A stretch of 52,333 nucleotides of DNA, counting the filler, from Reticulomyxa filosa (lineage: Eukaryota > Protista > Foraminifera), in the NCBI GenBank assembly GCA_000512085.1. It is 13 parts of 13 records of this genome, joined end to end, with 100 filler letters (N's around TTAATTAATTAA, not from the genome) between each part and the next. Parts side by side here need not be neighbours in the genome. Positions count along the whole stretch, not along the records: positions 46,142 to 52,333 come from ASPP01006448.1; 12 more parts are not named here. The stretch is one strand, 5' to 3'. This document shows, in pieces, positions 1 to 52,333 of the stretch (its first letter is position 1; every line of letters starts with the position of its first letter). Made by a program: the position numbers and the translations under genes. Under the pieces are notes generated by a model. That model did no database searches and was not told where the DNA came from. It was given only the letters and a program-made list of their open reading frames with translations.

Positions 1-1275
1 TTTTTTTTAAACTCACTATGTGACTCTGTTTCTCCACTCACTCTATTTGTTCAAGATAACGTATAAACACATACTTGCAATGAATGTGCTATTGCTCATC
101 ATAAGACGATTACTATCAATGCCGTTATTCCAATGCGTTCTATTAATGTACCATGGAGTCGTTACACTGTTTTTGCTCGAGTCGCAAAATACTCGTCGGT
201 GATATTGTTAAAACATTTGGAAGTGTTGAGTGCTACTGCCAACGTCAAAAAAGCACTTTGACTGGAGAGAGACGTTGTGGTTTCTTGTGCTGTAAAGATT
301 TTTTTGAACCCACTGTCAGTAGCTGCCAGGGTTAACGTAAGATTCCACTGTTCAAAACAGTATATTTTTGTTCTATCTTGTTTTTTGCAAGTTTTCTACA
401 AAAAAAAAAAATCGTTCAGGTTTTTTAACAAAGGAGACAAAAAAAAAAAAAAACCTTTGGCAGTGGATTGGATGTTGTATTTATACCAATCAGTAGTACC
501 CTGCGCTAAGTAATATGTCTTGTCTACATCGGAGCAATAAACACCTGGCACATTAGCTGATTCGTCGCCTTCTTCATACACTTCGTAAACACTTCGGAAC
601 GTGTTTAAGTAGTTTAGTTGAAAATCTGGAATTGAACAACACAATATTTTTTTTTTTTTGAAAAGACTAGAACGGCTTAGCTATTTGATAATTAACACAT
701 AACACCAAGAAGCGTTTCTCCACTTTGCGCTAATCGACATGTCATGAAGAGTTTTCCATGATCCCCAAGAATCTCGAAATATTGTGCCCTCTGTTGATTT
801 AATGTTATGATTGTTGATTGTCAGTTGTTTTGTACCAACAATAAAAAAGATTACTTTTATTTTTGGTAATAATTTAATTTTCATATTTCTAAACACAGTA
901 TTTTTTTTTTTTTTTCAATACAATAAGAATACATTAACTCGAAATGGTGGCAATGGCACTTCCTTTGCCTGCGCTACTCTCTGAACCTTCCAACATTATT
1001 GTTAATTCCCACATCTTTCCGTTGTTGCATCTATTGCAAAAAAAAAAAACAAAAAAAAAACGCTCTTGTATATGTAATCCGATTTTTTAGGGAATATGTA
1101 ACATATAAATATTTGCTACAAAAAAAAAAAACGAACAATTAATCCAATACAAATAAAAAACAAACATTGTTTTGTTGGCGCATCTAACGACTTCTGAAGA
1201 CTGCACAATGGAAGATGCCATGCCATAAAATAGGGTCGATGCAAAGACAATATAAAAAAGCCATGAAAATGTCAT
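1..1275 (-). CDS. Multi-exon putative secreted protein of unknown function, possibly degenerate
   Basis: Signal-peptide-like start MTFSWLFYIVFASTLFYGMASS at 1275; further protein-like segments (CNNGKMWELTIMLEGSESSAG ~940-1030; STEGTIFRDSWGSWK; YCSDVDKTYYLAQGTTDWYKYNI) separated by poly-T/A introns. The segment below 395 has stops in its most protein-like frame; exon structure unresolved. Confidence 0.35.
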
Positions 1276-3219
1276 GTTATTCGTTTGTAAGTTATTTGAG
1301 TTCTTTAGCTCTTATTTTTTTTGGTCTTTGTGGGAGATTCAAAAAAGAAAAAGTATTTTTTTCATTTACGCAGTAATGACGTCAATCTTTTTTTAATATA
1401 ACTAAGTGAGTGCAATAACTCATATTTCACTTTTGACGAGGTGCAAAAAAAGTTGAGAACCAAAAATAAAAACGATTGAATTTGTGTTTCCATTTCAATT
1501 GTTTTTGTTTGTATTTTTCGCTTGACCAGTGAGCATTGATAACGCATTTCTCCAGAATATAGCAGAAAATGACAAGCTATGAGGGCATGTTATCTTTTTT
1601 CCACAACACAAACCACTGTTTTTTGGACAAACTATTGCCGGTTCACTTGAAAAATTGAGCAGAGCCCAGAAAAGTTTACAACAGTTTTTATGGCTGTAAT
1701 ACTTCAACTAAGCTTTATGAGCTTCTTAATTTGAAATGTTATCACAATAAGCTCTGTATTAAATTATTACTTATCATTTGCAGAATTTCTTTGCATAATT
1801 GATAATTGTATAGTTTTTCTTACAAAACTTTTATTCTTAAAGATTACACTTGTTTAAAGGTACACTAAACAAAATTTTTTATTATTGACAAAACTTAAAA
1901 CGAAGTGAATGATCTTTAATTCTTGCAGATATTTTGATAAAAGTAGTTCAAAAAATACTTTTTTAAGGTAAAATCAAGTTCTTTTTTTTGAGCTAAGTTT
2001 GCTATACTTATCCAAAATGACATAGCGCACAAAACATATTAATTGACCGAACTATTTACAACAAAGAGAAAACCTATTTATCGTGCTGTAATATTTGTTG
2101 TTTTGACTGTAGTGTTTTTGAAATTACTAGTTCAATGTTTTCAACATATTTGAAATAGTGACAATTTTCTTGAGAATTATGTTATATGTTTGCAATATGA
2201 GCAACAAGTTGAATTTTGACGTTTTGTCATTTTAGGTGTTCTTACACTTTGTTCACCTTCCTTTTCATTTTTACAATCACTTTTTGCCATATTTTTCCTT
2301 TCGACTACAAGTTAAGTCTATTTTCTAAAACATTAAATTTATTTTGTATATATTTTTGTTGCTTTGTTTAATTTTGATTGTATTTTTACTGTTGCTTGCA
2401 AAGAACAAATTCGCACTTTTCTATTTTTTTTGTTGACTTGCTTGTTCAATTAAATTAAAATGTATATAAATTACTTAATGAGCTTTTAACTAACGATATA
2501 ATGATTTAATATTATGTATTTTACTTTCTAGTTCTGCTTTAATGTATCAGTTTTTTCATATAACCATTATATTCTTCAACAACATTTCTTCTTTTTATAA
2601 TCGTCGCAATAACTATAACATAAAATATGTTTGTCTGCTATTACTGCATTTATATCTTTCGAATTTCTTCTGTTTACTAAGTAATCTTAGCCAATGCAAA
2701 TTAAAAGCTTCGTGTTTTTTGTTATTGAAAAGTATCATGTATAAGCATTTTTTGATAATGTTCTCCAATTACACTTCGTAAATATATGTATATTCGTATT
2801 GTTGTCTTTGGATTTACACATATTTTGCATTGGGTTCTAAATGAAAATACAATTGCCTGTAATTGTTTCATTATCGTATTTTTTTCGTTTTCGCTGTAGT
2901 TGTCCATTTTCAAATCTTTTTCAGATATCTTTGTAAATATTTGCAAGTGTTGTTGTATCTGAATTGTGCTAAAAAAAACCAGTGGTTTTGCTTTCTATAA
3001 TCAATTTGGATATGTAATTTTTTCTTTTTTTATAAAATCAACTGTCTTCATAATCATGTGATTTAGATGTTTCGTTATCTATCGGTGCCATATTAGATAG
3101 TCGTGTCACTTAAAAAAGGATTATGCACAAATCACATGAAAAAGTTTCACAACGTCAAAAAAAAAAGGAAAAGCTTGAAAAAAAACTTGTTGGTATTACA
3201 TATTAAATTTTTTTTTGGA

Positions 3220-4286
3220 ATGGCCTTCAACAAGATTTTTGCCTCTGGTTCACTTCCAGCTCTTGTCAAATTCCGTTCTCGTTGTGCATATGTTGCATTG
3301 ATTCAGCGAAAGGATTTTTCAGGCACAACAAAAAAAGTGCAGGAACTGAACCGAAGCAAGAAAGTAGTCGGTGGCCTGCAGCAGACGAGCGGTACTCGGA
3401 GGACCAGAGCGATGAGAACGACAGCAGTAATGGGACCAATGGTAGCATCCAAGAGGTGATGCCTGCATCAGCGTTCAAAGTGAATCCCAATTTGGGGTAC
3501 AAGGTGCATCACCATTTACTTCAACTGGGAATTGAGACGCCGTATGACCCATTGATAACAGATTCGTCCAACGAAAACGCTGCAAACAATGCACGAAAAA
3601 TCGAGCAAATAACGGATAAGTTTAAGGAAATAATGGAGATACTTGGATTGGATTTGACCAATGACAGCTTGGAGAAAACCCCTCGTCGTGTGGCCAAGAT
3701 GTATGTCGAAGAAGTATTTTGGGGGTTGAACCCTCATAATTTTCCTCACATTAGCACTGTGAAGAATTCAATGAAATACGATGAAATGGTGATTGAACGT
3801 AATATCAATGTTTCATCGCATTGCGAACATCATTTTGTTCACATCGACGGAATTGCGCATGTCGGGTAAGTTTAATGCACGATCAACCAACAACAAAAAA
3901 TATGTGTGTGTATATTTTATAATAAAAAAAAAAAAAAAAAAAAAAATTTATTTAATACAATAATTGGATGATTTCAAAGGTACATCCCCAAAGAACGAGT
4001 AATTGGCTTGTCAAAAATTAATCGAGTGGTGCGCTATTTTAGCAAGCGACCTCAGATTCAGGAACGGCTGACGGAGCAAATTTATGCGGCGCTGTCATAT
4101 GTGTTGGAAACGCAAGATGTTGCTGTCACCGTAATTGCGCAACACTTTTGTGTAAAGTGCCGTGGCATTGAAGACGTCAACTGTAACACGGTCACCTCCA
4201 AATTGGGAGGCATCTTTCAAACCGACCAAAAAACTCGAGGAGAATTCATTCGGCTTATCCAAATCCCAAATGCCAATTGCCAATAA
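3220..4286 (+). CDS. GCH1: GTP cyclohydrolase I (E. coli FolE-like type); exons 3220-3865 and 3980-4286; apparent 1-nt frameshift at A7 run 3330-3336
   Basis: Motifs TPRRVAKMY, Zn-binding CEHH, [31 protein letters not shown]. GT-AG intron 3866-3979 joins AHVG|YIPK in frame. Confidence 0.95.
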
Positions 4287-4943
4287 TAAACGTATCGAAG
4301 CTGGTGAGACGCGATCCTCAAGTCGCGCTGTTTCGAAACAAAGTTGATCATTACAGTTTGTACTTAAATAAAAGAGAGAAAAATAGAGGGAAAGTATTAA
4401 AGTAAAAGAGGTTAACTTTCCAAAGTACTACGCTTCTTGCGTCTTCTTTCCTCTTTCCTTTTTTTTTTCTCAAAAGTATTAAAAACAAATGGAAAAAAAA
4501 AGTGGTCACTATGACTGGTTTTTTAGCGTATTTCAGTTCTTCTTTTTTTCTTCTTTTTTTTTTCCCCTTTAAAGCCGCTTTTTTTCATGCGTGATTTCTA
4601 GCCACCTCTATTGGTCTTTTGTTTTATAGTATTGTTTGTGTTGTTGTCTTATGGTTTCGGCTGCTGTTGTTAAGTATTTTCGTTTTCTACATCTCATGTG
4701 ATTCCGGTTTGTCACATTTTGGCTCAATTGAGTATATTTTAAACACTTTTAATTAAAAACATAAACGTCAAGGTGCTTGAACATCAAATTCTATTTCAAA
4801 GTTTATCTTTTTTTCAGAGTCTTTTTGTAAATATCCAAACGTGGAGGTTGAATGTCATGGCTCAATAGTAACGTAGTGTACAAAACTAAGAGGAAAGTTT
4901 TTTCAAAGTTCAAAAGAAATTTTTTAAATAGCTCTCAGCAATC

Positions 4944-5727
4944 ATGTGTTTGTATACAAGTCCTTATGCACGTGTTCGACCAACAGGTTCCTTGTGACAT
5001 TAACCTCTGTTTCTGTTTGTTTTTTTTGTAACTTGAATGTCTCTGATTAAATGTTGAGGTTGTAAACGGGGCGTAACAAACAGAACGAGGAAAAGTGTTG
5101 GGGAAATGGCTGCTTTATATAATGCTGGTGTTAGGAATTGTCATGATTATTGCATTTGTGGGAGGTTCGTTCACAACGGGCCTATTTACCATTATTCTAT
5201 GTTTCACAGGATGGTGTGCAGTGAGGGATGAAAGAGCATTCAACATTGAGCAGGTGAGCTTGAATTTGAAGAAAAAAAAAATCAAAAAAAAATACAAAAA
5301 TGAAAATAAATGAACCAAATAAATGTGATTTGTGTAGATATTATGTGTAATAATTTTCAGTGGCTATTTATGGGTAGTCAACCTAGTTGGAATGATTTTA
5401 TATCTGACAGACATGGGCGGATCAGTGAACGTACCAGCAATGATCGCATTTTGGGCCGGACTGATCTTCTATGCCGCCGCGGTTTATATTGGTAAACAAT
5501 TGTATGATGACTTGAGATTGAACTATCAACTGCCGCCAGCAGACGAAATGCAAAGTGGAATGTTTGGCGGTGGAGGATTTGGGCAAATGATGGGAGCACG
5601 CCCAGTACAAAGTAGTGGTACGGCTGATGTAAGAGGAGGACGACCGACAACGGGAAACATTCCACCGTCCAATCAAACCCGAGGATTTCAAGCCTTTAGT
5701 GGCCAAGGACGAAGTCTTCAATCATAA
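4944..5727 (+). CDS. ~200-aa four-TM membrane protein with C-terminal SHP-box-like motif; exons 4944-4986, 5084-5253, 5338-5727
   Basis: GT-AG introns 4987-5083 and 5254-5337 give one continuous frame (MCLYTSPYARVRPTERGKVLGKWLL...). Four hydrophobic segments, Gly-rich tail ending FQAFSGQGRSLQS. Confidence 0.7.
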
Positions 5728-6778
5728 ACACAACCCTCACATTGCCAATTTTTTAAAAACCTAATCCACTGATAACAGTGCAGTGCCATAGCAAAAAAAA
5801 AAGATTAATAAATAAAGCAGAAGAAATTTGTTAGAAATTTACTCTTTTTTTGTTGTTTGCATTTACATTCATTTCTTTGGCTCGGCAAAGGCAAGAAAAA
5901 AATAATAAAAACACTTGCCAACAATTTACTACCTAAAAAAATATCAAATTGTTTGCTTCAATATACGTTGAATCCAATTTTTATTGTTTATTTGCTTGTT
6001 CTCTTTTTCAACGAGTTCTTTATTGAAAAGAACTAACATAAATGAACAATAACGAACGGAATTAAACAATAGAAATAACATCACATCATACGTATTGGAG
6101 TAGAGTTTTTTTCAAGTAGTGGCGGGGATATACTTTAGGGAAAAAAATAACTCAAATTTTTCTTACAAGATTTATATTTCAAATTTTTTTGGTAAATTTG
6201 AAACGAACTTTCGCTCTTTTTGTTTAGAACAAAGAAAAAAAGTTAGGTGTTTACTAAAAATTAGGAAAGCTAAAATAAAAAATTAATGTTAAAAGTTTGT
6301 TAAAAGCTGTTTTCCTTAGCAAAAGACGTAGCAAACCTTTGCCCGCTCTGTTCCTTTTTCTACTTGCTTGAGTGGTACCAATATCATCCTTCGTCCACAT
6401 CAAACGATATACACAATTTAATACTCCAATTGAACAAAATTCAAACGAATAAATGAATGTTTGTTTATCTTTGTGCTTTGCAATAAGCAGCGAACTAATT
6501 CACTCAAATCTAACGCTCGAAGGTTGGTTATGCAAAACCACAAATAGAAATGCATATAGAGTTTATTAAACTACAAAAGAAATTACAAAGAGAATTTATA
6601 AGAGCGTTGAACATTTAAGTGCGCATGTTGAAGGAGCAAAGTGGCTACATTATTAAATGAGAAGCAGCCGATCATCAACACAAGTTCCCGCTTTGGGAGC
6701 AAAAGAGCTCTAAAGAGGAAACGAGGGGGAAAAAAAGAAAGAAAAATAAAACGTTACAAAAACACAAAGTGTTTTTTT

Positions 6779-7960
6779 TTACAGCTGTGCAAAGTTAACG
6801 TTTATTCTTGGCCACAATCTCAAGCACTCCGTTTCCAATCCTTCATAAAATGCATCTTTGTTCTAGGTAATCCAAAGGCCAAACAAACGAAAAGAAGAAA
6901 ATGTTTTTGCGTTAGAAAGAAGGACGCAAGATAAGACAACAAAGTTAACATTATTGTTTGGAACAATGTAAAAAGTCCTGTCGTGCGTTGCCAACAAAAT
7001 TGCATTGTTTTTGCCAGAACGTTTACGATCTTTATCCCACGCCACATCCGCACCATGCAAGCCAACAAAGCCTTGTGGTTTTCCCTCGTTTGGACTCTTT
7101 TTTTTTTTGTATGGAAGGCATGAAACAAGGTTTCCTTAAATATTGAGTATATACATTTAAACGTATGTTATATACATATTCAAATAGACAGAATGCAAAC
7201 GTAACTTTTTTGTTTGTTCGAAAGTCGTCTTTGAAATAATATAAAAATCCCTTATGTAACACCCACCAACGACGTTTATATCCATGGACCCCTCCTCCTT
7301 TTTTGGAAGCCAAGCCAAGGACTTTTCCCTCTTTCAAGTGATCAACTGTGATTTTCTAACATTTTATGTTCCCCCCCCCCCCTACACACTTTGTCCTCTC
7401 TTGCAAATTTTAAACCAACACAAATGTGTGTATGTATATATGTACGTATGTTTTTTCTTTTTTTTTTTTTTTTCCATCCTAGCTCATTCACCCACATATA
7501 TACACACACACAAACAAACAAACATATGCACATGCAAACCTCGAGACCCTGGGAATCGGATTTCAATGGCCTCCCTTCCGTTGCATATTGTGAAGAATAA
7601 AAAACACCACCTTGTCTCACGCTGTGCGCGAACCTTTATTTGTATTGTTCATTCCTTTCTTTCTTCATTCACTCATCTTTTTTTTTATTTGTTACAAATC
7701 AACAAACAAAACTCGACAAGTTCCATCAAATTGCCGGACATTGGTTGAACTTGAAATAAAGGCTCATTACCAGCCTCAATGACCAGCACATAATCATTAG
7801 TGGTACCTTGGATGAAAGACTTCAAATTTCTGACATTGTACTTCTCAAAAGAAAACGAGTCTTCGCCATTTCGAAAGTAATGCAAAAACTCTCCCAACAA
7901 CTGAAATATGGCTTTCTTCTTTGTTCCTTCGTGATAAAACGTGGCCACGCATAGTCTCTT
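6779..7960 (-). CDS. PH-domain protein, 3' part, multi-exon, 5' truncated by contig end
   Basis: KKGGGVHGYKRRWWVLHKGFLYYFKD (PH beta1-beta3), GFVGLHGADV and NAILLATHDRTFYIVP (later strands), final helix DAFYEGLETEC with TAA at 6779-6781. The upstream exon (FQLLGEFLHYF...) may be a second PH-like domain. Confidence 0.7.
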
Positions 7961-8020
7961 AAGCAAATATGGGGTTTTACGTATCAACAAAAAAAAAAAG
8001 GGGGGTGAGGGGGACATTAG

Positions 8021-8052
<32 letters not shown>

Positions 8053-8067
8053 AAAAACGAAAAAAAA

Positions 8068-8167
8068 NNNNNNNNNNNNNNNNNNNNNNNNNNNNNNNNN
8101 NNNNNNNNNNNTTAATTAATTAANNNNNNNNNNNNNNNNNNNNNNNNNNNNNNNNNNNNNNNNNNNN
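8068..8167. other. Artificial contig spacer N44-TTAATTAATTAA-N44 (first of 12; others at 10074, 15036, 16823, 19174, 26746, 31512, 34413, 36042, 39005, 42187, 46042; each 100 bp)
   Basis: Identical 100-bp blocks whose core puts stops in all six frames; genes are cut at these points and do not continue across. Confidence 0.98.
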
Positions 8168-8239
8168 AAAAAAAAAAAAAAAAAAAAAAATAATAATGAA
8201 ATATATGAGGTTGAATGAATTATTTGATAAAAAAAAAAG

Positions 8240-9010
8240 GCAAGGCTGGACAAGAGCTATTGATGTTTGTATTGGTGCTGGTGATTTATTTCATTGCATT
8301 TGGGTTTTGCGGGTTTTTGGCGTTTTCCAGTGATGTGGATGACTTTCGGTCGCTGCTGCTGTCGTGCTTGAATGCACTTCGCTTCAGCATTGGCGGTGTC
8401 GATTACGATGCGCTTGTCTTGAGCAGTCGTACATTTGGGTCGGTGTATTACGTGGTCTGGTCCATTGTAATGCTCCTCGTGTTAACCAATGTGTTTGTTC
8501 CATCTGGTCGAGGCGTACGCCAAGGCCTTGCACACGCTCACTGCAGTCGACAAAGTCGATACAAAGTGGCTCGGCATACCTAGTGCGATCGCAAGACTCT
8601 GTCGCTCCTTTCACGTCTTCAAAGACTCGGACATGCGGACCATTGTCCTTCCTCATGCTTCTCAGGATGATATCCTGTCACGTCGCAATCTCGTCTCTTC
8701 TGTTCACAAGACAGGTCTGACGTTTGGAGAGGCTCCCAAGTTCATTGACGAATTCCATGTCGATAAAGCGCAAGAGACGCTGCTGCTGCTGCACACTTTG
8801 CAAGTGCCAATGCCGATATCCATGGAAGGTCCGCGACGTCCGCTTCCATTGCAATTGCTTCCTGCTGACGCCACGAACACACGCTTGGATGACGTACACT
8901 TTCAACGCTTGATTGACAGAATCCTACTCATTCAAGACCTGCTTAAAGCACACTTGCGGCAAACCAAAGCGGGTGCAAAAATTATAAAAGATATTGAACA
9001 CACAATTTAA
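8240..9010 (+). CDS. Polycystin-2/TRPP-like cation channel, S5-pore-S6 and C-terminal tail (5' truncated); frameshift at ~8497-8506
   Basis: ELLMFVLVLVIYFIAFGFCGFLAFSSDVDDFRS...GGVDYDAL...FGSVYYVVWSIVMLLVLTNVFV(S)I(L)VEAY matches the PKD2-channel S5-P-S6 pattern (LNMFIAII..Y); two missing bases restore the frame. Confidence 0.8.
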
Positions 9011-9992
9011 ACGTTGCATTCTGGCTTCGCTTTTTTTTTTTTTTTTTTGTTTCAACCCAATTTAACAGATTCAATCCACGAATATATAATATAATGCTAC
9101 ACACGCTCGCAAGGAACCCTTCTTCTAGAACAATCAAGGAGATACAAAAAAAAAAAAACAAAACATTTTCGAGCTGTGGGTAAATTGCTGGTGTTTCCTC
9201 TCTTCTGCTTGGCTCAAATCAACCGTTTTGGACGCTTTGCTAAATAAAATTATCATCAATTGTACTTTGACATATTGTCCCAACAAGATTGGACAGCATT
9301 TTTGAAACATTGTGCTTACATTCTCGTTTGTTAGTTTCTTTGTAAATATTTTTTTACGTTTCTTAAATGTCATTTAAACAATTTGGTTTGTGGTTTTGCA
9401 GTAAAAACACTTCGACTCAAACAGAGTCACTCTAGAATAACGGTAAATATATCTTTCAAAAAATATGTCGCTGATGTTCTTATTGTTGCGATATATTATT
9501 ATTTTTTGTGTTTTGTTCTATATTCCTTTGCTGACATTAATTCAAAAAACAACCCATTTTATTGCACGCTCAGTGAAAAAGATCATTACATGTCTATGTG
9601 GACGAATATAAAAATTATACACTCAACACAACTGTACTCCTTCCAAATAAAATAATGCAATAAAGATCACAAACGTTATAGTAAGGATATAACGCTAGAT
9701 CTTAAAAAGAACAAAGACATAGCTGATTGACATTGATAGTGATAAGATAATTCACAAAAAACAAAAAGCAAATTAACGTATCACTTTTCATTTTTCAATT
9801 TTTCTTATTTCTTTTTTTTCAACTTTGAATGTAAATATAAAAAAGACAGCTGAAGTTTTGTACAAAAAAACAACTTAATAAGACTAAGACAATATGCACA
9901 ATCTCTGATGAAAAATCAAAATACCAATTCATATAATTGGGTTTGCATTACATTATCTTTCGTAAATACTTATATTTTCATCGAATATCATT

Positions 9993-10063
9993 TACAGTAA
10001 GTTGCAAAGAAAACTGAACGCTTTAAATTGTATCTTATGATGATAATTGATTTTCTCCATGAA
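9993..10063 (+). repeat. Dispersed repeat, copy 1 (reverse-complement match to 46142-46212)
   Basis: Manual alignment gives 65/71 identical bases to the reverse complement of 46142-46212; both copies lie at contig ends. Confidence 0.85.
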
Positions 10064-10173
10064 AAATCAACATNNNNNNNNNNNNNNNNNNNNNNNNNNN
10101 NNNNNNNNNNNNNNNNNTTAATTAATTAANNNNNNNNNNNNNNNNNNNNNNNNNNNNNNNNNNNNNNNNNNNN

Positions 10174-12116
10174 AATTCCAATGCTAATTCCAATTCTAGT
10201 TCCAGTTCCAATTTCAATACCAACTCCAATGCCAACGCCAATGCAAATGCAAATGCAAATGCCAGCGTCGGCACTGGTGGCAATCTTAACGCCAGCGGTA
10301 ACGGAGGCGAAGTTCCCGGGAACATCAAAAGAGAACACGACAACGAAGAAAAGTCGTTAAAAAATAATGGTATGAAAAGATCTGCCCATCAAATGAGCGG
10401 AGGCGTTGACAGCTCAACCGAGCTTCCAAAACAACGGAGGAGACTGAGTCGCAATGACATCCGTGACACCAATGGCGATGGGAATCATGCACCTCATGAC
10501 ACTATCGGGGGATCTTCTTCGACCATTGCGTCGTACAATTCCATCAAACATGATCTCTCGACTGTTCCTGTGTCGTCGTTTCCGTCCCAGCTCAAAGAAG
10601 ATTGTAAAAAAGACAAGGAACTCCCGTCCTTGGCGGCGATGAAGCGAGAAAAAACCCAGCCGCAGCCTCTTCGAGATGTTCCTTCTCGTATCAAAGGATT
10701 GTCGCAATCCGTCTCAATGCCTACCTCTCCTAGAGTCTATGGCAAGCATTCCAATATCGATGATGCACTTTCATCACAGCCGCGTGGAGGTATGCTTATC
10801 CTTTCCGTTACTTTTTCTCTCTTCCAAAAAAAAAAAAAAAAAAAAAAGGAGGAAAGAAATGCGTTTTTGCGTTGCTCTGAGTTTGAACATGCTTTTGAAA
10901 TTAAAAAAAAAAAAAGCTGTTTGTGATTCTGTGTCTGCATGTGCGTGTGTCGAGATTGGAAGAAAAGCGCTTCAATCTTGAGTGAGAGCAGATCAAAGAC
11001 ACCCCGGGAACTAATGATGGAGTCGGAGAGAGTGCATGGAAACTCGGCCCACTTAACTCCAATAAAAACGGACGATCATTGGAATACTACAAACATTGAA
11101 CGCTCGGAAGATAAAGAAGACGAATCCGCCAAAAACAGGTCGGCAAGTGACCCAAAGGCAGATAACAATGACACAATGTTACCATTGGGGAGTAATGCCA
11201 ATATTTCTAAAAGTGTGAAAGGTTCGTCTGCTTCTCCAGTAGGAATTAGCTGTTGGGAAGACTGGCTCGCCGTTAATGATGAGGCTTCACAGGAGGGAGA
11301 GCGTGCTAAAGACAGTGACTATCAGTTTAGTTTAGTTTTATTTATCTGGATCATTTTTCTGGTATTTCCCACAAAACTGTGCTACACTGCAAAACAAATA
11401 CTATGCTCAATTCATGTGTTGGGTTGTTGCTGGGGAAAGAATGGGTGTGGAAATATCCGAAGATGAAAAAAGAAAATATGTTCTGGGGTTACTGCATGGT
11501 TCTGAAGAAATGGCATTGGGAGACTTTGTGTGCATTCAAATGAAAGATAAAAAGATTGCTTTGGGAAATTGGAAAAAGTCTTCACGTTAAACAAAATATT
11601 TTATTTAAAAAAAAATAATTATTGTCTGTGTTTTACTTTCAAAGACAAAACATCTTTTTTTGCTTTTATTTCCTTTCCTTTCCTTTATATATCTACAGAG
11701 ATAAAGCTACAGGGAAAAATCAATTTGAAGCGACAATATTTGTGCGCTTAGAAACAACCAAAAATAAATCACTTCAAAGAAATAAACGAGAATTGCTACA
11801 ATTGGCATTAGAACCTCGTGTATTCGATGTCTCTCGTATTTCTCGTCCAGTTGATATATGGTTTCCCCCAAAGAATATGGATCTCAAAGTTATTGAAGAA
11901 CGAACTCGCGGAAGGGATTGCTATTTCGTAAGATATATCCAAGATCCTCGCACTTCTCAAATTAGAGATGTTCCAGAGAATAGCGAACCGAAAGAACCCA
12001 AAACGACTTCATCCGTGGGCCGACGAAGAGTTATGTATCTTTTTTTTCTTAGTATATCACCATGTCAGGATTTTCTTCAAAATTTTGATAAATGTGCCTT
12101 GAATAGCGATCGATGA
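10174..12116 (+). CDS. Low-complexity protein with C-terminal BAH-like domain (5' truncated, multi-exon)
   Basis: Frame open from contig start through 10789, intron at GTATGC 10790. Later exons give LGDFVCIQMKDKKIALG..DKATGKNQFEATIFVRLE..KRELLQL..FDVSRISRPVDI..YFVRYIQDP, the BAH pattern (vGD.V, RELF, I...v.V, ffcr..YD). Confidence 0.55.
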
Positions 12117-12834
12117 AATAATACAAAAAAACTCAAATCGATAAGATCATACTATTTATTTCACCTGACAAAAACAAACAAGAAACAAAAAAAAACTAAA
12201 TAAATAATAATCGAAGTTAAAAGGAGATGGAAATTGTTTTGTATTGATAGTAAAAAAACTGAAAATGACACGAATTCATGGCTGCTAATACTTTTGTTCC
12301 ACTTGAATAAATGTTTTGAGAACACGGTGATATAACTCGATTTTCTGTTCCTCAATAATTGCAAGTCCACAAAACCTTGTGATTTTTCCTTTTTTTGTTT
12401 TTTGTTTTGCCAAGGTTGTTGAAAGAACAGAAACAAACTATTCATATCTTAGGTTATGTTGCTTTTTTTATTTCAATTTGAAGTTTCAATTGGTGTCATA
12501 AACTATATTGTGCAAATTCCGTTGCATCACGAAAGTTTAAATCGAGGACAACTTTATTTCCCGAAAATTACATCTTAAAAATACTCAAAGAAGGCTGTTC
12601 ATTCCAGCAAAATTGGTGACTTCAGATTTGAACAGGTTGTGACATTTTGGAGGCCAACTTATACAAAACACAAAAATTAACTTCATCTAACAACTAAAAA
12701 ACAACAAATGATTATTTAATGTTTTTACAACTTTTCATATGATATCCCTTCGCCCTGAGTTAGATCGGATTTGCCAACAGTGATAGATGTGAGTTTGTGT
12801 ACCGTGCCAAAAAAAAGAGACAAGTCTCTTCTTT

Positions 12835-14932
12835 TTATACCTTGGTTTCCTCGAGTTGACGTTGATCAGTTTCCACTTTTTCGGTAAGCTGCAGATCATC
12901 TTGTCTACTTTCAATATAAACACCTCGTTCCATAGAGGTCGATGGAGACATACTGACAATCTCAATATTTTCTTGGATAGGCTGTTTTTCGTGTTTGGGG
13001 ATTTCATCTGGACCGTTAATTGATTTATTTGCATGAATATGATTTTCCAATTGCTTTTGGAAGCCAATAAACAGCATTTTGGTTTTGGTGTTAGTTTCAT
13101 AATAACGTTCTAATGTCACTTGACAATGATGACATAACCGATCGTAAGAACACCATCGAAGCGAAGGATTAAGAAATGGCTCGAATTTGGTGAAAGAAAA
13201 ATATATGCAATAACTATTAATCAGTGCGGTGAAGCAAGTGCAGAGCAAACCAATTTGAAAGGCATGAGAAACTGTCGGGATATTAACATTTACAAGTACT
13301 CCTAAAATAATGAATAATAAGAACGTGACAACGATTGCAATGCATTCCAGCACAGTATATCGTGCTATCACTCGAACCAACATTTTGTCATGTTCTAATA
13401 ACTCTGTGCCTTCAATAGCATCATTTACTGTATTGAACGTATGAGACAAATTTACATTATGGAACATGTTGGAATTGGAAGTTGACGATGGTCGTGATTT
13501 ATGGCCACCTGCAGACATGGGAGATACTTGATCACTTTAGTTTATATTTTTTGTTGGTGGATCATATGTACAAATATGCGTCATCAAACAAAACAAGCAA
13601 AATAAAAAGTGAACTTGTCCATGTTTGTGGGTGGCGACATATTTTCATCGATGGTTGGAATCATTTGTGGTGCACTCAAACTTCTTGCCTCTCTCAGTTT
13701 CAGAGTCACAAGCGAAGGTTTGCTGGCGCGACTAGGTTTTATTTTTTCCGTTTGCTTTTCATTACCAATGTTGTTATTGTAACTGAAACTTCTCGTCATT
13801 GGCGAAATCCCACTAGCAAACACGGACGAACTACGAATACTGTCACATCTCACGGTCAGCTTGGGCGGTACGATAACACTGCTTTTACGTGCATTATTAT
13901 CATTTTGGAATGCTTTGCCCGTTTTGTATTTGAGATTGACTGTTTCAGATTCTCGTTGTCGATTTGCAGAACTGTTTTTATTTGCTGCTTCGGCCGGGCC
14001 GGTATTAATTACTAAACACTCGCTTGCCATAATTATGTCACGTAGTTTTTTTACAAACAGTCCAATTATCACTGCACAAAAAAATACGTGCAAAAAATTG
14101 GCAAGCGCAAATGTACCCATCGCAATAAACTTTTCTTTCTTCGACATTTGCTTTGACCACAATGACATCCCTCCTAATATACATATCGCTATTGCAACAA
14201 CGAACAAAAGCAATACCCGAGTCGTGCCATTGCTCACTTTGTATGCTGTGTTTTCAAATGATGCATCTAATCGAGCTTTACAAAACAGTTATTTGTTTAT
14301 TTCGTTTGCTTGTTTTTCTTTTTTCCTTTCAATGCTGATCCAAGGAGTGAAAAATGAAAGTAAACATAAAAAAAAAATAAAAAAAAGGGATTTGCCAACG
14401 GTTTTTTTTAAAAAAAGTATTCTTTCCTTTCCCCTTTCCTCACCAATTTCATACCAATGAACAACAGATACATAGCGCAAACTCCTAAGCCCAAAAACGC
14501 TGAGATGACGTATACGTTGGTCAAATTCCCGCTTCCATTGTATTCCATTGAAATATACAGATACTCGATAACCGTACATTGGTAACATGTAACTGTAAAA
14601 AAAAACATTGCACATAATGCAGGAGCCCTGACTTTCCATGGAATTATATAAGACTCTTCGTTGTCGGTCGACTGCTGCTGGCTTAAGCGACGAAAATTGA
14701 CAAGTGTTTTGTAAGATAATCCTGTGACACTTAATGTCACCAATGTGGACAAAATCACATATAATAATCTCAAGCCAAAACTGTAATCCATTCCTTTGTT
14801 GATTATCTCATCTGCCCCTTCGTCCGAAAACTTGTAAGCTTTGCTTTTGAAAGGTCTTGGTGACCAATGGACAACATTTTGTAACAAATGCACTGCTGTT
14901 AAGCAGATTTGTTGAGAGTATTTGAATTGCAT
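12835..14932 (-). CDS. Seven-transmembrane GPCR-like protein with long third intracellular loop; exons 14932-14455, 14275-13615, 13534-12835
   Basis: GT-AG introns 14454-14276 and 13614-13535 splice in frame (YLLFI|ARLDASFENTAYK; MD|NDQVSPM). Seven hydrophobic segments with a long Ser-rich loop between TM5 and TM6. Confidence 0.65.
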
Positions 14933-15136
14933 TCATATGCGAAATGATAAAAAATGTATTCAATTAAAAAAAATTAATAATTTTATGTTTTTCTTTATAA
15001 AAACTAACCAACAACACAAAAAAAAAAAAAAAAACNNNNNNNNNNNNNNNNNNNNNNNNNNNNNNNNNNNNNNNNNNNNTTAATTAATTAANNNNNNNNN
15101 NNNNNNNNNNNNNNNNNNNNNNNNNNNNNNNNNNNG

Positions 15137-15254
15137 CATAGACAGGAAAGCATAGACAGGAACAACATAGACAGGAACAACATAGACAGGAACAGCATAG
15201 ACAGGAACAGCATAGACAGGAAAGCATAGACAGGAACAACATAGACAGGAACAT
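15137..15254 (+). repeat. Tandem minisatellite, 8 copies of 14-15-bp CATAGACAGGAA(C)A(A/G/T)
   Basis: Units start at 15137, 15151, 15166, 15181, 15196, 15211, 15225, 15240; no unique spacers. Confidence 0.9.
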
Positions 15255-15689
15255 ATTCTATTTTTCATTCCATTTCCAAATATTTTCATTCTTATTCTTA
15301 TTCTTATTCTTATTCCTATTTTCATCCACACCACAATAACTAAAAAACACAAAAAAATATTTATATCACACAAAGATATATTTTTGTTTGTTAGTGATAT
15401 TGTTTTTCGATTTTCCGCCGTTTCATGAAAGCCAGGCAATCTGTGAGTACACACTAAAATATTTTCTTGAATATTTGTAAATAAATTCATCTACATAACG
15501 TATTGCTGCTGTTGTTACATTTCATTATATATTGTTTTTTTTCTTAATTCTTTGAATATTTCTTCAATTTTATTTCATAATTGTTATGTTTCACAATCTA
15601 AATTATCGTTTATTTTATTTTTTTTTTCATTTGTACAAATTTATCAATATGGCCATTCATTTGTCCAAAATAAATATAAATGAATAATA

Positions 15690-16822
15690 TCAATTATTTC
15701 TTTATTGATTTCTTTCATTTGTAAAGCTTGAGAAATGATTCGCTTTTCATTTAATCTGTTATAATACTTTGATAATGAAATATAAACTGGAATGAGTCTT
15801 CATATATGATTCCCACTTGCTTTTGTTGTTGTTGATTTTTTTTCTCCTCTTTTTTTTCTGACATCAAATCGACTATATGTTGATGGACAATTATTTGTTT
15901 GTAATGGAATATATGTTTCAAGTGCTTGTGACATAGTTATATCTTCTTCTAATTCTTACATCTTTTAATAATGATATAACATAATATATTTCTTAAAGTA
16001 TTCAAATAAAATTACATAAATAGCTTTGCTCTTCATTTCTTTTGGATTGAATTTACAAATATACAAATTTAATATGATATTATTTGTGGCATTGATTTCA
16101 TCTTCATACTCGAGTTTTGAATGTGAATATGATTTGTAATGATTTGCAATTTTTTTAATTTCTTTCATATCAATCAATTCACAAATTAAATTATTAATTT
16201 TGGTTAGTGTTCAATCACTTGCTTCTATTTGATTATTCGGTTTCCATGCCCGAATGTGCTCATAAAATAAATGAATTAATTTTGGATTTTCAATTACAAT
16301 GTTGTAAAATTCTTCAATATTTCTTGCGCTTTGATTGTTTATTAAAGAAATCTTTATCCCCAGATACAAGCAAATTGAGTTGTTCGACCTTCTTCATCAT
16401 TGCAATCGCGGTTTGTAATTTGGTTGAATTGCTACATAAAATTGTAAATCTTTCAATGTCAAATGTTTGATTAAGATCTGCTTGAATCTTTTTCAATAAT
16501 CTTTCATTTCCTTTTAAACTTGATGGTTTTACAACGGTAATTTCGCATTTTTGTAAATTTTTAATTTTGATGCTATCCATTGCATTTTCACTTCATTCAA
16601 TGATCTTTGCATGTTGTCTTATTTATAAGATAATCCAGATGTAATTGTATATGAGCATTGATAATTATTATCTTTCGTAGGTATTGAATCTTTACTTGCA
16701 CAAATTGTATATTCAGAATTATATAAGTATAGAATACTGCTTTAATAATAGATATGATGACCAAAAGATGTCTCTTCTAAAATGAAAATCCAATATTCAT
16801 CCATTTCATTATTACAATATTC
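15690..16822 (-). pseudogene. Decayed intronless ORF remnant (possible repeat-family or mobile-element fragment)
   Basis: Protein-like segments (MDSIKIKNLQKCEI..., NIEEFYNIVIENPKLIHLFYEHIRAWKP, EEDITMSQALETYIPL) interrupted by true stop codons and frameshifts, in very AT-rich DNA next to a minisatellite. Confidence 0.4.
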
Positions 16823-16960
16823 NNNNNNNNNNNNNNNNNNNNNNNNNNNNNNNNNNNNNNNNNNNNTTAATTAATTAANNNNNNNNNNNNNNNNNNNNNN
16901 NNNNNNNNNNNNNNNNNNNNNNTAAAAAAAAAAAAAAAAAGGAATGAAGAAACGAAACTA

Positions 16961-17366
16961 AGTCGGCCAATGGCTTCAAATTCTTCTCCAATTCGCTCAC
17001 TTCTTCTTTCAATCGCAAGTATTTTTGCAATGGGTGTTCAAATTTTATTTCAGCTGCACTATTGCTACTTGTCTCGGTCGCTTGCTGTGATTCTGTTACG
17101 CTTGACTGTGGCTGTGATACGTCTACCACATGGCCTGAAAACTTTCGAACGCTGGGGTTGGCTCCACCTTCTCTTCTTCAAACTCCTCTGCTGCTTTCTT
17201 GTCTCCATTTGCGCTGTTGTCTTTTACTTCTATTGGTTCTTCTTTTTTGTCTTCATCAGTATCTTCATAGATCTAACAACAAACCATTACTTCCAAATGT
17301 CAACATTTTCTACACAACATAGCCCACCCAACATACCTCTCCTTCGAAAGGACGTTCTGTCGTCAT
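16961..17366 (-). CDS. DCTN2: Dynactin subunit 2 (dynamitin/p50), N-terminal part; exons 17366-17337 and 17272-~16961; 1-nt frameshift at ~17140
   Basis: MTTERPFEGE|IYEDTD..., PAFE(K)FSGHVVD (cf. AAYDKFKDKRV) and EHPLQKYLRLKEEVSEL (cf. ETPQQKYQRLLHEVQEL); intron GTATGT...TTAG 17336-17273. Confidence 0.75.
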
Positions 17367-18506
17367 GGCTACAAATGCTTTTTTTTAAAAAAAAAAAATT
17401 ATTTTTGCTTTCTCCCAGCGACTTTTTAAAAAATTTTCACGAAATAAGAATATGTTTCATTTCGGAATTTTTAAAAGATTTCACAAAAACAGTGTTCAAA
17501 ACTTTTAAAAAGGTATGCATTGCATTTATTTTGCGTAATAAAAATTGTTTTATGGAACCAAATTAAAAAATAGTGCGTGAGAAAACTATGGTCATTTGAA
17601 AAAAGCCAATGAAATTGAAAAAGAAAAGAGGAAAAATCCCCCAAACCTCCAAAAGCATTTTTTCCCACATTGCTCATAACAAACTTTTGGAACACAATTT
17701 TAGCTTTGAGCGATTTCGTTGGTGGCCTTTTCCATAACGCAATTATGTGTTACACTTTCACAAAAGAATCCATTTCACACGCCAATTGACGACCCCAAAA
17801 AGAAATGACACACTTCCCTTATTCATTTTAATGCAAAAAAAAAATCTTTTCGCGGAATATCGCCATTTCTATTCACATTCACAGCATTCGGAATAATTTA
17901 AAATTCAAAAAAACAGGCAAAAAAAACTTACAATTGCATGCGACATTGCCCCGTTTTGGTTCAATTGAGCTCATCCCTTTCTTGCTTTTCTCTGTCTTTT
18001 TCTTTTTCTCATTCTTTTCTTTTTCCATTTGCCTCGCACTGTTGTAGTTCAAAACCATGTTAAAAAAAACTTTTCCAAACAAAAAAAACAACAAACTTGA
18101 ATGTCTATGCGCTTTCATCTCTTCTTTTTAGTGTGCTTGTTTCTCTTTGATCTGTCTATGCAGAATAAAGGCTTTCTTGGGTTAGAAGATTCAAAATTTG
18201 GGGAGACCCCAAAAACGCACAGGTCAACGTTTTTTTATTTTAGACCTGAACGAGTACCAAAAATTTTTAAAAATTAATAAAATTAGTTGATACGTTTTTC
18301 TGTTATAAAAATGAGTATACGTTATGTTGTTTCAAAATTTTATTATATGTGATTCTTTTCAAATGTATTTAATTACGAATGCTTACATTTTTTGTAAAAG
18401 AAAGCAAGTGTTCCACTAAATTATTTTATTTTCCAAGTCCGAAAAGTGAGCGATTGAAATCCCAGAGGATTGAGCAAGCGATTGATTTTGCGACAAAATA
18501 GAGGCC

Positions 18507-19150
18507 ATGGAAAGACCGCAAAAATCGAATCGGCCCAATCCAGTGGGCAAAGCTGGACTATTTGATACAAATAATCAAGCCCGAGCGAAGATGATAGAAG
18601 AGCTAAACATGAGTTTGAAAAGACAAGCCCGGACAGCAGACGCAGCCCGAAAGGACGAAAATAATGGCAACAGCAGCAATGGCAGAAGTAGTATGAGTTC
18701 AAGTAAGAAAAACCAACTGTCAAAATTCGAGAGCAATGTTGAAGCAAGTGGTGTAAGCGCGAATTCAGAGATCGACACGACGAGCATATCATTTAAAAAA
18801 AAGCAAGTAAAAGACGTGACGAAAGCAAAGATGGGAAAGAGCACGGAGGGTATCCAGCGTCCGTTGCCGCCACTTCCGCAAAGGCCATTGAACAGCAGTC
18901 TTAACAGCCACATAGCAAACAATGACAGTAGTAAGAAAAGCAGATTTAGTGTACCCCCGTTGGAACCAGAAAACAGTGACAACCCCAATGGTAAAAAAGT
19001 TGAAAAGTCCTCCTTCGTTAATGATCAGCCGGACTATTACGAAGATAGCGTCAGTCAAACCTTGGACGAAAAAAAAGAGTCAAGTTCGACGAGATATGTT
19101 AATTCCAAGTCGTCTTCTGAGAATGATCAACGACAAGCTCAAAATCCTAG
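18507..19150 (+). CDS. Hypothetical disordered protein, first exon (3' truncated)
   Basis: ATG 18507 opens a >200-codon Ser/Asn/Lys-rich frame with a Pro-rich RPLPPLPQRP motif; ends in a poly-T intron at the contig end. Confidence 0.55.
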
Positions 19151-19372
19151 TTATTTTTTTTTTTTTTTTTTTTNNNNNNNNNNNNNNNNNNNNNNNNNNN
19201 NNNNNNNNNNNNNNNNNTTAATTAATTAANNNNNNNNNNNNNNNNNNNNNNNNNNNNNNNNNNNNNNNNNNNNTTATTATTATTATTATTTATTGTCATT
19301 GTCATTGCTGTCATTTCATTCATTAATTCATTAATTTCAGCGTTTTGTTGATTGATTGAATTGCTTATGTAG

Positions 19373-20483
<1,111 letters not shown>

Positions 20484-21140
20484 ACTGTTAGCAAACACCC
20501 ATTTTTCCTAGGCTACATTTTTTTTTAATTATTTGGTTGACACATAATGGGTTGCAGTCGTGTTAAAGAGAAAAAAAAACCTTTTTTCGTGGCTGGGCTT
20601 GGCGTTCAAAGACGACCGATGCAAATTTTTTTTTTTTTGTGGTGACAAACAATCGCAACTTAAGTATCGCCCATGTAGATGTTTTCATTTTCAGCGTCAA
20701 AAATTGAGATGTGTTTTATTTGCCAATCCCACACTTGCGCTTTTATAAGACATTTGATGCCAAATCTTATTAAAAAAGTTTTCAAACAAATAAGGATAGT
20801 ACAATATGCGACCAATTCATTCAATGTTGATATTTTTAATCCTCAATTTATTGAGAAATAAAGGTTGTTAATTTTGGCAAAAAAGTTCGACCGAACAGCA
20901 TATGAAATATAATTGAAATTTCTAATATGACAAAAATTAATATTTTAACGAGCCAACTCAAAACTCTTGAAGGAGCAAGTCCAAAAACAAAAAAAAGAAA
21001 AAAAAAAAGAAGCTGAGAGAAATAGTTTGAACAGAGAGCAAGAAGCTTGGAAAAAAAGCAAAGTTTCAAATTTTGTAAAAACATCAACAAAAAAAGTGTT
21101 TTGATTCCAATCAAATCAAAATAAAAAACAAATAAACAAA

Positions 21141-22317
21141 CTATTCTACATCAATTTTTCTTTGCTTCTTATGAGGACGTCTTTTCTTTTTGGGAGGTTT
21201 AGGAGTATCAAAGGAAACCTTGTCATCAAAAATAGGGAAGACGTGATAATCAAGGAATTCATAATTCAATTCGCTTTTTTCGGCCAATTCTACTTTGCCT
21301 TCAAAGGTAAGTTGTGCCTGCGTGCAAAAATCGACAAAGCAATGTTTGGAAGTGGAATAGGAGAACTTGAGCGCACGTTCACAATTTTCCGGACAATAAA
21401 AAGCAAAGACGCGAACAGTGGATGCGCGTGGCACTTTGTCGTCTTTCCGCGAGCGCGTATGCCAAAAGATGAAATAGCGCGGTTCATTGTCGGGTAACAA
21501 ATCTCGAATGCCCAAAAGGGTGTCGTCTTTATATTCTTCGGCGAGCAGTGTGGTCCTATCTTCAGACAGTTTGAACAGTGCCAATTTGGACTCGTTCTTC
21601 GCAAGCTTGGCCACACACGTTTGCGCACTGGGCGACATCTCCACTGCCAATCGTTGAATTATCGGCGCTTGCGCAAACTTGGGTGCCGTCATGTCGAGTC
21701 CACTTTGCACGGAAACGGGTTGCATGTTCACATCCGTTGCCATTGCTGACTCATCATTCCAAATGCGTTGCTGTTTCAATCGTTTTACATTGCAATCTTC
21801 TCTCGTGCTCACGTAGTAGTCGCTGCTGAACAGAGACTGTCCCAAAAATCCTTTCAACGTCGCGCGAGACGACGCATATACCATCTTCTGCTTTATCGAA
21901 CTTTGGTCCGGTGCCCAGTGCATGAGCACAAACATTCGCTCGTATTCAGGATCCTTCACCACAAAGTAACTGTGCTTTCCTTCTTCCAATTGTGTGCTTA
22001 TCTTCTCCCAATCTTTTACTTCGTCTCCTTGTGATTGCTCTTCGTTCTTCAACTCAAACTCATTTTTTTCTTTTTTTTTTTTTTTGATTGATTGATTGGT
22101 TGAGTTTGTTTAAACATTTTTTTTTTCTCTCCCCCACTCCTGTCCCCGCCCTCTTTCCTTCCCTTTTTTTCATCGAACACACTTTTTAGGTCAAACAAAA
22201 GAATTATAAACCTAAGTCAATCGTTATCTTCAGAAAACCAAAATCTGGATTTTTTTGGGCCTGCTTAAAAGCCTTTATCAACGCTTCATTGCTTGATATC
22301 ACTGTTTTCAAAGACAT
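21141..22317 (-). CDS. TWF: Twinfilin (two ADF-H domains plus basic tail), ~344 aa; exons 22317-22212 and 22069-21141
   Basis: WAPDQSSIKQKMVYASSRATLK, LPDNEPRY, FYCPENC..KFSYSTSK, tail SFDTPKPPKKKRR; intron 22211-22070 splices in frame. Confidence 0.88.
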
Positions 22318-22713
22318 GCTTACTTTGATATATCACAAGTTTTTTTTTTATAAAAAAAATGGAAGAGAGAGACTCCTTTCACTTTCTTCAACAAACAACG
22401 CTGTTTTGCTAGCAGGCGCAATAAAAAAATCTCCTTTATTTTCTTTGCATGCAAAAAAAATATAGGAACTCTTATAAAATAGAGTTTTAGGCGTACTGTC
22501 TGTTGTAATGTTGTAATTTCATACTTTTTTCTGAGTGTTGACCATAATCTTGTTCAGCTCTTTTGCTTAATATCAAAAAATAGAATTTAGTGAAGATAAA
22601 TCAATTTCGTTTCATCAAACCAGTTTCACACTTTTAAATTCAGTTAGAAAAAGAACCACTTTTTCAAATATAATTGCAGCTAAAGAACTATCAGGTCCTT
22701 TATCTAAAATAAA

Positions 22714-25032
22714 ATGAATATAACCGATAGCGACTCAGAGAAAAACGTAGATCCAAGTGACGCGACTGCTTTTCAAATGTTGGCCTTGCTCCCCTCTGCA
22801 CTTCAGCGTGGACAGTGTGTGATGCACAACAACGAGATTCTGATATGCGGAGGATATTGGAACAATGAGTGTTACTCATATCATACAATTAAGAATAAGT
22901 ACAAAGTGATCTGCTCATATCCAATCGAGGTAACGCTGTCCAGCCATTGCGTAGTTAAGCTTCGAAGCAACGACAATTCAAGTGATATCACATTGCTATC
23001 TTTTGGCGGAGAATATAGGCATACATTGATAATGAAATATAGGAGCGTTTGGGATGACAACAAAGAGAAGAAAGAAGAGTATAATGAATGGATTTCTTTC
23101 CTCGACAATGATTACGAGCCAGTGTATATTGAAGATCATGGAGAAAAGTATGAGGGAGTTCGCGCAGTGGTGGGCGGAAGTAATAACAATTTGTTATTTT
23201 TAACGTATCCGCCAAACGACATTGCAGTGTTTAATTTGAATACATTTCGATATGTGAAACAGGATATTTTGCCAAGTGATAATTGGATATCGAATCATTG
23301 TTTTGTATCCATTACCGATCCCAATGCAAATTCAAGGAAAACTGAAATGATATTATTTTGTGAAGATGTGGGGTTTGCAATTGAATATGATGAAAATAAT
23401 AATACTTTTCAATTTCAAACGTTACGTGTTTGCTCAATGCTGCGACCATTTCTTGCTTATGCTTATGTGGTCGTTGATGATGCCATTGTATTCTTTGGTG
23501 GATTGCATCAAAAGAAAGTCGAATGGGACCTTTCCAAGGATATATACAGATATTCCATACGCAGAAATACATGGAAGAAATTTGAATGGAGTTTACCACT
23601 TCCATTGGGATCTTCCTTTGCTGTTGCAAATAAAGAGCATCAATGCATCCACATCCTTGGCGGCTGTGATACCAATCAAAATGTCTTGTTCCTGCATCTA
23701 AAGATAGACTTCCACAGATTCGTACAAGATGACACACATACCGAACAACAATGGATCGTGGAAGAAGAAGAAAGGAGAGTCATTGAAGAGATCAACGCAG
23801 AAACTGATAACATGAATCGAGGGTACAATCTGAACAAATTGAAAGTTATGTGCAATTACTCTATTTTTGCCCACAGTTATCTCAAAAAAAAAAAAGAAAA
23901 AGTTACTCTGTCATCAAATACACACACACATATATATAGAGAAAAACCGAAATTGAAATGATAATTATACATTGGAATCGATTATCAGGCATCAAGAAAG
24001 GGTGGATTGATGAATTCGACAAAATTATTTGTCACTATCTATTGGTATACATATATATATACACATATACGTGTATATATTATTGTTTTTATTTGATTTG
24101 TAATTTATGAAAGAATATACTCAAATTTCATCTTGAAATAGATGAGATATTTCAAGCAGTTTCGAGTTTTCTATTTGTATTCGAAGAGCGTGACAAGTGC
24201 GCAATTTTCGCCAGATGGTACAAAGATTGTTTCATCTTCGAACGATGGGGTAATTCGAATATGGGATTTCGGGTCGGGCAAGATGGTTCAAATTTTGGAA
24301 GGACATAACGCTACAGTAGAAAATGCGCAATTTTCACCGAAGGGTGATATGATACTGTCATATTCATATGATAAGACAATGCGATTGTGGGATGTCAAAT
24401 CGGGCAAAGAAATACGAAAAATAGAAGGGCAGGCATGGACGTCATTAAGTGCTCAATTTTCGCCGGATGGTCTGACTTTTGTATCCTCATTCTATGATAA
24501 CTCAATTCGTCTGTGGGATGTAAATTCTGGAAAAGAGATCAAAAAAATGGAAGGGCATGCCAATTTGATAAAGAGTGTCGCGTATTCACCAGATGGACAG
24601 TATATTGTATCGTCATCTAGTGATGAAAGCGTTATTATTTGGAATGCAGAGTCAGGTGAAGTTGTGTATCAATTGTGTGGACATTCGGCCATTGTAATGA
24701 AAGCAAAATTTTCTTCAGATGGTTCATATATTGTGTCATGTTCAAAAGATAAAACAATTCGAATTTGGAATGCCAAATTAGGAACTGAACTGAAAAAATT
24801 GCAAGGCCATTCGTCAGGCGTAAATGACGTTCAATTTTTTCCAGATGGGCAAACTATTGTATCATGTTCAGACGACAAAACAGTTCGATTGTGGGACTTA
24901 AAATTGGGAATACAAACACAAATATTGCATTTTCATTCTGATTATGTAACGCGAATTGATATTTCACCAAACGGGCATACTATTATTTCATCTTCCAATG
25001 ATGGAACAATTCGACTTTGGTCGCTGTTATAA
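22714..25032 (+). CDS. Kelch-like propeller plus WD40-repeat protein, ~708 aa; exons 22714-23844, 23940-24044, 24142-25032
   Basis: EILICGG, LLSFGG, IVFFGG, IHILGG Kelch blades; linker IHWNRLSGIKKGWIDEFDKIICHY; seven regular WD40 repeats (GH....FSPDG..IVS.S.D.TIRLWD); both introns GT-AG and in frame. Confidence 0.9.
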
Positions 25033-26939
25033 CAAATGTACGCTCAAACAAAATAAAGCGCTTGAACAGACGAAATCATTCATTTATTAATTTTTTGTTA
25101 GTTTTGATCAAATAATTTCAAGGTATCTTTAAAAACTCTTTCTCTACAAATAGCCAGCTATTTAAAAAAAAAGACTGGAAAAACACGAAAAAAAATTAAA
25201 CAAGAAAAAATGGATGCTCGTTTGTGTTTCACAAGCTTGTTCAGGATGTTCGTAATTAAACATTGTCAAGCCTATACTAAAACGGAAATGCCGATCATTG
25301 AAATTTTTGCTGTTTTTTTGATTAAATACACACAAACTCTTTCATCGCTCTCAACGTCAAAATCTTTGATTGCTGCTTGGCAAATCATTCGAATGCTCAT
25401 AAAAAAATTAAGCCTTTTTGTGACAATTTATAGTTCCTGACAACATTTTGTCAAGATGGATAATACAATTGGATAAATTGAAAAGAATGATAATATTTTA
25501 TGTATCTTAAATACGTATGAATTTTTTGTTTAAACAAAACAGATGACTATTAAATCTGTTTATATTTGACATGTTTGAAAAAATATTTTGTTGAACTGGC
25601 ACTCAAATGCCTTATATTTATAAATCGTTCTGCATTGATGAATTAATAATTTTTGATTATTACTTGCCCGTTTTGACATTCGCATCACAAATATACAAAA
25701 TCGTCTACTGAAAAAATTGCTCAAATATATTGGCAAAGTCATATCTTGATGACAATATGAAAAATATACTGTATGATGTTTATAAAGTGATCTCATTGCT
25801 ATGTATCTGTAGCAACATCAGAAACACATAGTCATAATATACTCAAGATTATGTCAATCTTTTTTTTTTCTACTTACTATCTTTATCCACCTTTCCACTG
25901 TTTTAAACAGATAAGAGAAAAAAATATATATATTTTTTTTTTTCTTAAAAAAAAAATCAACATAGAGTCAAACATTGATAAAAAAAAAATAGCTAAAATT
26001 GAGCATGAAAAGATGCTTATATCCTGATTGCGTTGGTGTTATTACTGCTGCTATCTTCTGGATGACGAAGACTACGACGATGATTGTGCTGTATTTGATG
26101 TATATGTGATATGATAATGAAGTCTTATATATAATGTAAATGAGTGGGATATAGTGATGATGAAGTATTAATAAGATAATGTAGAGCTTGCACTATCGTG
26201 CATAACTCAGCCGTTATAAGTCTCGTCCAAAGAGAAATACTGTATAGAGGTGGCGCTAAGCATCATGAATCTCCCGAAGATAAAAAGGACATTGATATGT
26301 AGTCTTGAGTATGCGGAAGCAATATCATTACAAAACTTTAAAAATGAAAAAAAAAGTAAAGCCAATTAGATTTATTCGGAATGACGATATAAGTCTCCAG
26401 CATTACATATATATGACAGTATATAGATATATTGATTCTTCAAGCCTTCAGCATTAACATATATTTAAAGTGCGACTGTTGATAGGTATGTCAGCAGATA
26501 CAATTCTACTGGCGCGCATGATGTTGATGTGTAGTTGAGTCCAACTCACTACAAAGTCTACTTAGTTCAAATAATATGATAAATCCCTTTATATCTTTCT
26601 ATGTTCGCACATGCATCTTTATTTATCTACGCTAATACTTCTCATACGATCGAACATCGTTTCGTCTTCATTTTCGTGTCTTCGTATCTTCGTCGTTGGA
26701 GTAATGTGAATACTTATTATATTGTCGATTCATATTGCAATGATTNNNNNNNNNNNNNNNNNNNNNNNNNNNNNNNNNNNNNNNNNNNNTTAATTAATTA
26801 ANNNNNNNNNNNNNNNNNNNNNNNNNNNNNNNNNNNNNNNNNNNNAAAAAAAAAAAAAAAGACAAAAAAAAAAAAAAAAAAAAAGCCACCATTAAATTTT
26901 TTTTTTGTTTATAAGTATATATACATATATGATATGTAT

Positions 26940-28753
26940 CAGAGTTGGTGGTGAAAAGAGAAAATGAAAGATGTTTAACTCTGATATACGTAAACGAAAT
27001 GGAAACAGAAGAACACAACAAATGAATAACACTGACAAAATACAGATACAGAGTCGTGATAGAAACGATGCGTCGGCGACCAGCGAGACATCAGATTGCT
27101 CCGGTTTTGAATTGGAAGATGCAGAAGTATCACAAATGCCGAGATTGTTCGGATCGAATGGGTCGACGCTTTCTCACGCCACTTCGCTTCAATTAGATTT
27201 GGTAATTCGATATTTGAATATTTGCATTGCTTGCAATGGATCGGCCGTTTCAAGGTCGTTGCCAAAACAAAAAGATTTATTCCAGTGGGTTGAAGATAAG
27301 ATTGAGGTTGGTTTTTTTTTTTTTTTTTTTTTTATCTGTCCTCAATTTCCATGCCAAAATATGACAAATTGATTTATGTATGTATATAAATATATGCATG
27401 TATATGCCATTGGTGTCATTGTTGACTCTCGGATTCGTAGCAGAGCGTAACTAAAACAGAAATAGTTAATATTTGTAGTATATTAATTGAGGAAATGTTT
27501 CTATTTTTTTTTTTTAAACTTGTGGTTTCTTGACATGTCAATGTTTCCTTTGTTGATTTGCTTAGAAAAAAGCACGGAATTTATTAATTGATTGGTCCGT
27601 TTTGAAAGCGAGAAACAGCAATCACATAAACACCAAATTTTGTTCTTTAAACCATGTCCGAGAATACTTGAAAAAGTGCCGCAAATCATTTGTCGATCAA
27701 ACGACGTCCAAATTAAATGTAAGCAATGGCAATAATAGTAGTCGTTGCAAAGCTAAATTCAATAAAAGAAACAATCGCAGAAATATGGAAGCACCTCTTG
27801 AAAATCACAATAACAGTAACAATAACAATAGCAGTAACAATAGCAGTAACAATAACAGTAACAGTAACATACCAAAAGAAATACGAAAGGAAAGCGGAGA
27901 TGTTGACGATGAAACTATTCTGCCACCTACTACACCGATGGGCCAAATGTTGTTTGACTCGGAGAATCCAACCCACAATATTGGCAGCTCAACTGAAATA
28001 ATAACAAATGACACCATGACTCCACATGATTTACCTACTCCAAACTCAAGTTCGGAAAGACAACTTGAAATGGATCAACCGGATACAACAGATAGCGGAG
28101 ATACTGTAAACAGTCCTTTGGAGACATATGAAAAGGAAACAGTTGCAACTGCCTCAAGCCAGCAATATGAAGGAAATGTTGTGGAATTGAAAGATGACGT
28201 TTCCGATACAGAAAACTGGAGTGAGGAAAAACGTTTGCTGGCAAAAGACGATGGCGACGAAAAAGAAAAAGACAACGAAGCAAACAGGAGAGAGAAAGAA
28301 AAAGAAAATAGTCTAAATGGAAATGGAGATAACAACAACTTGCAGGAATTAACCTGGGCACCCACTCCTTTGGTAATGTGCACGAGTATACCATCAACAT
28401 TAGCACCAACTATTTCAGCAGATTCTGATTTTACTATTGACAACCTTAAAATTCTTTCTGATTGCTATGATATTGATCCAAAGGACTCCAACGAAACTCA
28501 ACTAAACAACAAGATACTGGTCCCTGTCAAAGCTGCAAATAGCTTCAGTGGCTGTGAGGAGAAACATAGACTATCGTACGAAATAAAAATACACCAAAAT
28601 GCAGAAGATATAAACTTTTTGGAGTGTAGCTCAAACAAAAGTAACACTAGTGAAAACACCAAAGAAATATCCGAGTTTATGATACAATGCCCATCTGAAA
28701 AAATGGCTTTGCTTTCGTCCTTACCATTGGGTGTAAACTATGTAAACAACTAA
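26940..28753 (+). CDS. Hypothetical protein, 3' exons (Asn/Ser/Glu-rich)
   Basis: Exon ending DLFQWVEDKIE before a GTTGG/poly-T intron; last exon open from ~27566 (KARNLLIDW...) to TAA 28753. No recognisable domain. Confidence 0.5.
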
Positions 28754-29963
28754 TTTAAAACAATAAAACAAAAAAAGTAGACATGGGTGGAGACTGGAGC
28801 TAAATGCTTTCTTTTGTTTGTTTCCTAATATGAAATTTGTTGTCTGGTTTTCGATGTCGAATGTGCTAAATTTTGTATGCTTACATTTGTAGTGAGCGAT
28901 TTACTCGTGTTTGTTCTTTTATTTTTGTGTTGTTTTTTTTCTTGTTGCTCCTTCGGTTGATGGTAACATCTCAAAATTTTGGCACGACTTGTGTGCAAAA
29001 ATTGCAACGTTAAGCGCAAATCTGGAGTGTTACTTTTGCCTTTTTTCAATCTACCCACAAAGGAAGAATGCATAGCTTCCTTGCTAGACACAATCAATTG
29101 TAAATGTAGGCTTTTTCTCACAGTCAATTTATTTTATTCCCCTACCGATTGTGAGAATACATTTTCAAAAGTGAAATGTTTTCATTGTTGGTCAGTTGGA
29201 TAAAAATTTTTTCCCTCCAAACGAACCAAAAATATCAAACGATGAAATATACTGTTTCTATTCCTTGCTTTTTTCAAAAGAGGCTTGGCAAATCTCTCGT
29301 TTGCTTTTTTAGTGCTGCGCGTGCATTCAAATTGATATTTCTTTGCACTTCAACTGAATATAGCCTCACACGATTAAGTAAAAATGGACCATAAGTCGTC
29401 GAATATTAATCTTGGAGAATACGTTAAACCAACAAGGGGCTCTATTAATTGCTACATGTGCTATTACCATTGTCAATCCAAATGATTTAAAAAAATGGAA
29501 AAAGTCAAAGTAAAAATATTGTTTTCATTCATTCTAACGAAAAATTGAAAGTATGTAAGAAGCAAATAAGAAAAATGCGCAAACAATCGCCATTATCAAC
29601 TAATCAATGCAATAATAAAGGAGTCGCAATGTCATCGTTTGTGTTTTTCTACTGTTCGTCTTCTTCATAATTAGTTACTAAGTTTTTTTTATATAAAACG
29701 ATTGAAGTTTTGGAGCAGTAAAAATACATTTCACTTTCATGATTGAAATTTAGTTATTACGACAGTTTATTAGTAATTGAAAAAAAAAGCAGTCGATTAT
29801 ACCACATTAGAACAAAGTACGTTCAGTCTAAAAAAAAAGAAAAAATCTTGACACAAATAACTTTCAAGCAAAAAAATAGTGATGTGTGACAAGAGAAAGA
29901 AGAAGAGAGTGTAGGGGAGAAAAAAAAACAAAAAAAAAAAGGGGGTAGCCTCGTTGAGGCTTG

Positions 29964-30492
29964 CTATGTACTTGAGGGAGTGGGAGTAATTGTAGGCAAT
30001 GCAGGTATAAGATTGTCTTTTCGAGTTATTTTCTCATCAAAAGCGACCGCAATGTCATCATCACTGATAACAAGTACACTTGCATTTGCAACGCCAGTGT
30101 GGTGATATCGTTGGCGTGTTTCTTCTTCTTTGCTATCTTCTTCGTCCATATCGGCCCATCCTTGCACTTCAGTATCCCTCTCCCCGCCTCCATCATCACC
30201 GTCTTCTCCCCCTGTTCCTCTTCCTCTTCTTCCTCCTTTACTGTCTTCGTTTCGATCCAAGACAATTAATCCGCTGCTGTCAATATCATCCGGCGTAATG
30301 ACCCGGCCCAAATCGGGACGAGTGTCAATATGCAAATGCAATTCTCTGTGTCCACTATTTTCCTCTTTCTTTTCGCTTTTTTCATTTTCAAAAACAAGTC
30401 GTGTTTTGGAAGCAAAGTTATCTTTGTTAGTACGATTGTCGTCGTCATCATCATCTTCGTCGTTGCCATCGCCGTTGTTATTGATATTATTA

Positions 30493-30535
<43 letters not shown>

Positions 30536-31424
30536 TGTCACTGTGATGATTATTGATAATGGTGTGAGTGTTTTCATTCGCATTGTCATTGTTGTTACTA
30601 GTGTTGCTATGGTCGGTGGCTAAGTCCGAAGCGGGAATCGCAAAAGATACCATACGCGTGGGACCGCCACGAGAATTGGACTTGCTTGGAACTGTAATCG
30701 TCGAGCCTTCATTTCTGTTCACGTTCTGAATGGTGTTGTATTGCAAAGCATTATCGCTGCTCTGTTGCTGCTCCAAAAACGCCGAAAGCACTGCGACAAT
30801 GTCCTTTCGATCCAATTTGATCGCAATGTCCAATGGCGTTTGGCCGTCACAATCCTCCACATCCGCTACTATTTCGTAAGAAAGCAGCTGTTCCAACATC
30901 GACACGTTTGAATATCTGGCCGCGTAATGCAGAGGACCGCGCTGGTTGTAGTCCAACAAATTCACATCCGCTTCCGCCTTCAGCAACAGTTTTATCATCT
31001 TTTCACGATTGAACTCGATTGCATCGTGCAAAGGGGACCTACCTCTCTTTTTTTTTTAAAAACAAACAAACAAACAAAAATAAATAAAATAAATAAATAA
31101 ATATGCACTCAAATACGTACTGTACACATATACATATATATGTATATATAATATAATATGCATATACGTATACGTATACGTACGTGCATGCACAAAGATC
31201 CTCTTTTTTTTCCTCTCCCATCCCTTTGCTATTTAATGGGGAGAAAAAAAAAAAAAAAACCACACACACACACAGAACAAGAGTGGAACAAACCTTGTCT
31301 TGCGCATCCACAAATGCACCAGCGACGATCAAGGCTAAAGCAGATTGCAGCTTACCCTTTTGCGCTGCGTAATGCAATGGCGTTCCAAGACTTCGATCGG
31401 CGGTGTTTGGATTCGCTCCAAACT
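29964..31424 (-). CDS. Ankyrin-repeat protein (5' truncated); exons 31424-31294 and 31046-29964
   Basis: GTPLHYAAQKG, DAQDK|RGRSPLHDAI, RGPLHYAARYS, DGQTPLDIA; poly-Asn and acidic tail. Confidence 0.88.
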
Positions 31425-31471
31425 CTGCAATGAATACAATTAACATAAATATAAAAATAAATACATGATAT

Positions 31472-31511
<40 letters not shown>

Positions 31512-31724
31512 NNNNNNNNNNNNNNNNNNNNNNNNNNNNNNNNNNNNNNNNNNNNTTAATTAATTAANNNNNNNNNNNNNNNNNNNNNNNNNNNNNNNNN
31601 NNNNNNNNNNNAATTTTTTATTTGCATTGAAAAGCGAAGAGGGAAAAAAAAAGAAGTTATTTTTAAATTGAAAGTATTGTATTAAAATATTGAAAAAAAA
31701 TGATTTTAAAAAAATAATATCTTT

Positions 31725-32554
31725 TCAATCATGTAATCTTTTTTTGGTTTGAGTGGAAGTGAGAGCTCCACTGGTTCTAAAGCGAACAACGATATCACAA
31801 TAGATAATTTTTTGATGTTTAAGAGTGGAGTTATGTGCAAGAGCATTGGAATACAAATCACTAGTGCTATGTGAAGTATTAGCATCGCTATTTTTTAAAG
31901 TGCCATTTGTATGAGAAGTGTGATTTTCAGCGAGCGTATTCAAATCTCCCATGGAAAAAAATGTCTTGTTTTGATCTGAAAGTTCATTATCCATGGCTGG
32001 TCGATAGCAACGAAGGATCATTGTGTCATGCTTCAATTGCATAAATTCTGCAATGAGGGATGCAATTTCCCACCCCATGTCATCATAGATACGTTTTGTT
32101 GTTTGGTGAATCATTTCACTCAATTGAAAGTGTTTCTTCTCGGCTCCAAAATAGATACGGATTTCACGCGCATTTGTTTGCGGAGACAGTCTTGGCTTTG
32201 CCTATCATTGACATATATGTATGTACACATACATATGTATGTAACGTATACGGCTTGAAAAGATCTAATAGAAAGATAGAGCTACGAAACATGAATAATT
32301 GTGCCCAATTGAATTACCAAATCTCCTGCATCAAAATGTGTTGGGTTATATAACACGGATTGATTTAGTAACACTTCAAGACGGATCTCGCTCCTGTGAA
32401 GCAAACCATCATAGCCAAAAATAAACTTATTCCCATTTTTCAATTCTATTGTAAATGTACTGTCGAAGTAACTCCCATAAGCACTTGTGATTTCGTGTCC
32501 AACCATTTTCGACAATACCTGTGGAATCTCTTTATCCCAATTGATTGAGTACAT
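31725..32554 (-). CDS. Two-exon hypothetical protein
   Basis: ATG 32554 ORF (MYSINWDKEIP...) followed, after a TA/CA-rich intron, by a frame AKPRLSPQTNAREIRIYFG... continuous with ORF 31725-32123. Confidence 0.45.
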
Positions 32555-33948
32555 TTTTTTATACTAGCCAGATATATATTGTTATTAGTATTTTTTTAAG
32601 CTGCTTATACAAATTTATTTGCGCAGATTTATTTGCTTGGTTTGGGCTGAATCTAAAGCAATATTCCCCCAGCTCAGTGCTCTTTAAATAATTTTATTCA
32701 TAGAGGGTAAGTGTCTCTATTATAAAATCCTGAAATTTTGTTTTTGCATTATTTACAAATCATTCTATTGAATGAGTAATTTTGAAGAATGTGATAAAAG
32801 AAGGCTTAGCCTATTCGAAATTTTCTATTTGGCATTGTGTACGGATAATCAATAAAATAAAACTGGTTTGATAAATTTGTACCGTATTCAGTAAGATGGT
32901 TCTTTCTTACTTTTTCCAAAAGTGTAACCCGTTTAGGAGGAAAGCAACTATGAACTTTTTTGTGGCTAAGCACTGTGTGTTTTTTAAAATTAAAACAACT
33001 TAATTTAAGTGAAATTTTTAACAAATAGAACAAATGAAGCAAAATCGATTCGTATTATATGACCAAAAAATTGAATTTAGTGATGTCGTCAAAAAAGGGC
33101 TAGTCCCATTTTTTTTTTTTTTTTATTAGTCATCATCGTGTTAGTTTTACAATTTCATGTAGTTATGTCAAAGGATTAATGCTTTGGATATTGACAAAGC
33201 GTCATGCACTGGAATATTGAAAGTACAAGTATACAAAAAATATTTTACTTATTTTGAACGACACGTTACTTCGAAATAAAAAATAGTGTTTATAGTGATA
33301 TAATTATCACACAAAAAAGGCTAAATATTGTATAAGATATGTTTGTTAGAACAATTGTAGTGTTATTTCGTGCAATTGTTTTTTTTTTTATTGAAATTGT
33401 TAACTTTTTTTTTGCAAAGAAAAAATAATCTGTCCAAAAACGCACAATTTTGAAGTTTAAAATTTTTTATATCATTAAACAGATATTGAGCAAGCACGAT
33501 CACCACGACATTACAATCAAAAGGAAAATTGTAAAGACAATTGAAGCTGCTTTCAAATCACAAATTGTAAAGTTGCCAATATGTTTAAACTGCATTTAGT
33601 GCACACAAGTTCTGAAGATATAATGAACAAATATAAAACAAATAATTTTCTTTCTTTTTTTCGTTTGAATAAAAAAATCTATTTAATATTCTTAAAAGAA
33701 GATTGTTGATAAAAATTAATTAAGTACAATCGTATCAAAATTAAGTCACAATATTCAGGTTTGCTACATTTTAAAACCAAAAGAAAAATAGCATGGTATT
33801 GCACAGAATATTTAAGAATAAGTTGTAATATATTTTAAGCGAAATAAAACTGAGTTATCGTCCGTACAAAAAGTCATTCAATTCAGTATTTTTACTTTTC
33901 GACAGTTGCCTTTTTTTGTTGTCGTTTCAAAACACAAAAGCGTGAAGG

Positions 33949-34333
33949 ATGTCGATGCAAGAAGACGATTCTGCAACATTGGGACGTATTGACGCAACAG
34001 AGGAGAATATTCGTGTGATATGCCGTTTTCGTCCGGTGAATAATAAAGAGAAACAAGAAGAAAAGCAGCAACAATTAGAGGAGTCCCCAATAACAACAAA
34101 CCCTCCAAACTACAATCATGTGTCAGTGCCACGAGGGCGAGATGGGAAGCCCCCGCTAGAGTTTGACTTGGACGAAGTGTTATGGACAGATTGCACTCAA
34201 ACGAAAGCCTTTGAGGACATAGCAAAGCCACTGGTAGACCAAGTGATCCAAGGATACAACTGCACATTATTTGCCTTTGGTCAAACAGGAAGTGGAAAAA
34301 CGTATACTATGTTTGGGCCCGATACGTATCGAG
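33949..34333 (+). CDS. Kinesin motor domain, first exon (3' truncated)
   Basis: EENIRVICRFRP, FDLDEV, QGYNCTLFAFGQTGSGKTYTM (P-loop); donor GTAAAA at 34334. Confidence 0.93.
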
Positions 34334-34512
34334 GTAAAAAAAAAAACAAACAAAAAACAATGTACCCCCTCCTTGGCCTCACTAAAAAAAAAAACAACAA
34401 AAAAAAAAAAAANNNNNNNNNNNNNNNNNNNNNNNNNNNNNNNNNNNNNNNNNNNNTTAATTAATTAANNNNNNNNNNNNNNNNNNNNNNNNNNNNNNNN
34501 NNNNNNNNNNNN

Positions 34513-35016
34513 TTGTTATTGTTATTGTTATTGTTATTGTTATTGTTATTGTTATGATGATGGTGATGTTTTTTTTCGTGGCTTCGCGAGGTCGACGTTA
34601 CTACTGTGTGTAATAGCACTTGTTCCCACACCGTTAATGATTCTCGTAGTCCATTGGTACGTGAATCTTCAAACAATAGCTTTTTTTTTTTTTTTATTAT
34701 TATTATGTGAAAACAAAATATATGCAAGTAGTTAATAGTTAAGCACAGTTGCATATAAATATGTATTGTGTTGTAAACCTGTCCAAATGAGGCCGCACTT
34801 GCAACAAAGACGATGACATCATTGTGCTGTGATAATACATAGTCCCATTTTTTGCGTTCGTTCCGGTGTCCGCCAACATCAGCGATTTTGAAGACCATGT
34901 CACAGCAATGTGAGTGACCATCGTGTTGAATGAAATTAGGACGAATGATTTGTGTCATTGGTTCGGTCGATTCAACAATAGCCTCTTCTTCTTCTTCTTC
35001 TTCTTCGTTTTCATCA

Positions 35017-35047
<31 letters not shown>

Positions 35048-36013
35048 CTGCTTCTTCTTCTTCTTGCTCGTCTTCTCCTATTGCTACTGCACTTCTCTCT
35101 TCTTCTGCTTCTTCTTCATATCCCAATATCCTCGTACTAGAAGAGTGCTCATGACACTGCAGTTGCGAGTCATGCTTGCTCTTGTGACGCGTAGCCTTGT
35201 GTTCGCGCTCGACAATCTTGTCCATGAACTGGAGCAGGGGTCGCGCTTGCTTGCTTTTGGCCTGGACAGGCTCGGATTGGCTGCGAGCCAAGACGTTGGT
35301 GAGTTCTGCCAACTGATGGCAGTCGGTATCGCAAGAAGGCGAGGGCGAAGGTGCAGGAGGGGACGGCAGAGGCGGCAGAGAGGTGAGAGGTAAGGGCGTT
35401 GGGGTGGACGACGAGGTCGGTACAGGGAGAGACAGTGGCGTGTGAATAAATAGCTTTTTCACATTGATATTCCATGAAATACTACTTCTGTTCTTTGTCG
35501 AGGCACCAGTGGTCCGTCGTTCCACTTTGGAGTGGATTTTGTTCCGTCGAGACTTCCAAATCGCTTTTTCCGTGAGTCTGCGTTTCAAAATCACCGGAGG
35601 TGATTTTTGCGTTGTCATCATCGCTGTTGTTGTTGCTACTGCTGCTGCTGCTGCTGTTGTCGTCGTCGTTGTTGTTGTTGTTGTTGTTAACATTTTTTGC
35701 AATTGTAACAGTGGGAGTCGTGGACAAATGATATGGTTCTCGAACATCAACCCTGTGCTGCGGACATGACAGTGTAACAAGTCACTGAAATGTGGTTCAA
35801 AGTTATCGCTTAGTATACGCACGCAATTGTTCAGTAAGTACAGTCCGTTGTCGCGCCCATATTTCAACGGTTCCGATTGCCATTGTTGTTTCAGCCCTTC
35901 CAGTGTTATCTTCTTTTTGCCGCTACTTGAGTTGTCGTTCTTCCCATTTGCATTTGCTACGCTTGCGTCCGTACTTAAAGAGCCATGCTGTCCATTTCTA
36001 TTATCATTTACCA
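34513..36013 (-). CDS. Heterotrimeric G-protein alpha subunit, atypical, internal fragment; intron 34778-34680
   Basis: LYLLNNCVRILSDNFEPHFSDLLHCHVRSTGL (switch I region), FKIADVGGHRNERKKW (G3/switch II), VIVFVASAASFGQ|LLFEDSRTNGLRESL after removing a 99-nt intron. Confidence 0.88.
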
Positions 36014-36211
36014 CTTTTTTTTTTTTTTTTTTTTTTTTCCCNNNNNNNNNNNNNNNNNNNNNNNNNNNNNNNNNNNNNNNNNNNNTTAATTAATTAANNN
36101 NNNNNNNNNNNNNNNNNNNNNNNNNNNNNNNNNNNNNNNNNCTTTTCACAATACAACACAACAAAAAAAAAAAAAAAAAAGGACAAATGCTGATGACAAA
36201 AAAAAAAAAAG

Positions 36212-37172
36212 CATCCGAATTAAGTTATGAGAATATCAACGCTTTCTTTGCTGGACATCATCATGGGATACCCCCGCCTTGTCAGAAAACACTGCACAAT
36301 TACAACTTTTGGAACGTTGATAAGTGTAAGAATGGTACATGCAAAAGGAATAAACGACAAGAGCAACAACAACGACAAAACACTCGTAATGGTGGTGATG
36401 GTGAAAGTACTGGTGGTAGTAATGGTAGTAGTAATGGTGATGGCAGTGGTGAGGAAGAAAAAATAGAAAAAATAGAGAAAATAGAAAAACACAACGTCAA
36501 TACAAACAAAGTGAGTGCGTGTGAGGAGTACGACCCAACCATTTGTTTGAAGTCATTTTTCATTGATGGTATTTATCGCTTTTTTAAAGGGGTTTTATTT
36601 TACAGCAAATTCTTTGGACTCATCATTGCTGTGCAAGTGACCTGGTTGTTGATCAATCCGTCCAAGAAAAACAAAGACAAAATATTGCTCGCATCGTCTT
36701 GCAAATGATTCAAAAGAACAGCAAACAGGTGGTCGGTGCCACCATGTTTTTAATGATCGCTTTTCATTGCCAAGAACGACACCCATGTGCATATCGATGG
36801 CTTTTACATATGTACCATCGAGTGCTTCGAAAGGACTTTTATACCCCTATCGCCTACGGCAGCACTCGTTTTATTCTATCTGCGCTTGCTATCCCTCTTG
36901 GGTTTTTGGCCATCAGGTGTGACCCTTCTCCTCCCAGACGTACTGATGTTGGCATCTTTTCTTTTTCCAAAGCCGTTGAAATTTGGATTTTGACTCAATG
37001 CCAAGTCCAAATGCACGATAATGCTCAATATCATCCACTTCTTGGTGACCCTGCTTTTAGTGCTTCTTTGCTCGCCTTTGCCTTCGCCATTGGAACATAT
37101 TTGTTTCATGCCGAACCGAAAACGTTAAAGTCTCTCGAGAGAAAAGTTTTTTCTTCTTTGTTTTCATCTTGA
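36212..37172 (+). CDS. TMEM135-like membrane protein, C-terminal part; 1-nt frameshift at 36697-98
   Basis: PPPCQKTLH, RRTDVGIFSFSKAVE (cf. RR.ELALY...ALE) and AIGTYLFHAEPKTLKS (cf. IMY.Y..EP..L) match the TMEM135 family pattern as I recall it. Confidence 0.6.
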
Positions 37173-37834
37173 TTTATCATAGAATTGCCTTTTCCTCTTT
37201 TTTTTTCTTTGCCCTTTTTATAATAAAATGGAAGGCATTTTAATTTCGGCAACTGTAGTGTTGACCTTGTACAAATTAATTTATGAAAAATACAACTTAA
37301 CGGCACATGCGCCTCGTCACTGCACGAGGTCTACTGGCTCACAAGACGGCTGTGTATATTTTCATTATTTCTTTTTTAAATTTTTAAATATTTGCATAAT
37401 CTAAGTTTGCAATGTTCCTAAAACAGTCATAAAAACACAAACATGTATTGAAAAATACCGAACTTTTTTTGAGCAATTTAATTTGCATAAAGATCACGAG
37501 CTTCACACAAATAGATTTTTATGAGACAAGTAAAAAAATTGAAATTTAGGAGAGTGAAAGCAAAAAAACAAAGCATCCGGTCCTTGAATCTTGCCCTTTT
37601 TGTTCACACTTAACCGAAGAGTAACTTCACGTTTTATTTGATTTTTTGCATTGAATATCAATCACATGTTAGAAACGACATGTCATCAAATGCAAGTTAT
37701 TAATTATCATTTTCAAATGCTTTCCAACAAGAGCAAAGCAAGAGACACTCCAAAAAAAAGAATTCTCTTTTCAGTAAGAGTAAGGAACGACTGTTTTTGG
37801 CCGAGAAGTGTCAAAATAACTTTTAGAAAAAAAA

Positions 37835-38431
37835 TCACAAATATCGCAGTTTTGGATTTTCAAGCAAATATTCGCCGTCAATAGGAAAGACTGGCAAAAA
37901 CAGTTTATTTTTGGTAACGTCAGTAACAACACGATAGCAACCTAATTCTGGTTCGGTATTTGCATTATTAGTGTTGTGAGTAGGGTTAGGATGATCATTT
38001 TGGGTAGCCACAGGAGGAAGAGAAGAATTTGTAGGCGGAACAAAGCCGTTATCACCAATGCCATTGGTGTAAGTGCTTCTGGCCGCACGAATATCAACCA
38101 CGTTATTACTGTTTGGTTCGTAAATAATTGTTATTCCAACAGCTCGAACACGATCGGAACTCGGTGCTACGCCTTGCTTGATATCAAACTCCACTAGTGT
38201 ATTGATCACGATCTGGTCTTTTGGATATTCTGTTATGTGGAAAAATATGTCCTCTTCACCGATATTTCGCCTTATAAATCCATATCTTCGTTCAGGGAAC
38301 ACGTTGAAAATTGTTCCACGCTCTCTTGTTGATGTCGACGTCGTTGCGGTCGTTGGCGCTACTGACGTCGTTGACACTGTTGACGTCGTTGACGCCGTTG
38401 GCGTGGTGGTACTAGTGGTTGTCATATTCAT
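37835..38431 (-). CDS. Cold-shock-domain nucleic-acid-binding protein
   Basis: RERGTIFNVFPERRYGFIRR (RNP1), DIFFHITE (RNP2), VEFDI...RAVGI; Thr-rich N-terminus. An upstream exon is possible. Confidence 0.8.
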   Translation of the reverse strand: MNMTTTSTTTPTASTTSTVSTTSVAPTTATTSTSTRERGTIFNVFPERRYGFIRRNIGEEDIFFHITEYPKDQIVINTLVEFDIKQGVAPSSDRVRAVGITIIYEPNSNNVVDIRAARSTYTNGIGDNGFVPPTNSSLPPVATQNDHPNPTHNTNNANTEPELGCYRVVTDVTKNKLFLPVFPIDGEYLLENPKLRYL

Positions 38432-39104
38432 TGCATTGTTTATATTCAATTGGTCTTTGCTTCTTTCAATCAATCCAAAATGCTATCGTTGATATAAATT
38501 TTAATAATAAACTAAAAAAGAAGCAAAAGGGGAAAAGACCACCCTTTTTTTTGGTTGACTGGTACATACATTTAATTTTATCTCTTATGTGAAAAAATCA
38601 GATTAATTTTATCCTTGCTTCGTAGAAATAAACTTAAGTGCTAACATTTGCTTCTGTTGAATCATTGACTAACTTTTTTTGATACTTGTGATATTGTTTA
38701 GAATTCATCAATTTGCGTTTGGTTTAGTTTCATGATGCTGGTTCTCTTGTTTTAAGAATATCTTATGTCTTCATAAATGCGTTTGTTTATTTTTATTTGA
38801 GTGGTGATTAAAAAAGATTTAAAAAAATAATGAAATACAGTAAGATAAAAAAGAAAGTTGACACCTAAAATGCCAACTTATAGAGATGATCGTGTTTCTC
38901 AATGAAAAAACAATATTTAATCAAAATTTTTTTAAAAAATATCTACGAATCGTGTAGTTTTTAGATATCATTTTGGTTTTTTATTAAGTCTTTACAATTT
39001 TTTCNNNNNNNNNNNNNNNNNNNNNNNNNNNNNNNNNNNNNNNNNNNNTTAATTAATTAANNNNNNNNNNNNNNNNNNNNNNNNNNNNNNNNNNNNNNNN
39101 NNNN

Positions 39105-39144
<40 letters not shown>

Positions 39145-39239
39145 ACATACGTATACGTATACACTTATTTATATACATATATAATAAACTGTACGTATAC
39201 AACTTACACATAAATGGAAAGAAACAAACTGAAAGAGAC

Positions 39240-39425
39240 TCCAGTTTTATCGGATTTGGTTTTGAGCAAAGACTGAGGTTGACCGCTGTTGTAATAATGG
39301 GGATCGTGATGCAAAGAGTGGTCCCTCTCGTCAGTGCTGGATGCTTCCGAGTGGTCCTTTTCGGAAAGGGTTTGACTGTGGCTTTGTGTTTGTGGTCGCA
39401 TTGTCGGAAACAATGTGTTTGGTAA

Positions 39426-39458
<33 letters not shown>

Positions 39459-40114
39459 TTATTATTATTATTATTATTATTATTGGAAGTTTTGATATCG
39501 ATTGCATCGTCATCAAAACTAACCTGATGATGAGGATGAGTAGAGTGATAAGAAGATGATGGATTAGACTTATGCAATTGTTGTTGTTGTTGTTGGTGTT
39601 GATATTGATATTGATAATGAGACAGAGCTGTATGCTTATGAATGTGAATGCTGTCCATGGAGTTATTGTGGTGCATGGTCGTTGCGTGCACATCTCCTTG
39701 ATCCAATTGCGTCTGTCCACCCATTAATGGTTCTGGCTTCTTCTTATGCTCTTGCGATGCCAACGACGATCCTGACTCCTCCGAGGTCGACACGTCCACA
39801 GACCTCTCCTCGTCGTCACTATCCTCGTTCAGCTGCGCCAAATACGTGCTCGTAAAAAACCAGTGGTTCAATATCACTGTACTCACAAACGGGTCGTTCG
39901 AACGCACTGTTCGATTCCCATTCGATAGCGTCAGTGAGGGCACTGCCAAGGCTGGGTCAAAGTATACTGAGTTGAACTCCAATCCTATTATGCATACACA
40001 CGTTGTTTAGTTCCCAGAAACACCAAAATCTTTACGGAAATGAAGATTACCTGTCGTGCTGGGCTCAACAAGCAAAGATACACGACGCAGAGACTCGCGC
40101 TTAGCTTCATTCAT
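39240..40114 (-). CDS. SPRY/B30.2-like low-complexity protein, 5' part; exons 40114-40051 and 39984-~39240
   Basis: MNEAKRESLRRVSLLVEPSTT|GLEFNSVYFDP..LTLSNGNRTV (PRY/SPRY-like LxLSxxNRTV); intron 40050-39985 in frame; 1-nt shift in the AAT repeat at 39457-60. Confidence 0.5.
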
Positions 40115-41070
40115 CTTCCTCGAATATGTTTAGACGGGAAAAGGGGGGAGGAAAAAAATATATTTAGTCGCCACCTGGCCTCAAAAAAGTTAAAGAAAAA
40201 AACGCTTTTGTTAAACATTTCGTGGTTTTTGTATTAAAAATTGATGAGGTGCATATAATTATTAAACTAGACAATCAGATCTTTTTCTTGGAATATTTTG
40301 AAAAATGTGGAGAAGCCGCAAAGAGAGAACTACTTTTTTAAAAAAAATGGATTAATTTCAGGAAGTGAGCAAGATTTGGGCTGAATGATTTGGTGTCGAC
40401 AACAGACACCAAATGTGGATTTGCATTGGTTATAAAGAGGCCATAATTGTCAGGTCATGTTTGTTACTTTTTGAAACTTTGTTTAAACGAACAAATTTGG
40501 TTTGAATTTAATTTGGCATTTTTAAATGTTCTTTATTTTAAAGTGACGAATCTTTGTCAATCGTTTTTGAGGGAAAAAAATTGATAAACTCCTATGGTTT
40601 TACTTCTGTTGTTTCACAAAAGGAATGTTGCTCTTTTCTGTTTTTGAATAAACTGTTGCAAAATTTAAAAAAGCAAATTTTTCTTTGTGAGACAAGTTAT
40701 GTGACGAGTGCAGACCTACAAAAAGATATTGCAAATAGTGAGAAAAAAAGAAAAATCCTAATAAAACAAGGGAAAACAAGAAAAAAATATATGAAGGCAA
40801 GGTGGTGCCTTTTTTTTCCGCCAACTGTCCGAATACTTCTCACATAAATTTTGTATCAATCATGTTGCTTTTTTCTTCCAACTTTTGCTAATAATAAAAA
40901 ATTCACCAACTCTGTATTGACAAAGAAAGCAAATAGAAGAAATAAAAACTCTCCAAAAAAAAAGGGGTGAAAAAAAAATCTAAACGAGAAAAAAAGAATT
41001 TTTTTTTGAAAGTATACTTTTTTTTTTTAGGGGATGCACAAAAAAATTTGATTATTATTTTTTTTTTTGA

Positions 41071-41725
41071 TTAGTTGGCCAAATCTTCCGAGACATCCAT
41101 GATCTGGACAACAGGAAACGCGCTCCAGAAGTTCTCAATGACTTGCTTATAAGCAAGTGGGTCTCCTCTGAGACGTTTACACGAGACAATGTATTTGGAT
41201 TGGAAGCGATATTGCCGTACTTCAAACTCAGCATCAAAGGGCATTCCAGCCTCGCCTCCCAAGCACTGCACAATGCATCTGACCTCTTTGGGGACAATCT
41301 TGACCGTGGTGGACTCTCCCATGGTTTTGGCATGCTTTTCAAAAGCGGCAGCGACAATGGCAGGAGAGAATTGGGTGAAGAAGAAAAACGGGGTGCTAGC
41401 AAAGGTTCCGTTGTTAAAATCTTCGACAAACGAATCAAATTCGCCATGGGGGTCAATTTCTTTGACGCGTTCATCGTACAGTTTTTGAATCAAATGATGG
41501 TCATATTGTTGGTTGTTATTACGGTTGAAAGTATCTTTCGTACCTTCGCCTCGATGAACGTCTGCTTCTTGAGTCAACGATGCGGTAGCCTGTTGTTCTT
41601 GGATTTTCTTTGCTCTGTCTTGACGCACCTTCACTCTTCGTTGTTCCAAGTACTTGCCCAATTCGGCCGCCGACTTCACTTCCAATTGATACCACGATCG
41701 TGTGTCCGTTGCTGTCGTCGCCGTC

Positions 41726-41763
<38 letters not shown>

Positions 41764-42092
41764 GTGCGTGCGTCGCCGTCACCGTCGCTTCCTTCTTAGG
41801 CTTCTTCTCCTTCGACCCATACAATGCGTTCGGTACACGATAAAAGTCCCAGCTCTCCTTTCGGATTTGGTCGATTGTGGGTCGCTCTTCCGGGTTCGGG
41901 TGCAACATCTTCAACAAAAAGTCCTTCAGGTTTGAGGAAACGCACGCGATCGCTCATGCGCTGCCCAAAACAATCCGTGCTTCGACCACTCTTCCTTGCG
42001 GTCCAACAGCTTCCCACTCGCCCGTTCCTTCCATCCATTTTCCAAACGATTCCACCACCAATCCGTTGGGATCGCATCATTGAATGGAGGAA
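41071..42092 (-). CDS. Ser/Thr protein kinase (CAMK-like), C-lobe end plus KA1 domain (5' truncated), several frameshifts
   Basis: PPFNDAIPTDWWW, LKDFLLKMLHPNPEERPTIDQI (subdomain XI), terminal YIVSCKRLRGDPLAYKQV (KA1 signature). Confidence 0.82.
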
Positions 42093-42286
42093 CTTTCCAA
42101 ACATTTTTTAAAAATTTTTAAAAAAGGAGTACGTTTTTTTTTCATATGTATATGTATATACAAAAAAAGCAAAAAAAAAAAAAAAGNNNNNNNNNNNNNN
42201 NNNNNNNNNNNNNNNNNNNNNNNNNNNNNNTTAATTAATTAANNNNNNNNNNNNNNNNNNNNNNNNNNNNNNNNNNNNNNNNNNNN

Positions 42287-45200
42287 CTCCTCCAATTCGA
42301 TTGTTCTCGTTGGATGCCTCGGTGTCTATATCCGTGGCGGGTGTTTCTTGAAACGCATCAGCATCTTCCTCTTGGATCGTTTCTGGAATGGTCATGGCTT
42401 GGTCCGCTACAATCACATGGGTCTTCACACTCGCAGTCGCCACTGTCACTATTCCATTGCTCTCGGAATCCGTGGGTGGAGACTGGTCTACGTCATCGTC
42501 TATTGCCGACAACGGCATGATGTGATTGGTTTCCTCTCTGACTTTGTCTATTTCTTTTTCTTTTTCAGTGACAATCACTTGGATATGAGACTCCTGGCTT
42601 TTCGAATGAACTGGGGAAGATTGCAATGAAGAGGACGAAGCATGTGTCTCTTCAGTTGCCATTTTTGCTTGTTGTGGAGATATTGCAACACTTGGTGTCG
42701 CTTTTTTTGTTTTATTTGTTTTTATGTTGTATTGTATGTGTGTGTGTGTGTGAGCGTTTGCTTGTTTGTTTCCTTTGCAATATGCAACTTACATTTAAGT
42801 ATGAAACGTGTAAGAATGAATTTTTTTGTACTTTGTACCATGCAACAATTCAGCAAGATTTTCTGTTTCATGCCCGTCGATGGACTGCACCGGCACAATT
42901 GCACTGGATGGGACACTCGACCGTGATTCTTCTACTTGATTGTGATTGTTGATATTGGTATTGGTATTGGTGTTGGTGTTGATATTGGTATTAGTATTAG
43001 TATTGGTATTGAAATCTTTACCATTGTCATTCACTTTTACGTTTGCATTCACATGGCTATTGCTATTCGTATTGCTGTCACCAGTTGCAGCGACAGGAGG
43101 AGTCTTTGTTTCAATTGTTGTTACGATTTTTGCACCGTTTTCAAAGTGCGACTTTTCGGTCGTATTTCGTGGGGGTGGTTCAATCACAGAATATGATTCA
43201 TTCTCTGAAGGGGGATTTCCGACAACAATGCGAAGCGTCTGCTTCTGTTTGAGCTTGCGTTGTTTGTCTGGATCTTTTTCTTCGCCCCTGTTTGCATCAC
43301 TTTCATCTTCTTCCGGAATTGCTTGTGACATCGCAGCCTCAGGATTTAGTCCTCCCAATGTACTTGAATGACCTGTATACATTATTCCATTGAGATTTTT
43401 ATTCCACGAAAAACAGATACAATCCGATTGCATTTGCAAAAAAAAAAAAAAAAAAGGGAGTAGAGGGTGGAAATGCATACGTACATAAACATATACGTAA
43501 ATATAGATAAACCTTTGTGTTGCTTGTTGGGTCTTTCAGTTTTCGAAGTTGTGTGGGTCTTATATCGTTTCAAATGTCTTCTTTTTACTTTTGCTTTTTC
43601 CATTCTTTTTTTGGCGTTATTTTCCCATTTTTCTCTACTCTTTTCTTTTTCTTGAGTTAACTGTGATCTTCGTTCTCTCTCACGAAGCAAGGCAACGTCT
43701 ATACTTTCTCTGCGAGAATCATCAGGGGATTTTAGTTCATTCATATTCAAGCCTTTCATTGATTACGTTTTTCAGTAAAAAAGAATAAATACGTATACAC
43801 ACATACACCAAAAACGCAAGAAGAGCATTTGTTATTCCGTCATATATGGACGCTACATGATATGTACACATGCTGTGGAAGGTGGGGGGGGGGGGGACAT
43901 TTAGACAAACAAACCCATGTCTTCTTCGGTCAAATTTTCTGTGTCATAATCGTCTACATCCGAAACAGATAAAGACGGACTTTTCACACTATTATTGCTT
44001 TTGACATCCAATAATTTGGGTATATCTTGTCTCGGACTTTTTTTGGAAGGATCTTGCTCGGTTTGGTTTTGTAGTGATTGCTGAATATCCTCATCAGTGC
44101 TATGGTCGTTGCTACTGTCTTCATCAATTTCATTAGTGTTGGAGGAATGTCCGTTGTCGTGATCATTTCCGTTGTCATTGTCCTCTTCATCTTTCTTCAT
44201 CTTCATCTTCCTCTTCTTCGTCATCGCTCCATTCCTGCGATACATAGCTCAATACATCGCTGTCATATTTTTCCTTTTTTTTTTTTTTTTTTCTTGCTTC
44301 GCCTTGTTTTTATCTTCGTTTGCACCTTTTTCATTTGATCCTTTCGAATGACTATTGTGATCTGTCGAGGAATGAGTTTGTGTTTGTATTTGTATTTGCA
44401 TGAAAATCTAAAAATACAAATACAAATACAAATACAAATGCATTGAAATGATTTGGAAGAGCATAGCCGCTCTATTCAAACCAACAAACACGTATTCACA
44501 GAATAATACGTACCCGTTTTACTGTTGGAATGAGTGCCAGTGTCATGGAGTTGATGAGGGGCCGAAAATACACTGTCGTCATCCGTTTTTCCTGTTTTGC
44601 TACCACCTGTCTTGCTGTCCTGTCTACCATGGCCATGACTATGATTACGATTGTGATTGTGCCCATAATCATATTCGTGATTATGGCCCGAATTGTGCTG
44701 GCTGTGACTGTGACCATGACTATAACCATTGCCACTATCGTGATGATGATTCTGACTGCCATGTGATTCATTTGGAACGGTAGTTTGATTTTTTGTCGCA
44801 TTGTTGCTATTTTGTCGACTGTGTGCATGCCGGGACTTGTCGTTGCTGTCATGTCCGACATTGACGTCAACGCCTTGGCGTTCCGAAATCAGATGGGTAT
44901 TGTCCTTCTTCTCCAGATTGATCGTGGAAGACGTTTGCGATTTTCTCGGAGCTTCGGCTTCCACTTTCGTTGCCTTCAACGAGTTGCGAGATAATGACTG
45001 GCTTATATCTTGTCCGGCCGTTTCACTTTCATGATCCTGTTTCATGTCCAAGTCTTCATCTTCATCTTCTTCATTCTCTTCTTCTTCATCATTCTCTTCT
45101 TCATCTTCTTCATTCTCTTCTTCTTCTTCTTCTTCTTCCTCATTTTCTTCTTCATCATCCTCCTCCTCCATTTCTTCTTGTACAGACATTTCGTTACTGG

Positions 45201-46041
45201 GATTAGGCATAGGATTAGGATTAGAGCCAAGATTGGAACTCGGGTTTATGTTTAAGTTAGGGTTCGGATTTGGATTGTAACTTGGATCAATCGACTTTGC
45301 GTCGCGTTTATGAGGATCGCCTTCCTGAGCCAGAGCAGACATGTCATATTCTTTCAATGAGTCTCCTCGTTTAATCGAAAATCTCCGCTTATGTTCGACA
45401 TTGGTATTTTTTGCATTGAACTGCTCGATTTGCGCGAGCGAATTGGTGGCAGAGGATCTTGCCCGTGTATGTGATAAATTATTATTATTATTATTATTAT
45501 TATTGTTATTGTTATTGTTATTGTTATTGTTATTGTTATTATTATTATTATTACTGTTATTGTTATTGTTATTGTTATTGTTATTACTATTATTATTACT
45601 GTTGTTGTGCTGGTCGGGGTCAATAGCAACGTCGGGCAGCGGCGAATTCCCGGACATGTCAATCGAAGTACCGGCAGAAGCAGCAGTGGAACTTGCAGCG
45701 GCATGTTTGTATCCACGGGCGTTGGCGACGGCTTTAATCATTGGCAGCACGCTGCTGTCAAACGTGTGCGAGGAGTCATTGGCCTCAGCCCTGTGTGCCG
45801 GCCTGGATGCATTCGCGTAATACATTTGCACGGGGGCGCCAGACACTTCGAACTGTTTGTGCTCGGAGGGATCGGCCATTGATTGGATATATTGATGATT
45901 CACACTGTCTATTGTATTCATTGGATCCATTGGATTCATTAGATTCATTGGGTTTATCCCATTCATTGAAATTATTGGATTCATTGGATCTGTTCCATTC
46001 ATTGAATTCATGGGATTCATTGAATTCATTGGATTCATTGG
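42287..46041 (-). CDS. Large multi-exon intrinsically disordered protein (both ends truncated)
   Basis: Successive minus-strand ORFs (44476-46038, 43901-44245, 43382-43759, 42795-43478, 42287-42662) separated by typical introns; MNP/MNS repeats, poly-Asn, poly-Glu and His/Asn tracts. Confidence 0.55.
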
Positions 46042-46141
46042 NNNNNNNNNNNNNNNNNNNNNNNNNNNNNNNNNNNNNNNNNNNNTTAATTAATTAANNN
46101 NNNNNNNNNNNNNNNNNNNNNNNNNNNNNNNNNNNNNNNNN

Positions 46142-46212
46142 TTCATGGAGAAAATCAATTATCATCATATGATATCATTTTATGCGTTCAGTTTTCTTTG
46201 CAACATACTGTA
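46142..46212 (-). repeat. Dispersed repeat, copy 2 (matches 9993-10063)
   Basis: Reverse complement is 65/71 identical to 9993-10063. Confidence 0.85.
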
Positions 46213-46947
46213 TTAAATTTATTAATCCAATAATCTTTTCATTGTGTAAAATCTATTTCTTTAAAATTTTAATTTAGTTTATTAATTTTATTTTATTTTT
46301 TTCTTATATTAAATAGTTTTCATACATTCATGACACAATAAACTTTTTGTAATTGTCATTTAATCCACAAATAACATGAACTCTGTTTTATAATTATTAA
46401 TATTAAAAAGATAAATATGATTCAGTTGGTAACGCAAATTAGTATCTTTTCCACGTATAATAATTTACTGAATACTTAAGCAAATGAATTATTGTCATTG
46501 TTAGTATTATACTTTTTGTGTTTGTTTTTCTATTCGTAGTTCGTTAACATAGATTTTGAAAATAGTACAATTTTCGAAGAAATTTTTTGATAGTGTTAGC
46601 AAATGCAAGAAGTTGTGAATTTAAAAATTCTTTAAAAATTATGAAAAAAGTTCTGAGTGAGCCATTTTTATTTGTTTATTCTTCACTGTTGTCTTCTTTT
46701 ACTTTGTTTCCATGATTAATTGTTTTTAACTTCTTTTCTCAAAGAACAAATTTTATCGTAAAGACATTTTGCAAAATCTGACAAATAAAGTCTACTGTAG
46801 TCTCTCTCTTAACACAATGTATACTTGATTTGTTTAAATGTTGAATCGAAGTTGTTTTCTTTAAGGCAAGACAGCGACTCAGTTCTCAAAAAATTCAGAA
46901 AGTGGCAAAACATGGATCTCTTTCATTTGTATCTTTAAACTACAAAC

Positions 46948-47591
46948 ATGCGCCGACGTGCATCAGGGAATTTTAAAAGTTTAATAATGTCAACTGATAA
47001 ATCATCTGCGTCATCTTCAATAGTTTTTGGGCGTGTCTCGAGTTGCGCAAGACTAGCCTTAGTGATAACGGTGATAGTGTTGCTTGCGTTAGTTGAGTGT
47101 AAAATACTTTGGGTGAACGAAATACAACCAAACTTGAAAGGGTTAGAAAAGGTTTTGAACGAGAAGAGCAGACTTAACATAAGCAACGATACTAGAGAAG
47201 AGATAAAAACACTCTTGCGACAATATCCTTTAACATCGGATGCGAAAAAGCTGAAATCATATTTGACTTGGACAAACGAAAAAGTGGCAACGCCCAACAC
47301 CAATGACAAAGGAGAGTTATGTGGGCGATATTGGTTATACAAGCACATAGGCCTGGTGATTGTCCCGATGAACTTGAATATAATCGCATCTACGCACAAA
47401 GAGCAAGCGTCGTCGTATTTGTATTTGACAAATGTGAACAAATTCGTGAAGCTGCATAAGAAGGAAGACTTTCGAAACATAACAATTTGGATATCGGTGA
47501 TAGGAACATGGGAGAGTTATGCCGGCATCGCCACGGCAATGAATTTATCTGCGATCAATGGTGACCATGATGATGATGATGATGATGACCC

Positions 47592-47635
<44 letters not shown>

Positions 47636-49452
47636 TCGATAATGACAATGAGGATAAAAACGTAATGCAAGATCGCATGGTTTGGAAATTTCCATTACTA
47701 TTCACAATGAATGGAAACTACTCAATTGTGATGAAACTTTTATTTTGGAATGGACATTTGGACAACGATATGATTCGATGTCAGTATCACAAGAATCAGC
47801 TGCCAGTATCGACGTTGGGATATGAGCACAATGTGCAAGTTATGTATCGCATCCCGGAGCATTTCCGCTTCTACGGCCAAGTGGAAAGCTGTTGCGAGTT
47901 GTGCACACGCATCAAAGGTTGTGTGGCGTGGAGCAGTGGAGGCAAGGGATCTGATCGCTGTGTATTATATCACCATGGCGACAGAGACAATGATAATGAT
48001 GATAATTTTTTTAGTAATGAATATGATAATAATGATTACGAGCAGATCCAATCTTTTATCGACGTCGTCAAGTTTTCCGATGCCAATGGATATACGTCCG
48101 GTACTAGTCGCAATGAAAACACAAACAGGTATTTGGGGAATATGCTGAACATTCACGCGCCTGCGGAACGGTGTTATATGAAGGCGTTGGACCAAGTGTA
48201 TGCCAGCGGATTTAACTTTGAGATTGACAGTGACGCTAATAAAGACAATCATCTTATATTTCGTCCTTCGACTCTTTTGGTGCCTTTGACTATCGCAAAT
48301 CTTAATGGTGATGCAATAAATACACGCTCGTGGCCCAAACGGCCGCTGTGCTCTCAATTGTGGAGCCACGGACGTTGGCTGTCACTCCAACTTTTAGATC
48401 CGCAGTGGCTCAATTGTGACAACTCACATGTGGAGTCACAGAGACAAAATCCTCTTTGCTTTATTGCCAGGCACGAGTGCACCTTCCCAGGGTCTTCGCA
48501 GCAAAGCAATTGGCCTAATTTCTTTTTTGAACCTTATCAATGCTCTTGGAATGTAATGACCCCACTCCAGATTCGCACTTGCTTGGCCATGTCCAAGTCC
48601 AATGCCAACAAAATCACCAAAATCTTGTTGGCGGGAGATTCTATTATTGGCATTTTTGATCGCGCTTTTCAAAAGACTTTTTTAGGTGTGTTTGATGAAA
48701 AGAAACTCATTTCTATCGATCGATTTTCTCATGCATTGCAAGACCATTCCTATTCCAATATCAGCATTATCAATATCGGCTACAGTGAAAATGTTGACGA
48801 ATTTGATCGCTTGAAGCCCTTTGTTGAACAAGTTCGGCCGGATGTCATCATTCACAACTTCAAGATTATGCATCGCATGTGGCATCAATCGACTACCCAA
48901 TTTCGCCAAGGTTTTCTTCCCTTTTTTTATATTTCTATATTCTCCTTTTTTTTTTTTTTTTTATGCCTCACTATTATCATTCATGCACGTTGCAATAATA
49001 TCAAAAAAAATTATACATATATATACGTGTACCATACAGAAATGATTTATTTTCGTGATGAGTCCAAAAAATTGTTTGACCGAGTTTACGGAACTCAGTC
49101 AGACTCATGGCCTATACGCATTTTATTTGAGTCCCCTTATTTGACGAGTGAACGAGAATATCATGATACTGGCCCCCGCAGTATCATTTTTAATCGTATC
49201 ATGCGTGACATATTGGAGCCAACTGGTTGGATCATTTTGCCCATTTCCGAAATTTCCATGGCCCGAATGTATGACTCGACTCGCCGGGCTTTGGATGGAA
49301 TGCACTTTGATGACAATGTAAGATATGAAATTGCAAGGGTCATTTGGGACTTGTTGTGTCGCTTTGACCGAAAAACGCTATCTGTTCGTGACGACTGGCC
49401 TCACGAAAACTTGAGAAGTAATCCTAACTCTCTCTTTCTCTCGTTGAACTGA
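46948..49452 (+). CDS. Type II membrane protein with PAN/apple-like Cys module and SGNH PC-esterase/NXPE-like domain, ~791 aa; exons 46948-48910 and 49040-49452
   Basis: N-terminal anchor LALVITVIVLLALV; ESCCELCTRIKGCVAWS...CVLY; GRW; FEPYQCSW...CL; ILLAGDS (catalytic Ser); DGMH (DxxH); 129-nt GT-AG poly-T intron. Confidence 0.75.
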
Positions 49453-49933
49453 ATAACGAGGGATTTCTCTTTTTTATTATCCTCTAGTAACAAAACGCAA
49501 ATTTCAATTTTAGTAATGCAACAATCAATAAACCTTATTTCACTTTGCTGTGTTTTCTCTTTTTTGCAAAAAAATGTGACACTGTTTCAAAAAGCAAAGT
49601 AAATGTTGGCAATAAAGTAATGTTGGATCATATTCAAATATTGACAATTTTTTTGAAATTGTAGTGTTTACAAACTTTTTTTTCATTTCAAACGAGCAAC
49701 CAAATATTTGATTGTACTGAGAAATAAGTTAACCAAATGAAGCAAAAAAAGATTCAAATTACACACGTTGTTTCGCAAGCTTTCATTGATTGTTAATGGT
49801 GGCATCAAAAAAAACAAAACCAAATAAAACACAGATAACTCCGTCAATCAGTTTTTTCTGCGCTCGAATTAAAAGTACATTTTTTTTTTTTGTCGTAAAA
49901 AACTCAAAAATGTTTTAAGTTAAAAAATATGAA

Positions 49934-51205
49934 CTATGCAGTAGAGTGATCAGACGTATCTTTTTGTTCAATTTTGCGAATAACAACTTTTTGATACAAG
50001 CCGTCAAAATACAATTTTTTTTCGGCGATATGGACTTGTGAGCGATAATGTGGATCGATCCACTGGGAGATGTCGTGATTCCACAAATCCATGGCAAAAG
50101 GTTCCAAGCGAGTCAAAACTTGTTTCATGAAATATTTCCAAGGATTAAGACGATGAACAGGTTGATGATAATCTACAATGATCAATTCGTCTTTCATAAC
50201 ACGAATGGCTTCATTCAGCGTTTTAACTCGAACGTCAAGCGGTTGTTCATGCAGCAAGAAAAACAATAGTACGCAATCCATGGAACCTGTTTCAAAAGAT
50301 AATTGGGAGCTATTTTGTTGGTCTAATAAAATATCGACAGATGACCTATTGTAATCGTTCTTGTTCACAGTTAGTGTTTTTGGATTTAAACGCTCAATTC
50401 GATAGGCAAGCTTTTCAAAGGTGTTTTTCAATTGAATTGGCGCAATGTCCACTATATGGTAATTGTACTTACTGTCACTAGTGCTTTGTTGTTTGTTATT
50501 CCTATTCAACAGAATCTTCGATACTAAATGCTCACTCAGGTTACCATAAACGCATGCTATTTGTAGAATATTCTTGGTACCACTTTCACCATTTAGGAAA
50601 TGGTCTTGCACATGTCTTAATGCTTCTTCTCGTAAAGCATTAAAATTACCCCATAAAATTAGATTTACCAACCACTGCCGTTCCCAGAATCGAACTGCCT
50701 GTGGATGGAGATAGGCCCACCTTACACACAATTCCCGATTTATTTTTTTTTTTTTAAACTTTATGACTATCTCTATATATTTACCCCTGTATCAAAATTT
50801 TTTTTTGTTTGTTTACCAATAGGTGTGATGAAGATATTCAGGAATAATGTCTTGTTCCCAATGTGTCATGTTGCTATCTTGATCAGGGTCACAATGCGTG
50901 CGACCTTGGCAAATTAAACGAACACCCGCGTCAACGAAATCAGTTTGCTTTGGAACTTTTATCGTTACACCAACAGGAGAAAGAGAGGTCGTATGGATAC
51001 GACTTTCTTGTCGCTTGCAGTGCAGTTCTCTTGTAACTACTTTGCTACAACGTCCCAATGACATTAGCTTCTGTCTGTAATTTGACGTTGCGACACGAAA
51101 AAGCTTGGATTGTGGAAACGAACAGCTCATCGGAAATCTATGGATTAGTGCACTCACTTTGCTTGTATCAAAGAAACTGATTTGTTTTTCCGAGGGACTC
51201 ACCAT
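49934..51205 (-). CDS. rquA: Rhodoquinone biosynthesis protein RquA with N-terminal presequence-like extension; exons 51205 (or 51130)-50817 and 50720-49934
   Basis: Spliced sequence IPEYLHHTYW|WAYLHPQAVRFWERQWLVNLILWGNF, LQIACVYG, DIAPIQL, LLFFLLHEQP, IVDYHQP, LEPFAMDLW, GLYQKVV: the RquA family signature. GT-AG intron 50816-50721 (96 nt). Confidence 0.93.
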
Positions 51206-52333
51206 AGCCCAGTTTGTTCGGTCCAAACATTTTTATTTCTTCTAGTTTTTTGAAAGATATGATGCCAAGCAATTTCTACTTTGATTAAATGATGAAAATA
51301 TTAACTCAAATTTTTGAAATTTGAGCGTTAATTCATATAAATAAACAGAAATTTCAACACAATTGCTGTACTGTTCAATACTTGAATATGGTCAAATTTT
51401 CAACACATGAAAAAACTGGATTAAGATTAAACAGACATCAATTCAATTCCGCAAGTGATTATATACTTTTTGAAGATAGATCAATCTTTTCTTTTATCAA
51501 TAATTGTTAATGCGTTCTTAACATAACAGAAAGGAATTTTGTTAACTTTTGTTGATGTACTTTTTCAATAATAAGTTTGAAAAAATTAATTTTTAACATT
51601 AATTTTGCTAGCAAAACTGACAAATTTTTCAAAGAAAAAAAAAATTAACGTTTCTTTTTCTTGAACAATTTTTGTAAAAAAACATTGCAACGGTTTGTCA
51701 GTGATTTACCATTGAAGCAATAAAAAAAAAATCACTTTTCAGTAAACTTCGTTATCAAGAACCAAACGTCTTAAATACTTAAAAGTAGCTTTACTTGTAT
51801 TACAAAACAAAAGCATAGAAATTAGAAAACATTATGTATAAGAAAGCTAAAGAACATCAAATAAAATACAAAAACAGCAAAAGATATCTTGCAATGAAAT
51901 AGCAGTAGTTCACTAATACAAAATATAAATTCAACTATTTTGGATCAAATGACACAACTAATGAAACGTTGCTTTAGTAAGCTTCAATTTGAACAAATTC
52001 AAGTAAACTAGTCAGTGCATGAAATAAAAGCGAACAATATCTAAACTAAATCATTAAATATATGTATGCAATATCAATTGAAAGGCCAAAATAAAAATCA
52101 AAAAAAGTAAAAGCTAAAACTAATAACAATAAATCAAACTGCAAATAGATATTTTATTATTTAAAAAAGATAAAATATTATATTAATTGAATCAAGCATA
52201 TAATTACGTTTCATAATATGCTGTATTTAGTGAAAATACGTCTAATTGTTGCAAAAGTCAATTGTATTCTATTTATACAATTATTATTTTCATATTAATC
52301 ATAGTGTATTGTTCACAGCAAAAAATTTTACGT

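What the first reader, a model, noticed from the sequence alone, without database searches (positions are those of the whole stretch)
49934..51205. Spliced, probably mitochondrion-targeted rquA: rhodoquinone-based anaerobic respiration in a foraminiferan-like protist
Seen: an intact frame of 391 aa (from ATG 51205) or 366 aa (from ATG 51130), split by a 96-nt spliceosomal intron inside the conserved YWWAY motif, with LQIACVYG in place of the usual SAM-binding xDxGCGxG. The leader MSCSFPQSKLFRVATSNYRQKLMSLGRCSKVVTR is Arg/Ser-rich and lacks acidic residues. Established: RquA converts ubiquinone to rhodoquinone, which lets complex II run as fumarate reductase under hypoxia; it is mostly proteobacterial and patchily distributed in protists, attributed to lateral transfer. 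Inference: a domesticated bacterial gene that equips the mitochondrion for anoxic sediment life. The intron argues against contamination. Eukaryotic rquA has been reported before, possibly for this organism, so novelty must be checked.
Basis: partly seen in the sequence, partly recalled or inferred. Interest (0 to 1): 0.85.

Follow-up and report, generated by a model that had tools for sequence, protein, structure and literature searches.

The report
Known foraminiferan rhodoquinone-making gene rquA
This is the already published gene of the freshwater amoeba Reticulomyxa filosa that probably lets its mitochondria make rhodoquinone and respire without oxygen; the gene, its intron and its bacterial origin were all reported in 2018.

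Summary
The minus-strand gene has two exons (to 50817; 50720-49934) split by a 96-nt GT-AG intron inside the first Trp codon of YWWAY. Exon 2 alone passes the curated RquA cut-off (NF038261, 195.8 bits vs 175). It is 100% identical to GenBank ETO28810.1 of Reticulomyxa filosa, on a 6192-bp contig, the length of this piece. Stairs et al. 2018 (PMC5953543) list ETO28810 as RquA, report its intron as evidence against contamination, give targeting scores and argue lateral transfer. A 2022 preprint used it as the query for other foraminiferan rquA. My tree joins it with other foraminiferan RquA (100/97). Small additions: the annotated start (ATG 51064, 344 aa) is probably 22 codons short, since ATG 51130 gives an acid-free leader of the length seen in other forams; and one of the two SAM-site aspartates appears to be Asn. 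No RNA run was listed, so splicing and start are unconfirmed, and I found no measurement of rhodoquinone in a foraminifer.

The parts
50817..51130 (-). rquA exon 1 from the favoured start ATG 51130 (other in-frame ATGs: 51205; 51064 = NCBI annotation). Encodes the N-terminal extension and the first conserved residues up to the split Trp codon
   Evidence: matches the first 82 residues of ETO28810.1 from ATG 51064
51029..51130 (-). Predicted mitochondrial presequence-like leader (34 residues without D/E, R/K/S/T rich)
   Evidence: composition and hydrophobic moment 0.67; no dedicated predictor could be run
50721..50816 (-). 96-nt GT-AG spliceosomal intron, phase 2, 23% GC, poly-A tracts, two in-frame stops
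   Evidence: same junction as the GenBank model; intron reported in PMC5953543
49934..50720 (-). rquA exon 2: RquA core (class I SAM-methyltransferase fold) and stop codon
   Evidence: NF038261 195.8 bits > cut-off 175; 100% to ETO28810.1
50543..50566 (-). RquA-type altered motif I, LQIACVYG
   Evidence: Q, A, C, Y, G invariant in 127 homologues
50447..50449 (-). Invariant post-motif-I Asp (D174 of ETO28810.1), inferred equivalent of R. rubrum D118
   Evidence: 127/127 Asp; role from PMC9814641
50312..50314 (-). Asn (N219 of ETO28810.1) at the inferred equivalent of R. rubrum D143
   Evidence: column is Asp in 114 and Asn in 13 of 127 homologues

Best explanation
A nuclear, intron-containing rquA gene of Reticulomyxa filosa (ETO28810.1), Group B type, derived from a bacterial gene that entered foraminifera (or a eukaryotic donor) long ago and gained a mitochondrial presequence. 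The protein is imported into mitochondria (inferred), sits on the inner membrane and, with Mn2+ and SAM as amino donor, replaces a methoxy group of ubiquinone by an amino group to give rhodoquinone (shown for R. rubrum RquA, inferred here). Low-potential rhodoquinol lets complex II reduce fumarate, so complex I can keep working under hypoxia (established for other eukaryotes, inferred here). Shown here: gene structure, family membership, grouping with other foraminiferan RquA. Not shown: transcript, localisation, activity, rhodoquinone in cells.
For: Equivalog cut-off passed by exon 2 alone, next family E=0.033. All diagnostic motifs intact (QIACVYG, VDIAP, FFLLHE, DYH, EPF, LYQK). Identity with ETO28810.1, listed as RQUA with intron and targeting scores in PMC5953543. 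Foraminiferan clade 100/97 in a careful tree, 95 in a 128-row quick tree. Orthologues in Ammonia, Bolivina, Nonionella, Elphidium, Sorites, transcribed and up-regulated with complex II under anoxia plus nitrate in N. stella. R. filosa has SDHA/B, complex I, ETF. Mechanism from PMC9814641. Eukaryote-type neighbour gene on the contig.
Against: No RNA run was listed for this stretch. Asn at the inferred D143 site, though 13 other homologues share it and only the double mutant was tested in R. rubrum. Long branch (1.39) and 38-51% identity to other forams. MitoFates-type score of 0.078 on the annotated model. Stairs et al. did not find SDHC, SDHD or COQ2/3/5/6/7 in R. filosa, so the quinone site and the ubiquinone source are unknown.
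Confidence: 0.88

Rival explanations
1. A true rquA orthologue that is weakly active, silent or relaxed in this freshwater, aerobically kept species (a leftover of an anoxic marine ancestry).
For: Long branch, Asn at the D143-equivalent site, no RNA run listed, no COQ genes or SDHC found in this genome by Stairs et al..
Against: Intact frame, canonical splice sites and every invariant motif kept; a blank run search does not show silence.
Confidence: 0.08
2. An ordinary UbiE/Coq5-type or other class I methyltransferase, as the GenBank name 'methyltransferase' suggests.
For: Weak Pfam hits to Methyltransf_25/11 and Ubie_methyltran; JGI names many homologues UbiE.
Against: RquA model E=7.8e-58 above cut-off, no UbiE NCBIfam model at E<0.1; glycine-rich motif I replaced by the RquA motif; named best hits are RquA.
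Confidence: 0.02
3. Bacterial contamination or a very recent bacterial insertion in the assembly.
For: Most hits are bacterial.
Against: Spliceosomal intron with stops, N-terminal extension, GC3 0.36 against 0.82 for a bacterial locus and at least 52% GC for all 80 metagenome loci, eukaryote-type neighbour, clade with other foraminifera, best bacterial identity only about 50%.
Confidence: 0.01

Closest known systems
Reticulomyxa filosa RquA, GenBank ETO28810.1 / UniProt X6NR71 (Stairs et al. 2018, PMC5953543)
   Same: It is this gene: 100% identity over exon 2, same intron, same 6192-bp contig.
   Different: The record starts at ATG 51064 (344 aa); the frame is open 56 codons further up and ATG 51130 (366 aa) looks the better start.
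Foraminiferan RquA of Ammonia, Bolivina argentea, Nonionella stella, Elphidium, Sorites ('rhizarian amoebae group', Group B)
   Same: Same clade, same motifs, similar insertions in the core and long N-terminal extensions.
   Different: Only 45-51% identical over the core; Asn instead of Asp at motif II in R. filosa (and Sorites); a foram-type copy on metagenome contigs L001/L002 has no intron at this site.
Rhodospirillum rubrum RquA (NF038261; Neupane et al. 2022, PMC9814641)
   Same: Family membership above the curated cut-off; altered motif I; post-I Asp kept.
   Different: Eukaryotic leader and intron; three loop insertions; activity untested; R. rubrum sequence itself was not in hand, so residue equivalence rests on spacing.

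Membership tests
RquA (NF038261) | Score above the curated equivalog cut-off | tested here: met
   195.8 bits for exon 2 alone, cut-off 175; 215.6 for the public record P0001
RquA (NF038261) | Class I methyltransferase homology with disrupted motif I (Q-[IV]-A-C-x-Y-G) | tested here: met
   Pfam PF13649/PF08241 hits; motif invariant in 127 homologues
RquA (NF038261) | SAM-ribose-binding Asp (R. rubrum D118) | tested here: met
   Asp at exon-2 residue 91, 127/127; equivalence inferred, not aligned to R. rubrum
RquA (NF038261) | Second SAM-site Asp (R. rubrum D143) | tested here: inconclusive
   Asn here; Asp 114, Asn 13 of 127; the site lies 25 residues after the first Asp in 102 of 108 short homologues, matching 118-to-143; single mutant not reported
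RquA (NF038261) | Converts ubiquinone to rhodoquinone with SAM and Mn2+ | not testable with these tools
   Needs expression and LC-MS
Eukaryotic mitochondrial RquA | Nuclear gene with spliceosomal intron in a eukaryotic contig | tested here: met
   published; splicing not seen in reads
Eukaryotic mitochondrial RquA | N-terminal mitochondrial targeting sequence | tested here: inconclusive
   Composition fits from ATG 51130; published scores 0.61/0.82/0.078 for the 344-aa model; no predictor or localisation here
Foraminiferan (Group B 'rhizarian amoebae') RquA clade | Groups with other foraminiferan RquA | tested here: met
   100/97, with a long-branch caveat; no Group A rows or outgroup in my tree, so Group B rests on PMC5953543
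UbiE/Coq5 C-methyltransferases | Glycine-rich motif I and score above family cut-off | tested here: not met
   PF01209 16.5 bits < 20.1; motif replaced

The most novel reading that the evidence does not exclude
The deposited model is 22 residues short: translation starts at ATG 51130 and gives a proper presequence, which would remove the conflict among the published targeting scores. The gene descends from one acquisition at the base of foraminifera, with the YWWAY intron gained later in the Reticulomyxa line, and it is active with Asn at the second SAM-site position. R. filosa, which can be cultured, would then be a handy system for a first chemical measurement of rhodoquinone in a foraminifer.
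Probability: 0.45. Interest if true: 0.22.

Novelty: already known. Interest (0 to 1): 0.12.

Why it matters
Rhodoquinone-based fumarate respiration is one way foraminifera may endure low oxygen, and rquA is a textbook case of lateral transfer into eukaryotes. But this gene, its intron, targeting prediction and tree position were published in 2018, and foraminiferan rquA has been discussed again in 2022 and 2026. What is left is an annotation fix at the start codon and a bench confirmation.

Tried and rejected
The only joined sequence used was the public record P0001 (ETO28810.1) that the tool returned, in an alignment and two family scans. Exon 1 alone hits no Pfam or NCBIfam family. No solved structure is related by sequence. 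The RNA run search listed none, so read laying could not be used. The metagenome scan returned 80 loci, all at least 52% GC and uninterrupted at YWWAY, so apparently bacterial and of no use for intron comparison. The GTDB scan gave two RquA loci at 39-43% and one weak methyltransferase: no close bacterial donor. The AU test call failed through my syntax and was not repeated. Rejected: UbiE/Coq5 identity, contamination, pseudogene by frameshift, intron read-through (two stops).

Full report
Observation. The piece (46142-52333, 6192 bp) carries two genes. On the minus strand the frame from 51226 runs to a stop just after HHTYW, and a second frame resumes with WAYLHP and ends at 49934. Between them lies a 96-nt stretch, 50816-50721, that starts with GT, ends with AG, is 23% GC, and holds two in-frame stops; removing it rebuilds the first Trp codon of YWWAY. 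The spliced lengths are 391 aa (ATG 51205), 366 aa (ATG 51130) and 344 aa (ATG 51064).

Identity. Exon 2 alone scores 195.8 bits on the NCBIfam equivalog NF038261 (RquA; cut-off 175; E=7.8e-58), with nothing else better than E=0.033. Pfam gives only weak class I methyltransferase hits and UbiE stays under its cut-off. The top protein hit is 100% identical: ETO28810.1 of Reticulomyxa filosa, 344 aa, on a 6192-bp contig. Its sequence equals exon 1 from ATG 51064, one Trp, and exon 2, so the public model uses the same intron. Other hits are proteobacterial RquA (Rhodoferax, Competibacter, Burkholderiales; 43-50%) and foraminiferan proteins from Ammonia, Bolivina and Nonionella.

Motifs. In 127 homologues the altered motif I (Q, A, C, Y, G), the post-I Asp, FFLLHE, DYH and EPF are invariant and all are present here. 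R. rubrum RquA needs D118/D143 (double mutant inactive; PMC9814641). I had no R. rubrum sequence, but in 102 of 108 short homologues an Asp lies exactly 25 residues after the post-I Asp, which matches that spacing. At the second site this protein has Asn, as do 13 of 127 homologues. I read this as a natural variant; it is untested.

Origin. A careful tree of 32 rows puts exon 2 with the other foraminiferan and foram-like sequences at 100/97, as the deepest and a long branch; a 128-row quick tree agrees at 95. The trees have no outgroup and no Group A rows, so they show grouping only, not a donor. GC3 of exon 2 is 0.36, near the neighbour gene's 0.45 and far from a bacterial locus at 0.82. The neighbour on the plus strand looks like a eukaryotic PC-esterase/NXPE/CASD1-type SGNH protein. 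Contamination is excluded.

Start codon. The frame is open for 56 codons above the annotated ATG (2.5% of base shuffles do as well), and GC stays at 40-42% up to 51205 before falling to 23%. From ATG 51130 the first 30 residues have six basic and no acidic residues and 95 residues precede the conserved core, against 95 in Bolivina and Nonionella, 99 in Ammonia and 82 in P0003; the annotated start gives 73 with an acidic residue at 13, and ATG 51205 gives 120 with one at 6. So 51130 is the best guess. Two GTGAGT donor-like sites (51202, 51157) and several acceptor-like sites lie in this region, so a 5' intron is possible and only RNA can settle it. No RNA run was listed. I searched exon by exon by reference and left the joined 366/391-aa step out.

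Mechanism. Established for R. rubrum: RquA transfers the amino group of SAM to ubiquinone with Mn2+, giving rhodoquinone, with no methyl transfer. Established for Pygsuia: the eukaryotic protein is in the mitochondrion-related organelle and the cells hold RQ. Inferred for R. filosa: import, the same reaction, and fumarate reduction by complex II under hypoxia. The genome has SDHA/B, complexes I, III, IV, V, AOX, ETF and SQO, but Stairs et al. found no SDHC/D or COQ genes, which may reflect the fragmented assembly or a dietary ubiquinone source. The organism is thus better seen as an aerobe with a hypoxic option than as an anaerobe.

Novelty. Stairs et al. 2018 (PMC5953543) name R. filosa among the taxa whose rquA has a spliceosomal intron, use that against contamination, place a 'rhizarian amoebae group' in Group B, and give ETO28810 with its full sequence and targeting scores in Supplementary file 1. 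[quoted passage not shown] In the passages read I saw no chemical measurement of RQ in a foraminifer. Verdict: real, correctly read, already known; interest 0.12.

Noticed in passing
window 46948-49452, + strand: 834-codon frame for a probable type II membrane protein: N-terminal hydrophobic segment, poly-D/poly-N runs, weak PAN/apple domain (Pfam E about 0.02), and a C-terminal SGNH-like acyl-esterase region with GDS (48634) and DGMH (49294) motifs; Atlas look-alikes are eukaryotic PC-esterase, NXPE and CASD1-type proteins. Likely an O-acetyltransferase or esterase for glycans.
   Followed up: partly
window 48911-49039, + strand: Candidate 129-nt in-frame GT-AG intron with poly-T tracts inside that frame (donor AAG|GTTTTC, acceptor ATACAG|AA); it has no stop, so the raw ORF reads through it.
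   Followed up: no
window 51230-51127, - strand: An out-of-frame ATG at 51230 in an A-rich context. If 51202-51138 (65 nt, GTGAGT ... CTAAT ... TAG) were spliced out, it would form a 12-codon upstream ORF whose stop overlaps ATG 51130, and ATG 51205 would fall out of frame. A second donor-like site at 51157 could pair in frame with an AG at 51071. Speculative; needs RNA.
   Followed up: partly
L001:2865-3881 and L002:2524-3540: A foram-type rquA (P0003, sister to Ammonia) on 40%-GC metagenome contigs, uninterrupted at YWWAY, next to unannotated ORFs (one with a weak SPRY hit). If genomic, the R. filosa intron is lineage-specific.
   Followed up: partly
P0008, P0010, P0018, P0098: Unnamed environmental RquA proteins with presequence-like N-terminal extensions, probably from further eukaryotes (P0098 foram-type; the others outside the foram clade).
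   Followed up: no
P0122 vs P0123 (Ammonia): The 304-aa Ammonia RquA listed as 'complete' in the 2018 supplement lacks 64 N-terminal residues present in the 368-aa MMETSP model, which has an acid-free basic leader; the same kind of short annotation as suspected here.
   Followed up: partly
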